From the NCBI GenBank assembly GCA_945865925.1, contig CAMBFG010000002.1, positions 12,421 through 76,420 of the forward strand: a DNA stretch of 64,000 bases, written 5' to 3'. The DNA comes from Dehalococcoides mccartyi (lineage in GTDB: Bacteria; Chloroflexota; Dehalococcoidia; UBA2979). Under the pieces are notes generated by a model that was not told where the DNA came from, did no database searches, and saw only the letters and a list, made by a program, of their open reading frames with translations. This document shows, one piece after another, positions 1 to 64,000 of the stretch; position 1 is the stretch's first letter; every line of letters starts with the position of its first letter. The translations under genes and the position numbers were made by a program.

Positions 1-906
1 CTGCACGACCACGTCGACCGACGCCACGAGCGCCTCGAACCGCGCGCGGTCCGAAGACGTCCGCAGGTCGAGGTGGACGAAGCGCTTTCCAAACCCCGTG
101 TCGATGACCAGCAGCGCCATCTCCGGGAGGTGCGCCGCTCCCATCCGGATCACGTCCGCGCGGTGCGCCGCTCCCATCCGGATCACGTCCGCGCCGTACG
201 CCGCCAGCGTGCGCCCCGCGACTGGCCCGGCCACCACACGCGACATGTCCAGCACGCGGACCCCGCTCAGCGGCATCGAGGCGTCAGCAGCAAACGCACG
301 CGACGGCGCCTTCCCGATGACCTCGATGTCGATGGGCGTCAGCGAGGCCAGCGCGCGTGCCTGCGGATGCGCCCGCCACTCTTCCGGTGTCCGTGCGAGG
401 TAGCCGCAGCCGCCGGCCTCGGCGAGCGCGTCCTCGAACGCCTGGCTGTTCCACGCGAGCATCGCGCGCTCGGCGTCGGCGCGGTCGGTCGTCTTCGCGG
501 CGTCCAGACCCAGGGTGCGGAGCGCGCGTTCGCGGTGGTGCGGGAAGTTGGTGTGCAACTGCACCCAGCGGTCATCCGCGGTCCGGTAGTAACCCGAGAA
601 CGGATCCCAGAGGTCCTCGGCCATCGCGCCCTCGACGCGTAAGTAGCGCTCGCTCCGGAACGCGGCCGCTGCGTGACGCATCGAGACCGTCGCGCGCTGC
701 CATCGGCCTGTGCGCTCGTGCCACACACGGGCGGCCGCCAGCGCCGCACCCGCAACGCTCGCCGCCGCCAGCGTCCCCACGCGGAACGGCGAGGGGTACA
801 CCGGGTCAGTGCCCTCGATAGTCACATGGTCGAGGTCGCCTGGGTCGCCGCCGGCGGCGCCCCACACGCTGCGGAGGGCATCGAGCGGGGTCGGTTCGTC
901 AGCCAT
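1..906 (-). CDS. CaiB/BaiF family (class III) CoA transferase, 3' end runs off window
   Basis: Translated by hand (absent from the ORF track because there is no stop in the window): MADEPTPLDALRSVW...YPSPFRVG...GYYRTADDRWVQLHTNFPHH...LAAYGADVIR...DTGFGKRFVHLDLR. GGAGG RBS upstream. Confidence 0.85.
   Translation of the reverse strand, partial: MADEPTPLDALRSVWGAAGGDPGDLDHVTIEGTDPVYPSPFRVGTLAAASVAGAALAAARVWHERTGRWQRATVSMRHAAAAFRSERYLRVEGAMAEDLWDPFSGYYRTADDRWVQLHTNFPHHRERALRTLGLDAAKTTDRADAERAMLAWNSQAFEDALAEAGGCGYLARTPEEWRAHPQARALASLTPIDIEVIGKAPSRAFAADASMPLSGVRVLDMSRVVAGPVAGRTLAAYGADVIRMGAAHRADVIRMGAAHLPEMALLVIDTGFGKRFVHLDLRTSSDRARFEALVASVDVVVQ
129..194. repeat. Perfect 33-bp tandem duplication (2 copies) inside the CoA transferase
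   Basis: ggtgcgccgctcccatccggatcacgtccgcgc at 129-161 and 162-194. Confidence 0.95.
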
Positions 907-999
907 CGAATGCCTCCGAGGTCGAGCATAGGAGGCGCATGCGAACGATGACAGGCGATACGCTCCACACACAGACTGCGCCCACGGATAGGGGATGCG

Positions 1000-1740
1000 T
1001 TGTTCCCGCTCAAGGACCACAACCCAACTCGCACCCGGCCCGTGGTGACGCTCGCGCTGATCGCCGTGAACCTCGCGGTGTTCTTCCTCTGGCAGCCCTC
1101 CGCGTTCTGGATCCCCGATCCGGAGACCGCCGCCAACGAACAGGGCGAGTTCCTCTACGCCAACGCCGCCGTGCCCTGCGAGATCGTCCAGGGCCGCCCC
1201 CTCGATGTCATCGAGGTGTCAACGAACGTCTGCCTCGAGGATCCTGGGGAACCGATCTTCCCCGAGAAGCACGTCTACCTCCCGCTGCTCGTGAGCCTCT
1301 TCCTGCACGGCGGGCTCTTCCATATCGGCGGGAACATGTGGTTCCTGTGGCTCTTCGGGAACAACATCGAGGAGGTGTTCGGGAGGCTGCGCTACCTCGC
1401 GTTCTACCTGGTGAGTGGGGTCTTCGCGACGCTCGGGTTCGTCGCACTACAGGCGGATCAGGCAGTGCCACTAGTAGGGGCATCCGGCGCGATCGCGGGG
1501 GTGCTGGGCGCGTACCTCGCGCTGTTCCCCACGCGACGCATCCTCGGCCTCGTAGGCATCTGGCCGATCCCCGTGCCCGCCGCGCTCTTCCTCGGCCTGT
1601 GGTTCTTCGGCCAGTTCGCGACGAGCGACGAGAGCATCGCCTGGCAAGCGCACGCCGCCGGTTTCGCCTTCGGCTTCGTCGTCGCGTTCGCGCTGCGCGC
1701 CCCGCTGCTCCGGCGTTTGCGCCGCCTCCACGCGTACTAG
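1000..1740 (+). CDS. Rhomboid family intramembrane serine protease
   Basis: Multi-TM protein with HGGLFHIGGNM, catalytic GASG and AWQAHAAG motifs. Confidence 0.9.
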   Translation: MFPLKDHNPTRTRPVVTLALIAVNLAVFFLWQPSAFWIPDPETAANEQGEFLYANAAVPCEIVQGRPLDVIEVSTNVCLEDPGEPIFPEKHVYLPLLVSLFLHGGLFHIGGNMWFLWLFGNNIEEVFGRLRYLAFYLVSGVFATLGFVALQADQAVPLVGASGAIAGVLGAYLALFPTRRILGLVGIWPIPVPAALFLGLWFFGQFATSDESIAWQAHAAGFAFGFVVAFALRAPLLRRLRRLHAY

Positions 1741-1753
1741 CGAGGCGTCACCA

Positions 1754-2548
1754 TCAGGCTGCCGCGAAGCCCCAGCGCTCTCGCACCCACGCCTCGGCGC
1801 GGCCGAACAGCAGGCGGTCGACGGCGACCCCGACCGCGATGATCACCAGCATGATCGCGAACACCATGTTGATGTTGTTCAGGTTGCGGCCGACGTCGAG
1901 CAGGTGGCCGAGGCCGACCGAGACGAAGAGCAGCTCCCCAGCCATCAACGAACGCCACGCGAACGACCAGCCCTGCTTCATCCCCTGGACCATCGAGGGC
2001 ACCATCGCGGGCAGGACGACGTATCGGTACAACTGCCAGCGCGTCGCGCCCAGCGTGCCGGCCGCTCGCGTGAGCAGCGGCGGCAAGCCTCGCATCCCGG
2101 CGCGCGCGGAGATGGCGATCGAGAAGGTGGAGCCCATGAGCACCACGAAGATGATCGCAGTCTCGCTCAGGCCGAACCACAGCACGGCCAGCGGCAGCCA
2201 CGTGATGCTCGGCAGCGATTGCAACCCGAGGACCACGCCGCCAATCGTCTCGTTCGCGAACTTCGAGGCCGCCGTGAGCAGCCCCAGCGCCATGCCGAGG
2301 ACGAACGAGATCACGTAGCCCACGACCAGGCGCTGCATGCTCGCCTGCAAGCCGTCGAGGATCAGCCCGTTCGCGAAGTTCGTCCGCAGCGAGGCAAACA
2401 CCTTCTCCGGGGACGGGAAGAGGAATGGCGACCACACCTCGACACGACCGAGGAGACTCCACAGAGCAATGACGGCGACATAGAACCCGACGATCCGCAG
2501 GAGTTTCAGCCCCGTCTCGCGCGAAGGGATGAGACGGCTAGATCGCAT
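1754..2548 (-). CDS. ssuC: NitT/TauT (SsuC-like) ABC transporter permease
   Basis: LQSLPSITWLP, EAA-like AAGTLGA, AWRSLMAGELL; operon with ATPase and binding protein. Confidence 0.85.
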   Translation of the reverse strand: MRSSRLIPSRETGLKLLRIVGFYVAVIALWSLLGRVEVWSPFLFPSPEKVFASLRTNFANGLILDGLQASMQRLVVGYVISFVLGMALGLLTAASKFANETIGGVVLGLQSLPSITWLPLAVLWFGLSETAIIFVVLMGSTFSIAISARAGMRGLPPLLTRAAGTLGATRWQLYRYVVLPAMVPSMVQGMKQGWSFAWRSLMAGELLFVSVGLGHLLDVGRNLNNINMVFAIMLVIIAVGVAVDRLLFGRAEAWVRERWGFAAA

Positions 2549-3377
2549 AGCGCGGCTCCGGCTCGGCGCCCACGTTCTGAAGTTCGTAGCGGACCGCAGC
2601 CGCCAGGTCGGCCACGGCGTGGTCGTCGGGCGTCCTCGGGCGTTCGAGCGGGATATCGATGATCTTCTTGATCCGGCCGGGGCTCGGCGACATCACCACC
2701 ACTCGGTCACCGAGGATGACGGCCTCGCGCACGTTGTGAGTGACGAAGAGGACGGTCGTGCCAATCCGTGCCCACACGGACTGCAGTTCCAGCTGCAGGT
2801 CGTCGCGTGTCTGGGCGTCGAGGGCCGCGAACGGTTCATCCATGAGCAGCACGTGCGGCTCGACGGCCAGACCCCGCGCGAGCTGGGCGCGCTGCTTCAT
2901 CCCGCCAGACAGCTCGTGGATGTACGCGCGGTCGAAGCGACTGAGGTTCACGAGGGCCAATTGCCGGTCGACGATCTCCCGACGCTGCTCCTTCGGAACG
3001 CCTCGCAGCTTCAGGCCGAACTCCACGTTGTCCCGGACATTCAGCCACGGGAAGAGCGCAGGCTCCTGGAAGACGACGGCGCGCTGCTGCGCCATCCCGC
3101 GGATCGGAGCTCCCTCGAACACGGCCTCGCCCTGGTAGTCCGTGTCGATGCCGGCCGCGATGTTGAGCAGCGTCGACTTCCCGCAGCCCGAGGGACCCAC
3201 GATGCAGATGAACTCGCGCGGCCTCACCTTGAGCGTCACGTCGTCGAGTGCGAGGGTGTCCTGGCGCGACGTGCGGAAGTGCTTGCTGATGTGGCGAAGC
3301 GCCAGCAACGGCTCGGGGTCAGAGGCCGCTGAGGCCCTTCCGCCACCCTGCCGTCCGGTGTCTGCGATCAACGCCAT
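2538..3377 (-). CDS. ssuB: NitT/TauT (SsuB-like) ABC transporter ATP-binding protein
   Basis: GPSGCGKST, LSGGMKQR, LLMDEPF, VTHN; start chosen at ATG 3377. Confidence 0.88.
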   Translation of the reverse strand: MALIADTGRQGGGRASAASDPEPLLALRHISKHFRTSRQDTLALDDVTLKVRPREFICIVGPSGCGKSTLLNIAAGIDTDYQGEAVFEGAPIRGMAQQRAVVFQEPALFPWLNVRDNVEFGLKLRGVPKEQRREIVDRQLALVNLSRFDRAYIHELSGGMKQRAQLARGLAVEPHVLLMDEPFAALDAQTRDDLQLELQSVWARIGTTVLFVTHNVREAVILGDRVVVMSPSPGRIKKIIDIPLERPRTPDDHAVADLAAAVRYELQNVGAEPEPRYAI

Positions 3378-3394
3378 TGCCACCCTCGCTTCAA

Positions 3395-3432
3395 CCCTCG
3401 GCCGGCGCCCTCGAAGGGACGCCGGCCGGGGG
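3395..3432. other. GC-rich intergenic stem-loop between binding-protein and ATPase genes
   Basis: ccctcggccggcg (3395-3407) pairs with cgccggccggggg (3420-3432); typical position for an element stabilising binding-protein mRNA. Confidence 0.55.
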
Positions 3433-3439
3433 CAGTCCA

Positions 3440-4519
3440 CTACTTGCTGACTTCCTTGAGGCCCAGTTCCTTCAGCACCTTGTTCAGCAGGTCGAGCGCG
3501 TAGATGTTCGCCAGGTCCGGCTTCTTCTCGCCGAGATACCCGAGCGCGAACGCGTCGTCCGCTGACTTGCGCAGGCTGGAGGCAATGGGGTCATAGGTCG
3601 TCTTCTGGTTTCGCCACGCGCCGTTGATCACTGCCTCGGGCAGTGGGGCGCTCGTGACCTGCTTGATGCCAGCGTTCACGACCTGCTTCGCCTGGTCGGG
3701 GTTCTCGTTGATCCACTGCGTCGTCTTCACGTGCGCACGGAGCAGTTTCTCGACGGTCGCGGGATGCTCCGCCAGGAATTTGGCACTCACGATGAGGTGC
3801 GTCGTGACGAAGTCGCCGTTCGGCCACAGGTCGCGCTCGTCCAGGAAGACTTTGCCGTTGCCCTCGAGGATGAGGCGCGTCGCCCACGGCTCCGGAGCCC
3901 AGGCTGCCTGCAACTCGCCCTTGATGAACAACGCGAGGGCGTCCGCGTTCGCGATCGGACGGACATCGACGTTCCCGCCGTGGTCCTTGTCCTTCAGGCC
4001 ATTCTTCTGCAGCCACGCGCGCGCGGCGACATCCTGCGTGTTCCCCAGCTGCGGCGTCGCGATCCGCTTGCCCGCGAAGTCCGAGGGCTTCGTGATGCCG
4101 GAGTCGGCCTTCACGATCAGCAGCGCACCGGCGCTCGTGGCCCCGGCGATGATGCGGACGTCCTTGCCACCTGACTGCACGTAGCCGGTGATCGCCGGGT
4201 TCGGGCCGATGTACGAGGCGTCGATCGCGCCCGCAAACATCGCCTCGATCACGGACGGGCCCGCGTTGAAGGTCTTCGTCTCGATTTTCACGTTCGAGCC
4301 GAGTTCCTGCGCGAACGTGCCGTTCGCCAGACCGACGATCGGTTGGGCGTGCGTCACATTCGGGAAGTAGCCGAGGCGCAGCGTGACGGGCTGATCCGGG
4401 GATGCGGCCCCCTTCGGCGCGGCCTCGTCCGATCCACAGGCCACCAGGACGGCCGCGAGGACAGCGACGAGCAGCGTTCCGAGGAACGTGGGTTTGCGAA
4501 GGGAGGAAACGTGTGTCAT
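3440..4519 (-). CDS. ssuA: SsuA-like ABC substrate-binding lipoprotein
   Basis: Lipobox LVAC; LRLGYFPNVTHA, YIGPNPA, TPQLGNTQD, EPW motifs. Confidence 0.85.
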   Translation of the reverse strand: MTHVSSLRKPTFLGTLLVAVLAAVLVACGSDEAAPKGAASPDQPVTLRLGYFPNVTHAQPIVGLANGTFAQELGSNVKIETKTFNAGPSVIEAMFAGAIDASYIGPNPAITGYVQSGGKDVRIIAGATSAGALLIVKADSGITKPSDFAGKRIATPQLGNTQDVAARAWLQKNGLKDKDHGGNVDVRPIANADALALFIKGELQAAWAPEPWATRLILEGNGKVFLDERDLWPNGDFVTTHLIVSAKFLAEHPATVEKLLRAHVKTTQWINENPDQAKQVVNAGIKQVTSAPLPEAVINGAWRNQKTTYDPIASSLRKSADDAFALGYLGEKKPDLANIYALDLLNKVLKELGLKEVSK

Positions 4520-4606
4520 GGCAGGTCTCCAGTCAGAGGCATCGAAGTGGCTCGGTACGTTTCGATCGCCTCCGGGTGACCGGTCAGCCTGCGCGGGAGG
4601 GACGTG

Positions 4607-4768
4607 TTAGATCGCACGGTCGAACCGCTTCTTCTCCAGCGTGTCGATCTGCACGACACGACCGTCCTGCACGATCACCTGCACATGGCCGTGCCGCAGC
4701 GCACGGATCGACTGCAGGATCTCCGCCAGGACGGCTTGTTCTCGAACATCGGGCGTGACGTCAGGCAT
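4607..4768 (-). CDS. YezD/DUF2292-like small protein (53 aa)
   Basis: LRHGHVQVIVQDGRVVQIDTLEKKR pattern; AGGAG RBS; lies between the Rrf2 gene and the sulfur ABC genes. Confidence 0.8.
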   Translation of the reverse strand: MPDVTPDVREQAVLAEILQSIRALRHGHVQVIVQDGRVVQIDTLEKKRFDRAI

Positions 4769-4778
4769 GTCCGATCTC

Positions 4779-5243
4779 CTAGATCTGGTACGTGAGGGTC
4801 TGGGTGGCGCGTTGTTCGCTGGCACGGGCGGCGAGGTCGGCGAAGGTCGTCTGGTCGACGACATCAGCGATGGCGTCACGGACCTCGGTCCAAAACCCGC
4901 GCAACGTACAGTTCGCTGCGTCCGCACATCGCGAGGCCGGACAGGACTCGTAGGCCGTCTTACTCGCGCACGCGATCGGCGCGAGCGGCCCGTCCATGAC
5001 GCGCACGATGTCGCCGATCGTGATCTCCTCTGCCGGCTTCGCGAGGAGGTAGCCACCATGCGAGCCTCGACGGGCGGAGAGGATCCGGGCCGCACGCAGG
5101 CGCATCAGGATCTGCTCCAGGTACTTCTCCGGCACACCCGCGCGTGCGGCGAGTTCGTGCAGCGGCAACGGCACGCCGGCGGTGCACTCGGCAAGTTCGA
5201 GTACCGCTCGGATGGCGTAGTCCCCGCGAGTAGAGAGCCGCAT
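4779..5243 (-). CDS. Rrf2 family transcriptional regulator (CymR/IscR-like)
   Basis: MRLSTRGDYAIRA, YLEQIL, RGSHGGYLL; C-terminal C-x8-C-x4-C-x5-C. Confidence 0.92.
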   Translation of the reverse strand: MRLSTRGDYAIRAVLELAECTAGVPLPLHELAARAGVPEKYLEQILMRLRAARILSARRGSHGGYLLAKPAEEITIGDIVRVMDGPLAPIACASKTAYESCPASRCADAANCTLRGFWTEVRDAIADVVDQTTFADLAARASEQRATQTLTYQI

Positions 5244-5249
5244 GTCGAG

Positions 5250-5273
5250 TTCCCATATCGGTCTGGTAGGGAT
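5250..5273. promoter_or_regulatory. Possible second Rrf2 operator just upstream of the rrf2 start (autoregulation)
   Basis: Imperfect palindrome cccaTATC-ggtct-GGTAgggat with the same 5-bp spacer as the site at 5383-5406. Confidence 0.4.
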
Positions 5274-5350
5274 TCAGAGGGCCTGAGAAACGCCCTCGAG
5301 GGGCGGTTGGCAGGCATTCCGGAATCACCGGCACGGTGTAGGGGAATGGC

Positions 5351-5379
5351 TTGTCACCCCTCGACCGCAGACCTATACT
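5351..5379 (+). promoter_or_regulatory. Sigma70-type promoter of the sir-cys operon
   Basis: TTGTCA (5351-5356), 17-bp spacer, TATACT (5374-5379). Confidence 0.75.
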
Positions 5380-5382
5380 CCG

Positions 5383-5406
5383 ATACATGACCAGTTCGGT
5401 CAAGAT
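5383..5406. promoter_or_regulatory. Putative Rrf2 operator overlapping the predicted transcription start
   Basis: ATACA-TGACC-agttc-GGTCA-AGAT; perfect TGACC-N5-GGTCA palindrome resembling IscR/CymR-type sites. Confidence 0.6.
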
Positions 5407-5526
5407 ACTCGTGTTTAGGCGTCGGGAAATCTCTCCCAGACTCAGTCCCCACCGGACGAGCGTTATGAGAACCTTGCGCGACTTCAGACCGAATGCGTCC
5501 CCACGCGCCAGAGAGCGAGCACGACG

Positions 5527-7311
5527 ATGAGCACTACGAGCGACCGGCAGCAGGCCCCGCACGTCATCCCCATCATCGAAAAAGAGTTCACCGACTTCGA
5601 CACCGAAGCGAAGGACTTTCTTGCCGGCAATCAGGAAGAGAAGAAGTTCATCGGCTTCCGCCTGAAGCAGGGCGTCTACGGCCAGCGCCAAGCGGCCCGC
5701 CAGATGGTGCGCGTGAAACTGCCCTTCGGCGGCGTCACCCCGCAGCAACTCGAGGGCTTCGCGCAGGTCGCGGAGCGCTTCGCCCCGCTCGGCAAGGGCC
5801 ACATCACCACCCGCCAGAACGTGCAGTTCCACCACTTCCGTCTCGCCGAGGCGTACGACCTCCTGAAGGTCCTCGGCGACCACGGTCTCTCCTCGCGTGA
5901 GGCGTGCGGCAACGTCGTGCGCAACGTCACCGGCGACCCGTGGGCGGGCACCCGTGACGACGAGCCGTTCGACATCACGCCGTACGCGGGCGCCTTCGTG
6001 CGTTACTGGGTACGCAACCCCATCTCGCAGCTGCTCCCCCGCAAGTTCAAGGTCACGTTCTCCGGCTCCGAGGTGGACGCCGCGATGACCGCGATCCACG
6101 ACATCGGCTTCATCCCCCGCGTCCGCACCGAGGGCGGCAAGGAAGTCCGCGGCTTCAAGATGGTCGTCGGTGGTGGCCTCTCCACCATGGCGAAGGAAGC
6201 CCTCCTGCTCTCCGAGTTCGTCCCGGTCGAGAAGTTCCTGACCTACTCGGAAGCGGTCATCCGCATCTTCGAGGACGCCAGCGAGCTCCGGAAGGACATC
6301 CACAAGGCCCGCCTGAAGTTCCTCGTCCAGCGCGTGGGTGCCGAGGCGTTCCAGAAGATGGTCGCCGAGCGCCTCGCCCAGGACTGGGCGCAGCAGATCC
6401 CGCCGCTCGAAGCCCTCATGTACAACGACGACGAGCAGGCGCTCGCGCCCGCCCCTTCCACGCTGGAGGCGAACAGCGTGCCGGCGGGTGACCGCGCCGC
6501 CTTCCAGAAGTGGGTGGACGAGAACGTCCGCACCCAGAAGCAGGCCGGCTACTACGCCGTCGAGGCGAAGGTGCCGCAGGGCGACCTGAACCCGGCGCAG
6601 TTCCGCGGCCTCGCTAAGGTCCTCACCGACTTCGGTGGTGGGCGTGCGCGGATGACGCAGGACCAGAACATCGTCCTGCGCTGGATCCCCGGCGCGAACC
6701 TCTACGGTGTCTGGCAGGCACTCCAACCGCTCGGCCTCGGTGGCTCCGGCGTCCAGACCATCGAGGACGTCGTGTCCTGCCCGGGCACGGACTCCTGCAA
6801 GCTGGGCATCACCTCCTCGATGGGCCTCAACCGCGCCATCACGGAGCAGCTGCAGACGATGAACGTCACCGACTCGCTGTCGCGCAAGGTGCTGATCAAC
6901 ATCTCCGGCTGCCCGAACTCCTGCGGCCAGCACCACCTGGGCAACATCGGCTTCCACGGTGCAGCCATGAAGAACGACGACCGGCAAGTGCCGGCCTACA
7001 ACGTCTTCCTCGGCGGCATGCGTCGCGAGGGCGAGACGCTCCGCATCGGCTCCGTCGCGCGCCTCCGCATCCCAGCGAAGCGTGTCCCGGTCGCCGTCGA
7101 GCGGTTCATCGGCGTGTACGAGTCCGGCCGTGAGGCGGGCGAGGAGTTCAACGCGTACGTCGACCGTGTCGGCGTGAAGCCGTTCGAGGCTGCCGTCCAG
7201 GACCTCTCGATCACGCCGAAGTTCGCCACCGACAACTTCCAGGAGTTCATCGACTGGGAGCGCGAAGGTTTGTACGTCCTTGAGCGCGGCGAGGGTGAGT
7301 GCGCCGTTTAG
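5527..7311 (+). CDS. sir: Siroheme/4Fe-4S ferredoxin-dependent sulfite reductase
   Basis: TTRQNVQ, LPRKFK, CPGTDSC and SGCPNSCGQH; first gene of the cysHDN operon. Confidence 0.85.
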   Translation: MSTTSDRQQAPHVIPIIEKEFTDFDTEAKDFLAGNQEEKKFIGFRLKQGVYGQRQAARQMVRVKLPFGGVTPQQLEGFAQVAERFAPLGKGHITTRQNVQFHHFRLAEAYDLLKVLGDHGLSSREACGNVVRNVTGDPWAGTRDDEPFDITPYAGAFVRYWVRNPISQLLPRKFKVTFSGSEVDAAMTAIHDIGFIPRVRTEGGKEVRGFKMVVGGGLSTMAKEALLLSEFVPVEKFLTYSEAVIRIFEDASELRKDIHKARLKFLVQRVGAEAFQKMVAERLAQDWAQQIPPLEALMYNDDEQALAPAPSTLEANSVPAGDRAAFQKWVDENVRTQKQAGYYAVEAKVPQGDLNPAQFRGLAKVLTDFGGGRARMTQDQNIVLRWIPGANLYGVWQALQPLGLGGSGVQTIEDVVSCPGTDSCKLGITSSMGLNRAITEQLQTMNVTDSLSRKVLINISGCPNSCGQHHLGNIGFHGAAMKNDDRQVPAYNVFLGGMRREGETLRIGSVARLRIPAKRVPVAVERFIGVYESGREAGEEFNAYVDRVGVKPFEAAVQDLSITPKFATDNFQEFIDWEREGLYVLERGEGECAV

Positions 7312-7396
7312 CGTCGCGCGCCTGACCGCAGGGTGCGGGGCGGGCGACGGCCCGCCCGCTCCATTCACCGGGGAGAGCCCCGGAAGGGAACCACCG

Positions 7397-8113
7397 ATGA
7401 CCACCACACCAGCCACCGACGAACTCGCCGCCATCGAGGCCGCCGAGGCCCGACTGCACAACGCGAAGCCCGAGGACATCCTCGAGTGGGTGTTCAAGCG
7501 TTACGGGACGGGCGTCACGCTCGCCTCCGCATTCGGCAACACGGCGGACGCGGTGCTGATGGACATGGTGGCAAAGGTCGCCCCCGGCACCCCGGTGTTC
7601 TACCTGGACACGGACTTCCTGTTCCCGGAGACCCACGACTTCATCTCGAAGTCGCGCGAGAAGTACGGCGACAAGATCAACCTCCAGATGTTCAAGACGG
7701 ACCTGACACCCGAGGCGCAGGCGATCAAGTTCGGGGAGCGGCTCTGGGAAGAGCACCCGGACCAATGCTGCGACATCCGCAAGGTCGAGCCGATCCACCA
7801 GGCGCTGGACGGCAAGCGCGCCTGGATCACCGGCATCCGACGTGACCAGTCAGAGACGCGTGCGAACGCGCCGGCAGTGACGTGGGACGGCAAATTCGGC
7901 CTCGCGAAGGCGAACCCGCTCGTGACCTGGGACGAGAAGACCTCCTGGGCTTACATCTTCGCGAACGACGTGCCGTACAACATCCTGCACGACCGCAACT
8001 ACCCGACGGTGGGCTGCACCAACTGCACCCGTGCCGTGATGCCGGGCGAGGATCAGCGGGCTGGCCGCTGGGCTGGCTCGGACAAGGTCGAGTGCGGCCT
8101 GCACCTCGACTAG
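7397..8113 (+). CDS. cysH: APS reductase (4Fe-4S type CysH)
   Basis: LDTDFLFPET, QCCDIRK, VGCTNC, C-terminal ECGLH; start at ATG 7397. Confidence 0.92.
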   Translation: MTTTPATDELAAIEAAEARLHNAKPEDILEWVFKRYGTGVTLASAFGNTADAVLMDMVAKVAPGTPVFYLDTDFLFPETHDFISKSREKYGDKINLQMFKTDLTPEAQAIKFGERLWEEHPDQCCDIRKVEPIHQALDGKRAWITGIRRDQSETRANAPAVTWDGKFGLAKANPLVTWDEKTSWAYIFANDVPYNILHDRNYPTVGCTNCTRAVMPGEDQRAGRWAGSDKVECGLHLD

Positions 8114-8132
8114 ACGACCCGGAGCACGACGG

Positions 8133-9047
8133 ATGAGCAGCACGGCCACGCGGCTGACGCACCTTCAGGCCCTTGAGGCCGAGTCGATCTTCATCATCCG
8201 CGAGGTCGCGGCGGAGTTTGAGCGCCCGGGAATGTTGTTCTCCGGGGGCAAGGACTCCATCGTCATGCTTCGCCTCGCGGAGAAGGCCTTCGCGCCCGCG
8301 CGCGTCCCCTTCCCCGTCGTCCACATCGACACCGGCCACAACTTCGAGGAGGTCATGGAGTACCGCGACCGCCGCGTCGCCGACCTCGGCGTCCGCCTGA
8401 TCGTCGGCTCCGTGCAGGAGAAGATCGACCGCGGCGAACTCGTGGAGGAGACCGGGCCGAGGGCCTCGCGCAACCGTCTCCAGACGCCCGTGCTGCTCGA
8501 GACGCTTGCGAAGCATGAGTTCGACGCCGTCTTCGGTGGCGGACGACGTGACGAGGAGAAGGCGCGCGCCAAGGAGCGCGTGTACTCCTTCCGGGACGAC
8601 TTCGGCCAATGGGACCCAAAGAACCAGCGCCCTGAACTGTGGAACCTCTACAACGGCCGCCACCGCAAGGGCGAGCACATCCGCATCTTCCCGCTCTCCA
8701 ACTGGACCGAGATGGACATCTGGCAGTACATCGCCGAAGACCGCATCGAGGTGCCCTCGATCTACTACGCGCACCAGCGCGAGGTGTTCGCCCGCGACGG
8801 CATGCTGATGGCGACGAGCCCGCTGATCCAGATGCTGCCCGGTGAGTCGCCATTCATGGAGACCGTGCGCTACCGCACCGTGGGTGACCTCACCTGTACC
8901 GCGGCCGTCCAGAGCACCGCCGCCACCGTCGACGACGTGATCGCGGAGACGGCGGCCACCCGCATCACCGAGCGCGGGGCGACGAGGGCGGACGACCGCT
9001 TCTCGGAAGCCGCGATGGAAGACCGCAAGCGCGAGGGCTACTTCTAG
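8133..9047 (+). CDS. cysD: Sulfate adenylyltransferase subunit 2
   Basis: FSGGKDS PP-loop, GGGRRDEEKARAKER, QRPELW, KREGYF. Confidence 0.97.
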   Translation: MSSTATRLTHLQALEAESIFIIREVAAEFERPGMLFSGGKDSIVMLRLAEKAFAPARVPFPVVHIDTGHNFEEVMEYRDRRVADLGVRLIVGSVQEKIDRGELVEETGPRASRNRLQTPVLLETLAKHEFDAVFGGGRRDEEKARAKERVYSFRDDFGQWDPKNQRPELWNLYNGRHRKGEHIRIFPLSNWTEMDIWQYIAEDRIEVPSIYYAHQREVFARDGMLMATSPLIQMLPGESPFMETVRYRTVGDLTCTAAVQSTAATVDDVIAETAATRITERGATRADDRFSEAAMEDRKREGYF

Positions 9048-10309
9048 TGGAACTCCTTCGCTTCGCCACGGTCGGCTCCGTCGATGACGGGAAGAGCACG
9101 CTCATCGGGCGGCTGCTCTACGACGCCAAGTCGATCTTCGAGGACCAGTGGGACGCCATCGAGCGCACGAGCCAGAACCGCGGCGAGGAATACGTAAACC
9201 TCGCGCTGCTGACCGACGGCCTGCGCGCCGAGCGCGAGCAGGGCATCACCATCGATGTCGCCTACCGCTACTTCGCCACGCCAAAGCGGAAGTTCATCAT
9301 CGCGGACACCCCCGGCCACGTGCAGTACACCCGCAACATGGTGACTGGCGCCTCCACCGCCGATGTCGCGCTCATCCTCATCGATGTGCGTCAGGGCGTC
9401 GTCGAGCAGTCCCGCCGGCACGCGTTTATCTCGTCGCTCCTCGGGATCCGCCACTTGGTCGTTTGCGTGAACAAGATGGACCTCGTCGACTTCGACCGCG
9501 CGGCCTTCGAGGCGGTGCGCGACGACTTCCTCCAGTTCGCCAAGCGCCTCGGCGAGGTGGAAGTCACATTCATCCCGATCTCCGCGCTCAACGGCGACAA
9601 CGTCGTCGACCGCTCGGAGTCCACCCCCTGGTTCGACGGTGCTCCGCTGCTCGAGCACCTCGAAGGCCTCGATGTCACAGACGCGGAAGACTTCGACCAC
9701 CCGCGCTTCCCCGTCCAGTACGTCATCCGCCCGATGAGCAACGAGCACCACGACTACCGCGGCTATGCCGGCGCAGTTGCTGGCGGCGCCTTCCGTCCGG
9801 GCGACGAGGTGATGGTGCTCCCCTCAGGCCGTCGCACTCATATCGAGGCCATCGACACGTTCGAGGGCAGCGTGGCGGTCGCCGTGCCACCGATGTCCGT
9901 CACCATCCGCCTCACGGACGACGTCGACGTCTCGCGCGGGAACATGCTCGCCTCGGTCCACCACCCGCCGAAGGCTGCGCGGTCAGTCGAGGCCTGGGTG
10001 TGCTGGATGTCGGAGCGCGGCCGCCTGACTCCGGGCGCGCGCTATGCCATCAAGCACACGACGCACTCGGCGCGCGCCGTCGTCCAGTCCGTCGAGGGCC
10101 GCCTGGACATCAACACGCTGACGGAAGAGCCCGGCGACGGCCTCTCGCTCAACGAGATCGGCCGCGTTTGGCTGAAGACCACCGAGCCGTTGTTCCTCGA
10201 CTGGTACTCCCAGAACCGTCGGACCGGCTCCTTCATCCTCATCGACGAGGTCACCAACAACACCGTCGGCGCCGGCATGATCGTGGGCGCCACCGAGGAG
10301 GACGACTAA
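9047..10309 (+). CDS. cysN: Sulfate adenylyltransferase subunit 1 (GTPase, no CysC domain)
   Basis: GSVDDGKST, EREQGITIDVAY, DTPGH, NKMD. Confidence 0.97.
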   Translation: MELLRFATVGSVDDGKSTLIGRLLYDAKSIFEDQWDAIERTSQNRGEEYVNLALLTDGLRAEREQGITIDVAYRYFATPKRKFIIADTPGHVQYTRNMVTGASTADVALILIDVRQGVVEQSRRHAFISSLLGIRHLVVCVNKMDLVDFDRAAFEAVRDDFLQFAKRLGEVEVTFIPISALNGDNVVDRSESTPWFDGAPLLEHLEGLDVTDAEDFDHPRFPVQYVIRPMSNEHHDYRGYAGAVAGGAFRPGDEVMVLPSGRRTHIEAIDTFEGSVAVAVPPMSVTIRLTDDVDVSRGNMLASVHHPPKAARSVEAWVCWMSERGRLTPGARYAIKHTTHSARAVVQSVEGRLDINTLTEEPGDGLSLNEIGRVWLKTTEPLFLDWYSQNRRTGSFILIDEVTNNTVGAGMIVGATEEDD

Positions 10310-10408
10310 GCCATCACGGGGCGGCCGAACGGGGCCGTCCGAAGGTCGCCAATCCTCGGCGACTCCCCCCGAACCTCGGGAGGCGCGTCACCGAAGAGGC
10401 CACCTAGA

Positions 10409-11182
10409 GTGGACACCGCAGCAGCAGCGCCGCGGAGCAGGGCACGACTCGTGGGGTACTACCCGATCTTCCTGGAACTCGAGGGCATCCCCGTCCTCCT
10501 CGTGGGCGGCGGTCATGTCGCGCTCGAAAAGATCGGCCGCCTCGTGGACTCCGGCGCACGCGTCACCCTCGTCGCCCCCGACCTCATCCCCCCCGTGCGC
10601 GCCTACGCGGACGGCGGCCGCGTCCGCTGGCTCCCGCGCGCCTTCGAGGACGGTGACACCGCCGGCCAGCGCTTCGTCTTCGTCGCGACTGACAACGGCG
10701 AGGTGAACCGCCGCGTGGCCGACGAGGCACGCGCCGCCGGCACGCTGGTGAACGCCGCGGACGACGTCGACAACTGCGACTTCATCCTGCCCTCGGTCGT
10801 ACGCAAGGGGCCGCTGCAGATCGCGGCGTCCACCGCCGGCACGTCCCCCGCCATGGCACGCTGGCTGCGCGAGCGGCTCACCGAGTTCCTCACCGACGAC
10901 ATCGAGATCCTCGCGACGCTGCTCGGCGACATCCGCCGTGAGGTGCGCGCCGGCGACCGCGAGTGCGCAGGCCGCTGCGAGCGCGCGCTGACGCCCCCGC
11001 CGCTGCTCTGCGACACCTGCCCCAACCGCATCCCCGCCGACCGCTGGCAGGAGGCGATCGACCCCGAGGTGCTGCGCCTGATCGCCTCGCGCGACCTCGA
11101 TGCGGCGCGCGCGCGGATCGTCCGAAGCCTGCACCGGGAGGCCCTCGTTGCCTCGCCCACGTGGCGGGAGGCGGCACGATGA
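10409..11182 (+). CDS. sirC: Precorrin-2 dehydrogenase / sirohydrochlorin ferrochelatase (SirC/Met8p/CysG-B type)
   Basis: YYPIFL, VGGGHVA, NAADD..CDF, STAGTSP; extra 4-Cys insert near the C-terminus. Confidence 0.85.
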   Translation: MDTAAAAPRSRARLVGYYPIFLELEGIPVLLVGGGHVALEKIGRLVDSGARVTLVAPDLIPPVRAYADGGRVRWLPRAFEDGDTAGQRFVFVATDNGEVNRRVADEARAAGTLVNAADDVDNCDFILPSVVRKGPLQIAASTAGTSPAMARWLRERLTEFLTDDIEILATLLGDIRREVRAGDRECAGRCERALTPPPLLCDTCPNRIPADRWQEAIDPEVLRLIASRDLDAARARIVRSLHREALVASPTWREAAR

Positions 11183-12459
11183 TTACCGCCGCCGGCTTCT
11201 CCCACCACACGACGCCCGTCCACGTCCGCGAGCGGCTCACCCCGCCAGCCGATGACGTCCCCGGCATCCTGAAGCGCGCGCGCGGCCAGTTCGGTGCCGC
11301 CGCCCTGATCTCCACCTGCAATCGCGTGGAGCTGTACCTCTCCGGCGAACACGAGGCCGGGCCGGTCATCGGCTTCCTCGCGCACGAGTTCGGCACCGAC
11401 GGCGATGTCGCGGAGCGCTATCTCCAGACGTGGCACGGCGTCGAGGCCGTTGAGCACCTCTACCGCGTCGCCAGCGGCCTCGATTCGATGGTGGTCGGCG
11501 AGACAGAGATCCTCGGCCAGGTGCGTGCCGGGTTCTCCGAGGCCGTCCGTGCGGAGACGCAGGACGCCGTCATCTCGCGGCTGTTCCACACGGCAGTACG
11601 CACCGGCCGTCGCGCCCGCAACGAGACCGGCATCGGCGACGGTGCCCTCTCTGTCTCCTCGATCGCCGCGCAGCAGGCGCGCGCGCTCGTCCCGGATCTC
11701 ACCGCGGCGCGCATCCTCGTGGTCGGCGCCGGCGAGGCTGGCCAACTGGCCGCGCAGGCCCTCGTCGCCGCTGGCGCACGCGACATCGTCGTCACCAACC
11801 GCACGCTCGCGCGTGCCGAGTCCGTCGCCGCAGCCCTCGGTGGCTCCGCCGTCCCCTTCGCGGCCCTTGGCACCGCCCTCGCGAGCGCCCACGTCGTCAT
11901 CGGCGCTGCGGGTGCCGCAACTCCGCTTGTCGAGACCGCACACCTCGAAGCCGCATTCGCCACGCGTGACGGCGCACCGCTCGTCATCATCGACATCGCG
12001 ATGCCGCGCACGGTCGATCCGGCCGCGCGCACGATGCCCGGCGTCGCCTACTTCGACCTCGACGACCTGCAGGCGCTCGCCGACCACGCGAGTACTGCCC
12101 GCGCCAGCGAGGTCACCGCCGTCGAGACCATCGTCGCCGAGGAGACCGCCCGCTTCGCCGCCTGGGGCGCCCGCCTGCACATCGGCCCCACGATCGCCGC
12201 GCTCACCGACCGCACCGAGGCCCTCCGCCGGGCCGAGGTCGCGAAGGTGCTGCGTCGCCTCCGCCTCGAAGGCGCCGACCGCGCGCAGGTGGAGGAACTG
12301 ATGGAGGCGGCGACACGCGGCCTGGTGAACCAGTTGCTGGCCGGCCCGATCGCCACGCTCAACGAGCGCCACGACCAGGACGGCTACGTGGACACCGTCC
12401 GCGACCTCTTCCGCCTCGACTCCCGGCCTGACGAGGCCCGCGCGACCGACGCGGACTGA
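11179..12459 (+). CDS. hemA: Glutamyl-tRNA reductase
   Basis: STCNRVE, SGLDSMVVGETEILGQ, GAGEAG, DIAMPR; ATGA overlap with sirC. Confidence 0.95.
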   Translation: MITAAGFSHHTTPVHVRERLTPPADDVPGILKRARGQFGAAALISTCNRVELYLSGEHEAGPVIGFLAHEFGTDGDVAERYLQTWHGVEAVEHLYRVASGLDSMVVGETEILGQVRAGFSEAVRAETQDAVISRLFHTAVRTGRRARNETGIGDGALSVSSIAAQQARALVPDLTAARILVVGAGEAGQLAAQALVAAGARDIVVTNRTLARAESVAAALGGSAVPFAALGTALASAHVVIGAAGAATPLVETAHLEAAFATRDGAPLVIIDIAMPRTVDPAARTMPGVAYFDLDDLQALADHASTARASEVTAVETIVAEETARFAAWGARLHIGPTIAALTDRTEALRRAEVAKVLRRLRLEGADRAQVEELMEAATRGLVNQLLAGPIATLNERHDQDGYVDTVRDLFRLDSRPDEARATDAD

Positions 12460-12464
12460 GTCCC

Positions 12465-13373
12465 GTGCCTCGCCTCCGCCTCGCCACTCGCGCTTCCGCG
12501 CTCGCCCTCGTCCAATCGCGCCTCGCTGCCGATGCCATCCGCGCCGCCCATCCTGACGTCGAGATCGAACTCGTCGAGGTGAGCACCCGTGGCGACCGTG
12601 ACCAGGCGACACCACTCAGCGCAATGGGCGGCGAGGGTGTCTTCGTCGCCGCCGTCCGTGACGCGGTACGCGAGGGTCGTGCGGACGCCGCCGTGCACTC
12701 GCTCAAGGACATGCCCACGATGCCCGTCCTCGGCCTCGTCATCGCCGCCATGCTCGAACGTGCCGACCCGCGTGACGCCTTCGTCGGCCGCGGCGGCCGA
12801 CGCCTGCGCGACCTCGCTGCTGGCGCGCGCGTCGGCACGAGCGCGACCCGGCGCGCCGCGATCCTGCGTGCGATGCGCCCCGACCTCGAGATCGTGGAAA
12901 TCCGAGGCAACGTGGACACGCGCCTCGCGAAGGTGGAGCGCGGCGAGTACGACGGCACGGTGCTCGCCGCCGCCGGACTGCTCCGCCTCGGACGGCTGGG
13001 TGAGGCGACGGAGATCTACGAGGCGCACGAGTTCCTCCCGTCACCGGGCCAAGGCGTCATCGCCATCGAGTGCCGCACGGACGACGCAGCTACCCGCGCG
13101 TTGATCGAGGCCGCAGACCACGCGCCGACGCGACTCGCTGCGACGACGGAGCGCGCCGTGCTCGCCGCCCTCGGCGCCGGGTGTGAACTCGGCGTGGGCG
13201 CGTACGCGCAGCGCGAAGACGACCTGATCGCCCTGCGCGCGATGCTTGCCCCCGGCGATGGCATGGGCGCACCGATCTTCGGCGACGCGACCGGCCGGAT
13301 CGCGGACGCCGAGGAGTTGGGCCACGGCCTCGCCGAGCGGCTGAAGGTCGCCCTCGAAGGTGGGATCGCGTGA
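12465..13373 (+). CDS. hemC: Porphobilinogen deaminase
   Basis: ATRASALALVQ, AVHSLKDMP, IRGNVDTRL, PGQG. Confidence 0.96.
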   Translation: MPRLRLATRASALALVQSRLAADAIRAAHPDVEIELVEVSTRGDRDQATPLSAMGGEGVFVAAVRDAVREGRADAAVHSLKDMPTMPVLGLVIAAMLERADPRDAFVGRGGRRLRDLAAGARVGTSATRRAAILRAMRPDLEIVEIRGNVDTRLAKVERGEYDGTVLAAAGLLRLGRLGEATEIYEAHEFLPSPGQGVIAIECRTDDAATRALIEAADHAPTRLAATTERAVLAALGAGCELGVGAYAQREDDLIALRAMLAPGDGMGAPIFGDATGRIADAEELGHGLAERLKVALEGGIA

Positions 13374-14914
13374 GCCTCGGACACGTGTGGCTGGTCGGCG
13401 CGGGGCCGGGCGACCCCGGACTGATCACCGCGCTCGGCCTCGCCGCCCTGCGCCGCGCGGACGTCGTCGTCTTCGACCGCCTCGCCCCCCACGAACTCCT
13501 CGACGAAGCGCCGTCCGAGGCGATCCGGATCGACGCGGGGAAGAGTGCGGACAACCACACGCTGACGCAGGACGAGATCAACGCACTCCTCGTCCAGCAT
13601 GGCAGCGCCGGGCGGCGCGTCGTGCGCCTCAAGGGCGGCGACCCGTACGTCTTCGGGCGTGGCGGGGAGGAAGCCATCGCGCTGGCCAAGGCGGGCGTCC
13701 CCTGCACCGTCATCCCCGGCGTGACCTCGGCCATCGGTGGGCTCGCCCTCGGCGGTGTCCCCGTCACCCACCGAGGCATCGCGACCTCGTTTGCCGTGGT
13801 CACCGGCCACGAAGATCCGACGAAACCCCAAGAAGGCGTCGACTGGGCACGCCTCGCAGGTGCCAGCGACACGATCGTGGTGCTGATGGGCGCCGCCCGC
13901 CTCGACGGCATCGCGCGCGCGCTGATCGAGGGTGGCCGTCCGGCCTCCACGCCCGCGGCCGTCATCCAGGAAGCGAGCACGCCACGCCAGCGCGCCGTCA
14001 CCGGCACCCTCGCCACCATCGCCGAGGCCGCCCAAGCCGCGAAGATCGAGGCGCCTGCACTGTTCGTGATCGGCGACGTCGCCGCGTTCCAGCAGTCGCT
14101 CGCGCCGAGCGCCCTCGCGCCGCTCGCGGGGAAGCGTGTCCTCGTCACCCGTACACGAGCGCAGGCCTCGTCGCTTGCCGAGGCGCTCCGCCTCGAGGGC
14201 GCGTACCCGCTGCTGCTCCCCGCGATCGAACTCGAACGCCGCGTGGACGCCTCGGCCGCCGCGCGCGTCGCCGCCGCGCTCACCGAGGGCGTCTACGGGT
14301 GGACGGTGTTCACCTCGGCCAACGCGGTCGAGGCGTTCGTCGATGCACTGTTTGAGGCCGGCGGCGACGCTCGCGCGCTCGCGCGCACTCGCATCGCCGC
14401 GATCGGCACCGCCACCGAGGGCGCCCTCCGCACCCGAGGCCTGCGCGCGAACCTCGTCCCCACGGAAGCCATCGGCGAGGCGTTGGGTACCGCCCTCGCG
14501 CCGCACGTCGGCGGAACGCGTGTGCTACTCCCGCGTGCCGAGGGCGCGCGCGACACCTTGCCCGCCGCACTCCGCGTCGCCGGAGCCGAGGTCGACGAAC
14601 TGACGCTCTACCTCGCCGCTCCGCCTGCGGAACCGCCCGCCGAGGTGCTGGCCGCCCTCCGCGCCGGTGAGGTCGATGTGGCGATGTTCACCTCCTCCTC
14701 CACCGTAACCAATCTCGCCTCGATGCTCGGCGGTGACCTCAGCGCCCTGAGCGGGGCGGTCATTGCCTGCATCGGACCGATCGTGGCCGAGACGGCGCGC
14801 GAACGAGGGCTGCGGGTGGACGTGGTGGCCGAGCCGCATACGATCGATGGGCTGGTCGAGGCGACGCGTGCGTTCCTGCACGCCCGCCGCCCCGCGCGGA
14901 CGGAGGTCCGGTGA
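13370..14914 (+). CDS. cobA-hemD: Fused uroporphyrinogen-III C-methyltransferase / uroporphyrinogen-III synthase
   Basis: [12 protein letters not shown] and [16 protein letters not shown], followed by a HemD domain (FTSANAV, FTSSSTV, CIGP). Confidence 0.93.
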
Positions 14915-15915
14915 TGGTTGCAGCCACGCGCCTCGCGCCGTTCACGCGCACCCGTCGCACGCGACGTACCGAGGCCCTGCGCGCCCTCGTGCGCGAGACG
15001 CGCCTCGACCCATCGCAGTTCGTCTACCCGCTGTTCATCACGCACGGCCAGGGCATCCGCCACGAGATCTCGTCGATGCCCGGCCAGTACCAGTTGAGCG
15101 TGGACATGCTGGCGCCCGAGGTCACCGAGTTGCGCGACCTCGGCGTGCGCGCGGTGCTGCTCTTCGGTCTGCCCGCCTCGAAGGACGCCGAGGGCACCGA
15201 GGCCTACGCCGACGACGGCATCGTGCAGCAGGCGATCCGCGAACTGAAGCGGCTTGACCCGGCCCTCGTGACCATCGCGGACATCTGCCTCTGCGAGTAC
15301 ACCGACCACGGCCACTGCGGCATCCTCACCGCGACCGGTGAGGTCGACAACGACCCGTCGCTCGACCTGCTCTCGCGCATGGCGGTCTCCACCGCCCGTG
15401 CGGGTGCGGACGTCATCGCCCCCAGCGACATGATGGACGGGCGCGTCGGCGCGATCCGCGAAGCCCTCGACGAGGCCGGGTATGCGAGCACGCCGATCAT
15501 GGCCTACTCCGCGAAGTACGCCTCCGCCTTCTACGGCCCGTTCCGCGAGGCCGCCGACTCCGCGCCGCAGTTCGGCGACCGCCGCGGCTACCAGATGGAC
15601 CCCGCGAACGGCCTCGAAGCCCTGCGCGAGGTGGAGGCGGACATCGAGGAGTCCGCGGACATCGTGATGGTGAAGCCCGCGCTCCCGTACCTCGATGTGA
15701 TCCGCGCCGTGCGCGAGCGCACCGACCTGCCGCTCGCCGCCTACAACGTCTCCGGCGAGTACGCGATGGTGAAGGCCGCCGCCGCGAACGGCTGGCTGGA
15801 CGAGCGCCGCGTCGTCCTCGAGATCCTCACCTCGATCGCGCGGGCGGGTGCGGGGATCATCATCACCTACCACGCGAAGGATGCCGCGCGCTGGCTGCGC
15901 GAGGATCGCCGGTGA
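14914..15915 (+). CDS. hemB: Porphobilinogen synthase (Zn-type)
   Basis: [42 protein letters not shown]. Confidence 0.97.
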
Positions 15916-17198
15916 CCGGACCGCGCTCGCTGGCTGCCATGACGCGCGCCGAACGCGTGCTCCCCGGCGGCGTCGACTCCCCCGTGCGCGCCTACCGCGC
16001 CGTCGGCGGGTCGCCCGTCTTCGTCGCCTCCGGCCGAGGCGCCACGATCACCGACATCGACGGCCGTGAGTACCTCGACTATGTGCAGTCGTACGGCCCG
16101 CTGATCCTCGGCCACGCCCACCCCGCGGTCGTCGAGGCGATCCGCGCCGCCGCACCCCTCGGCACCTCCTTCGGCGCACCGACCGAGGCCGAGCCCGCCC
16201 TTGCCGAGCGCATCATCGAGGCCGTCCCATCGATCGAGATGCTGCGCTTCGTCTCCTCCGGCACGGAGGCGGCGATGAGCGCCATCCGGCTCGCCCGGGC
16301 CGCGACGAAGCGTGACCTGGTCCTGAAGTTCGAGGGCTGTTACCACGGTCACGCGGACGGCCTGCTGGTCGCCGCCGGCTCAGGCGTCGCGACGCTCTCG
16401 CTGCCTGACTCGGCCGGTGTACCTGCCGCCTATGCCGCGCAGACGCTCGTTGCCCCCTACAACGACCTCGATGCCGTGCGCGCGACCTTCGCGGCGCATC
16501 CCGGCGCCATTGCTGCCATCATCGTGGAGCCGATCGCCGGCAACATGGGCCTCGTCGAACCAGCCGAGGGGTACCTCGAAGGCCTCCGCGCGCTCTGCGA
16601 CGCCGAAGGCGCCCTGCTCATCTTCGACGAGGTGATCAGCGGGTTCCGCGCCTCGATCGGTGGCGCGCAGGCGGTGTACGACATCCGACCTGACCTCACC
16701 GTCCTCGGCAAGATCATTGGAGGCGGGCTCCCCGTCGGGGCGTATGGCGGACGGCGCGACCTGATGTCGATGATTGCCCCGCTTGGCCCCGTCTACCAGG
16801 CGGGCACCCTGTCCGGGAACCCGCTTGCGATGGCTGCAGGCACCGCCACCCTCGACGCCCTCCGCGCAATGCCCGATGCGTACGTGCGCCTCGAGGCCCT
16901 GGGCGAGCGGCTGGAGACCGGCCTGCGGGCCGCCATCGAGTCTGCCGGGGTGCGCGTGTCCGTCGCGCGGTCCGGCTCGCTACTCACGCTGTTCTTTGGC
17001 CTCGATGCCCCACCCACGAACTGGGCACAGGCGAAACAGGCCGACACCGCCGCCTTCGCGAAGTTCCACCACGCGATGCTCGAAGGCGGCGTCCACCTGC
17101 CCCCGAGTCAGTACGAGGCGTGGTTCCTCTCGCTGGCGCACACCGACGCGGACGTCGATCACACGGTCGCCGTCGTAGCGCGCGCGCTGACTGCGTAA
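15912..17198 (+). CDS. hemL: Glutamate-1-semialdehyde 2,1-aminomutase
   Basis: [48 protein letters not shown]. Confidence 0.97.
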
Positions 17199-17464
17199 TC
17201 TCGTCCAGATGTCCGATCTCTCCTGCGCCAGCGACGCCTGCCATGATCGGGACAAGATCATCGCGCTGATGCACTGAGAAACAGGCCTCCAGCCTCCGTT
17301 CACACAGCCGTCATGAGAACGCAGCGTGAGCGATATCTTCCGCACGCCTCAGCGTGACCGTCACGACACGTCAGGCACACACGGACGCAAACGAAGATTC
17401 ATCGTCACGAAACCCCCCATTGGTTGGCGCTCCGTACCTTCGAGGTGGGAGAGGTCAGCCACCA

Positions 17465-18979
17465 ATGAGCAACAAGTTCGAGGCGATGAAGGCGGAAAAG
17501 GACGGGCTGGACGTCTGGCCGGACCTCCTGCGCTACGCCGCCGAGGACACCCCGGTCGACCAGATCCCGGACGACGACCTCCAGCGGATGAAGTGGTACG
17601 GGGTCTTTCACCGGCCGCAGACGCCCGGCACCTTCATGATGCGGCTCCGCTTGCCTGGAGGGCGCGCAACCTCTGACCAGCTGCGCGTGATCGCAAGCCT
17701 GGCCGAGGCGGGCACGCACCCCTATCTAGATGTCACATCCCGCCAGAACATCCAGTTGCGCGGTTTCCGCCTCCCCGATGTCCCCGGCATGATCGAGGCG
17801 CTGCGCAGCGCAGGCGTCCTCGCTCAGCAGACCGGCTTGGACAATGTCCGCAACATCATGGGCTGTCCCCTGGCCGGCATCGATGGGAACGAGGTCTTCG
17901 ACGCCACAGACCTCGTCGAAGCGCTCGTGGATCCGTACCTCGGCGACCGCGCCTACTCGAACCTCCCGAGAAAGTTCAACGTCTCGATCACCGGTTGCCG
18001 TCAGGACTGCGGGCACGCGCAGACGCAGGACCTCGGTCTGATCCCTGCGACACTCGATGGTGCCGTTGGCTTTAACGTCCTGGTCGGTGGCGCCCTCGGT
18101 GGTACCTCGCCACGGCTCGCCACTCCGCTCGATGTCTTCGTCGAGCCCGCCGAGGTACAGCCACTCTTCCTCGCACTCTTGCGCGTCTACCGCGACCACG
18201 GGCCACGCGAGAAGCGCACACAGGCCCGGCTCAAGTGGCTGATCGAAGAGTGGGGTGAGCCTCGGCTCCGCGATGCTGTCGAGGCCGAGGTGGGCCACGC
18301 ACTCCGTCGTGCCGGCGCGGACGAGCGCAGCGCGGTCGCCGGCGACCATCTGGGCGTCCACCCGCAGCGCGAGCCAGGTATGTCCTATGTGTGGCTGCAC
18401 GTCGCCGTCGGGAATATCCGCGCTGCGACGCTGCGCGAACTCGCTCGAGTCGCCGAGGTCTACGGACGTGGGGAGGTTCGCCTCACCGTGGACCAGAACG
18501 CGCTCATCCCGCACGTACCAGACGCGTTGCTCCCCACGCTCCTGGCCGAGCCGCTGCTGACCGAACTGCGTCCTGACGTGCCGTCGATCTGGCGGAACCT
18601 CGTTGCCTGTACTGGCAACGACTACTGCCACTACTCGCTGATCGACACGAAGGGAACGGCGCTCCGTGTCGCGACCGAGCTCGAACGCCGCGGTGTCGAG
18701 GCACCAGCGGGCACACGCATCCACGTCTCTGGTTGTGTCCACGCCTGTGCCAAGCACCACATCGCGGACATCGGCATCCAAGGCGTGAACGTCCGCCTCA
18801 ACGGGCAGGTTGAGGAGGCGGGCGACATCTTTGTCGGCGGACGCCTCGGCGACTCCGGCCGTCTCGCCACTCGCTCTCAGGAGAAGGTTTTACTCACCGA
18901 CCTCGCGGATGCCATCGAAGGACTCCTCCGCGGAGCGTCCACCCCCGCACCCATCACATCTCCGGCGATCGCCGGCTAA
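17465..18979 (+). CDS. nirA: Ferredoxin-nitrite reductase (siroheme)
   Basis: MSNKFEAMKAEKDGLD N-terminus, NLPRKFN, CTGNDYCHYSLIDTK, SGCVHAC; precedes the nitrate ABC genes. Confidence 0.88.
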   Translation: MSNKFEAMKAEKDGLDVWPDLLRYAAEDTPVDQIPDDDLQRMKWYGVFHRPQTPGTFMMRLRLPGGRATSDQLRVIASLAEAGTHPYLDVTSRQNIQLRGFRLPDVPGMIEALRSAGVLAQQTGLDNVRNIMGCPLAGIDGNEVFDATDLVEALVDPYLGDRAYSNLPRKFNVSITGCRQDCGHAQTQDLGLIPATLDGAVGFNVLVGGALGGTSPRLATPLDVFVEPAEVQPLFLALLRVYRDHGPREKRTQARLKWLIEEWGEPRLRDAVEAEVGHALRRAGADERSAVAGDHLGVHPQREPGMSYVWLHVAVGNIRAATLRELARVAEVYGRGEVRLTVDQNALIPHVPDALLPTLLAEPLLTELRPDVPSIWRNLVACTGNDYCHYSLIDTKGTALRVATELERRGVEAPAGTRIHVSGCVHACAKHHIADIGIQGVNVRLNGQVEEAGDIFVGGRLGDSGRLATRSQEKVLLTDLADAIEGLLRGASTPAPITSPAIAG

Positions 18980-18992
18980 CGAGAGGATTCCT

Positions 18993-20366
18993 TTGGATCA
19001 CGAGGCCGCTCCCACCACCACTGATCAGGATGTATCCATCGCCTCGGAGGGCGGGCGAGGAGTCCCACGTCGGCGATTCCTGACTCTGGCCGGTGCTGCC
19101 CTCGCCCTGCCGCCCCTGCTCGCGGCCTGCGGCAGCGACGAGTCCGCACCAAAGTCAGATAGCACCGCCGCTGCGCCCGCACCGAACGCCACTGCGGCGC
19201 CCGGCGAAGTCGTCCCTCAGGGATCGGGCGAGAAGATCAAGATCGGTTTCATCGCGCTCACCGACTGCGCCTCGGTCGTGATGGCGAAGGAACTCGGCTA
19301 CTTCAAGAAGTACGGCCTGGATGTGGACGTGGTGAAGCAGGCCTCCTGGGCCAGCACTCGTGACGCGCTCCTGACGGGCGACATCCAGGCCGCGCACATG
19401 CTCTTCGGGATGCCATTCTCCGTGTACACGGGCATCGGTGGCACTGCCGGCAAAGAGATCATGATTGCAATGGTCCTGAACCAGAACGGCCAGGCGATCA
19501 CGCTGTCTAACCCCGACTTCGGCGGCAAGGTCGGCTACAAGCAGACCGATAAGGTGAAGGCCGCCGTTGACGCCGTGCGCGCTCGCAAAGAGCCCACCTT
19601 CGCAATGACCTTCCCAGGCGGCACGCACGACATGTGGCTGCGCTACTGGCTCGCCGCGGCGAACGTCAGCCAGAAGACGGTCAAGATCATCACGATCCCG
19701 CCTCCGCAGATGGTCGCAAACATGAAGGTCGACGCGATGGACGGCTTCTGCGTCGGCGAGCCGTGGGGCGGCGTCGCCGTGAAGGAGAACATCGGCTTCA
19801 CCGCCATCACTACCCAGGACATCTGGAAGCACCACCCCGAGAAGGCCCTCGGCGTCAACGCCGACTTCGCTACCAAGCGTCGAGGCGACCTGAAACTGAT
19901 GGTGCGCGCCATCCTTGAGGCGTCCCAGTACATCGAGGACAAGAAGAACATCCCGAACGTCGCGAAGGTCATCGGTGCGCAGTCGTATGTCAACGCGCCG
20001 GCGGACGTCATCGACAATCGCCTCGAAGGCCGGTACGCGCTCGGGAAGGACCTGGGCGAAGTCACGTTCGGCGAAGACACCATGCGGTTCTACCGCGAGG
20101 GCAACGTGACGTTCCCGAAGTACAGCCACGCGATGTGGTTCATGGCGCAGTACGTGCGGTTCGGGTACCTCAAGGAGATGCCAGCCAACGCCAAGGAGAT
20201 CGCCCAGAAATTGATCATGCAGGACCTCTACAAGGAAGTCGCTGCTGAGATGAAGGTGCCGGTCCCCACCGACGACATGAAGCCCTTCACGCTGGACCTG
20301 GACAACGCCACCTTCGACCCGAACAACCCAGCCGCCTACCTCGCGAAGTACGGGAACCTGGCATGA
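18993..20366 (+). CDS. nrtA: NrtA/CmpA-family substrate-binding Tat lipoprotein (nitrate/nitrite/cyanate type)
   Basis: RRRFL and LAAC; GFIALTD, NGQAI, TFPGGTHD, VGEPW, HPEK (Lys as in NrtA, not Glu as in CmpA). TTG start after GAGAGGA is inferred. Confidence 0.85.
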   Translation: MDHEAAPTTTDQDVSIASEGGRGVPRRRFLTLAGAALALPPLLAACGSDESAPKSDSTAAAPAPNATAAPGEVVPQGSGEKIKIGFIALTDCASVVMAKELGYFKKYGLDVDVVKQASWASTRDALLTGDIQAAHMLFGMPFSVYTGIGGTAGKEIMIAMVLNQNGQAITLSNPDFGGKVGYKQTDKVKAAVDAVRARKEPTFAMTFPGGTHDMWLRYWLAAANVSQKTVKIITIPPPQMVANMKVDAMDGFCVGEPWGGVAVKENIGFTAITTQDIWKHHPEKALGVNADFATKRRGDLKLMVRAILEASQYIEDKKNIPNVAKVIGAQSYVNAPADVIDNRLEGRYALGKDLGEVTFGEDTMRFYREGNVTFPKYSHAMWFMAQYVRFGYLKEMPANAKEIAQKLIMQDLYKEVAAEMKVPVPTDDMKPFTLDLDNATFDPNNPAAYLAKYGNLA

Positions 20367-21220
20367 GCACACTCACGGAACAACGTGTGGCCGTTGGCAC
20401 CCGTGTCGGCGGACGAACCTTCGAGGTCCCCGCGGCGAAGATCGTGCGCAGCATCGCAGTGAACGTGGGCTCGCTCGCCGCAGCGGCCGGCATCCTCGGA
20501 CTGATCTGGGGCATCGCCGCCGCGACAGTCGGTGACGACCTTCCGGGCCCGATTGCGACGATGAAGACATTCTTCACATTGGTCAGCGACCCGTTCTACG
20601 ATCGCGGACCAAACGACAAGGGCATCGGCATCCAACTCGGCGCCTCGCTCTGGCGAGTATTCCGCGGATTCGCGGTCGGGACAGCTGTGGCGATCCCGCT
20701 CGGCGTGCTCATCGGCTCGAGCGAGATCGGACGCCGCGTGTTCGACCCGATCGTGCAAGTCTTGCGACCGGTCTCACCGCTCGCCTGGTTCCCGATCGGC
20801 CTCGTCACCCTGCAGTCGGCTCCGGATGCCGCCGTGTTCGTGGTGTTCATCACGTCGCTCTGGCCCACGGTCATCAACACCGCTTTTGGCGTGTCGAGCA
20901 TTCCGCAGAGTCACCGCAACGTGGCGCGAGTCTTTGAGTTCTCGCCAGGCACCTACCTGCGCCGGGTCGTCATCCCTCACAGCCTCCCGCACATCCTCGT
21001 AGGACTGCGCCTGAGCATCGGTATCGCCTGGGTGGTGATCGTGGCGGCGGAGATGCTCTCCGGCGGCACCGGCATCGGGTTCTACGTCTGGGACGCCTGG
21101 AACGCCCTCGACCTGCAGCGCGTCATCTCCGCCATCCTGCTCATCGGCATCGTCGGCCTGCTCCTCGACCGCGTGGTCTCGATGATCGCCCACCGCTTCG
21201 AGTACCCGGAGGTGCCGTAG
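20363..21220 (+). CDS. nrtB: Nitrate ABC transporter permease
   Basis: DPFYDRGPNDKGIG, LRPVSPLAWFP, IVAAEMLSGG. Confidence 0.9.
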   Translation: MSTLTEQRVAVGTRVGGRTFEVPAAKIVRSIAVNVGSLAAAAGILGLIWGIAAATVGDDLPGPIATMKTFFTLVSDPFYDRGPNDKGIGIQLGASLWRVFRGFAVGTAVAIPLGVLIGSSEIGRRVFDPIVQVLRPVSPLAWFPIGLVTLQSAPDAAVFVVFITSLWPTVINTAFGVSSIPQSHRNVARVFEFSPGTYLRRVVIPHSLPHILVGLRLSIGIAWVVIVAAEMLSGGTGIGFYVWDAWNALDLQRVISAILLIGIVGLLLDRVVSMIAHRFEYPEVP

Positions 21221-22062
21221 TGACCCTCACCACTCATCCTGAAACCCCCATCGATCCGTTCGCCGATCGCCGCTGGCGCGAGACGAGCCGTGCTCCTCAC
21301 ATCGAGGTAGCCGGGGTCGAAGTCTCGTTCGGCGCCTACACGGCGATCACGGGCATCGACCTCGCGATCGCGCGGGGGGAATTCGTCAGCCTGATCGGCC
21401 ACTCCGGCTGTGGCAAATCGACCTTGCTCAATCTGATGGCAGGCCTCGGGCGACCGACGCAGGGCACGGTCCAGGTCGAAGGCCAGATTGTCGAGGGCCC
21501 GGCCGCGGATCGCTGCATGGTCTTCCAGCATCACGGCCTCCTGCCGTGGCTCTCTGTGTACGACAACATCTACGTGGCCGTGGATGCTGCGAGGCGATCC
21601 CACACCACCGACGAGAAGGCCGCGCGCGTGGAGCGTGTGCTCCAGGCCGTGCGGATGTGGGACCACCGAACGAAGAAGCCTGGCATGCTCTCTGGCGGCC
21701 AGCGTCAACGTGTCTCGGTTGCGCGTGCGTTCGCTGTGGCGCCTTCAGTCCTCCTTCTGGACGAGCCCTTCGGTGCGGTCGACGCGCTCACCAAGCGGGC
21801 GCTCCACCGCGAACTCGTCGAACTGTCAAGCATTGTCGGCACGACGGAGACCGTCGTGATGGTCACGCACGACATCGACGAAGCGATCTTCTTGTCTGAT
21901 CGCATCGTCGTAATGACCGACGGGCCTTCTGCTGGCATCCGCGAGATTGTGGACGTGCCGATTGCGCGCCCCCGCACGCTATCCGATGTGATGCACAGCC
22001 CGGTCTACATCGAACTCCGAGACCACCTGCTCAGCCTGCTCGGTGACGACGAACCGCGATAG
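21220..22062 (+). CDS. nrtD: Nitrate ABC transporter ATP-binding protein (NrtC/NrtD type)
   Basis: GHSGCGKST, LSGGQRQR, LLLDEPFGAVD, VTHDIDEA. Confidence 0.88.
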   Translation: MTLTTHPETPIDPFADRRWRETSRAPHIEVAGVEVSFGAYTAITGIDLAIARGEFVSLIGHSGCGKSTLLNLMAGLGRPTQGTVQVEGQIVEGPAADRCMVFQHHGLLPWLSVYDNIYVAVDAARRSHTTDEKAARVERVLQAVRMWDHRTKKPGMLSGGQRQRVSVARAFAVAPSVLLLDEPFGAVDALTKRALHRELVELSSIVGTTETVVMVTHDIDEAIFLSDRIVVMTDGPSAGIREIVDVPIARPRTLSDVMHSPVYIELRDHLLSLLGDDEPR

Positions 22063-22082
22063 CACTCGACACGAGGGACTTC

Positions 22083-22823
22083 ATGACGTCACAACCCGCT
22101 CCCTGGATCAGCCGGCTGTTCTCGTTCGGCAGTAAGGCGAGGACGGCCTCGACGCGTCCCGCCTCGGAACGGCGCATCCGAGAAGGGATCCGACCGCCGA
22201 AGTTCGCAGATAAGTTCGCATTGCTCGACTTCGAGGCGCCGGTCGCGCCGGTCATCTCGATGTTCGCGCCGCCGCCCGAACTCATGCTGGGCGACGTCAC
22301 GATTGGCATCCGCGGCGAAGACCTCAAGTACGCCGACATCCCGTGGTCGACCCTTTCGGCGGTGCCACGCGTCTCGATGAAGGCACCGATGGTCTGTCAG
22401 ATCTTCAACTGGAACGAAGAGATCGAGTGGTCGGGCATCCGACTCGCGGACTTCCTGGAAGCAACCGGATTACAGGTCCACGACCTCGGCTACTTCGTCA
22501 TTCACTCTCGCGATGGCCAATACTTCGAGACGCTCTCGCGCGATGAGGCACTGGACCCGCGAGTCATGCTCGTCAACCAGATGAACGGCCTGCCGCTCCC
22601 ACACGAATACGGCGGCCCGGTCCGCCTCGTGGTGCCGTTCCTGCAGGGGTACAAGAGCGTGAAGTGGGTGGCGCGCATTCACGCCTACCGACACGACCCC
22701 ATCGGCATCAAGCGGCTGCTCGGTCAGAGCAAGTCCGGTGCGCTGGGCCGTGCCTGGCTCGACAAACTCGGAATCGTCCCCGCCGAGGGCCGTGCAGGCG
22801 ATCCGGCCCCCGACCGCGTCTAG
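22083..22823 (+). CDS. Sulfite-oxidase-superfamily molybdopterin-binding oxidoreductase (single Mo domain)
   Basis: Putative Mo-ligand Cys in MVCQIFNW; WSGIRL, MNGLPLPHEYGGPVRLVVP, GYKSVKWV. Confidence 0.85.
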   Translation: MTSQPAPWISRLFSFGSKARTASTRPASERRIREGIRPPKFADKFALLDFEAPVAPVISMFAPPPELMLGDVTIGIRGEDLKYADIPWSTLSAVPRVSMKAPMVCQIFNWNEEIEWSGIRLADFLEATGLQVHDLGYFVIHSRDGQYFETLSRDEALDPRVMLVNQMNGLPLPHEYGGPVRLVVPFLQGYKSVKWVARIHAYRHDPIGIKRLLGQSKSGALGRAWLDKLGIVPAEGRAGDPAPDRV

Positions 22824-24238
22824 CGCAGCGCGAGCACGTCACCCGCACCCGTAGCGACGAACATGGCGGCGCGCGTCGGCGCCAGACTGCGGATGCCATC
22901 GATCTTGCGCTCACCCACGGGCTTGCCGGTGGCCGCGTCCAGCAGCAGCAGGCGGCCTTCCTCGCCGAAGAGGAACCCGTCGGCCGTGGCGATCGGTGCG
23001 ACCACGAGACGACCCGTCGTGGTGCTCCAGACCGGCTTCCCGTCCGCGAGGCTCAGCGCAGCGGCCACCCCATCACGGGAGGTCACCACCGTGACGTCCC
23101 GACCGACTGCGGCAGGCATCGTCGTCCGCGGGAGCGACGTGACGTCCCAGATGGTCGGCGCGGGCGGAACCGCCGGTGCCATACCGATCAGGTGGAAGCG
23201 AAACCATGCGCCTCGGACGCCGTCCCACCACGGGCTGCGTGAGGACGTCTCGAACACCGTCGCGTTCCGGCCGTAGAGGGCGAGCACGCGTCCGTCGCGC
23301 ACCGCCAGCGAGGACGGCTGCGTCCGGGAGAACGCCACATGGAACGTGACCTGGCCGTTCGTGCGGTCGAAGGCAACGGACTTGTCTCCCGTTGCAACGA
23401 CGAGGTACTGACCCTCGACGACCGGCGCGACGGTTGCCCAGCCCACGTCGAGGATCTGCTCCCAGAGAATGCGGCCAGTCTCGGCGTCGAACGCGAACAG
23501 GCCATCGGTGCTGTAGGTGTACACGACGCCATCGACTACCACGGGCGACGCCTGGAACGAGCCGGCGACGAAGCGTGACTGCCACGCCTCCGTGCCGTCC
23601 AACGCGCTCACAACGGTTACGCGCCCTTCGCGCTGAGCGATGTACACGCGGTCACCTGCGATCACCGGCGCCGCAAATGGCGCGGTGCTGAGGGGCAGCG
23701 TCCACAACGTCTTGCCGCTGGCCGCATCAAGGCCGACCACACGGCCGTCCTCGAGTGCCGCCACGACAATCCGCCCATCCGAGACGAGCGGCGTGGCCAC
23801 CGGTGAACCAAGCGAGACCTTCCACGCTTCCGCTCCGCCAACCCGCGAAGGCGCGTCGATGGAACGGAGGCCGCGGGCGTCGCCCTCGGAGGTGGTCCAG
23901 GCGCCGGTAGCCACGGAACGTGTGGCGACCGTCGGGCGGTCAGGCTTCGGCGGCTTGTCGATGAAGGTGGCGTAGACCCACCACCCCACCAGGAGGACCA
24001 GGATCCCCAGCAGCCCGTAACGCCAGATCTGCCCGGCTGAGAACCGCCCCTGCTCCATGCGCTTCGCGAGGCCTGCCTCGACCTTGAGCGCCGTCGCGGC
24101 TTCCTCAGCGGTCAGCGGCGTGACCGACGCGATGTCGCGCCAGCAGTGGAGACAGCGTTCGGAACCGGCGCTGACGCGCCCGCAGGCTGGGCAGCGCCGG
24201 GCGATCTGCGGCTGAACGGGGGCAAGGGTTTCGGGCAT
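22820..24238 (-). CDS. Membrane-anchored PQQ-like/BamB-like beta-propeller protein with N-terminal zinc ribbon
   Basis: CPAC..CLHC, one TM helix, repeated (A/G)(L/F)DAxxGxxxW blades. Confidence 0.8.
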   Translation of the reverse strand: MPETLAPVQPQIARRCPACGRVSAGSERCLHCWRDIASVTPLTAEEAATALKVEAGLAKRMEQGRFSAGQIWRYGLLGILVLLVGWWVYATFIDKPPKPDRPTVATRSVATGAWTTSEGDARGLRSIDAPSRVGGAEAWKVSLGSPVATPLVSDGRIVVAALEDGRVVGLDAASGKTLWTLPLSTAPFAAPVIAGDRVYIAQREGRVTVVSALDGTEAWQSRFVAGSFQASPVVVDGVVYTYSTDGLFAFDAETGRILWEQILDVGWATVAPVVEGQYLVVATGDKSVAFDRTNGQVTFHVAFSRTQPSSLAVRDGRVLALYGRNATVFETSSRSPWWDGVRGAWFRFHLIGMAPAVPPAPTIWDVTSLPRTTMPAAVGRDVTVVTSRDGVAAALSLADGKPVWSTTTGRLVVAPIATADGFLFGEEGRLLLLDAATGKPVGERKIDGIRSLAPTRAAMFVATGAGDVLALR

Positions 24239-24305
24239 GGCGACGATCCTAGCAGGCGCTCGAATCCCCGCTCTGCCGGACGAGTTCCACCGTCAGATTT
24301 GAGTC

Positions 24306-24974
24306 CTACGCCCGTCGCCCGCGGCGTCCCGCCGCAACCAGCAGCCGCGCCACGACCGCCCCGACGGTCAGCGCCGCCGTCACGAGGTAGAGCGCCCGCG
24401 CGGGCCACGCCAGGGCGTCACTCCCCGCCTGGAGCGCATGGGCGAACGCCAGGATGCACATTCCGAACGAGAGCGCGTGGATCGAGCGCCACCACGCGTA
24501 GGGGATGTAAGCACGCAGCCACGAGGAGATCGCGACGAGGGCCAGGCCCCAGAACGCGACCGTCCCCAGCGCGATCTGCACGCGCATCACGTCCGAGGTA
24601 TAGGGCACCAGCGCCCCTACCAGGGTGATATCGCTGAACGAGTGCGCCACGAACACGGCGACATGCGCGACCACCGCGATCAGCCCGGCCACTGTCCACT
24701 GCTGGTGGAACTCGATCAGCCAGCGTCGCGAGAGCAGCCCCTCCACACCGCGCGCGCTCACGAGGGCCCCCGTGAACAGCGAGGCCCACAGCGCCACGTA
24801 AGAGACGAACCCGGTCGCGCGGCCGGCGTACCAGAGCAGCGGCGTCTCCGATTCGTCGGCCACCGTCAGCAGCGCCGGCACGACGAGGAGCAGCGCGCCG
24901 GTGAAGCAGACGACCGCCAGCCAGCGCACCGGCGCGAGGAGCAGCGGCGGTTCAACCGAGCGTCGGGTGCTCAA
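24306..24974 (-). CDS. Ferric-reductase-like (MsrQ-type) transmembrane cytochrome b
   Basis: About 6 TM helices, WYAGRATG, four candidate haem His (FHQQ, AHVA, IHAL, AHAL). Confidence 0.82.
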   Translation of the reverse strand: MSTRRSVEPPLLLAPVRWLAVVCFTGALLLVVPALLTVADESETPLLWYAGRATGFVSYVALWASLFTGALVSARGVEGLLSRRWLIEFHQQWTVAGLIAVVAHVAVFVAHSFSDITLVGALVPYTSDVMRVQIALGTVAFWGLALVAISSWLRAYIPYAWWRSIHALSFGMCILAFAHALQAGSDALAWPARALYLVTAALTVGAVVARLLVAAGRRGRRA

Positions 24975-25818
24975 GCCACGCCCCCATCCCCGGCGTCATC
25001 CACCATCCACCGTCGTCACCTTCGATCAGCACTTCCGCCCCATGCGAGCGCACGACATCGAGGCTGCCGGTGCCGCCTGCGACGAGCGTCGTCGCCAGCA
25101 CATCCGCTGTCGTCGCGCGCCGGTGCGCCACCACCGCGCTCCGGACGCCTCGGAACGCGGGCGCGCCGGTCGAGGTGTCGATCACGTGGTGGGCGACCAC
25201 GCCGCTCGCCGTCATCCACCGGCGCTTCGCCGTCGACGACGTCGCCACGGCGCCGGGCCCGAGCCATGCCACGAGGCCATCCCCCACGCCGACCGGCCAC
25301 GGCACCGAGGGCGTGTTGCCTGCGCGCAGGTCCCCGCCGCCGTCGACGAGGTACCGGTCGACTCCGTGCGCCTCGAGGTAGTCGGCGACCGCATCGACCG
25401 CCCAGCCCTTGCCGATGCCACCGAGGTCGAGCGTCCCCTCGCCATCGAGGGTCACCCGATCGCCCGCCACGGTCGCGGAAGGCCGAGCCGTATCGGGATA
25501 GCCGACGACGCCGCTCTGGACTACCTCGAAACTGCGGTCGTAGCCGGCTGCCACCAGCGCGGCCCCAACACCCGGGTCGAAGACACCTTCGGTCGCGTCG
25601 CGCCACTCGAGGGCGGCTCGGACGACGGCGGCCAGCAAGGGATCCGTGGCGGTGCGGTCGCGGTTGAGCGTGCTCAATGCGGAGCACTCGCGAAAGCGCG
25701 ACAGGCGGGCCTCGATGTCCCCTACGAGCGCCTCAATGTCGTCGAGGACACGCGGGGTGGCGCCGTAGGTGCGCACCCACCACTCCGTGTTCATCGCGTG
25801 GAAGGTGCGCTCCTGCAC
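24952..25818 (-). CDS. apbE: FAD:protein FMN transferase
   Basis: LSRFRECSALSTLN, DLGGIGKGWAVD, GGGD, VATSS, HHVID, ADVLAT. Confidence 0.93.
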   Translation of the reverse strand: MQERTFHAMNTEWWVRTYGATPRVLDDIEALVGDIEARLSRFRECSALSTLNRDRTATDPLLAAVVRAALEWRDATEGVFDPGVGAALVAAGYDRSFEVVQSGVVGYPDTARPSATVAGDRVTLDGEGTLDLGGIGKGWAVDAVADYLEAHGVDRYLVDGGGDLRAGNTPSVPWPVGVGDGLVAWLGPGAVATSSTAKRRWMTASGVVAHHVIDTSTGAPAFRGVRSAVVAHRRATTADVLATTLVAGGTGSLDVVRSHGAEVLIEGDDGGWWMTPGMGAWLEHPTLG

Positions 25819-25827
25819 GGTCGAGGC

Positions 25828-26313
25828 TCAGGAAGCCCGCGACGGCCGGATGATCCGGCGCGGCGTCGCAGTCACCGAGGGCGTCGCGGAGGCGGTGGGT
25901 ACCGCCGTCGGCGTCAGGGCAGGAGTCGCCGTCGGGGCGGGGACGAGTCCCGGGGCTGGCGCGGTAGGTGACGAGGCGGTCGCCGCGGTAGCCGTCGCTC
26001 GCGGGGCAGTCGCCGTGGCCCCGGCCACGGCAGTGCTCGTAGGAGCCGCTGTGGGGCTGCTGGTGGCTGTTGGGACGGGCTGTGCGGGCGCTGGGCTCGT
26101 CGTACCGGCCGGCGTCGATGTTGCCGCGACAGGCGCGCTGGAGGCCGGGTCGCCGCCGGAGCTTCGGATGGCCTCGGCCAGCGCCGTCGAGTCCTGCTCA
26201 GCCGCCTCGCGTGCACGGCGCGATTCGTCGGCGCGGGAGACGCCGAACCACGATCCCGCCAGCACAGCCAGCGAGGTTGCCGCCACGAACAGGTTGACCA
26301 GCGTCCGCCGCAC
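25828..26313 (-). CDS. Membrane-anchored Pro/Thr/Ala-rich protein with C-terminal SRAS (candidate flavinylation substrate)
   Basis: GTG start, N-terminal hydrophobic helix, long low-complexity PAT linker, ends PRRIIRPSRAS 9 bp before apbE. Confidence 0.7.
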   Translation of the reverse strand: MRRTLVNLFVAATSLAVLAGSWFGVSRADESRRAREAAEQDSTALAEAIRSSGGDPASSAPVAATSTPAGTTSPAPAQPVPTATSSPTAAPTSTAVAGATATAPRATATAATASSPTAPAPGLVPAPTATPALTPTAVPTASATPSVTATPRRIIRPSRAS

Positions 26314-26433
26314 TACGCCCCCTGCGCGGCCCCCGCCGCGACTGGTGCCCGAATCTGTGCGCAGAGCGCCGTGAAGACGTCCGCGTGCAGTCTCGGGCTC
26401 AACATCAGAACGATACCTTCCCGCTGTTCGTTT

Positions 26434-26460
26434 GGAATGCGATAGGAACGTCATCGGTAA
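26434..26460. promoter_or_regulatory. Candidate OmpR/PhoB-type direct-repeat binding site
   Basis: GGAAT/GGAAC/GGTAA at 26434, 26445 and 26456 (11-bp period) in the divergent intergenic region. Confidence 0.4.
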
Positions 26461-26510
26461 CGCCTGTGTCGGCACAGCACCGTCACAGGATTCGGACGTA
26501 CGCTCAGTGC

Positions 26511-27176
26511 ATGCGAATTCTCGTGGCCGAAGACGACACCCGCCTCGCCCGCCTCGTAGAGCGCGGACTTGCCGCTGAGGGACACGACGTCCAGGTGGCC
26601 CATGATGGCGAAGAAGCGCTCTTCCTCGCCCGGGAGGCTCTGCCTGACCTCATCGTGATGGACGTGATGATGCCGCGCCTCGATGGGTTCGAGTGTGTCC
26701 GCCAGATGCGGGCCGAGCGCATGGACACCCCCGTCATCTTCCTGACGGCGCGCGGGCAACTCGATGACCGGGTGAAGGGCCTCGACCTGGGCGGCGACGA
26801 CTACCTCGTCAAGCCGTTCGCGTTCGACGAACTCACTGCCCGTGTGCGCGCGTTGGGCCGCCGCGCCGCTGGTGCCGAGGGCGACGTCCTCACGTCGGGG
26901 CGCGTCTCGCTCGATGTGCGCCGGCACGAGACGAGTGTGGACGGGGTCGCCGTCGACCTCTCCCCCACCGAGTACCGCCTCCTGGAGCACCTCATGCGCC
27001 ACGTCGGTCAGGCACTGACCCGGCAGGCGATCCTCTCCGCCGTCTGGGGCTTCGACTCAGAACCGGAACCGAATGCCGTTGACCTCTATGTGCACTACCT
27101 CCGCCGAAAGTTGGGGGATGCCGTCGCCATCGCGACGGTCCGAGGTGTGGGCTACCGCCTCGACCGAGCCGTCTGA
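26511..27176 (+). CDS. OmpR-family response regulator
   Basis: ILVAEDD, MDVMMP, FLTAR, DDYLVKPF, winged-helix TVRGVGY. Confidence 0.95.
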   Translation: MRILVAEDDTRLARLVERGLAAEGHDVQVAHDGEEALFLAREALPDLIVMDVMMPRLDGFECVRQMRAERMDTPVIFLTARGQLDDRVKGLDLGGDDYLVKPFAFDELTARVRALGRRAAGAEGDVLTSGRVSLDVRRHETSVDGVAVDLSPTEYRLLEHLMRHVGQALTRQAILSAVWGFDSEPEPNAVDLYVHYLRRKLGDAVAIATVRGVGYRLDRAV

Positions 27177-28673
27177 GTGATCCGCCGCGCCCGACTGCGC
27201 CTGACGCTCTGGTACAGCGCCGCACTCCTCGTGGTGCTCCTCATGCTGTCCGTGGTCACCTACACCGCTGTGACCCGCACGCTCCGACGCGAACTCGAAG
27301 AAGGCATCTCCAGCGCCGTCACCCAGTGGCTGGAGGTCTCACGACGCCCCCCGGCGCGTCCCGGTGAAGGGCCCGCCGCCCGCGGTCCCGGGTTCAACCT
27401 CCGGCCGAACGCCACACCCTTCACCCGTGCCACATCGACGGCCACACCACTGGCAGCAGCATCCCCGGACGCCACCCCAACCGTAACCGCAGCAGGTGCC
27501 ACAGCCTCGCCGTCCCCGCAGGCCTCGCCCCCAGCTGCGCCAGCGACTGCTGCGCCGCCACGCCCAGCCGGCACGCCTCGTGCCCGCCTCGACCCCCGGC
27601 TCCTGTTCGCCGGAGACACTGCTGACGTCACCGATGTGGGCTCTACCAGCGATGTCTTCCTCCTCGCCTACCGCGCAGACGGCGTGCTGGCAGTCAACCA
27701 GCGGCGGGTGAATCCCGAGGCGATCACGACCTCCGACGCTGTCGCCAAGGCACTGGCCGGTGAAGCTTCGTGGGCGACCGTGCATGACGACGGCGTCAAC
27801 CTCCGCATCCATGCGAGCCCGATCGAGGTTGCAGGGCGTACGGAAGGCGTCGTCGTCGGTGCGCGCAACCTGGACGAGTACGACCGGCAGGTCCGCGCCG
27901 TACTGACCGTCCTGGCGATGGTGGCCGTTGGCGGGGGACTCATGTCCCTGGCGGGCGCCTACCTGTTCGCCGGCCATGCGCTGCAGCCGCTGGAAGAAGC
28001 CTACGGACGCCAGCGCTCGTTCGTCGCGGACGCCTCCCACGAACTGCGTTCCCCCCTTGCTGTCATCCGCGCCTCGGTCGACCTCTTGCTGCGCGAGCCG
28101 CTGCCCGCACCTCACCGCGAGAGCGTGGAGGAGATCCGAGACGTCACGCAGGAGGCTGCCACCCTGATCGACGACCTGCTCGAACTCGCGCATGCCGAGG
28201 AAGGCACGCCCGGCCACGCCGACAGCGATCTTGCTGTTGAGGTATCAGCAGCCATCGAGCAAGTCAGAGCGATCCTCGAACGGCGGAACCACGCGGTGAG
28301 CACCGTGCTCGCCCCGGTCCAGGCCGGAGCGGCGGGCGCGGAAGTCCGTCGCATCGTGCGGGCGCTCCTCGAGAACGTCGCGGCCCATACGCCCGAGGGC
28401 ACGCCCGTCCGCGTGGAGGTCGCCGAGCGCGGCGGCCACGCGATCCTCGCAGTTGAAGATGCCGGCCCCGGGATCCAGGACGGCCAGGAAGCGACCGTCT
28501 TCGAGCGGTTCGCGCGCCTCGACGAGGCACGCACACCCGGCACCGGCCACGGCGCCGGGCTCGGCCTCTCGATCGTACGAGCGCTGGCAGAGCGTCGAGG
28601 TGGCACGGTCAGCGCGTCACGCCCCGCGGACGGCGGCCTGCGCGTCGAGGTCTCGCTCCCCCTCGCGAAGTAG
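27177..28673 (+). CDS. Sensor histidine kinase
   Basis: Two TM helices, H-box DASHELRSPL, DAGPGI, FERFAR, GAGLGLSI. Confidence 0.93.
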   Translation: MIRRARLRLTLWYSAALLVVLLMLSVVTYTAVTRTLRRELEEGISSAVTQWLEVSRRPPARPGEGPAARGPGFNLRPNATPFTRATSTATPLAAASPDATPTVTAAGATASPSPQASPPAAPATAAPPRPAGTPRARLDPRLLFAGDTADVTDVGSTSDVFLLAYRADGVLAVNQRRVNPEAITTSDAVAKALAGEASWATVHDDGVNLRIHASPIEVAGRTEGVVVGARNLDEYDRQVRAVLTVLAMVAVGGGLMSLAGAYLFAGHALQPLEEAYGRQRSFVADASHELRSPLAVIRASVDLLLREPLPAPHRESVEEIRDVTQEAATLIDDLLELAHAEEGTPGHADSDLAVEVSAAIEQVRAILERRNHAVSTVLAPVQAGAAGAEVRRIVRALLENVAAHTPEGTPVRVEVAERGGHAILAVEDAGPGIQDGQEATVFERFARLDEARTPGTGHGAGLGLSIVRALAERRGGTVSASRPADGGLRVEVSLPLAK

Positions 28674-28679
28674 CGCGGG

Positions 28680-29426
28680 TTAAGCGAGCCCGAGCGCCGC
28701 GGGCACAGCGCCCAGCGGGATGCGGCGGCAGGTGAACATCGGCGTGTCGAACAGCGTGTACGCGGACGCCTCGGTGTCGCGCAGTTCACGCACGAGCGCC
28801 AGGAACTGGCCGGGGTCGTTGCCCTCGAAGGCGACCACAAACTCCTGATCGTCCAGCCCGTACGAGTATGTCGTGTTGATCTTGATGTCGTGGTACTTGT
28901 GGCCGATGGCGATGTGCTCGTCCATCATCCGCTGCCGTTCCGCCGCAGACTGCGCGTACCAGGCTCGCGTCTTCGCCATCGGGTAGACGAACAGGAACTC
29001 GTCCGTCCCGCCGTCCGTGCGCAGCCGCTCCCGCGACGTGGCGCCCTCATGCTGGGGGTTCGTGTACAGCGACCGCATGGTCATCGACAGATACGAGCGC
29101 GGTACGTCCAGCCACGCACCCACGGAGGACGCTCGCAGCGCCTCGTGCCAGTCCATCACCACGCGCAGGTCGTCGTGTACCTGCCACAGCAGCACGTCCA
29201 CGTCACCGCGCGTCCCCGCCGTGGTGTAGGCGCGCGTCAGCATCGCTTCGCCGGAGGCATCGAGATGACCGAGCAGCGTCTCCGCGAGCGCGGCTCGTTC
29301 CATCTGCGGCAACCGGCGTGCCTCGCCGGGCATCTTGAAGAACGTGAACTTCACACTCTGGACGCCGCGCGGCGTCCGAGGCGCCTGGCCGTCCGTCTGC
29401 GCCGGTCGATGGGTGTCGGTGGTCAT
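28680..29426 (-). CDS. chdC: Coproheme decarboxylase (HemQ/ChdC, chlorite dismutase family)
   Basis: YPMAK (Tyr/Lys), WY, MMDEH (proximal His), YSYGLDDQEF; lacks the distal Arg of true chlorite dismutases. Confidence 0.78.
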   Translation of the reverse strand: MTTDTHRPAQTDGQAPRTPRGVQSVKFTFFKMPGEARRLPQMERAALAETLLGHLDASGEAMLTRAYTTAGTRGDVDVLLWQVHDDLRVVMDWHEALRASSVGAWLDVPRSYLSMTMRSLYTNPQHEGATSRERLRTDGGTDEFLFVYPMAKTRAWYAQSAAERQRMMDEHIAIGHKYHDIKINTTYSYGLDDQEFVVAFEGNDPGQFLALVRELRDTEASAYTLFDTPMFTCRRIPLGAVPAALGLA

Positions 29427-30493
29427 GCCGTCACCTCGGATGCCGCGGCGACGCAGAGCGCCTCCCAGTGGTCGTATGCGTCGATGAAATAGGGGAGGCG
29501 GATCTTCTTGTACTCGGTGGTCGAATAGAGGACCTGATAGTCCGTAATGCCCACCTCGCGGCTGATCGCCAGCGCCGTCTCCTCCACCCCCGCCACCTTC
29601 TGGTGGTGGATCATCGAGAAGACGGAGTACGGCCAGTCCGGGTACGTCGGCCGCTCGTAGCAGTGCGAGACGTTGCGGTAGCCCGCGACGAAGCGGCCCA
29701 CCTCCGGGATGCGCTCCGCAGGCACCTGCCACACGGCCATGCCGTTCGCACGGAAGCCTGCCTGCCGATGGTTGAGGATCGCCGCGAACCGTCGCAAGAA
29801 CCCGCGCTCCGCGAGGCGTCCTGCACGCTCGAGGACGGTCGCGACGTCGCAACCGAGCGCGCGCGCGACCGGCGCGAACGGCTCCGGGATGTCCTCGAAG
29901 TCGCCCTGCGTCGCCCGGATGAACTCGATGTCCTCCGCCGTCAGCGCGCCGCCGAGGGCGTGGTTCCGCCGCTCCTGCGTGTACTCGGGCTCCCCACGAG
30001 CATCGACGGCACGCGTCGCAGTCATGTCGAGGGTGACGCCGATCTTGAATAGGTGGAGCGTGGGCATCTCCCGGGTGGAGTCCGCACCAGCGAGGTCGTG
30101 CAACCGCTGGATGACCGCGCTGAGGTCGTGCCCGGGCGGCATCGCGACGGTGAACCAGAGGTTGAACGCGTGGTTGCGCCGGTAGTTGTGCGAGACGCCG
30201 GGGTGCGCATTCACCACGCGGGCCGCGTGAGCGAGGCGTTCCACCGGCACCTGCATCGCGACCAGCGCGGAGGAGTACCCGAGCGCTTTCGTGTCATAGA
30301 TCGCGCAGATCTGGCGCACCACGCCCACCGCCCGCGCCTCGCGCAGCCGGTCGAGCACCTCGGCCTCCCCCATGTCGAGGCGCGCACCCATCGCGGCATA
30401 CGGCCGCGGGTCGAGCGGGAACGCTTCCTGCATCACATCGAGGAGTGCGCGGGTGCGCTCGTCCAGCCCGGGCTTCGCAGCGGTCGTGGTCAT
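29423..30493 (-). CDS. ahbAB: Fused siroheme decarboxylase AhbA-AhbB (NirDL/GH-like, AsnC fold)
   Basis: FPLDPRPY, GVSHNYRR, NLWFT; second half HRQAGFRANGMAVW, VSHCYER, WPYSVFSMIH, LYSTTEYKK. Confidence 0.9.
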   Translation of the reverse strand: MTTTAAKPGLDERTRALLDVMQEAFPLDPRPYAAMGARLDMGEAEVLDRLREARAVGVVRQICAIYDTKALGYSSALVAMQVPVERLAHAARVVNAHPGVSHNYRRNHAFNLWFTVAMPPGHDLSAVIQRLHDLAGADSTREMPTLHLFKIGVTLDMTATRAVDARGEPEYTQERRNHALGGALTAEDIEFIRATQGDFEDIPEPFAPVARALGCDVATVLERAGRLAERGFLRRFAAILNHRQAGFRANGMAVWQVPAERIPEVGRFVAGYRNVSHCYERPTYPDWPYSVFSMIHHQKVAGVEETALAISREVGITDYQVLYSTTEYKKIRLPYFIDAYDHWEALCVAAASEVTA

Positions 30494-31485
30494 GGCGTCA
30501 CCTCTACCGGCAGTCCGTAGTTGCTCGCATACAGCCGCTCGATCGCCTCGGCCTGCGCGTCGAGGATCGGCAGCGCGTCCGAGGCGGCCGCGAACTCCTC
30601 GAGTTGCGCGACGTCGTAGACATTGGGAAGCGCAGAGACGACCGAGGGCGAGCGCAGCACGAAGCGCAGCGCCACCTGGCCCAACGTGCAGCCGTTCTCC
30701 TGCTCCAGGAAGCGCAGGCGCTCGACCTTCTGGACACCCTCGATCAGCCACGTGCGCGGCCGGTGGCGGCGGTGGTCGCCCTCCGGGAAGACGGTGTCGG
30801 CGGTGTAGCGGCCCTCGAGCATCCCCGACGAATGAGGCACACGGACGACGAGGCTCTTCCCCATCCGCCCGGTGGCCTCGATCAGTGCGCGGCCGGGATC
30901 GAGTTCGAGCGCGTTGTAGATCATCTGCACGGCGTCGACGGGCAGGGACCCGAGGGCGTACCGGCCCTCCTCCGCCCACCCGATCGCCGGCCCGAGGGCG
31001 ACGCCGACCGCGCGCACTTTCCCCGCACGCCTCGCGCGCTCGACGAACGACCAGACGTCGTCGTCCAGCAGGTGTGCCATCCGGGGGTTGTGCATCTGGT
31101 AGAGGTCGATGTGGTCGGTGCCGAGGCGACGGAGCGAGGCGTCCAGCGATGCCTCCAGGAACGGCACGTCGAAGCGGTGGGGCGCCTCGCGGTGCCCGGC
31201 GTCCGAGGCGTCTCGCGACTGCCAGTCGTAGCCGAACTTCGCGCCGATGGTGATCCGGTCGCGAGCACTGCCCGGGAACGCGTACGCGAGGAGCGTCTCG
31301 CCTCGACCGTTGCCATACGTATCGGCGGTGTCGAGGAAGGTGACGCCGAGGTCCACGGCGCGGTGCAGCATGGCTGCCGCTTCGTCGTCGCTGTGGTCAC
31401 CCCACCACCCGGCGGCCAGCGTCCAGACGCCGAACCCGATCTCAGAGACCCGTACGCCTGTCCCAGCGATCTCGCGCGTCTGCAT
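30490..31485 (-). CDS. Aldo/keto reductase
   Basis: SEIGFGVW, DTADTYGNG, AKFG, SLRRLGTDHIDLYQMHNP; GGAGG RBS; ATGA overlap with ahbAB. Confidence 0.9.
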   Translation of the reverse strand: MQTREIAGTGVRVSEIGFGVWTLAAGWWGDHSDDEAAAMLHRAVDLGVTFLDTADTYGNGRGETLLAYAFPGSARDRITIGAKFGYDWQSRDASDAGHREAPHRFDVPFLEASLDASLRRLGTDHIDLYQMHNPRMAHLLDDDVWSFVERARRAGKVRAVGVALGPAIGWAEEGRYALGSLPVDAVQMIYNALELDPGRALIEATGRMGKSLVVRVPHSSGMLEGRYTADTVFPEGDHRRHRPRTWLIEGVQKVERLRFLEQENGCTLGQVALRFVLRSPSVVSALPNVYDVAQLEEFAAASDALPILDAQAEAIERLYASNYGLPVEVTP

Positions 31486-31644
31486 CTGCGCCTCCATCCG
31501 GCGCAGCGAGCGTCCGCGCCACAACATCGAGGCACAACGCCAGAATCGCGTGCGTCCGCGCACGCTTCGACAGATTCACGCAGGAAAGTTGGCGCTCGAA
31601 GTCGCGCGACGTCGTCGAGGTATGCGCGGAAAAGCGCAGGTTCG

Positions 31645-32688
31645 CTACGCCCTCGCAGCCTCGACGGCAGCAAGCAGCGCGGACGCCACCTCGTCACACC
31701 GAGTCGCGGGCGGCACCGCCACGCGCACCCATTCGGGCAGCCCGAACGACGAGGCATCCCGAACGACGATGCGCCGTCCCAGGAGCGCCGTGCGCACGCG
31801 CCTCGCGTCCCCGACGTGTACCAACAGGAAGTTCGCCACACCCGGCGCGACGGCCCGCCCAGCGGCCTCCCAGCGGGCGCGCAGCACCTCGCGCGTCTCG
31901 CGCATCGACGCGAGGGCGGCCCGTCGTGCCTCATGCTGCGAGGCGGCCACAATGCCCGCCGCGATCGAGGGTGCATCGAGCGCCCACGAGTGCTGGAGGC
32001 TGGCGAGCAGCGCGATGACGGGCGGTGCCGCCACGACATACCCGAGGCGCAACCCGGGGACGGCATGCAGTTTGGTCATCGAATGCACGGTCACCACGTT
32101 CGCGTTCGAGCGGGCGAGGTCCGACGCGAACGGCGCGCGGTCGGCGAATGGCTCGTACGCAGCGTCGATGACCACCGTCCCACCGGAGACCTCGGCAGCC
32201 TGCAGCACCTCGGCACGCGTCAGGTCGCGTCCGGTCGGATTGTCGGGAATGCAGAGGAACGTGACGGCCGCGCGAGGCAACGCGGCGACATCGAGGTGGA
32301 ACGCCGGCGGCGTGACTGGCACCTCGATGACGGCCGCGCCTGCGGAGCGTGCAGCGGCGGCGTACTCGCCGAAGGCTGGGGGCACGACGGCGGCGCGATC
32401 GCCCGTCTTGAGCAGCGCGCGCGCAATGAGGTGGATCGCCGCCGTCCCGCCCGGCGTCGGCAGTACGGTCGCCGGGTCGAGGCCGTGAGCACGCGCGATC
32501 GCCTCACGGAGGGGAAGCGCCTCGGCGTGTGGGTAGCGGTCGAGGCGCACCGAGCGGGCGGCTTCGATCACAGCGGGGTCAGGGCCGTCCGGGTGGAGGT
32601 TCGCGGAAAGGTCGAGGACATCGAGCGCACTGAGGCCCAGCGCGGCGAGTTCGGCGTCCTGTGCCCCACCGTGCTCGACGCCACTCAC
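31645..32688 (-). CDS. cobD: L-threonine-O-3-phosphate decarboxylase (CobD/CobC-type PLP enzyme)
   Basis: EHGG, DLSANL, PDNPTG, DAAY, SMTKLHAVPGLRLGY; coupled to cbiB. Confidence 0.8.
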   Translation of the reverse strand: MSGVEHGGAQDAELAALGLSALDVLDLSANLHPDGPDPAVIEAARSVRLDRYPHAEALPLREAIARAHGLDPATVLPTPGGTAAIHLIARALLKTGDRAAVVPPAFGEYAAAARSAGAAVIEVPVTPPAFHLDVAALPRAAVTFLCIPDNPTGRDLTRAEVLQAAEVSGGTVVIDAAYEPFADRAPFASDLARSNANVVTVHSMTKLHAVPGLRLGYVVAAPPVIALLASLQHSWALDAPSIAAGIVAASQHEARRAALASMRETREVLRARWEAAGRAVAPGVANFLLVHVGDARRVRTALLGRRIVVRDASSFGLPEWVRVAVPPATRCDEVASALLAAVEAARA

Positions 32689-33629
32689 CGCCCACCTCGT
32701 ACGGCGATGACGCCGAGGCACATCGCCGCCAGCACCAGCGAGGCCTCACGGGCCACACTCACCGCTGCGCGGATATCGGTGGCGTCTGCCGAGCGGAACT
32801 CGGCGCCCAGTTCGTAGTGGCCTCGCTTGGTCAGGTTCACGCCGAGCGCGCCGGCCATCGCCGCCATCGGGTGCCCCGCGTTCGGGCTCTCGGTCTGGCC
32901 AGCGTCGCGGCGCCACACCTCGAATGCCGCATGGCCACGACCCGTCCGATGGTGCGCGGCCGCGCAGATCGCGACCGCCGCCACACGCGCTGGTACGAGA
33001 TTCGCGAGGTCATCGAGGCGCGCCGCCGCCCAGCCGAACTCGGCGTAGCGCTCGGTGCGGTAGCCCCAGAGGGAATCGAGGGTGTTCAGCGCGCGGTAGA
33101 CCCAGGCGCCGCCCGACCCCGCCACCGCGAACGCGAGCCACGGACCCGCCACACCGTCGCCGAGATTCTCCGCGACCGACTCGATCGCCGCGCCTGCCAC
33201 CTCGCCCGCGTGGAGGTCGCGTGTATCGCGGCTGACGAGGTGGTAGCCAAGCAAACGACGCGCCTGGTCAAGATCGCCAGCGTCGAGAGCGTCAGCAACC
33301 TCGGTGGCCCGACGCATGAGCGTGCGCTGCGCGCTCGCGAGCGCCAGCGCTGAGGCCGCCGCCAGCACACGCCCACCCGGACGTACCCGCCCAGTCGCCT
33401 CGAAGGCCGCGGCGAGGACACCAGCGGCGATCGGAATGCCGAGGGCACCCGCAATGCCAGCAACCCGAGGTCGGGAGGAGCCGTGTACCGCACCCTCGAA
33501 GGCCCGGGCGAGGAGGCCGAGCGCACGCACGGGATGCACGACGCTCGGCGGGTCGCCGAGGAGCGCGTCCCCACCGGCGCCGAGCACAAAGGCAGCCATG
33601 CGCCGTGCGCGTTTCATGGAGGATTTCAT
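32685..33629 (-). CDS. cbiB: Adenosylcobinamide-phosphate synthase
   Basis: GDP..HPV, LVSRDT, ESVAENLGD, YRALNTLDS, ARLDD, SPNAGHPMAAMAGALG. Confidence 0.92.
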   Translation of the reverse strand: MKSSMKRARRMAAFVLGAGGDALLGDPPSVVHPVRALGLLARAFEGAVHGSSRPRVAGIAGALGIPIAAGVLAAAFEATGRVRPGGRVLAAASALALASAQRTLMRRATEVADALDAGDLDQARRLLGYHLVSRDTRDLHAGEVAGAAIESVAENLGDGVAGPWLAFAVAGSGGAWVYRALNTLDSLWGYRTERYAEFGWAAARLDDLANLVPARVAAVAICAAAHHRTGRGHAAFEVWRRDAGQTESPNAGHPMAAMAGALGVNLTKRGHYELGAEFRSADATDIRAAVSVAREASLVLAAMCLGVIAVRGGR

Positions 33630-33804
33630 GGTGGAAGGGTACCCGCAGCGCGCAGTGCGCCCTACCGGAGCATCACCCCGGAGAGCAGCGCGCCCACCCT
33701 GGTCAGCAGCGCCTGCGTGGAGCCCACAAGGCGCTGGATGCTGCGCGCGACGCTCGGCTCCGGCTCGTCACCCCGAGAATCGCTGTCTGGCGACCGGCCC
33801 TGAC

Positions 33805-34827
33805 CTAAACGTACTTCGCGAACCACGCCAGCGTGTCAGCCCACGCTCTCGTCGCCTGCACCTCGTTGAAGGAGCCGCCGGTGTCGTTGTGGAACGCGTG
33901 CCCGACACCCGGGTAGATCGTGATCTGGTTCACGATGCCCGCCGCAGCCATCGCGGTGCGGAGGCCCTCAGCACTCCCGGTGATGCGGGTGTCGTTCTCG
34001 GCGTACACCCCGAGCATCGCCGCCTTCATGTTCTTCACGGTTGCGAGGTCCGGCGCAGGGCCGTAGTACGGCGCGACCGCCTTCAACTCCGGGATCTGGG
34101 TCGCGGCGGCCCAGCTGATGCCGCCACCGAAGCAATACCCCGTCATCCCGATGCGCTTCGCGTCCACGCCCTCGACCGTGCCGAGGTATTTGAGACCGGC
34201 GGCGAAGTCGGCGACATGGCGGTCAGTACCCGCGCCGGTGAGCAGGCCGGGCACCTGGTCCGGGTCGCGGCTTGGCGTCCCGCCCTCGCGCGCGAGCAGG
34301 TCGACGGCGAGCGCGACGTAGCCTTCCTTCGCGAAGCGGCGCGCAACGTCACGGATGTGCACCGTCAGCCCTCGGTTCTCGTGACAGACCAGGATGGCGC
34401 GCATCCCCGCGGTCGCCTTCGCGGGTTTCGCGAGGTAGCCACCAGCCTGTGCCGCGCCAGCGGGGAACTTCACGTCCGAACCGATGACGGCCGGGTCGCC
34501 CTCCGGAACCGAGAGCTTGCTCTTGGCGCCCACGACCGGGACGAGGACGGCCGCGGCGGTCGGGCTAGTGGTAGCAGCAGCCTTCGGGACTTCCGTGGTG
34601 GCGGGCGTGACCGCCTTCGGCATCGGCTCGTCTTTCGCGGGCAACTCGTCGTTGGAGCAGCCGAGCGCGAGCATCGCCGTAGCCGTCGCAGCCATCGAGC
34701 CGGTGACGAACGCCACCTTGCGGATGAACGTGCGCCGGTTGATCTCGCCCTCGCGCCAGTCGTCGTAGAACTCTTCGACGAGGTAACGCTCGAACTTCCC
34801 GAGGTTGGTGTTGCTGAGATCGCTCAT
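33805..34827 (-). CDS. Dienelactone hydrolase family Tat lipoprotein (YghX-like)
   Basis: NRRTF twin-Arg, LGC lipobox, HENRGL, GYCFGG, HAFHND. Confidence 0.88.
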   Translation of the reverse strand: MSDLSNTNLGKFERYLVEEFYDDWREGEINRRTFIRKVAFVTGSMAATATAMLALGCSNDELPAKDEPMPKAVTPATTEVPKAAATTSPTAAAVLVPVVGAKSKLSVPEGDPAVIGSDVKFPAGAAQAGGYLAKPAKATAGMRAILVCHENRGLTVHIRDVARRFAKEGYVALAVDLLAREGGTPSRDPDQVPGLLTGAGTDRHVADFAAGLKYLGTVEGVDAKRIGMTGYCFGGGISWAAATQIPELKAVAPYYGPAPDLATVKNMKAAMLGVYAENDTRITGSAEGLRTAMAAAGIVNQITIYPGVGHAFHNDTGGSFNEVQATRAWADTLAWFAKYV

Positions 34828-34872
34828 CGTGTGTCCTCCCTATGCGGTATCAATCCGCGGACACGTTCAAGC

Positions 34873-36459
34873 CTACAAGTTGTGAGGCGCCCATGTGTGA
34901 AGCCGCGGTGCGTAGTTATGTCGCGGCGCTGGCCGTCGAGCGGTACTGACTACGAGTCCCAGTTGAGCGTGCGCTCCACTGCCCGTCCCCATCGCGCCGC
35001 CTCGCGATCGCGATCCGCGGCCGCGATCCGCGGCCGCGATCCGCGGCTCAAACACCGTGACCCCACCAGCATCGAGGCTGGCGAACTCCTCGAGGCTCCC
35101 CCACACGCCGGCGGCGATCCCGGCGAGGCCGGCCGCACCAAAGGCGGTGACTTCAAGCTCGGCCGGGCGATGGACGGGGATGCCGAGGAGGTCCGCCTGG
35201 ATCTGCATCAGCAGGTCGTCGCGGCAGGCGCCGCCATCGACGCGTAACGCGGACAGCGGCGCACCCGCATCGGCAGCGAGGCACTCGATGACTTCGCGGC
35301 TCTGGTGCGCGATCGCGTCGAGCGCCGCGCGTGCGATGTGGGCGCGCGAGGTGCCACGCGTCATGCCGAACAGCGCGCCGCGCGCCGATTCGTCCCAGTG
35401 CGGCGCCCCGAGACCCGTGAATGCTGGCACCAGCACCACGCCACCACTGTCCGGCACCGAAGCGGCCAGCGCCTCGACCTCCGCCGCCGTCGTGATGATG
35501 CCGAGGCCGTCACGCAGCCACTGCACGGTGGAGCCGCCGGAGAACACGCTGCCTTCAAGGGCGTAGGCAGGCGGCGCACCCTGCACGCGGGCAGCCACGG
35601 TGGTGAGCAGGCCTCGGTGGCTAGGGACGGCGCGGTCACCCGTGTGCATCAGCAGGAAGCAGCCGGTGCCATAGGTGTTCTTCGCCGCACCAGGCGTGGT
35701 GCAGCGCTGTCCGAAGAGTGCCGCCTGCTGGTCTCCCGCCACCCCGCGGATCGGGATCGCAGCACCCAGCCACGAGGCGTCCGCCTCGCCGAAGTCGCCT
35801 GATGACAGGCGGACGTCCGGCAACAGCGCGCGCGGAACATCGAGGGCCGCGAGCAAGGTGTCGTCCCACGCGTGCGTGTGGATGTTCCACAGCATCGTGC
35901 GGCTGGCGTTCGTCTCGTCCGTCGCGTGGACGCGTCCGCCGGTCAGCCGCCAGAGCAGCCACGAGTCCACCGTGCCAAACGCGAGTTCGCCCGCAGCGGC
36001 CCGCGCCTGGGCCTCTGGGACGGCATCCAGAATGAAGCGCACCTTCGTCGCACTGAAGTAAGCGTCGATCACGAGGCCGGTGCGCGCCCGCACCTCCTCG
36101 GTCAGGTCGCGCGCGCGCAGGTCATCGCAGATCGAGGCGGTCTGGCGAGACTGCCACACGATGGCGGGGTAAATCGGTCGCCCGGTGGCGCGCTCCCAGA
36201 CGAGCGCCGTCTCTCGCTGGTTCGTGATGCCGATGGCGGCGACCTCGGATGCCTGGATGGCCGCCCTCGCGAGGACACCGCGAGCGGCGGCCAACTGACT
36301 CTCCCAGATCGCCTCGGGGTCGTGCTCCACCCAGCCGGGGCGCGGGTAGGACTGCGGGAACTCCCGCTGGTCGACGGCGACGGCGCGCCCCTGCTCGTCG
36401 AACAGGATCGCGCGCGACGATGTGGTGCCCTGATCCAGCGCGAGGACGTACCGGCTCAT
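34873..36459 (-). CDS. glpK: Glycerol kinase, C-terminus frameshifted as read (native-like end at 34950)
   Basis: [32 protein letters not shown]; the conserved W..AVER...W tail lies in another frame. Confidence 0.93.
35010..35047. repeat. 13-bp tandem repeat (about 2.9 copies) near the glpK 3' end
   Basis: gcgatccgcggcc at 35010 and 35023, and a 12/13 copy at 35036. Confidence 0.92.
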
Positions 36460-36530
36460 GCGTGCGCGATCCCTCCGCCGGGATGCGCGATGATGCTCGC
36501 ACCGGCTGGCGCGGATGATAGGAGCCCGGG

Positions 36531-37544
36531 ATGCCCGAGGGCGACGCGAGCACGCGCGCAGACCTCGATGCTCGCGCGGGCGAGATTGAGTCCGCCGTGC
36601 GCATCCTGCGCGCCGGTGGCCTCGTCGCCATCCCCACGGAGACTGTCTACGGGCTGGCGGCGGACGCCTCCAACCCCGCCGCTCTCCGACGGCTGTACGA
36701 GGTGAAAGGCCGCCCGCTCGGCCACCCCGTCATCGTGCATATCGCGGGCATCGAGGCGCTCCCGCACTGGGCCGCACGCGTGTCCGAAGACGCCCGACGG
36801 CTCGCCGAGACGTGCTGGCCTGGTCCGCTCACGCTCGTGCTGCCTCGTACCTCGGCTGCTGTCGATGAGGTCACTGGCGGCCTCGACACTGTGGGCCTGC
36901 GCGTCCCTAACCACCCGCTCGCCCTCGCCCTCCTCCGGGCGTTCGAGGGCGGGCTGGCGGCACCGTCCGCCAACCGCTTCGGTCGTGTCTCACCCACGAC
37001 CGCCGAGGATGTGCGCGCCGACCTCGGCAGCGACGTAGACCTTGTGCTGGACGGCGGGCCGTGTGGCGTCGGCGTGGAGTCGACGATCGTCGACTGCAGC
37101 GAGGAGGGCGCACCGCCGGTGATCCTGCGCCCGGGAGGCCTCACGGCCGAGCGCATCGAGGCGATCCTCGGGCACCCGGTGCGCCAGACATCGGAGGGGC
37201 CGAGCCGCGCGCCCGGGATGCTGCCTGCGCACTACGCACCGCATGCGCGAGTCCTGGTCGTCGAGGACCTCGAGGCCGCCCGCGCCGAGGCGACGGCACG
37301 TGTCGCCGCCGGAGAGCGCGCGGGCTTGCTCACGGCCGCCGCCATGACGGCACCGTCGGGGGTGATGGCCCTCGTCGCGGGCGCCACCGCCGAGGCGTAC
37401 GCGACGACGCTCTACGACCGCCTCCGCGAGGCCGACCGGCTCGGCCTCGATGTCCTCGTGGTGGTACCGCCCGCCGCGGTGGGCGTCGGCGTGGCGGTGC
37501 GCGACCGGCTGGCGCGGGCGGCGGCGGGCAGCGCGCGAGGCTAG
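36531..37544 (+). CDS. sua5: Threonylcarbamoyl-AMP synthase (Sua5, two-domain)
   Basis: [35 protein letters not shown]. Confidence 0.95.
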
Positions 37545-38461
37545 ACCCCGGCCTCTGCACGGAACGCGGCGACCGTGCGCGCCATGCCGTCCGCCAGGCT
37601 CACGGTCGCCTGCCACTGCCACAGGTCGCGCGCCTTCGAGGCGTCGAGGGCGATCCGCGGGATGTCGCCGGCACGCGGGGGTGCCGCGATCGGCAGACGC
37701 TCGTAACCCGTCTCGCGCGCAAGGTGGTCGAAGATCTCGCGTGTGCTCGTCTCACGTCCCGTGCCGACGAGGCAGAACGCGGCGACGGGTGCGGTCGCGG
37801 CGAGGATCTGTGCCTCGACCACGTCATCCACGTACACATAGTCCCGTGTGTCACCGCCCGTGCCGAAGATGGTGCAGGGCTCATCCTTCAGCATCCGCTG
37901 CGTGAAGATCGCGACCACACCGGCCTCGCCGTGCGGATCCTGGTACGGGCCATAGATGTTGCCGGGCCGTAGCCCCGCGATCTCCATCCCTGTCTCCAGG
38001 CCGACGATCTCCAGATAGCGCTCTGCGGCCACCTTCGAGGCCCCGTAGATCGAGCGAGGCGCCACGGGCGTCTCGTCGCGCGCCGGAATCTCCGGCGGGT
38101 CGCCGAACATCGCACCGCCGGACGAGGTGAAGACGAAGCGGCGCGCACCCGCCTCGGCGGCCGCGCGCGCGAGGGTGATGCTGGCGATGCAGTTGGTCTC
38201 GATGTCGAGACGCGGTTCACGCATGGAAACGGAGACGGACGCCTGCGCGGCGAGGTGCCACACCACCTCGGGGCGCGCCTCGGCGACCGCGCGCTGGACA
38301 GCGGCGTCGTCGCGGATGTCGACGCGGACGTCTCGCCAGCCCTCGACGCCACGCGTGGGCGCCTTCCAGTCGAAGCCCGTGACTTCGTGCCCCTCCGCAA
38401 CGAGCCGTCGCACGAGATGGGTGCCAACGAAGCCGGACGTGCCAGTCACCAGAACGCGCAT
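37541..38461 (-). CDS. NAD-dependent epimerase/dehydratase (GalE-like)
   Basis: GTSGFVG, HLAAQ, SSGG, YGASK, NIYGP, TRDYVYV. Confidence 0.9.
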   Translation of the reverse strand: MRVLVTGTSGFVGTHLVRRLVAEGHEVTGFDWKAPTRGVEGWRDVRVDIRDDAAVQRAVAEARPEVVWHLAAQASVSVSMREPRLDIETNCIASITLARAAAEAGARRFVFTSSGGAMFGDPPEIPARDETPVAPRSIYGASKVAAERYLEIVGLETGMEIAGLRPGNIYGPYQDPHGEAGVVAIFTQRMLKDEPCTIFGTGGDTRDYVYVDDVVEAQILAATAPVAAFCLVGTGRETSTREIFDHLARETGYERLPIAAPPRAGDIPRIALDASKARDLWQWQATVSLADGMARTVAAFRAEAGV

Positions 38462-38606
38462 AGAGCCCTCCCGAACGACCTCGATGCTCTCCGCGGGTCG
38501 CGCAGAGGGCACGATACGGGCGCCTGCCGTCACGGTCAGCCAGCGAACCTCCGGGCGGAGGCGAGTACATCCGGCGGGGCGCACCACCACGCCTCCGAGG
38601 GCTACG

Positions 38607-40211
38607 ATGCCGCCGATGAAGGGCGCACGCACTGACTTGCTGAGCACCGCACCCGTAGCCGCCGCCGGCGCCGCCCTGGTGCTGCTCGCGGCGGCTGCGT
38701 GGCCCCTCGCCGCCCTGACGCGCACCGCGTTCGAGGGTGACCTGTTCACCCTGATCCGCACTGACCAGGAACTCCAGCAGGCGTTCCTGTGGGCAAGCGC
38801 GATGGCGACCGCTTCGTGCGCCCTCGGCGTCTTCTTCGGGGTGGTGAGCGCGTACTGCTGGGCACGTCTGCGCTATCCCGGCCGGACGTTCCTTCGCGGG
38901 CTCGCGATCGCGCCGCTGGCGGTGCCCGCGATCGTCCTCGCGAGCGGCATCGAGGCGTTGTTTGCGCCGGGGCGGCTCGCCGCCGACCTCGCCACATTCG
39001 TCGGGATCGATCCGGCGCGGCTGCGCAACGGGACAGGTGCCGTGATCGTCGCGCACGGGCTCATCGCGACCGCAGCCGTTGGATGGTTCGCCAGCGTCGC
39101 GTGGGCCAACGTGGACGCGCGGAAGGTGGACGCCGCTCGCACGCTGGGGCCGGCCCCCTCCGCGCCGCTCGGATTGCGGTGTGGCCGGCCGTCTGGCCCT
39201 CGGCCCTCGCCGGAGCGGGCTCTGCGTTCCTGCAGGCGATCCTGTCCTACGGCGTGATCGTGATCCTAGCTGACGGCCGCGAGACGACCGAGGGCCTCGC
39301 TGTCAGGCTCGCGCTCGCGAGCGACGAACGAGCGGCGGCGGTGGCGCTGCTCACCAGTGGGTACGCGCTGCTCTGCGGGATCGTCACCATCCAGTTGGTA
39401 CGCTCACCGCAGGTCGAGGCGCGCCGCACGCGCGCGCGTCAACGCGCCCGCGGCGTCGATCGGGTCGCCATCCTGATCGCGGCGGTACCGGCGCTGATGG
39501 TCCTTGGCGCGACGCTCACCTTGCTGCTCCAGGCAGTCGAAGCCGAGGATGGCCTGACCGCGCATTACGTTGCGCGGACTCGTGGCGGGGCCAGGTGCAA
39601 GCGGCATCCGGCAGGCGGCCCTGGGAAGTCTGCTGGCCGCCGTCCCGGCAGCGGCGCTGACAGCCGTATGGGGCGGGATGGCGGGCGCGGCGCTGGGGCG
39701 GATGCGTGGCTTCGGCGGAATGGTGCGAGCGGTCGCGCTGCTGTTCCCCCTGGCCGCGTCACCGGCGGCGCTCGCCTTCGGCTGGCGGCTGGCAGCTCCG
39801 GACATCGACCCCCGGATCACGCTGCCGGTGGTGCAGGCGTTCGTGGCGTTCCCGTTCGTCGCCGGCACGATTGCGCGGATGCGGCCTCGGCCGCACGCGG
39901 GGATCGTGGTGGCTGCGCGGTCGCTGGGTGCTCGACGCCTGCGCGCCTGGCGCGTGCTGCGAGGGCCGTCGTACGTGATCGCAGGACTGGTGGGATTCCT
40001 CGTCGCGTTTGGGATCACGCTCGGAGAGACCGGTGCCGCAACGGTGGCCCGCGTGCCTGGCGGCACTCTTCCGGTCCGGTTGCTCGAACTCCACCGCCAG
40101 GGCTCCAGCGCCCAGGCTGCTGCACTTGCCAGCGCTATCCTCGTGATCGCTGTGGCGGCATTCACGCTCGGCGACCCGATCATCGCGCGGCTCGGCCGGG
40201 GGCGGAGGTAG
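38607..40211 (+). pseudogene. ThiP/FbpB-type double-domain ABC permease with two frameshifts (pseudogene or sequencing error)
   Basis: Two EAA motifs (DAARTLG, AARSLGA). The frame changes at GGGG 39146-39149 (one base short) and at TT 39570-39571 (one base extra). The repaired protein is about 534 aa. Confidence 0.75.
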
Positions 40212-40213
40212 CC

Positions 40214-41728
40214 GTGGGCACTCTGGAGGTCCGCTCCCTCTCGCGTATCCGTGATGGCGTCCTCTTGTTCGACGAAGTCTCCTTCTTCGTGCCTGACGGA
40301 CGGGTCACCGCGATCGCCGGCCCAGCGATGTCCGGGAAGACCTCGCTGCTGCGCGTGATCGCGGGCGTCGAGCGCTCGGACGGCGGAGACGTGCTGCTGG
40401 ACGGGCACTCACTGCTGCGGCTGCCGACCGAGCGCCGCCACCTCGGCTTCCTGTTCGAGGACCTCGCGCTGTTCGAGGACATGACCGTGCGAGACAACGT
40501 GGCGTTCGGGTTGCGCATGCAGCGACGCAAGCGCGTCGAGCGGCTGCGCCGCACGGACGACGTGCTGGACGCGCTGGGCCTCGGTGGGAAGGCGCATCGC
40601 AAACCTCGCGACCTGTCGCCGGGCGAGCGGAAGCGCCTCGCGTTCGCGCGCGCCGTCGCCCCGGAACCCTCGCTGTTGCTGCTTGACGAGCCCACGGCTG
40701 GCGTTGAGGAAGTGGGCCGCGAAGCGTGGCGACAGGAACTCGCACAGGCACTCCGCGCCCTCCATGTGACGACGGTGATCGCGACGACTGACCTACGTGA
40801 CGCCGTCGTGCTGGCGGACCAGATCGTCCTAATGGCGGAAGGTCAGGTGCTCCAGACGGGCAGCGTGTCTCGCGTGCTGCAAGGGCCCGCCTCCATCGAG
40901 GCGGCGACGCTCGCGGGCTACGTACCACTCGTGCGCGGCGACGTCTTCGAGGGCCATGTGATCGAGCAGGGTGTCGGCGCAGTAGCCTTCCCCGCCGGCT
41001 TCCCGCTGCGCCAACAGGCGGCAGTCATGGCGCACCCCACGGCACTTTTCGGGGTACCCGGTGGCTCAGGCCTCGGCAGCGGCGTGTCGGGCACGCTCTT
41101 GCGGGCGCGGCCGGACGGACCTGCTTACGTGGTGGAGGTGCAACTGAACGACCGCTCAGTGGCATTGCGGTGGGAATGGGACCTGACACCACCGGAACCC
41201 GGCGCGTCGGTCGAGATCGCGGTGCGGCCCGGCACGTTGCGCTTCTTCAACGACTCCCCCGCCCCTCGCGTCCGCTCCACCGAGTCGGCCACCGTCGCTC
41301 CGGAGCGCTTTGCCGTGCTGGCGCCTCGAGTGGTGGCGGGCGCCGATGCACCCGGCCCGCGCGCCTCGCAACCGCCGCCGCCTGACGAACCGCTCGACGC
41401 AGCGCCCGCACCACCGACGCCGGCATCCACCAGCGCGACGGACGAGGACGATGAGGACTCGTCGCCGCCACACCTGGATGCTCGCGCACCAGGGCCGGCC
41501 TGGCAGCGTCCCCCAGTGGAGGATGTCGGACCGGTCCGATCGCCTGACGCGGCCGTTGACCCGGTCCGGGTACGTCCCAACCGCCCGACGCCCCCGCCCG
41601 CCGAGCCGGTCGAGCCCGTCGAGCCAATGCAGCCAGTCGAGGAGCAGTTGACTTCCGACGAGCCGGCGCCCGCCGGTGCGCCCCCACCAAAGGCGGACGA
41701 GCGGCACAGCGGGATGCCGCTCGACTAG
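40214..41728 (+). CDS. PotA/FbpC-like ABC ATP-binding protein with degenerate motifs and a Pro-rich tail
   Basis: GPAMSGKT, MTVRDNVAFGL, LSPGE, LLLDEP; long acidic Pro-rich C-terminus. Confidence 0.8.
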   Translation: MGTLEVRSLSRIRDGVLLFDEVSFFVPDGRVTAIAGPAMSGKTSLLRVIAGVERSDGGDVLLDGHSLLRLPTERRHLGFLFEDLALFEDMTVRDNVAFGLRMQRRKRVERLRRTDDVLDALGLGGKAHRKPRDLSPGERKRLAFARAVAPEPSLLLLDEPTAGVEEVGREAWRQELAQALRALHVTTVIATTDLRDAVVLADQIVLMAEGQVLQTGSVSRVLQGPASIEAATLAGYVPLVRGDVFEGHVIEQGVGAVAFPAGFPLRQQAAVMAHPTALFGVPGGSGLGSGVSGTLLRARPDGPAYVVEVQLNDRSVALRWEWDLTPPEPGASVEIAVRPGTLRFFNDSPAPRVRSTESATVAPERFAVLAPRVVAGADAPGPRASQPPPPDEPLDAAPAPPTPASTSATDEDDEDSSPPHLDARAPGPAWQRPPVEDVGPVRSPDAAVDPVRVRPNRPTPPPAEPVEPVEPMQPVEEQLTSDEPAPAGAPPPKADERHSGMPLD

Positions 41729-41744
41729 CCGCGGGGAGACCTCG

Positions 41745-42128
41745 ATGGCACGGGCGACCAGCAAGCAGGCGGAACAGCGACGCGCGCGGCTCGTTGCGAT
41801 CTGCGAGGCGCTCCCCGAGGTCGAAACCACCGGCGACCAGCACCTCGCCTTCCGCGTGCGCGGCAAACTCGTCGCCTACTACCTCGATGACCACCACGAG
41901 GACGGAATGATCGTCGTCTCCGTGAAGACGACGCCGGCGCTGCAGGCGATGCTGGTCGAGGACGACCCCGTGCGCTTCTCGCTCACGCCATACATGGCAC
42001 ATCGCGGGTGGGTATCGCTGCGCATCGACGGGCGCTCCGTGGCCTGGGACGAGGTCGCCGCGCTGGTGCGGGCGTCGTACCGGCTCGTCGCACCCAGGCG
42101 ACTGGCTGCGCAGATGCCCGAGGCGTAG
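41745..42128 (+). CDS. MmcQ/YjbR family protein
   Basis: AFRVRGK, PYMAHRGWV, SYRLVAPRRL. Confidence 0.85.
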   Translation: MARATSKQAEQRRARLVAICEALPEVETTGDQHLAFRVRGKLVAYYLDDHHEDGMIVVSVKTTPALQAMLVEDDPVRFSLTPYMAHRGWVSLRIDGRSVAWDEVAALVRASYRLVAPRRLAAQMPEA

Positions 42129-42172
42129 TCACGAATTCGACGCCTCCCATAGGCCGCGCGTACGCTCGGCGT

Positions 42173-42718
42173 ATGCCAGAGAAACAGCCTCAGGCAACCC
42201 CCGTGGACGCGCGGATCGAGCACGACCCGGAGCGGCGAGCGCTCGCGGCCCTCGCCGAGCGTCTGCCGCTGCTTCCCGATCGGCACACACCCGACCAGTC
42301 GCTGCAGATTGTCGTGGACCTCGCGCGCGACCTCACCAGCGCGCGGTATGGGGCGCTTGCCGTCACGGACCGCGCTGACCGCGTGGAGGGGTTCATGGTG
42401 GCGGGACTCGAATCGTCCGAACTGATGCGGCTGCGGACACCGCCGCAGAGCCATGGGCCCCTCGGCTCACTGCGCGACGACGGCCGTCCCGTCCGCTTCG
42501 AGGACGTACAGCAGCACGCGAAGGCTTTCGGGTTCCCGAGCCACCACCCGGAGATGAGCGCGCTCGTGGGCGTTGCCATCTGGGTGAACGGCGAGGTCCG
42601 TGGCGCGCTGTACGTGACGGACCGGCAGGACGGCCAGCCATTCGACCGCGACGACGAGCGGCTGCTGACAACGCTCGCCTCGCACGCTGCGACGATCATC
42701 GAGACGGAGTGGTACTAG
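42173..42718 (+). CDS. Stand-alone GAF domain protein (DosS/DosT GAF-A-like)
   Basis: ARYGAL, GFPSHHPEM, VGVAI, GALYVTD, FDRDDE; no kinase domain. Confidence 0.8.
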   Translation: MPEKQPQATPVDARIEHDPERRALAALAERLPLLPDRHTPDQSLQIVVDLARDLTSARYGALAVTDRADRVEGFMVAGLESSELMRLRTPPQSHGPLGSLRDDGRPVRFEDVQQHAKAFGFPSHHPEMSALVGVAIWVNGEVRGALYVTDRQDGQPFDRDDERLLTTLASHAATIIETEWY

Positions 42719-43011
42719 CGCACGACGATCGGGACGGCCTGGACCACATCGAGTACCTCGTCGAGCGCCTGCCGCAGGCCCGGACTGACACCCTCGTTCA
42801 GACAGCGAGCGCAGTTGGGCTGGTCGGGCGCGCCGGTGTCGTGCAGCGTCACCACCACGCCACCCTCGGCGAGCGCGATACCGCAGATCGTGTCCACGCT
42901 GCTCGCCCAGAAGGCGCGGTCGCCTCGAGGCTCGGCGTCGTGCAGGACGACCCAGTGCCAGTCGTCGCCGAAGTCCTCGAGGGCCTTCGCGACGATGCGC
43001 TTCTCTGCCAT
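42715..43011 (-). CDS. Hypothetical small protein with H...C...CxxC motif
   Basis: 98-aa ORF with GAGG RBS; WHW...TICG...CARC. Confidence 0.6.
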   Translation of the reverse strand: MAEKRIVAKALEDFGDDWHWVVLHDAEPRGDRAFWASSVDTICGIALAEGGVVVTLHDTGAPDQPNCARCLNEGVSPGLRQALDEVLDVVQAVPIVVR

Positions 43012-43037
43012 CGACCGTCCTCGATCTGACGTCCCGC

Positions 43038-43709
43038 TTAGGACGCCACGTACTTACCGAACCACGCGAGCGACTTCGTCCACGAGTCCGCCGCAGCGGC
43101 CGGGTGGAACGAGGGCTTCGTGTCATTGAAGAAGGAGTGGCCGGCGCCGTCGTACAGGGTGATGTCGTTCGGCACGCCGGCCTTCGTCAGGGCGTCGCGG
43201 AGGCGGTCGACCTGCTCCTTGGGGATACCAGTGTCAGTGGCGCCGTAGGAGCCGAGGACGGGCACCTTGATCGTGGCGAGTTGCTCGTCCGCTGGCATGC
43301 CGCCGCCGTAGTACACGTGTGCCGCATCCACCTTGGAGGTCGGGCGCATCGCGGTTGCGAGGGTCAGGCCACCACCCATGCAGTAGCCGACGCAGCCCAC
43401 CTTCGCGACACCTCGCACGTCCTTCATCCAGGCGATGCCGGCATCAATCTCGCGGGCGGCGAGGTCGCGTTCGAGTGCCATGACGAACTTGCGCGCCTCG
43501 TCCGGCTCGCTGGCGACCTGACCGTGGTAGAGGTCGGGCGCGAAGGCCAGGTAGCCCTCGGCCGCGTAGCGGTCGGCGATGACACGGATGTCGTCCGTGA
43601 GGCCCCACCATTCCTGGATGACGATGACGCCGCCCTTGGCCGTGCCGGCGGGCTCCGCGAGGTAGCCCATCACCTTCATCCCGTTGTGGTCGACGGTCGT
43701 GTTGATCAT
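43038..43709 (-). CDS. Dienelactone hydrolase family protein
   Basis: QEWWGL, APDLY, GYCMGG, AGHSFFN. Confidence 0.92.
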   Translation of the reverse strand: MINTTVDHNGMKVMGYLAEPAGTAKGGVIVIQEWWGLTDDIRVIADRYAAEGYLAFAPDLYHGQVASEPDEARKFVMALERDLAAREIDAGIAWMKDVRGVAKVGCVGYCMGGGLTLATAMRPTSKVDAAHVYYGGGMPADEQLATIKVPVLGSYGATDTGIPKEQVDRLRDALTKAGVPNDITLYDGAGHSFFNDTKPSFHPAAAADSWTKSLAWFGKYVAS

Positions 43710-43771
43710 GTCAGTCCCCTCCGCATCTGGAATCCGGGCGCGAGTATACCGGGCGGGCCGGGCACCCTCGG

Positions 43772-44404
43772 CTACGGCTTGAGCAACGCTGAGACGTCGA
43801 ACAGGAACTCGACGCGTGCACCCGCACCGATGCCGACCGATTGAAAGTAGCCCTTCGGCGCCTCGATCGCCGCCAGGTACGGCGCGTTCGGACGATGCAC
43901 GGTGTCGGTGTCCGCCTGCATCTGCAAGACGTCGATGATCTTCATCGACGTGTCGACGAAGGCGATGTCAAGGTCGATGTGGGTGTTCTTCATCCAGAAC
44001 CCGGCGGTGGCTTTCCCGTCCGGGAAATAGAAGAGCATCCCGCGCCCCGCGAACGCCCGCCGGCCGGAGAGCCCGATGCCGTACTCGGAGGTTGGTGGGA
44101 TCTCGACTGGAAGGGTCACCACGCTGTTGGCTGCGGTGAAGCGGATGAATGGCAGATGCTCCGTGGGGAGCGACCCGCTGATCGCGGTGGGCTCAGGACC
44201 GGGCGTGAGCGTGGGCAGCGGCGTATTGCTGGGCGCCGGCAGGCCCGGCGGGGCAACGGCAACACCCGGAGTGAAGTCGGGGGGTGGTACGAGGCCCTTC
44301 ACCGTTTCCGGTGCGCCTCGGGGGGCGGTCGCGATACCGACCACCGCGCCGACCGTGAGGATGGCCACGAGTACGAGGAGCGTGAGGCGATTGCGCGATG
44401 TCAC
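43772..44404 (-). CDS. DUF192 family membrane-anchored protein
   Basis: N-terminal TM, Pro-rich linker, GLSGR, GMLF, FWMKNT, LDIAF; start uncertain. Confidence 0.82.
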   Translation of the reverse strand: MTSRNRLTLLVLVAILTVGAVVGIATAPRGAPETVKGLVPPPDFTPGVAVAPPGLPAPSNTPLPTLTPGPEPTAISGSLPTEHLPFIRFTAANSVVTLPVEIPPTSEYGIGLSGRRAFAGRGMLFYFPDGKATAGFWMKNTHIDLDIAFVDTSMKIIDVLQMQADTDTVHRPNAPYLAAIEAPKGYFQSVGIGAGARVEFLFDVSALLKP

Positions 44405-44499
44405 TCCTTGATCCTCGCACAGGCGGCAGGGAGGTGCGCGGGACGCTGCCGCGCGCACCTTGACGGCGCCGCGCCCCACGCGCGAGGCTGAGGGTGCCC

Positions 44500-45261
44500 A
44501 TGAGCACATCGCCGAACCTCGACCTCGCGCTTCGCCTCTGGCCGCAGGTGCGGGACAGCGGCACCGTGGACGATCCCGCGTTCCTGGACGCGCTGCTTGC
44601 GACGCAGGGCAAGCCTGGCGCCGCCGCCTACGAGGGCGGCGTGAGCGGCACCTTTGCCTGCTTCCCACCGGACGAAGTGGCCTCGTTCACGTTGCCGAGC
44701 GGGGAGGTGACGCGTGACGACGAGGACGCGCGGCTGCTCGCGCACCTCCTCGTGACGCGGGTGCTATTAGGGTCAGGGCTCCACGTCGACCGGCGCGTGC
44801 AGCGAGCGCTCGCCGACGCGCACGCGATCATCTGGACCGCGCGCGGGACGTTGCAGGCCTCGCCGTTGGCGCTCGCCACATCGCTGTGGCTCGTGGCGCT
44901 CGACCCGCTGCAGGTGTCCGACCAGCCGCTGGCGATCGACTGGACGCCCGAGGGGTTCCAGGACCCCGAGCGGTGGGACCTGGAGTACCGGCTGTTCTCC
45001 CATTACGACATCCACCAACGCGCCCTCGATTGGGTGGCCTACGCGAGCGGGGCACCGAGGCGGCACCCTGGCTGCTCCGCGTGGACGGTAGTTGAGCCGC
45101 TGTTGCGGTTTGACGACCAACGGGCGCAGATCGCCCTCGGCCAGTTCGCCACGCTCGCCGCGCGCGGTGAGGACGAGGCGCCAGCGCTGGCAGCAGCGAT
45201 GCTGGATCGGGCGCGGGTGGAGGCGTTGCTGCGCGCGCACCTCGCGGCGGCACGCTCGTAG
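44500..45261 (+). CDS. Hypothetical protein
   Basis: 253-aa ORF with protein-like composition filling the gap between flanking genes; no motif recognised. Confidence 0.65.
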   Translation: MSTSPNLDLALRLWPQVRDSGTVDDPAFLDALLATQGKPGAAAYEGGVSGTFACFPPDEVASFTLPSGEVTRDDEDARLLAHLLVTRVLLGSGLHVDRRVQRALADAHAIIWTARGTLQASPLALATSLWLVALDPLQVSDQPLAIDWTPEGFQDPERWDLEYRLFSHYDIHQRALDWVAYASGAPRRHPGCSAWTVVEPLLRFDDQRAQIALGQFATLAARGEDEAPALAAAMLDRARVEALLRAHLAAARS

Positions 45262-45273
45262 CGCTCGCAGGCC

Positions 45274-45744
45274 CTATTCGACGGCGACGCGCTCGCCAGG
45301 CTCCTCGACGTCTCCGAGGGTGGCGGCTTCGTTGATGGCGTGCAGGACGCGGATCAAATGGTCGTCATCGGGCTGGGCCATGTCCGGGATGTGGTAGCCG
45401 CCGAAGGCGTCCACAACGGTCTTGTGGTCGTCGATCACGAAGTCCGGGACCATCGGCACGCCGAGCGCCTCGAGTTTCTCGTGGTGCTTCTCCAGCGGCT
45501 TCACGAAGTAGTCGGTGACGTACTCGTCCAGGCCGTGGCGCTTCATGTCCCAGCGCCGGATGCCGACGCCAGACCAGACGTAGATCGTGTGGCCTGCGTC
45601 CTTGAGGGCGATGAAGACATCTGCCGCGTGGTTGCGCAGTCGCCCGTTCCACATGACGAGGGTGTTATCGACGTCGAAGAAGATATTCAGCGGTTTCCCG
45701 CGCACACCGCGGATCTCTCGGCGCGGCTCTTCCTCGTCGGTCAC
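45274..45744 (-). CDS. Capless HAD-superfamily hydrolase
   Basis: FFDVDNTL (motif I), VWSG, KP, VIDD. Confidence 0.78.
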   Translation of the reverse strand: MTDEEEPRREIRGVRGKPLNIFFDVDNTLVMWNGRLRNHAADVFIALKDAGHTIYVWSGVGIRRWDMKRHGLDEYVTDYFVKPLEKHHEKLEALGVPMVPDFVIDDHKTVVDAFGGYHIPDMAQPDDDHLIRVLHAINEAATLGDVEEPGERVAVE

Positions 45745-45747
45745 GGG

Positions 45748-46524
45748 CTACCCCCCAAGGTGCCGCGCGAGGAATGTCCCCACGAGGTCATTGAACTGTC
45801 TCGCATTCTCGAAGTACACGGAATGGCCAGCTTTGGGGACCGTCACGTACTCCGAGCCGGGAATCAGGGCGTGGAAGGCCTCCATCAGCGGGGGATGGAC
45901 GACATCGTCCTCCTCGCCCTCAATCATCAGGATGGGGTTCTTGAGCGCGGCGACCTGCTTCGGTGTGGCTGCCTTCGGGTCATTCGGGGCCTCCGGGCGC
46001 GGCGGGTTCAGGCCCCCGATCTGCTGGTAGAGGAACGTGCGGACCGGCTCAGCCGCCCGGAACGTTGGGCCTACGGCGCGCACGATCAGTGGGTCGCCGG
46101 AGTTCGCGGTCGCCTCCCGCAGCACCCGAGCGCGCTCCAATTGCTCCGGCCAGTCAAAGAATCCCCAGGTGTCCGCCATGACCAGCGCCTGGACGCGCTC
46201 CGGGTGGCGCACGGTGAACCCGAGGGCGGTCCGCCCACCCATCGACTGCGCGACCAGCGCGACCTTGTCGAATCCGAGGTGCGTGAGCAGCCCTTCGAGG
46301 TCATCGACGAAGCGCGTGGAGCCCTCGCCAGTCGGGTCGAGCGTGCGCCCAAACCCTCGATGGTCGATCGAGACGCAGCGGTAGGTCTTGTTGAAATGGG
46401 GGACCTGCTGCCACCAGGAGACGTGGTTGCCGCCGGCGCCGTGCAGAAAGATCACGGGCTGGGCACCCTCCGGCCCGGAGATCTCGTAGTACAGGTCGAC
46501 GCCGTTGACGGTGACTGAGGGCAT
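45748..46524 (-). CDS. Alpha/beta hydrolase
   Basis: FLHGAGG, DHRGFG, QSMGG nucleophile elbow, GEED, AGHS. Confidence 0.9.
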   Translation of the reverse strand: MPSVTVNGVDLYYEISGPEGAQPVIFLHGAGGNHVSWWQQVPHFNKTYRCVSIDHRGFGRTLDPTGEGSTRFVDDLEGLLTHLGFDKVALVAQSMGGRTALGFTVRHPERVQALVMADTWGFFDWPEQLERARVLREATANSGDPLIVRAVGPTFRAAEPVRTFLYQQIGGLNPPRPEAPNDPKAATPKQVAALKNPILMIEGEEDDVVHPPLMEAFHALIPGSEYVTVPKAGHSVYFENARQFNDLVGTFLARHLGG

Positions 46525-46528
46525 AGGA

Positions 46529-49174
46529 CTACTTCCGTGCCTTTCTTCGAGGGCTGGGCGTATCGGTGCTGCGCGCCTCGAGGGCGGTGAGACGGTCGGC
46601 GAGGCCTCGGTTTTCCTGCTGCAACTTCTCGAGTTCGTCCCGCAGCGCCTTCCCTTCCTTGCCACCGGCCGAAGCACGGTCGGCCAGGTGGCGAGCGGCG
46701 ATGCGATTCATCCGCTTCACGCGGCCGTCGAGGGCACGCTCGGAGGCGCTGCTGACGGCGGGGACGGCCTTCACATCGCCCGCAGCCTCCAGCGCCATCG
46801 TGGCGGCGATCTGGACGCGCAGCCAGCCGTCGTCTAGCAGTTCCTCCAGTCGCTCGCGGACGCGCACCTGCAGCGGACCTTCGAGGTAGGGGTACAGCGC
46901 ACCGAGCGCCGCCGTCGCCGCCCGCCGGGCGTTCTGGTGGACGCCCCACTGCGTGTGCGCGATCAGCACCTCGGCGGCCCGTACGTCGCGAAGCAGGCCA
47001 AGGCCGGTCACGGCGCCGACGGTGATCACATCGTTGTGGGCGGGACGGCCGATGACGCGCTTGATGCTCTCGAACGCGCCGGGCTGGAGCGTGCGGCCGA
47101 GCGCCTGCGCGGCGTTCATCTGGACGTAGTAAGAACGGTCTCCCTTGCCAGTGAGCAGGCGGGTGAGGGCCTGCGCCGTCGCCTCGTCGCGGAAGTTGCC
47201 GAGGGCGAGGGCGGCTGCGCGGCGGACGCGGGCCAGCGGCTCACGTGTGGCCGCGATCAGGACATCGCGCGCGGCGACGCCCTTGACCTTGCCGAGCGCG
47301 GCGGCCACCTCGGCACGGACGAAGTCGGCCTCATCTCGGTTGAGGACCGCCGTCTGCAGCGCGGTGATCGCCTCCGGCGTCCCTGCCTTCGCGAGGGCAC
47401 GCGCGGCATCGATGCGGCCGATCGCCTCCGGGTCTTTCGCCAACCGTGCGGCGAGTTGTTTCACACCGGGCGCGAAGTCGAGGGTCTTGAGGACGCGTCC
47501 CGCCGGGTCGATCGAGACGAACTCGGGCTCATCGGCGAGGCGGAAGACGAACGAGTGCGCGGCGTCCGTCACCTGCACGGTGTGGCGCTCGAACTCGCCG
47601 TCCACCATGAAGGCGATCTCGATCGGTGTCTGGTAGATCGAAGTCAGGGTGTCGTCAGGCGTCTGGGTCTGCATCAGGCCGACGGTCGCGAGGTGCTGCT
47701 TCGCGTCCCACGCATACGAGGCCTTGAACTCGGGGTGGCCGCCCTTCCATACCCACTGGGCGAAGAAGCCATCCATGTTGCGGCCGGTGGCCTCCTCAAT
47801 GGCGCGCTGGAGGTCGTGCGTCAGGACATCCTGCTCAGCGTGCTTCTGCACGTAGTGCCGGATGGCAGCCCACCACAGGTCATCGCCGAGGTTGTAGCGC
47901 AGCATGTCGAGGACGACCGAACCGCGCTCGTACAGGTGGCGGTCGAACACATCGATCGGGTCGCGGTAGACGTTCTCGACCAGCGGGCGGCGGTAGGCGG
48001 CGGTGTCCTCCTGCAGGTACAGCTCGCCGTTCTGCAGGATGTTGTAGCGGAACGCGTCCCAGCCTCGATGGTGCTCCACGAAGAGGGCATCGAAGTAGGT
48101 GGCGAAGGACTCGTTGAGCCAGCCGTGCGACCACTCCCGACAGGTGAGCAGGTCGCCGAACCACTGGTGGGCGAGTTCGTGGGCGGTGATCGAGTCGCAC
48201 GGCTCGACGATGTCCTCGTGCGCGCGCTCGTCGTGGAGCAGCGTGTCGGTCATCGTGGTGGCAGAGGTGTTCTCCATGCCGCCGAAGATGAAGTCCGCGA
48301 CGGCGACCGTGGCGTATTTCGCCCACGGATACGGCGTGCCGATCTTGTCCGCAAAGAACGTCACCATCTCCGGAGTCCGTCCGAAGGCGCGGCGCAGCGC
48401 GGGCGCCGAGCCGGGTGCGCCGTAGTACTGCACCGGCACGTCGCCAGCCTTCGCGCGCACCTCGTCGAACTCGCCGGCGGCGACGGTGATGAGGTACGCA
48501 GGGTGCGGGCGCTCCTGCTGCCAGTGGTAGGTCTTGGTCTTGCGGCGACGGTCCTCGGTCACCTCGTCGAGGCGGCCGTTGGAGAGCGCGAACCACGCGG
48601 CGGGCACCGTGAGGTGCGCCTCGCTGGTGAACTTCTCGCCGGGGAAGTCGAGGCAGGGGAAGTAGCAGGCGGAGTCTTCTGCCTGGCCCTGCGTCCAGAT
48701 CTGCTCCGGGCGCGCCGGATAGCCCTCGTCCGGTGCGTTGAAGTAGAGCCCGCGGCGCGGTGTCGCGGTGTACTCGACGACGACGGTGACGGACTGGCTC
48801 GCGCGACGCGCGCGACCGAGGTCCACCTTCAGCGTGCGGTCACCGAGGCTCCACGCAAGTTTATTCCCGTCCCCGTCAGCGACGGAGGCCACTTCGAGTT
48901 CGGAGGCGTCGAAGACAGCCTCGCGCAGGCCGTCGTGGCGAGGGCGGATGGTGGTGGCAGCGGTGCCGGCCACCGAACGGCGGGCGAGGTCGAAGGAGAG
49001 GTCGAGGCGGAGGTGCTCGACTTTGTAGGCGCGGTCGCGGCCCCAGACCGGGCGGTCGCCGGTGAGACGGAACGGTTCGCGGGCGGCCATCGCCGCCGCC
49101 CCCCAGCCAGCATCCAGGCCGTGACAGGCGGCCCCGAAGGCAGCCTCGAAGATGCGGGCGTCGATGTCGCTCAT
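46529..49174 (-). CDS. pepN: M1 family aminopeptidase with HEAT repeats and C-terminal coiled coil
   Basis: GGMEN, HELAHQWFG...WLNESFA, YERG. Confidence 0.92.
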   Translation of the reverse strand: MSDIDARIFEAAFGAACHGLDAGWGAAAMAAREPFRLTGDRPVWGRDRAYKVEHLRLDLSFDLARRSVAGTAATTIRPRHDGLREAVFDASELEVASVADGDGNKLAWSLGDRTLKVDLGRARRASQSVTVVVEYTATPRRGLYFNAPDEGYPARPEQIWTQGQAEDSACYFPCLDFPGEKFTSEAHLTVPAAWFALSNGRLDEVTEDRRRKTKTYHWQQERPHPAYLITVAAGEFDEVRAKAGDVPVQYYGAPGSAPALRRAFGRTPEMVTFFADKIGTPYPWAKYATVAVADFIFGGMENTSATTMTDTLLHDERAHEDIVEPCDSITAHELAHQWFGDLLTCREWSHGWLNESFATYFDALFVEHHRGWDAFRYNILQNGELYLQEDTAAYRRPLVENVYRDPIDVFDRHLYERGSVVLDMLRYNLGDDLWWAAIRHYVQKHAEQDVLTHDLQRAIEEATGRNMDGFFAQWVWKGGHPEFKASYAWDAKQHLATVGLMQTQTPDDTLTSIYQTPIEIAFMVDGEFERHTVQVTDAAHSFVFRLADEPEFVSIDPAGRVLKTLDFAPGVKQLAARLAKDPEAIGRIDAARALAKAGTPEAITALQTAVLNRDEADFVRAEVAAALGKVKGVAARDVLIAATREPLARVRRAAALALGNFRDEATAQALTRLLTGKGDRSYYVQMNAAQALGRTLQPGAFESIKRVIGRPAHNDVITVGAVTGLGLLRDVRAAEVLIAHTQWGVHQNARRAATAALGALYPYLEGPLQVRVRERLEELLDDGWLRVQIAATMALEAAGDVKAVPAVSSASERALDGRVKRMNRIAARHLADRASAGGKEGKALRDELEKLQQENRGLADRLTALEARSTDTPSPRRKARK

Positions 49175-49245
49175 GCGGCCTCCTGGGGCACGGACAGTCG
49201 GTCGGGAGTGCGAGCCTACGCCGAACGCGCGCGCCTTACGAGGGC

Positions 49246-49719
49246 CTAGCGGCGGTCGAGGGAGGCGAGCACGAGGCGCAGGCACGCCTCCGCGGCGGCG
49301 ATCTTGGTCGCCTCGCGGTCGCCGGGGAAGACGTGACGCTCGGCCACCTCGGTGTCCGCACCCGAGACGGCGATCCAGTACAGGCCGCCGGGGCGATCCG
49401 GGTTGCTGCTGGGGCCGGCGATGCCGCTCTCCGCGACGCAGAGGTCGGTCTGGAGGGCTGCGCGACCACCTCGGGCCATCGCGCGAGTCGCCTCTTCCGA
49501 GACGGAACCGTGGTCGCGCAGGGTCTCGGCGGGCACGTTGAGTAGAGCCATCTTCGGTCGCCCGTGGTAGGCGGTGATCCCGCCGACGAACACCTTCGAG
49601 GAGCCCGGGACATCCGTCAGGAGGTGACCGATGAGGCCGCCGATGGTCGACTCGGCGGTGCCAAGTGTGAGCCCCTCGGCGGTCATGCGCTCGACCACTT
49701 GCTTCGCGAGGTCGTTCAT
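49246..49719 (-). CDS. pncC: CinA C-terminal domain / NMN deamidase
   Basis: AESTIGG, PGSS, GSVS..A..MA, SGIAGP. Confidence 0.82.
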   Translation of the reverse strand: MNDLAKQVVERMTAEGLTLGTAESTIGGLIGHLLTDVPGSSKVFVGGITAYHGRPKMALLNVPAETLRDHGSVSEEATRAMARGGRAALQTDLCVAESGIAGPSSNPDRPGGLYWIAVSGADTEVAERHVFPGDREATKIAAAEACLRLVLASLDRR

Positions 49720-50252
49720 GCGGGGAACCCTTCGGCGGCGCGGATCTGCACGATCTGGCCGGTGTGGTCGGTGTCGTGGAGCCGCTGGAAGAGGAACCAG
49801 GCGCGGCAGTTCAACTCCCCGAACCAGCCGTGCCTCACCGTCACCTCAAGGTTGGGTGTCGCTGGCAACCGGCCGATCAGGCCCGCGAGTTCGAGGGACA
49901 CATCGACCAGCGCCTTCCGCGCGTCTGCGTAGGTGGCGTACTCGACGTCACCCTGCGTCGCGATCGGATCCTCGGGAGCGGTGCCACCGCTCGCGGTCGC
50001 CTCGATGATCGCGAGGACGTTGCGGCTGGAGGTCGCGATGTGGCGCGTGACCATCGCAATGCTCCACGGCTGCTCCTCGCCCGGATGACCGGCCGGACGG
50101 AACGCGGCCTGCGCCTCGGTCAGATCGGCGACGGCGGCGAGGAGGGCGCTGCGGGCCTCCATTACTCGAGGCCACGCGGCCGCGAAGTCCAACTTCTCCG
50201 CCTGCCCGATCAGGTACGAGCGCCCTCGCGCCCAGAGTTCCTCTTGCGTCAC
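49716..50252 (-). CDS. DinB superfamily protein
   Basis: WSIAMVTRH...HGWFG...HDTDHTGQI. Confidence 0.82.
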   Translation of the reverse strand: MTQEELWARGRSYLIGQAEKLDFAAAWPRVMEARSALLAAVADLTEAQAAFRPAGHPGEEQPWSIAMVTRHIATSSRNVLAIIEATASGGTAPEDPIATQGDVEYATYADARKALVDVSLELAGLIGRLPATPNLEVTVRHGWFGELNCRAWFLFQRLHDTDHTGQIVQIRAAEGFPA

Positions 50253-51004
50253 GAGCGGCCCACGATCCGCTGCGTCGCCTTCGCGAAGCGCGCGACGTGA
50301 TCCGCACCACCGCGCAGCAGTTGATCCGCCTGCTGCTCCATGCCTCGGGCGTCGCCCCCACTCACCGAGGCGTCGATGGTCTGCTTGGCCCAGCGCAGCG
50401 CGAGCGGGGAAGCCGCCGCGATGGCACTCGCGACCTCGTCCACGGCGGCGGGGAAGTCAGCCAGCGGCACGACACGGTTGACGAGGCCGAGACGCAGGGC
50501 CTCCTCCGGCCCGACCGCGCGACCGGTGAAGATCAGTTCCTTCGCCACCGGCGCCCCGACGATCTTCGGCAGCGCCGCAGCGCCGATGACCAGTCCATAC
50601 TCGGAACCGGGGAAACGGAAGCGCGCGCGGTCTGAGGCGATGCGGATGTCTGCCGTGCATGCGATCAGTGCGCCGGCCCCATAGGCCGGGCCGTCTACTG
50701 CGGCGATGATCGGCTTGGTGGAGGCAGCGATGCGCTGGGCCGCGCGGGCGGACGGGTCGAAGCGGCGGTTGCCCTTCAGGTTCTCTTCGTTCGCCTGCGC
50801 CATGTCCGCGCCGGCACAGAACGAGCCGTCCGTGCCCTCGATCACGATGACGACGACGTTGTCATCGTCATCGAAGGCGACCATCGCCTCCGAGATCAGG
50901 CCACCGAGCTCGGTCGTGATCGCGTTGCGCTTGTCCGCGCGGTTGAGGCGCAGACGGCCGACACCGCCAGCCACGGTGGTCACCAGCAGCGGCTCGGTCA
51001 TCAT
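50249..51004 (-). CDS. Crotonase (enoyl-CoA hydratase/isomerase) family protein
   Basis: LNRADKRNA, FCAGADM, KPIIAAVDG, GLVNRVV. Confidence 0.9.
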   Translation of the reverse strand: MMTEPLLVTTVAGGVGRLRLNRADKRNAITTELGGLISEAMVAFDDDDNVVVIVIEGTDGSFCAGADMAQANEENLKGNRRFDPSARAAQRIAASTKPIIAAVDGPAYGAGALIACTADIRIASDRARFRFPGSEYGLVIGAAALPKIVGAPVAKELIFTGRAVGPEEALRLGLVNRVVPLADFPAAVDEVASAIAAASPLALRWAKQTIDASVSGGDARGMEQQADQLLRGGADHVARFAKATQRIVGRS

Positions 51005-51041
51005 CCACTCCCTCGAATGCGCCTCGACGGCCCGATGCGGG

Positions 51042-52310
51042 TTACAGGATGGCGCCTTCGGCACGCATCGCGGCGATCTCGGCGGTGGAGAGGCCGGCCT
51101 CGCCCAACACCACGTCCGTGTCCCGCCCGAGCGGTGGGGACGCCTTCGTGGGTGTGGGTGGGGTCTTGCTCATCTTCCACGGCGCGGCCTGCATCCAGAC
51201 CGGACCGGCGAGTTCGTGGTCGTGCTCGACGACATACTCGTTCGCCACGATCTGCGGATGGTCCAGCAATTCCTGGACGAAGTTGACCGAGCCACAGGGC
51301 ACGCCACCAGCGGTGAGGATCACGTCCCACTCGGCTGTGGTCTTCGTCTTGAACAACGCTTCGGTCCGTGCGATCAACGCCTTGTCGATGGCGATCTGCG
51401 CCGGGTCCTGCGCGTTGTATCCCGGCTCGTCGCGGTTGTGCTCGAAGCCGAGGGTCGCCCTGACTTTAGCACGGAGGGCAGCCGAGAGGGCACCGATGGC
51501 GATCGCGCCGTCCTGCGTCAGGAAGCAGCGGTAGTAGACGTTCCCGCCGGCCGCCGCGCGCAGCATCGCCTCTCGCACCTTGAGGAATTCGGAGTACGGC
51601 ATGCCGGTGTCGCGCGCCTTCTGGAGGGCATTCAAAAAGCCTTCGCGCACCGCCGAATCGGCAGCGGGGATCGAGGCAAACTGGCTCATGTGGATCGTGA
51701 GCGCATTGATGAGGAGCGAGGTCTCCACCATCTGGCCTTCGCCCGTCTTCGCCTTGTGGTACAGCGCCGCGAGCGTGCCCGCACAGACGGCGTAGCCCGT
51801 GGTGGTATCCGCGACGGCGGGCCCGGTGAGCGGCTGGCCGTTGTCATCGACCTTCGCGACCGCGCCGGTGAGGCCGGAGAGCGCCTGCACGACGATGTCG
51901 TAGCCGGGGCGGTCGGCGAGCGGGCCCTCGCGACCGAAGGCGGTGTTGTCGACGTAGATCAGGTCGGGCTTGAGGGCCGCGAGGGTGTCGTAGTCGATCT
52001 TCAGGCGCTTCGCGACGTCCGGTCGATAGTTGATGACCACCACGTCCATCTGCTTCACGAGCCGGTGGATCGCCGCCTGGGACGAGGGCTTCGAGACATC
52101 GATGGCAAGCGAGCGCTTGCCTCGGTTGAGGCCCATGTACGTCTTGGACTCCAGGGGCATGAACTGAGCGTTCAGCCGCCAGGGCTCGCCTCCCGGGGGT
52201 TCCACCTTGATGACGTCAGCACCGAGGTCTGCCAGCAACTGGCAGCCCATGGGGCCCGCAATGATCTGCGTGAACTCCAGAATCTTGACGCCAACGAGCG
52301 GCCCCGCCAT
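51042..52310 (-). CDS. CaiB/BaiF class III CoA transferase
   Basis: IAGP, DLGADVIKVEPPGG, NRGKRS, NYRP, PGYD, catalytic-region ADTTTG. Confidence 0.93.
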   Translation of the reverse strand: MAGPLVGVKILEFTQIIAGPMGCQLLADLGADVIKVEPPGGEPWRLNAQFMPLESKTYMGLNRGKRSLAIDVSKPSSQAAIHRLVKQMDVVVINYRPDVAKRLKIDYDTLAALKPDLIYVDNTAFGREGPLADRPGYDIVVQALSGLTGAVAKVDDNGQPLTGPAVADTTTGYAVCAGTLAALYHKAKTGEGQMVETSLLINALTIHMSQFASIPAADSAVREGFLNALQKARDTGMPYSEFLKVREAMLRAAAGGNVYYRCFLTQDGAIAIGALSAALRAKVRATLGFEHNRDEPGYNAQDPAQIAIDKALIARTEALFKTKTTAEWDVILTAGGVPCGSVNFVQELLDHPQIVANEYVVEHDHELAGPVWMQAAPWKMSKTPPTPTKASPPLGRDTDVVLGEAGLSTAEIAAMRAEGAIL

Positions 52311-52415
52311 GCAATCCTCCCGCAAACCGGGTTATCCCCATTCGCGGTGGCCCGCGACCCGGCCGCGGGAGTGTACGGGAGTCTTTCAGACAGAGTCACC
52401 AGCGTGCTGAGCCCG

Positions 52416-53690
52416 CTATGCGATGACGTTCCGAGCCCGCAGTGCTGCGCGCTGCTCCGCGCTGTACCCCAGCGCCGCCACGATCTCGTCTGTGTGTTTG
52501 CCCAGGACGGGCGACGGGCCCTGCACCTCGAGCGGCGTCCTGCTCATGCGCACCATGGGACCGACCTGCGTCTGCGGGCCGGAGAGTTCGTGCTCCACGG
52601 TCACGGGGATGTCGTTCGCAACCACCTGCGGGTCGGTCAGCATGTCCTCCACGAAGTTGAGCGGACCGGACGGCACCCCGTGGGCCTCGAGGATGGCGAG
52701 CCATTCGTCGGAGGTCTTGGTGCGGAAGGTGGCTTCGACCTCCGCGACGCGCCCTCGTGCCATCTCGGCGTAGACGGGGTCCGCCATGTTGTAGCCGGGG
52801 TCGGCCATGCCGAGGAAGTCCGTACCGACGGCTGCACGGACCTTCGCCCAGAGCGTGGGTGAGAGCGCCCCGATGGCGACCGCACCGTCCTTGGTCGCGT
52901 AGCAGCGGTAGTAGATGTTCCCGACGCGGCCGAGTTGCGCCGCCTGATAGGCACCGATGAGGTCGGAGTAGGGCGCGTTCTCCGCCTGCAACCCGTGGAC
53001 CCGGTCCATCTTGCCGTACTTCAAGGCGTCGGCCGCGGGGAGGTCCATCGCCGCCGTGCCCTGGAACGCGAGGGCGGTGTTGAGCAGCGTCGTCTCGATC
53101 ATCTGGCCTTCGCCGGTGCGCTCGCGGTGGAACAGCGCGGCACAGACCGACCACGCGATGGCCACTCCGGTGCCATAGTCCGCGATCGCCGTCGAGGTGA
53201 TCGACAGCGGTGCACCAGCCGGATCAACTTTGCCTTCGCCGATCATGAGGCCGGAGACGGCCTGCGCGACGATGTCGTAGCCGGGGCGGAGTGCCCACGG
53301 GCCTCGACGGCCCCACGCGGTGTTGTCGACGTAGATCAGGTTGGGACGGATCTTCGAGAGCGTCTCGTAGTCGATGCCGAGTTTCGCGGGGACATCCGGG
53401 CGGTAGTTGATCACGACCACATCGATCGTCGGGATCATCCGGTGGACGATCTCCTGCGCGTCTGGCTCCTGCATGGAGAGGACCAGCGACTTCTTCCCTC
53501 GGTTGAGGGACTGGAAGGTCTTGGACTCGCCGGGCATGAACTGGGAGAAGAGCCGCCAGGGCTCGCCTCCCGGGGGTTCGACCTTGATGACCTCTGCGCC
53601 CATGTCTGCCAGATTCTGGCAGCCGAAGGGGCCGGCAATGATCTGGGTGAACTCAAGCACTCGAATGCCGTTGAGCGGTCCTGAAGCCAT
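52416..53690 (-). CDS. CaiB/BaiF class III CoA transferase (tandem paralog)
   Basis: IAGP, DMGAEVIKVEPPGG, NRGKKS, PGYD, ADYGTG. Confidence 0.93.
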   Translation of the reverse strand: MASGPLNGIRVLEFTQIIAGPFGCQNLADMGAEVIKVEPPGGEPWRLFSQFMPGESKTFQSLNRGKKSLVLSMQEPDAQEIVHRMIPTIDVVVINYRPDVPAKLGIDYETLSKIRPNLIYVDNTAWGRRGPWALRPGYDIVAQAVSGLMIGEGKVDPAGAPLSITSTAIADYGTGVAIAWSVCAALFHRERTGEGQMIETTLLNTALAFQGTAAMDLPAADALKYGKMDRVHGLQAENAPYSDLIGAYQAAQLGRVGNIYYRCYATKDGAVAIGALSPTLWAKVRAAVGTDFLGMADPGYNMADPVYAEMARGRVAEVEATFRTKTSDEWLAILEAHGVPSGPLNFVEDMLTDPQVVANDIPVTVEHELSGPQTQVGPMVRMSRTPLEVQGPSPVLGKHTDEIVAALGYSAEQRAALRARNVIA

Positions 53691-53803
53691 GGGGTGCCTC
53701 CCGTGCTGCCTCGAAGCGGGCGCATGCTAGCAGTACGTCACTCATCCGACGCCGCGCGCGAGGCAGTTTGCCCGCCCCTCGGAGCGCCCGTAGGCTCCCC
53801 GGC

Positions 53804-55024
53804 ATGACCACCGCTGGCAGCGACCCCTTCTCCGAGGCCGCCATCGAGGCGCTGCTGGCGCCCGCGATGCGCCGCCTGCCGCCGCCCACCTCGCTATCGC
53901 CGCTGCCTTACGACCTCAACGCCGGCGTCCCCGACCGCGACTCGCTGCCCTGGCGCGAGTTGCTCGAAGCGACTCGTGCCGCCCTCGAGGAGGACGCGGC
54001 AGGTGCGCTCACCTACGGGGGTCAGGCTGGCTACGAGCCGCTGCGGGCGTGGGTCGCTGAGCGTCAGGCGGCCGAGACCGGACTCCCGGTGACCGCTGCG
54101 AACGTGACGATCACCGCTGGCAGCGCGCAGGGCATCGACAACGTCGCGGCGGCGTTCATCGCGGACGGCGATGTCGTCATCACCGGCGCGCCCACCTACC
54201 CCGGCGCGATCCGGACGTTCCGCGCACGCGGCGCGCAGGTCATCGATGTCCCCCAGGACGACGATGGCCTCGTCATGCCCGCGCTCGCGAGGGTGCTCGA
54301 CACCCGCCGGATGACCGGCAAGCAGGCGAAGGTGATCTATGTCACCGCGAACTACGACAACCCGAGTGGCAGCACGCTCACCCTCGAACGCCGTCAGCGG
54401 CTCGTCGAGCTGGCGCGCGAGCACAGGGTGCTCATCCTGGAAGACGACGCATATACCGGCATCGACCTCGACGGGCCGCCGCCCACCTCGCTGTTCGCGG
54501 TCGCGGGTGGGCGCGGGATCGTGCGCTGCGGGACCTTCTCGAAGACGGTGGCGACTGGCCTGCGGGTCGGCTTCATCGTGGCGCAGACCGAGGTGATCGC
54601 GCGCCTCGTACTGGCGCGGTTCGACAACGGCGGGCCGCCGATCCTGCACCGCCTGCTGTACCACTACCTCCGCTCGGGCCACTACGACCCGCACGTGGCG
54701 AGGCTGCAGGAGATCTACCGCGAGCGACGAGACGTGACCGCAGACGCCCTCCGCGACCTCTGTGAGCCATACGTCACCTTCCGCACCCCTCGAGGGGGCT
54801 TCTTCCACTGGCTCAAACTCGCCCCGGGCCTCGATGCCGCCACCGTCTTCCGGGCCGCTGCCGCGCGGGGCGTCGCGGTTACCCCCGGCACGGGCTATTT
54901 CGCCAACGGCGGCGGCGAGGACCGCATCCGCCTCGTCTACTCCGCTCTGCCACCAGCCGACCTCCGCAAGGCGATCGAGGCGTTCGCGGAGGCCCTCGCC
55001 GCGGTCGCCGCCGGCCGCGAGTAG
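53804..55024 (+). CDS. PLP-dependent class I aminotransferase (LysN/ARO8-like)
   Basis: LTYG, DNPSG, EDDAY, TFSKTVATGLRVG. Confidence 0.9.
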   Translation: MTTAGSDPFSEAAIEALLAPAMRRLPPPTSLSPLPYDLNAGVPDRDSLPWRELLEATRAALEEDAAGALTYGGQAGYEPLRAWVAERQAAETGLPVTAANVTITAGSAQGIDNVAAAFIADGDVVITGAPTYPGAIRTFRARGAQVIDVPQDDDGLVMPALARVLDTRRMTGKQAKVIYVTANYDNPSGSTLTLERRQRLVELAREHRVLILEDDAYTGIDLDGPPPTSLFAVAGGRGIVRCGTFSKTVATGLRVGFIVAQTEVIARLVLARFDNGGPPILHRLLYHYLRSGHYDPHVARLQEIYRERRDVTADALRDLCEPYVTFRTPRGGFFHWLKLAPGLDAATVFRAAAARGVAVTPGTGYFANGGGEDRIRLVYSALPPADLRKAIEAFAEALAAVAAGRE

Positions 55025-55102
55025 AGCCTCGAATCCGGGCAGGGCGAGCGCACGTTCGGTCAGCACCGGTCGTTACACCTGTAGAAGGCCTCCTGAAAGA
55101 CA

Positions 55103-55131
55103 TTGCAAGCGTGTTTCACGCGACATAGGAT
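55103..55131 (+). promoter_or_regulatory. Sigma70-type promoter of the second aminotransferase
   Basis: TTGCAA, 17-bp spacer, TAGGAT. Confidence 0.6.
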
Positions 55132-55236
55132 GGCCTCACAGCGGGTCGGGAATCGGATGTTTGTAGCGGACGCCCCAGCGTCCGAGCCGCCGCACACCCC
55201 TAGCGGGGACGGCCCGATGCAGGAACGGATCAGCCC

Positions 55237-56559
55237 ATGAACGCTCGACGCAACCTCCGACCGGTTGATGCGGACGTGTCGCGGCTGGCTGCTGACCTGC
55301 GCGGCCAATGGGCGAAGCGCGACATCGAGGCGATGGCCTCGGAAGCGGCGCGCAACGTCTCCGCCGGCAACGCGACCGACTGGGGCATGACCACCGACAT
55401 TCACTCGGAACTCGAACCGATCGTGCTCGGCGGCGGCATCCCCGCGCCGGAGACGCTGCCGCGCAAGGCGCTGATGGAGGCGATGGACCGCGCCCTCAAC
55501 ACCGAGGAACGCGACGACGGCCCGCTGCGCTACGGCGGCGCGTACGGCTTCGAACCGCTGCGCGACCTGCTGGCCCAGCGCTACACGCGCGACCGCGGAT
55601 TCACGGTGACGTCCGACTGGTTCATGCTCTCGAACGGATCCGCGGGCGCCATCGATCAGGTGTGCGCGACGTTCATCCAGCCGGGCGACGTGGTGATCTC
55701 CGAGGCGCCCACGTTCTCCGGCACCACACGCACCTTCCGTGGCCACCAGGCCGAGATCGTCACCGTGAGCATGGATGACGACGGCATGTGCGTGGATGAA
55801 CTGGAGCCGCTGATCCAATCCCTGCAGCGGCAGGGCAAGAAGATCAAGTTCATCTACACGATCAGCAACTTCCACAACCCCATGGGCGTCACGCTCACCC
55901 TCGAGCGGCGCGTGGAACTGCTGAAGGTCGCAGCGAAGTACGGCATCTTCGTCCTGGACGACGACGCGTACGGCGAACTCTATTTCGAGGGCGTCCACCA
56001 CCCACCCGCACTCTCCGCGCTCTCACAGTGCGAGGGCGTGATCAGCGTCGGCACGTTCTCCAAGATCATCGCGACGGGGCTGCGTGTGGGCTGGATCCAT
56101 GCGACGCCGAACGTCATCGAGCAGTTGGTGCGGATGCGGTTCGAGATGGGGAACTCGCCGCTGTTGCACCGAATGCTCTTCGAGTTCTCGAAGGACGGCG
56201 CACTGGACGCACACATCGCGAAGGTGCGGGCGATCTACCAGCGCAAGGCCGACCTGATCGCGGCCGGCCTGCGCGAGTTCTGTGAGCCGTACGTCTCCTT
56301 CCGCCGCCCGAACGGCGGCTTCTTCCTGTGGGTGGACCTCCTTGGCGGCCTGAACGGCGGCGAAGTCCAGCAGCAGGCGATCATCGAAGGCCTCGTGGCG
56401 GCCGCCGGGTACGGGTTCTTCCCGGACCGCGTGGACACCGGTAACCACATCCGCCTCGCCTACTCCTGGGTACCCGAGGACGAACTGCGCGAGGCCGCCC
56501 GCCGCCTCGCCATCGCCTGCGCGAAGGTCGCGGAGCGCGAGGCCCTGCCGAAGAAGTAG
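55237..56559 (+). CDS. PLP-dependent class I aminotransferase (paralog)
   Basis: LRYG, FHNPMG, DDDAYGEL, TFSKIIATGLRVG. Confidence 0.9.
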   Translation: MNARRNLRPVDADVSRLAADLRGQWAKRDIEAMASEAARNVSAGNATDWGMTTDIHSELEPIVLGGGIPAPETLPRKALMEAMDRALNTEERDDGPLRYGGAYGFEPLRDLLAQRYTRDRGFTVTSDWFMLSNGSAGAIDQVCATFIQPGDVVISEAPTFSGTTRTFRGHQAEIVTVSMDDDGMCVDELEPLIQSLQRQGKKIKFIYTISNFHNPMGVTLTLERRVELLKVAAKYGIFVLDDDAYGELYFEGVHHPPALSALSQCEGVISVGTFSKIIATGLRVGWIHATPNVIEQLVRMRFEMGNSPLLHRMLFEFSKDGALDAHIAKVRAIYQRKADLIAAGLREFCEPYVSFRRPNGGFFLWVDLLGGLNGGEVQQQAIIEGLVAAAGYGFFPDRVDTGNHIRLAYSWVPEDELREAARRLAIACAKVAEREALPKK

Positions 56560-56652
56560 CACCCGCGGTTGTCCCGAGACTCTTTCGAGCCCGGCGTATC
56601 ATCGGCCACCGGCGCGGCACCTCGATGGTGCGTGCGCCCTCGGAGGTGGCCC

Positions 56653-56943
56653 ATGCCCGACCGTCGTGTCCCCCGCGCCTTCAACCTCCCGTGGGGCTCC
56701 GGCCAGATCACGGAGGAGGCCCACATCGAGGGCGGCCTGCACCAGCCCGCGCTCCAACTGCTGAAGTACGAACTCGGCGAGAAGAAGGGCCAGACCGCGA
56801 TCCGCTTCGTCGCCTACGACGAGGAGGGCCACATGGAACAGCGCCCGCTGATCGTGAACGAGCGCGAGGTCGCCACCCTGCGCAAAGAGATCGCGCGATC
56901 GCCTCGTCTGAAGGCGCTGCTCAAGCGCCTCGTCGAGGACTAG
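56653..56943 (+). CDS. Hypothetical protein (96 aa)
   Basis: GGAGG RBS, ATG 56653, protein-like sequence FNLPWGSGQITEEA... Confidence 0.7.
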   Translation: MPDRRVPRAFNLPWGSGQITEEAHIEGGLHQPALQLLKYELGEKKGQTAIRFVAYDEEGHMEQRPLIVNEREVATLRKEIARSPRLKALLKRLVED

Positions 56944-57002
56944 CGGACACTCCAAGTCTTGAGAGGGCCGTGAGCAAGACAGCCCGCGGATGGAGTGTGC
57001 AG

Positions 57003-57539
57003 ATGGCGAAGCTCGTTTACGGATTGAACCTGTCACTGGACGGCTACGTTGACCATGACCATGAGGCATTTGCGCCCGATCCCGTGCTCTTTCGTCACTT
57101 CATCGAGCAAGTGCGCGGTCTGAGCGGCAGCGTGTACGGTCGCCGCATGTACGAGATCATGCGCTACTGGGACGAAGACCAGCCTGAGTGGACTCCCGAG
57201 GAGCACGACTTCGCGGCGGTGTGGCGTAACCAACCGAAGTGGGTCGTGTCACGCTCGTTGAAGTCAGTCGGCCCCAACGCCACACTTGTTCAGGATGACA
57301 TCGAGGCGGTGATACGCTGGCTGAAGGATGATCTCGCAGGCGAGATTGACGTTGGCGGACCAGACCTCGCGCAAAGCCTAACCGAGCTTGGTTTGATCGA
57401 TGAGTATCGACTCTACTTCTGCCCCGTCGTGCTTGGTCACGGCAAGCCATTCTTCGCGGGCCCCCGGCCGCCACTTCGCCTGGTGGCCAACGACTTAATC
57501 GGCGAGGACACGATCAGGTTGACGTACGTTCCTGCCTAG
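57003..57539 (+). CDS. Dihydrofolate-reductase-like (RibD C-terminal) protein
   Basis: NLSLDGY, YGRRMY, KWVVSRSL, VGGPDLA, LIDEY, PVVLGHGKP. Confidence 0.9.
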   Translation: MAKLVYGLNLSLDGYVDHDHEAFAPDPVLFRHFIEQVRGLSGSVYGRRMYEIMRYWDEDQPEWTPEEHDFAAVWRNQPKWVVSRSLKSVGPNATLVQDDIEAVIRWLKDDLAGEIDVGGPDLAQSLTELGLIDEYRLYFCPVVLGHGKPFFAGPRPPLRLVANDLIGEDTIRLTYVPA

Positions 57540-57595
57540 TCACGCAATCCCCCGACAGATCACAGGTCGAATGTGAGTACGCGACCTAGCACCAC

Positions 57596-58372
57596 CTACA
57601 CCTTGACCGCGCCGGGCTCCGGCCCCGGCAGCGACACGATCGCCCCATTCACCGCCGGCTGCGCCACCAACCATGCGAGGGCTTCCGCCACATCGACCTG
57701 CGTCGGCTTGCGGTAGGCATCGAGGGTGTGTGTGCCGCGGATGGCGTCGAGCAGCACCTCAGGGGCCACGCGGGTGATCGGGCCGGGGGCCACGCCGTTC
57801 ACGGTGATGCCGTAGCGCGCCTCCTGCCTCGACAGGGTGCGGACGAGCCAGTGGCGCGCCGCCTTGCCGAGCGGGTAGTCGAGCGGGGCGTCCTCGGTCG
57901 AGGCGCGCCAGTCCTCGCTGTCGAAACCGCCGACGGTCGCGATGCGGCCCCAGCCAGCGGCGCGCATCGCGGGCAGGCAGGCGCGCGCGAGCAGGTAGAA
58001 CGCGTCCACCTCTTCGGCCATCGCGGCGCGCCAGTCCTCGGGCGGGATCGCGTCGAGCGGGCGCGGCTTCCAGACGGCGCCAGCGGAGACCACGAGGATC
58101 GAGGGCTCACCGAGCGTCCTTCGGACCTGGGCGAGCATTGCGTCGACTTCGGCGGCGTCGCCGGTGTCAGCGGTGACGGCGAGGGCGCGCCGGCCGAAGC
58201 CACGTACCTCCTCGGCGACCGCCTCGGCGGCCTCGCGGTTGCGATGGGTGTTCACGACGACATCGGCGCCGTCACGCGCGAAGGCGAGGGCGGTCGCATG
58301 GCCGACGCCGCGCCCCGCCGCGCCCGTCACGAGTGCGATCTGTCCGAGCAGCGGCGTCTCTGTCTTGGCCAT
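57596..58372 (-). CDS. Short-chain dehydrogenase/reductase
   Basis: VTGAAGRGVG, YPLGK, GITVNGVAPG. Confidence 0.88.
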   Translation of the reverse strand: MAKTETPLLGQIALVTGAAGRGVGHATALAFARDGADVVVNTHRNREAAEAVAEEVRGFGRRALAVTADTGDAAEVDAMLAQVRRTLGEPSILVVSAGAVWKPRPLDAIPPEDWRAAMAEEVDAFYLLARACLPAMRAAGWGRIATVGGFDSEDWRASTEDAPLDYPLGKAARHWLVRTLSRQEARYGITVNGVAPGPITRVAPEVLLDAIRGTHTLDAYRKPTQVDVAEALAWLVAQPAVNGAIVSLPGPEPGAVKV

Positions 58373-58383
58373 GCACCTATCGT

Positions 58384-58869
58384 ATGCGCGTGGCACTCAT
58401 CGACGACCTCACGAGAGACCTTGAGACGGCACGCACCGCGTTCCTGGCTGCCCTCGACGGGGTGACGCAGGAGCAGTTCGTCCGCCGCCCGCCTGGCGAG
58501 GTGGGGGAGGGCGAGGAGCGCTGGCCGATCCGCGACGTCTGCTGGCACCTCGGCCAGTACGACGACCTCCAGCGGCGGGTGATCCTCGCGGCGTCCGAGG
58601 GGCGAGCACTCCCCGCGAACGACCCGACGCACCGCCCGGCCTACCTCAACACCCCTGACCTCCTGTACGAGTGGCTGGCGCAGTCCCGTCGCGCCCTCGT
58701 CGTCCTTGCGTCACACCTCGACGAGGACACGCTCAACCGCGAGTTCGAGGGCGCTGCCGGACGCACGATGACCGCGCGCGGGATCCTGAAGTGGGTCGCG
58801 CAGCACGAGCGCAACCACATCGCGCAGGTGGAGACGCTGCGCGCGCTCCCACCCGCCGAGGAGCGCTGA
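58384..58869 (+). CDS. DinB superfamily protein
   Basis: WPIRDVCWH...HERNHIAQ. Confidence 0.8.
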   Translation: MRVALIDDLTRDLETARTAFLAALDGVTQEQFVRRPPGEVGEGEERWPIRDVCWHLGQYDDLQRRVILAASEGRALPANDPTHRPAYLNTPDLLYEWLAQSRRALVVLASHLDEDTLNREFEGAAGRTMTARGILKWVAQHERNHIAQVETLRALPPAEER

Positions 58870-58973
58870 GGCGGCCAGGGGTCCTCGCTGCTCTCCTGAC
58901 CGCTGCTGGTGTCATTGCCGCCCGTGCGCTGGGACGACGCCCGGCGTAGCGTGGGCCCCGCAGGAGGCCGCGC

Positions 58974-59615
58974 ATGAGCCCTCGACGTCCACCGCCAGAA
59001 GCCGCGCCCTCGCTCGCCACGGAGATCGAGGGATACCGACGCGACCCGAAGTTCCGCGCGATGCTGCGCGGGCAGGAGTTCCGCTTCACGACGGCGTGGG
59101 GCCTGTTCTCCCCGCGTGAGGTCGACCTCGGCTCGGCGCTGCTGATCGAGCACCTCGATGCGGCGGGTGTGGCAGAGGACGACGACACCATCGACATCGG
59201 CTGCGGGTACGGCGCGATCGGACTCGTGCTCGCCTCGATGGCGCCGAAAGGCGAGACGTGGCTGCTCGACAAGGACTTCGTCGCGGTCGAGCGCGCGCGC
59301 CTGAACGCCGAGGCGAACCGGCTCACCAACGTGACCACGATGCTCTCGAACGGCCTCAGCGCCGTCCCGCGCGGACGGCTGTTCGATGTCGCCACCGCCA
59401 ACCTGCCCGCGAAGGCGGGGAATGAGATGCTGACGCTGATCCTCGCGGACGCCCACGCGCACCTGAAGCCGGGCGGGCGGCTGACCGTCGTGACGACGAA
59501 CGCGCTCCGCCGGTTCATCGAGCGGATGTTCGACGAACTCTTCGGCAACTCGGAGAAGGTGAAGCAGGGCCGCCTGCACACGGTCACGATGGCCGTGAAG
59601 CCGCCGAGGGAGTAG
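58974..59615 (+). CDS. Class I SAM methyltransferase (RsmC/MTS-like)
   Basis: GLFSPREVDLGSALL, DIGCGYG, NLP. Confidence 0.85.
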   Translation: MSPRRPPPEAAPSLATEIEGYRRDPKFRAMLRGQEFRFTTAWGLFSPREVDLGSALLIEHLDAAGVAEDDDTIDIGCGYGAIGLVLASMAPKGETWLLDKDFVAVERARLNAEANRLTNVTTMLSNGLSAVPRGRLFDVATANLPAKAGNEMLTLILADAHAHLKPGGRLTVVTTNALRRFIERMFDELFGNSEKVKQGRLHTVTMAVKPPRE

Positions 59616-59643
59616 CAGCGCCCGCCGCGCTAACATTCCACCC

Positions 59644-60462
59644 ATGCCACCAGCCCCAGACGTCCCGTCCACCGGCCCGCTCTACCCCAGCCTGCGAGGC
59701 AAGCGCGCCGTCGTCCTCGGCGGGTCGCGCGGCATCGGCCGGGCGATCGCGCTCCGCCTCGCGCGGGAGGGCTGCCACGTCTTCGTGAACTACGCGCGCT
59801 CCTCGGAGGCCGCAGAGAAGACTGCCGCCGACTGTCGCGCGATGGGCGTGGAGTCCGTGATCGCACAGGGCGACGTCGGCACGGCCGAGGAGATGGCCGT
59901 CGTGTTCAAAGCCGTCGAGGCGTGGGGCGGCTGCGACATCCTGGTAAACAACGCCGCGCGCGGCCTCGAACGGCCCCGCGCCGCCATCGACCAGCGTCCG
60001 AAGCATCTGCACAGCACGATGGACGTGAACGTCTTCGGCCCGTGGCAGGCCTCGCAACTTGCGGTGCCGATGATGGAGGCACGAGGCGGCGGGAGCATCG
60101 TGAACCTGCTCTCGCCGGGCGCGTTCCACTACATGCCGGACTACAGCGCCGTCGGCGTGACGAAGGCCGCGCTCGCCGCGCTGACGATGTACCTCGCGGT
60201 AGAGCTCGCCCCCCGCGGCATCCGCGTGAACGCCGTCTCCGCCGGTTGGGTCGAGGGCTCCGAGGGGGAGCACTCCCTGGGCAACGACACCAGCGAAAAG
60301 GTGCGCCCGCACGTCCCTTCCGGCCGCAACGTCCACGGCGAGGACATCGCCGCCGCCATCGTCTGGATCTGCTCGACGGAGGCCCCGATGCTCGTCGGCC
60401 AGACGATCCACCTCGATGGCGGCTTCGCCGATGGCGCCTGGCGCGCGGTGCTGGGGAACTAG
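59644..60462 (+). CDS. SDR, FabL-like enoyl-ACP reductase
   Basis: GGSRGIG, NNAA, Y-x6-K pattern (DYSAVGVTKAAL), IRVNAVS. Confidence 0.8.
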   Translation: MPPAPDVPSTGPLYPSLRGKRAVVLGGSRGIGRAIALRLAREGCHVFVNYARSSEAAEKTAADCRAMGVESVIAQGDVGTAEEMAVVFKAVEAWGGCDILVNNAARGLERPRAAIDQRPKHLHSTMDVNVFGPWQASQLAVPMMEARGGGSIVNLLSPGAFHYMPDYSAVGVTKAALAALTMYLAVELAPRGIRVNAVSAGWVEGSEGEHSLGNDTSEKVRPHVPSGRNVHGEDIAAAIVWICSTEAPMLVGQTIHLDGGFADGAWRAVLGN

Positions 60463-60505
60463 TCGAGGAGCGCGGTCGGTAAGCGCACCGACCGTCACTC
60501 CGCCT

Positions 60506-60524
60506 GTTATATTCCTGTGATAAC
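60506..60524. promoter_or_regulatory. AT-rich palindrome upstream of the MFS gene (possible operator)
   Basis: GTTAT-N9-ATAAC. Confidence 0.35.
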
Positions 60525-60541
60525 TCGATAAGGCCTCACCC

Positions 60542-61909
60542 ATGCGCGCGCCCTGGGCTCCAGCACCTCTCGCTACGGCACCCGCAGATGACGTTGAGGT
60601 TGCGCGACGCCGTGGGGTGCGGATGCCGTCCGTGCGGACGTTCGAGGCGCTGAACAGCCGCTCGTTCCGCTGGTTCTTCGTGGCGATGCTGGCGCAGTTC
60701 TCTTCCATGCACATGCAGATGCTCGTGAACCCATGGCTGGTGTTCGACATCACTGGGTCGTACGCGCGCGTCGGGGCGATTGCCCTCGCGAGCGCGATCC
60801 CGGGGTTGATCCTCGGGTTCCCGGGCGGCGTGGTGGCGGACCGGGCGCCGAAGAAGATCGTGGTGCAGATCGGGCAGACGGTAAACGCGTTCGGGACGCT
60901 CTCGATCGCGGTGCTGCTCACGCTCGACATGCTGACGTTCACGCACCTGATGCTCGTGTCCGCACTCCAGGGTGGCGTCTTCGCGATCATGGGGCCGGCG
61001 AGGCAGGCGCTCATCCCGGAGATCGTGGGGCCTCGACGGCTCTCGAACGCCATCGGGCTGAACATGGCGGGGATGAACGTCACGCGCATGGGCGTGCCGG
61101 CGCTCGGCGGATTCTTGCTGGCGTTTGTCGGGCCGGCGGCTGTGTTCTACGTGATGGCCGCACTCATCTTCATCGCCGTCATCGGACTGATCCCGGTGCA
61201 GAAGCACGTCCCAACCGCCGAGGACATCGAAGAGGAGCGGATCCTCGCGGCTGCCGCGGGCACGCTCCAGGTCGCGCCTCGTGCGCATGCTGGCCACGGT
61301 GGAAGCGGCGCTCGAGGGCTGGCGGACATCCGCGACGGTATCCGCTACATGAGCGGCGACCGCGTGGTGATGGCACTGCTGATGATCAACTTCTTCATCG
61401 TCCTGATGTCGATGCCTTACATGCAGATGCTGGCCGGCTTCGTGAAGGAAGTCCTGCACGGTGGGCCGGAGCAGATCGGGTTCCTCATCAGCATGACAGG
61501 CATCGGCGCCCTCGTCGGGTCACTCGTCGTGGCCTCCATGCCGAACCGAGGGCGCGGCAAGGTCTTCCTCGTGAGCGCGCTGATCCTCGGCGTGGCGCTC
61601 ATTGGCTTCGTGACGTCGACCTCGATCTGGCTGACAGCATTCATCATGCTGGCAGTCGGGTTCGGACAGGCTGGGCGCATGTCGCTCGGCAGCATCCTGA
61701 TCATGTCCTACACGAAGCCCGAGTTTCAGGGCCGCGTGATGAGCGTGTACATGATGGAGTTCAGCCTGGTCTCGTTCGGCACGTTCGCTGTCGGCATCCT
61801 CGCTGAGATGGTGGGCATCCAGTGGGCGATCGGCAGCACCGCCATCGCGCTCGTCCTCGTCTCGATCTACGGCCTGTTCCTCATGCCTCGGGTGCGTGAC
61901 CTCCCGTAG
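60542..61909 (+). CDS. MFS transporter (DHA3/H+ antiporter-like)
   Basis: About 12 TM helices, GGVVADRAPKK, PARQALIPE, QGRVMSVY. Confidence 0.9.
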   Translation: MRAPWAPAPLATAPADDVEVARRRGVRMPSVRTFEALNSRSFRWFFVAMLAQFSSMHMQMLVNPWLVFDITGSYARVGAIALASAIPGLILGFPGGVVADRAPKKIVVQIGQTVNAFGTLSIAVLLTLDMLTFTHLMLVSALQGGVFAIMGPARQALIPEIVGPRRLSNAIGLNMAGMNVTRMGVPALGGFLLAFVGPAAVFYVMAALIFIAVIGLIPVQKHVPTAEDIEEERILAAAAGTLQVAPRAHAGHGGSGARGLADIRDGIRYMSGDRVVMALLMINFFIVLMSMPYMQMLAGFVKEVLHGGPEQIGFLISMTGIGALVGSLVVASMPNRGRGKVFLVSALILGVALIGFVTSTSIWLTAFIMLAVGFGQAGRMSLGSILIMSYTKPEFQGRVMSVYMMEFSLVSFGTFAVGILAEMVGIQWAIGSTAIALVLVSIYGLFLMPRVRDLP

Positions 61910-61923
61910 GATCGACCACGTCG

Positions 61924-62571
61924 ATGGCGCTGACTCTCGCCAACCTCGTCGCGAATCGCACGCTCTCGCCGGAGATGGCGGCCACCCTCGCCGCCGCCGC
62001 TGAGGAACGCCACTCCATCCTGTTCGTGGCGATCCCTCGGATGGCGGGGAAGAGCACGTTGATGCAGGCGATGTTGCAGCACGCGCCAGCGGGCACCTCG
62101 TTCTATCGCCTGTCGAGGGCGGAGGGCCCCGACCTCGGCATCCCCGCGAGCGGAGACGGCGGTTACCTCGTGGTTTCCGAGATCTCCACCGCCCCGTACG
62201 CGGACTACCTCTGGGGCGCCGACGCCCGGCGCGTCTTTGCGGCGCTCGATCGTGAGTTCTCGCTGGCCACAGCGCTACACGCGGGTGGCGTGGACGAGGC
62301 TTTCGAGGTGCTCACGCAGGACAACGGCATCCCCGTCGAACAGGCCGCGCGTATCGACCTCGTCGTCTACGTACGCAGCATCGGTCCGTGGTCACGCCCC
62401 ACTCGCCGCGTGGTCTCCGAGGTCGCGGAGACCGACGGCATCGACCCTCGCGCGGCACGCGTATTGCATCGCTGGTCGGAGCCTGACGATCGGTTCGAGG
62501 TGATCAAACAGTCACAACGCATCGAAGTCGCAGCCATCGAGCGCTACCACAACGTGTTCACCGCGCCATGA
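61924..62571 (+). CDS. Small P-loop NTPase resembling the catalytic half of CpaF/VirB11 secretion ATPases
   Basis: LVANRTLS, PRMAGKST, VVSEI, TALHA. Confidence 0.6.
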   Translation: MALTLANLVANRTLSPEMAATLAAAAEERHSILFVAIPRMAGKSTLMQAMLQHAPAGTSFYRLSRAEGPDLGIPASGDGGYLVVSEISTAPYADYLWGADARRVFAALDREFSLATALHAGGVDEAFEVLTQDNGIPVEQAARIDLVVYVRSIGPWSRPTRRVVSEVAETDGIDPRAARVLHRWSEPDDRFEVIKQSQRIEVAAIERYHNVFTAP

Positions 62572-62580
62572 GCCCGCACC

Positions 62581-63480
62581 CTACCCCACCGCCTCGAGGG
62601 CTGCTTCCAGCGTGAGCGGGCGATGGCCAAGCGGGAAGCGACGGCTGGGGTCGGCGACCTGACGCTCGCGCAGCGTCTCCAGCAGGAGGCGCGTCTCGCG
62701 CCTCGGCAGGCGCGCGAGGCTCCACGCCAACTGCTCCTCGACACGCTCGCCCCAGCCGGGCATCGGCAGATAGGCACGGCGACGGCGGTGATGGGCGCGT
62801 CCCCACGCACGCGCCATCGTCCCGAAGGTGGCGCGTGTCGCACCGGTGAGGTCGTAGGTACGTCCAGCCATCTCGGTGTCGTCGATCGCGAGGCGGAGCG
62901 CCTCGACAATGTCCGCAAGGGCGACTGGCTCGACTTCGGTACGACGCCAGCGGAAGAGCGGCACCACGGGCGAGCGGTCGACGGTGCGACGCATCATCTC
63001 GAACAGCGTGCTGCCGCGCCCCACGATCAACGGAGCGCGCAATACGAGCCAAGAGAGGCCGCCCTGCCGCACCGCGAGTTCCGTGGCCCATCGCGCCACG
63101 AGGTGCTGCCCGCGCGCCTCGGGTGACGCACCCACGTGTCCGAGGTACACGACGCGTTTCACGCCGGCCGCACGCGCCGCGAGGAGCGCATTCTGCACAG
63201 CCTCGAGGTCGTTCGCGACCACGTCGCCCGGTGCGTCGAGCGTGTGGACGAGGTAGACGAGCGTGCGCACGCCGCGCATCGCCGCCTCCAGCCCGCGCCC
63301 GGTCGCGAGGTCGCCGGTGACGGCCTCGACGCCCTGGTCGCGCAGGCGGACCGCGTCGAACTCCCGCCGGACGAGGGCGCGGACCAGCCTCGGCTTCCCG
63401 TCAGGCGAGGGCTGCGCGCGCAACTCCTCGAGGAGTGCGGAGCCGACGAAGCCGCTCGCCCCGGCAATGAGGATGGTCAC
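62581..63480 (-). CDS. Atypical SDR / NAD(P)H-binding protein (YbjT-like)
   Basis: IAGASGFVG, GDL, YLVH, VKRVVYLG. Confidence 0.85.
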   Translation of the reverse strand: MTILIAGASGFVGSALLEELRAQPSPDGKPRLVRALVRREFDAVRLRDQGVEAVTGDLATGRGLEAAMRGVRTLVYLVHTLDAPGDVVANDLEAVQNALLAARAAGVKRVVYLGHVGASPEARGQHLVARWATELAVRQGGLSWLVLRAPLIVGRGSTLFEMMRRTVDRSPVVPLFRWRRTEVEPVALADIVEALRLAIDDTEMAGRTYDLTGATRATFGTMARAWGRAHHRRRRAYLPMPGWGERVEEQLAWSLARLPRRETRLLLETLRERQVADPSRRFPLGHRPLTLEAALEAVG

Positions 63481-63501
63481 TGTCCGGCCCTCAGGCCTCG
63501 C

Positions 63502-64000
63502 CTACCAGGTAATCGCGCCGCGCTCGGCGCCGGAGACGACACGCGCGTACTTCGCGAAGACGCCCTTCGTGTAGCGCGGCGGGCGAGGGACCCGCGCGGC
63601 GAGGCGGCGGGCGATCTCGTCGGCCGGGACGTCGAGGTCGAGGCGGCGGTTGTCGATGTCGATGACGATCGTGTCGCCCTCCTGGACGGCGCCGATTGGG
63701 CCGCCGGCCGCGGCCTCGGGTGCCACGTGGCCCGCCATGAGGCCGTGCGTCGCGCCAGAGAAGCGGCCGTCCGTCAGCAGCGCCACCTGCTCGCCGAGGC
63801 CGGCGCCGACAAGCGCCGAAGTCACGCCGAGCATCTCGCGCATACCGGGGCCACCCACCGGGCCCTCGTTGCGGATGACGACGACATCACCCGGCTTGAT
63901 CTGCTGCGCGAGCACGGCCGCCATCGCGTCCTGCTCGGCCTCGAAGACACGCGCGGGACCGCGGTGGATGCGGCGCTCTTCGCCCGCGATCTTTACCACG
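63502..64000 (-). CDS. ilvD: Dihydroxy-acid dehydratase, C-terminal part (5' end off window)
   Basis: [32 protein letters not shown]. Confidence 0.95.

Follow-up and report, generated by a model that had tools for sequence, protein, structure and literature searches.

A candidate flavin-tipped arm protein encoded with a signal-less ApbE and a predicted di-haem cytochrome in Dehalococcoides mccartyi

The window, that is, the whole stretch of 64,000 nucleotides of Dehalococcoides mccartyi analysed here, carries three ORFs on its minus strand: an arm gene (25828..26313) with a GTG start, encoding 161 aa and ending in PRRIIRPSRAS; apbE (24952..25818), whose product matches PF02424 with an E-value of 1.6e-45; and a cytochrome gene (24306..24974) encoding 222 aa and overlapping apbE by 23 nt. 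All three lie where a three-gene operon had been proposed from the DNA letters alone (the sequence-only reading). The divergent intergenic region upstream (26314..26510) keeps short blocks in three close relatives, a weak comparison of 4 sequences, and is presumed to carry promoters and regulator sites. Beyond it, on the plus strand, lie genes for an OmpR-type response regulator (26511..27176) and its cognate HisKA/HATPase sensor kinase (27177..28673). A homologue of the response regulator occurs in 31 of the 66 arm loci of at least 5 kb versus 5 of the 65 other loci, and the divergent regulator likely controls the operon. A functional tie to the neighbouring molybdopterin and beta-propeller genes was rejected, as these are found near 1 and 4 of the 82 arm loci, respectively. 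A PF00174 gene (22083-22823) lies on the strand opposite to the operon, downstream of nitrate genes. The arm and apbE ORFs of the window share one reading frame; we considered and rejected an arm-ApbE fusion by stop-codon readthrough, since adjacent pairs are in frame in 14 of 71 cases and all three stop codons are used.

The arm protein is built of one N-terminal membrane anchor (residues 5-23; 26245..26301, minus strand; hydropathy window 1.76), a short charged helix-like stretch, a linker of about 100 aa rich in Pro, Ala, Thr and Ser (84% of residues 51-150), and a conserved C-terminal tail, as expected from the earlier description of an anchored Pro/Thr/Ala-rich protein with this end. It contains no Cys, no His and no internal Met, and, judged from its sequence, the linker is likely disordered and the arm floppy. 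A Pfam search at E 0.1 gave no match, and the protein belongs to no Pfam or NCBIfam family, its nearest Atlas clusters being unnamed Chloroflexota proteins; PF04205 was likewise not found in the genome, in line with the claim that no folded FMN-binding domain is encoded. Total arm length varies from 68 to 188 aa in the family, the alignment of the anchors has no invariant column, and the last 12 residues are identical in the four closest arms, the linkers of which diverge. The tail of the window's arm is strongly basic, and a small-x-Ala pattern (S/V/G-R-A) stands right behind the hydrophobic segment in this arm and its closest relatives. Since the arm gene is small and is left unannotated in some public records (loci L191, L193, L201 and L202), many copies are probably invisible to surveys.

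The apbE gene of the operon is the only one of the source genome. Its product scores 156 bits on PF02424 against a curated cut-off of 25.6, and its structural model has a pLDDT of 94.6. Residues Ser194, His211 and Asp239 align with Ser241, His257 and Asp285 of the Vibrio cholerae enzyme (6nxi, E 9.6e-23), which form the catalytic triad of the latter (PMC12052999); the His opposite His211 is absent from the variant chain 6nxj. Among 81 ApbE rows the metal-site residue Lys137 is invariant, and Ser194 and His211 are each present in at least 90%, while position 239 is Glu in most relatives and Asp in the window's protein. We judged the presence of a signal peptide by hydropathy and frame length. 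The frame is open over 291 codons, of which 288 are used, so that the 3 upstream codons leave no room for an upstream signal peptide; a hydrophobic leader was seen in 2 of the 89 cytochrome-linked ApbEs versus 33 of the 94 others, and a lipobox in 0 of the 89. Both results bear out the earlier remark that this ApbE has no obvious signal peptide. The 97 arm-linked ApbEs that were scored all belong to a single clade of 116 rows with an SH-like support of 95.

Judged from its homologues and modelled fold, the cytochrome is a six-helix ferric-reductase-domain protein of the NOX/STEAP/MsrQ superfamily, with the haem core of four helices typical of that fold. The model (pLDDT 87.7) shows six long helices, and a wide structure search matched it to STEAP4 (Z 16.0, rmsd 4.1, 207 residues aligned) and NOX5 (Z 13.6-13.7); Foldseek alone returned no match at E 0.001. 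The window's protein has no PF01794 match, 55 of the 80 aligned family members match at E 0.01 or better, and the family profile matches SpNOX at E 1.3e-5. His90, His104, His166 and His179, which form pairs spaced 14 and 13 residues apart on two helices, do not vary in any of the 80 aligned homologues; these residues and the 23-nt overlap agree with the ferric-reductase-like gene with four candidate haem His of the sequence-only reading. By the spacing of the His residues, His90 falls at the position of MsrQ Arg77, which is a haem His in NOX (PMC12525009). The cytochrome is predicted to bind two b haems across the membrane, in a NOX-like rather than MsrQ-like manner: although E. coli MsrQ and the transmembrane domains of NOX and STEAP have the ferric reductase domain fold in common with it, MsrQ holds one haem and an FMN, with an Arg77/Arg78 pocket, whereas in the window's protein, as in NOX, each of the four ligand positions is a His. 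Unlike NOX, it has no dehydrogenase domain, and unlike MsrPQ, which co-encodes the exported MsrP, the arm loci have no conserved MsrP partner.

The arm ends in S-R-A-S (residues 158-161; 25831..25842, minus strand), where Ser161 is the candidate FMN acceptor. The tail I-R-P-S-R-A-S does not match the canonical D-x-x-[S/T]-G-A-[S/T], since the upstream Asp and the Gly are missing. A conserved terminal motif among syntenic homologues had been set beforehand as a check of the flavinylation proposal, and we picked loci by apbE alone and then split them by presence or absence of the cytochrome gene. Under a first strict filter, an arm was detected in 71 of the 94 cytochrome-linked loci versus 5 of the 94 others. 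A later filter, with 5 duplicates dropped and one trailing Arg or Lys allowed (a widening that came after the misses were seen), gave arms ending in [S/T]-x-x-S(-R/K) in 82 of the 89 cytochrome-linked loci versus 9 of the 94 without the cytochrome, the chance background of [ST]xxS(R/K)? ends being 12 of 1406 long proxy genes of the source genome. Of the seven cytochrome loci where the filter detected no arm, L141 and L167 have one by inspection, and two are cut by locus ends. In Bacillota loci kept aside as a held-out set, the filter was passed by 3 of the 4 with the cytochrome, the fourth having an arm that ends in TGAS, versus 0 of 26 others; in plasmid records 8 of 12 passed, 3 had the motif plus one or two extra residues, and 1 arm was broken. 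The loci are kin, and on independent pairs the linkage of cytochrome and arm is not significant (median p 0.125). The motif looked for is present, and it grades into [S/T]GA[S/T].

The 82 family tails, which come from Chloroflexota, Bacillota, Actinomycetota and Pseudomonadota, have mainly Ser (42) or Thr (39) at position -3, with a single Gly; Arg (46) or Gly (24) at -2; and Ala (26), Ser (20), Gly (14) or Arg (9) at -1. Canonical SGAS/TGAS ends occur in 2 of the 82, plus the TGAS of locus L206, and from these the ends grade via SGGS to SRAS and TRSS. Loci of this kind were also seen in the cultured environmental genera Brevibacillus, Paenibacillus, Arthrobacter and Rhodococcus. Residues beyond the motif are Arg or Lys in 13 of the 82 tails and Gln, Pro or Gly-Gly in others. 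The Arg at -2 is encoded by CGN in 33 of 46 cases. The next gene, through its ribosome-binding site or an overlapping start, was rejected as the main influence on the tail sequence; an SD-like 4-mer within the last four codons was found in 18 of the 82 and an NTGA-type end in 28 of the 82, and the window has neither. The terminal Ser has a TCN codon in 81 of the 82 arms versus 495 of 764 linker Ser, but we dropped this as evidence, since last-codon Ser is TCN also in 102 of 111 proxy genes of the source genome and in 78 of the 99 long ORFs taken from the loci.

Asp159 of ApbE, which sits beside the active-site GGD, may have co-evolved to read the Arg at tail position -2. This position is acidic in 43 of 49 ApbEs whose tails have Arg or Lys at -2 versus 3 of 32 with other tails, the best of all columns tried; opposite an Arg it is Asp in 46 and Asn in 7 cases, and opposite a Gly it is acidic in 3 of 27. 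On independent pairs, however, the count is 2.8 same, 0.1 opposite and 4.0 unchanged, with a median p of 0.25, and therefore we take this co-variation as a lead only.

We also searched the 92%-complete genome for other ApbE substrates. The search gave no gene for FMN_bind (PF04205), DUF2271 (PF10029), RnfD/NqrB (PF03116) or Flavodoxin_4 (PF12682), the positive control of the PF04205 search having matched in 4 of 14 cases and the DUF3570 search having run without one. One partial FMN_red match lacks the canonical motif. Frames with the canonical motif included no plausible substrate among the 19 listed; of the three that were read, one looks by eye like a GGDEF-type membrane protein, one like a TolB-like protein and one like a formyltransferase. 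A canonical FMN-binding substrate elsewhere could have accounted for ApbE instead of the arm; no other known substrate class was found in this genome.

The arm is quite likely anchored N-in/C-out with its tail outside, judging from the charge bias and a peptidoglycan-binding insert. Lys and Arg average 4.0 before the anchor versus 0.8 after it, 72 of 78 arms showing the positive-inside bias, and in an Alicyclobacillus arm a PG_binding_1 domain (E 2e-18) sits between the anchor and the tail; the topology prediction called for by the earlier proposal thus puts the tail outside. A complex prediction of the anchor, the cytochrome and two haems scored 0.59 versus 0.00 for the best control, with runs agreeing in at least 88% of contacts and a partner pLDDT of at least 78. 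In the calibration of this level, the same weak pass was reached by 18 of 157 solved complexes, and 2 of 215 mismatches passed, both with the same weak pass. The prediction lends weak support to packing of the anchor on the cytochrome. A Tat-like pattern is present in the window's arm, and tatC in the genome; Tat is doubtful as the general export route, the pattern occurring in 10 of 78 arms.

The sequence-only reading had the cytochrome oxidise quinol, which is not borne out. Judging from quinone potentials, quinol would poorly reduce a tag FMN near -221 mV, the value near which covalent FMN on such a tag titrates (see below). A cytoplasmic partner stands beside the cytochrome in 9 of the 12 opened plasmid loci, with a NuoF-like protein plus ferredoxin in 6 and an NAD(P)/FAD oxidoreductase plus ferredoxin in 1, and these relatives suggest that the donor is NAD(P)H or ferredoxin on the cytoplasmic side. 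In the other two of the nine (L190 and L199) the cytochrome is fused to a part annotated as 2Fe-2S protein, and the arms are still present. No donor is encoded in the window's operon, and a search of the source genome for PF00175 gave no match; two PF10589 genes lie elsewhere in it. A NuoF-like gene was seen in 4 of 88 downstream frames scanned, the Chloroflexota copies being mostly without donor. For E. coli MsrQ, redox potentials are reported to contradict ubiquinone as the donor, although the protein binds ubiquinone and uses an FMN on the cytoplasmic side (2025, PMC12525009).

We propose, with somewhat better than even confidence in the explanation as a whole, that the operon is a minimal electron-export module with a flavin-tipped arm outside, beside the cytochrome. 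The last Ser of the arm would receive its FMN from the signal-less ApbE before or during export, as the lack of a signal across the family implies; modification before export, as claimed earlier, follows in this broader form. The attachment would take place on the cytoplasmic side, because FMN on Ser161, a C-out topology and a cytoplasmic ApbE together call for it, and export would be by Sec or Tat. The cytochrome would be fed on the cytoplasmic side by a donor of the NAD(P)H/ferredoxin type, the genes for which would lie elsewhere in the genome. From the outer haem the electrons would go to the arm, predicted to lie beside the cytochrome with the tail outside, and then likely on to acceptors at the cell surface, for example ferric iron or redox proteins. 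The acceptor is the weakest step, metal handling being the leading guess. That Ser161 carries FMN is, from the tail and its family, a probable assignment. ApbE acts on short terminal tags, cytoplasmic ApbEs exist, and with one enzyme the loss of the motif Asp had a minor effect and a Gly-to-Ala change halved labelling (PMC12052999). Against the assignment, the flavin must cross the membrane on the chain if ApbE is cytoplasmic and the tail outside, the available flavin-tag text (PMC9400968) offers no example of a Ser that attacks while bearing the free carboxylate, and a Gly-to-Arg change is not among the variants reported in the accessible part of PMC12052999. Flavinylation of NqrC needs Lys207; the arm has no NqrC-like domain to supply it, and the Arg-rich tail might stand in. 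The broader generalization, in which such arms are widespread natural flavin-tags without redox domain, served by a dedicated cytoplasmic ApbE clade, carrying FMN across the membrane on an unfolded chain and swinging for a NOX-like di-haem cytochrome, has in our view slightly less than an even chance.

Other readings share parts of this evidence. That ApbE lacks a signal in 87 of 89 loci would put enzyme and tail in one compartment if the flavinylated arm faced the cytoplasm, carrying electrons from soluble NAD(P)H/ferredoxin enzymes to the inner haem, the part played by FMN/FAD in MsrQ/STEAP; the cytoplasm-side FMN of MsrQ (PMC12525009) and the strongly basic tail fit such an arm. It is nevertheless rather unlikely, given the charge bias for C-out in 72 of 78 arms, the peptidoglycan-binding domain in one arm, a His90 that occupies the position making MsrQ's flavin pocket, and the arms kept where the cytochrome is already fused to a 2Fe-2S-annotated domain. 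The departure of the motif from the canonical heptamer would suit a signal for docking, sorting or proteolysis, such as one binding ApbE for co-export, with ApbE acting on an unrecognised substrate or turning over FAD, as some ApbE/Ftp proteins do (PMC4767422); the incomplete genome and the uncontrolled DUF3570 search leave room for such a substrate. Yet what is conserved in the tail is precisely the pair of Ser/Thr positions of [S/T]GA[S/T], canonical SGAS/TGAS ends occur within the same family, and no other substrate gene co-occurs. Furthermore, most terminal sorting signals need a free C-terminus, which is not strictly needed here, as the added Arg/Lys, Gln, Pro or Gly-Gly residues attest, and we consider this reading unlikely.

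The small-x-Ala pattern resembles a signal peptidase I site, and cleavage behind the hydrophobic segment would release the flavinylated arm as a diffusible flavopeptide shuttle; we regard this as very improbable, since many arms have no such site, the weakly predicted contact of anchor and cytochrome speaks for retention, and the variation in total length fits a tether. The same anatomy could also work with a quinol-pool donor, with inward electron flow, or with the arm reporting the envelope redox state to the adjacent two-component system. The missing donor in the window and most Chloroflexota copies, the response regulator adjacent in 31 of 66 loci, and the binding of ubiquinone by MsrQ (PMC12525009) are consistent with this, but the cytoplasmic redox partners of the plasmid loci, the two PF10589 genes, and the titration of covalent tag FMN near -221 mV (PMC9400968), which makes it poorly reducible by quinol, make it quite improbable.

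The arm operon is a variant of the published MsrQ-like flavinylation systems (Meheust et al. 2021, PMC8238504; Huang et al. 2024, PMC11334425). As in these, apbE lies beside a gene for a six-helix PF01794-type predicted di-haem cytochrome, some copies come with NuoF-like, NAD-binding or VIT1 genes, and outward electron transfer is proposed. Unlike these, the arm operon has no FMN_bind, DUF2271 or DUF3570, its candidate substrate being a domain-free anchored tail with a Ser at or near the C-terminus. Meheust et al. 2021 looked for a PF01794-type gene within five genes of apbE, which here is adjacent and overlapping (its family assigned by homologues and fold), and for a signal or lipidation site on ApbE, FMN_bind, DUF2271 or DUF3570 in the cluster, which the window's operon lacks. 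As their ApbE has no signal, arm clusters fail the entry filter of that survey (PMC8238504); its supplementary file 1 lists MsrQ-like clusters and may hold some arm loci. The engineered flavin-tag of Tong et al. (PMC12052999, PMC9400968) resembles the proposed arm tail in that a short unstructured terminal peptide suffices for ApbE, but it is artificial and keeps D-x-x-S-G-A-T, and its C-terminal version F1 has three residues after the modified Thr (PMC9400968), whereas in the natural tails the Asp is missing, the Gly is often replaced by Arg, and the chain stops at Ser. Lactococcus FMN_red proteins (PMC11334425) likewise have their FMN site on a predicted unstructured C-terminal extension, but in those the FMN returns to a flavin-binding domain of the same protein, and the arm has no domain at all. 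The ApbE of Klebsiella pneumoniae fumarate reductase (PMC12052999) is cytoplasmic and, like the window's, signal-less, but its substrate is a soluble cytoplasmic enzyme, whereas the arm would end outside. We found no paper describing these arms in a search mostly outside subscription journals.

Meheust et al. (PMC8238504) noted that orphan apbE genomes remain, with further substrates unidentified, and the signal-less arm clusters fall in the gap left by their filter. If our proposal is true, the arms would form an ApbE substrate class without a folded domain, and the ApbE motif would widen to [S/T]-x-x-S at the C-terminus. The maturation of extracytoplasmic flavin carriers without FAD outside the cell has been called obscure in a 2025 review (PMC12052999); the arm would be such a carrier, for which FAD export would not be needed. 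The natural short tags with their matching cytoplasmic enzyme would also be available for protein labelling, and a substrate would have been found for many orphan apbE genes.

The three open reading frames claimed by the sequence-only reading form a minus-strand operon consisting of the arm gene (26313-25828), apbE (25818-24952) and the cytochrome gene (24974-24306), the last overlapping apbE by 23 nt; their nearest named relatives in a similarity scan are Chloroflexota, chiefly Dehalococcoidia. The arm has 161 aa and ends in PRRIIRPSRAS, with a single hydrophobic segment (residues 5-23), a linker (residues 51-150) in which 84% of positions are Pro/Ala/Thr/Ser, and neither Cys nor His; it matched no Pfam family, and NCBIfam gave noise only. 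The second gene (PF02424, E-value 1.6e-45) encodes the sole ApbE found in the 92% complete genome, in which Ser194, His211 and Asp239 correspond by alignment to the V. cholerae triad given in the accessible text of PMC12052999. Since its reading frame can be extended upstream by just three codons, this ApbE has no signal peptide, as had been proposed.

We picked loci by apbE alone, namely, the window's own, 80 from the similarity scan, 90 from the phylum, drawn from the best-scoring of about 340 matches across its 301 genomes, and a further 17 contributed by close relatives. Under a strict filter, an adjacent ORF ending in [S/T]xxS occurs in 71 of the 94 loci with a cytochrome versus 5 of the 94 without, and the majority of the misses have the same motif plus one trailing Arg or Lys. 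A second filter, which allowed this residue post hoc, required a hydrophobic segment and removed five duplicates, was passed by 82/89 cytochrome loci versus 9/94 others; in the syntenic homologs, for which a C-terminal logo was called for earlier, the terminal motif is conserved. The nine passes without a cytochrome comprise two true arms (L026 and L110), one ORF with an internal canonical motif (L120) and six frames that by eye appear to be shadow frames. As a background rate, among 1406 long proxy genes in the window's genome, 12 end in the motif. The 82 arms span 68-188 aa and are labelled Chloroflexota (75), Bacillota (4) and Pseudomonadota (3); their tail profile is S42/T39/G1, R46/G24, A26/S20/G14/R9 and a Ser set by the filter, with SRAS (16), TRSS (13), TRRS (9) and SGGS (8) among the endings; each of the canonical endings, SGAS and TGAS, occurs a single time.

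Among 30 held-out Bacillota loci, three of the four with a cytochrome pass (one being the L021 genome again) and the fourth has an arm ending in TGAS, versus 0/26 without a cytochrome, where 24/26 ApbEs have a hydrophobic leader. We examined 12 of 15 matching plasmid records (Arthrobacter, Rhodococcus, Gordonia, Mycolicibacterium, Streptomyces, Alicyclobacillus, Paenibacillus, Peribacillus and Psychrobacter): eight satisfy the filter, in three others one or two residues trail the motif, and in the last the arm is interrupted and apbE is split. The Peribacillus copy (L204:2375-5449, +) has an in-frame stop within the arm and apbE in two pieces, and lies directly 3' of tatA-tatC amid metal-transport genes. 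All 97 scored arm-linked ApbEs fall within a single 116-member clade of a 221-row FastTree tree (SH-like support 95). On independent pairs the arm-cytochrome association is not significant (median p 0.125), indicating that the raw locus counts are inflated by kinship. Eleven same-clade ApbEs have neither arm nor cytochrome in the stretch examined (L014, L024, L028, L126, L128, L148, L150, L151, L163, L169 and L222), and their substrate gene may lie elsewhere.

Several neighbors of the operon deserve mention. A sensor kinase (27177-28673, +) has a long Pro/Ala/Thr-rich stretch of arm-linker-like composition after its first membrane helix, and directly past it lie chlorite dismutase/ChdC-type and siroheme decarboxylase (AhbAB/NirDL-like) genes (28680-30979, -), which are retained in three close relatives and could supply haem b. 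On the other side, a region converging on the operon (17354-22823, +) holds, by eye, a nitrite/sulfite-reductase-like gene and a nitrate-type ABC transporter, together with a PF00174 molybdopterin protein that shows no clear signal for export. A same-strand gene 67 nt past the cytochrome (22820-24238, -) encodes a zinc ribbon, a membrane anchor and a PQQ-like beta-propeller, and adjoins the operon in the closest relatives alone (4/82 arm loci). A response regulator, also present in the window, is found near 31/66 arm loci versus 5/65 others. A DUF2231 membrane protein recurs downstream (L010, L015, L181) or upstream (L193, L201). A gene with a long Asp/Glu/His-rich tail, missing from the window, precedes the arm in 23/82 loci, often ending in HDDD and overlapping or abutting the arm start (L005-L008, L010, L022, L122, L168, L177 and others); the products examined have a membrane anchor, and a metal-binding partner of the arm is possible. 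These tails, VIT genes (L194, L203) and the ZIP, oxidase and P-type ATPase genes at L204 hint at a link between metals and the module. Two anchored Met/Gly-rich-repeat proteins lie 5' of the arm on a Streptomyces plasmid (L199:2365-3650, +), and possibly bind copper.

That the terminal motif is not an FMN site is an unlikely reading, in spite of the scarcity of canonical endings. Profile searches whose positive controls were detected found no PF04205, PF03116, PF10029 or PF12682 in the 92% complete genome, leaving no canonical substrate of these classes elsewhere to account for ApbE; a DUF3570 search, run without a positive control, was also empty. A partial FMN_red match sits elsewhere in the genome and lacks the canonical motif, and D-x-x-[S/T]-G-A-[S/T] is present in 19 frames, of which the three examined all look incidental. 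At the DNA level (ALTERNATIVES), readthrough from the arm into apbE is not conserved (14/71 pairs in frame), a by-product of the ribosome-binding site or start overlap does not account for the tail, and the TCN bias of the terminal Ser codon carries no weight, being common to ordinary Ser-ending genes. ApbE position 159 is acidic in 43/49 loci with Arg/Lys tails versus 3/32 with other tails, a co-variation that loses significance once the tree is allowed for; from alignment, this position is a lead for tail specificity. An arm facing the cytoplasm, where a signal-less ApbE would meet it, is likewise improbable: mean Lys/Arg is 4.0 on the N-side of the anchor and 0.8 on the C-side, the N-side charge is higher in 72/78 arms (82 less four for which the wrong hydrophobic segment was picked), and in one arm a peptidoglycan-binding domain separates the anchor from the tail, and therefore the tail is predicted to lie outside. 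An ApbE hydrophobic leader occurs in just 2/89 loci and a lipobox in none. Thus, should the tail be the substrate, its flavinylation would have to precede export or accompany it. A Tat-like pattern is present in 10/78 arms, including the window's, whose genome also has tatC.

Release of the arm as a flavopeptide seems very unlikely. The predicted complex of anchor region, cytochrome and two haems scored 0.59 versus 0.00 for the best control, the contacts agreeing at 88% and the partner pLDDT being at least 78; as this level was reached by 18/157 solved complexes, and by both of the mismatches that passed (2/215), the model gives a faint suggestion that the anchor contacts the cytochrome. The cytochrome model (pLDDT 87.7, six long helices) matches STEAP4 (Z 16.0, rmsd 4.1, 207 aligned), STEAP1 and NOX5, and the four candidate haem His noted earlier (His90, His104, His166 and His179) are invariant in 80/80 aligned rows. 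According to the accessible text of PMC12525009, the first position is Arg77, in the FMN pocket, in MsrQ, whereas it is a haem His in NOX; the window's protein has His90 there, and because of this His the cytochrome is predicted to resemble NOX and to bind two haems. About 15 cytochromes (L107:275-877(-), L109:2926-3564(+) and 13 more) have an extra helix, a GP(L)xxGW motif and an apparently beta-rich domain of about 150 aa, a candidate outer docking domain, without a Pfam match in the two members scanned. The quinol-oxidising role proposed earlier is less likely in view of the accessible text of PMC12525009 and of the cytoplasmic redox partner encoded in 9/12 plasmid loci: six have a NuoF-like protein with ferredoxin, one has an oxidoreductase with ferredoxin, and two have a fusion whose annotation is 2Fe-2S protein. 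Downstream frames include four NuoF-like and four haem proteins (88 scanned of 125 candidates). The window's operon has no donor gene; two PF10589 genes lie elsewhere in the genome, where PF00175 was not found. A quinol donor, inward electron flow or sensing is, taken together, a rather remote prospect.

We therefore lean modestly toward the reading in which the signal-less ApbE would place FMN on Ser161, the arm would insert N-in/C-out beside the cytochrome, and electrons would flow from a cytoplasmic NAD(P)H or ferredoxin donor, by way of two haems, to the tethered FMN, which would hand them to an acceptor at the surface. This way of working is shared with the MsrQ-like systems described by Meheust et al., although clusters of the window's type fail their entry filter, which, in the accessible text of PMC8238504, demands an ApbE signal or a known substrate. 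As far as the accessible texts go, ApbE can flavinylate short terminal tags (PMC12052999, PMC9400968) as well as unstructured extensions (PMC11334425), and cytoplasmic ApbEs exist (PMC12052999); our literature search turned up no description of a natural ApbE substrate that is anchored and lacks any domain. The module is real and conserved, and it offers a candidate new class of ApbE substrate, with one residue, Ser161, at issue.
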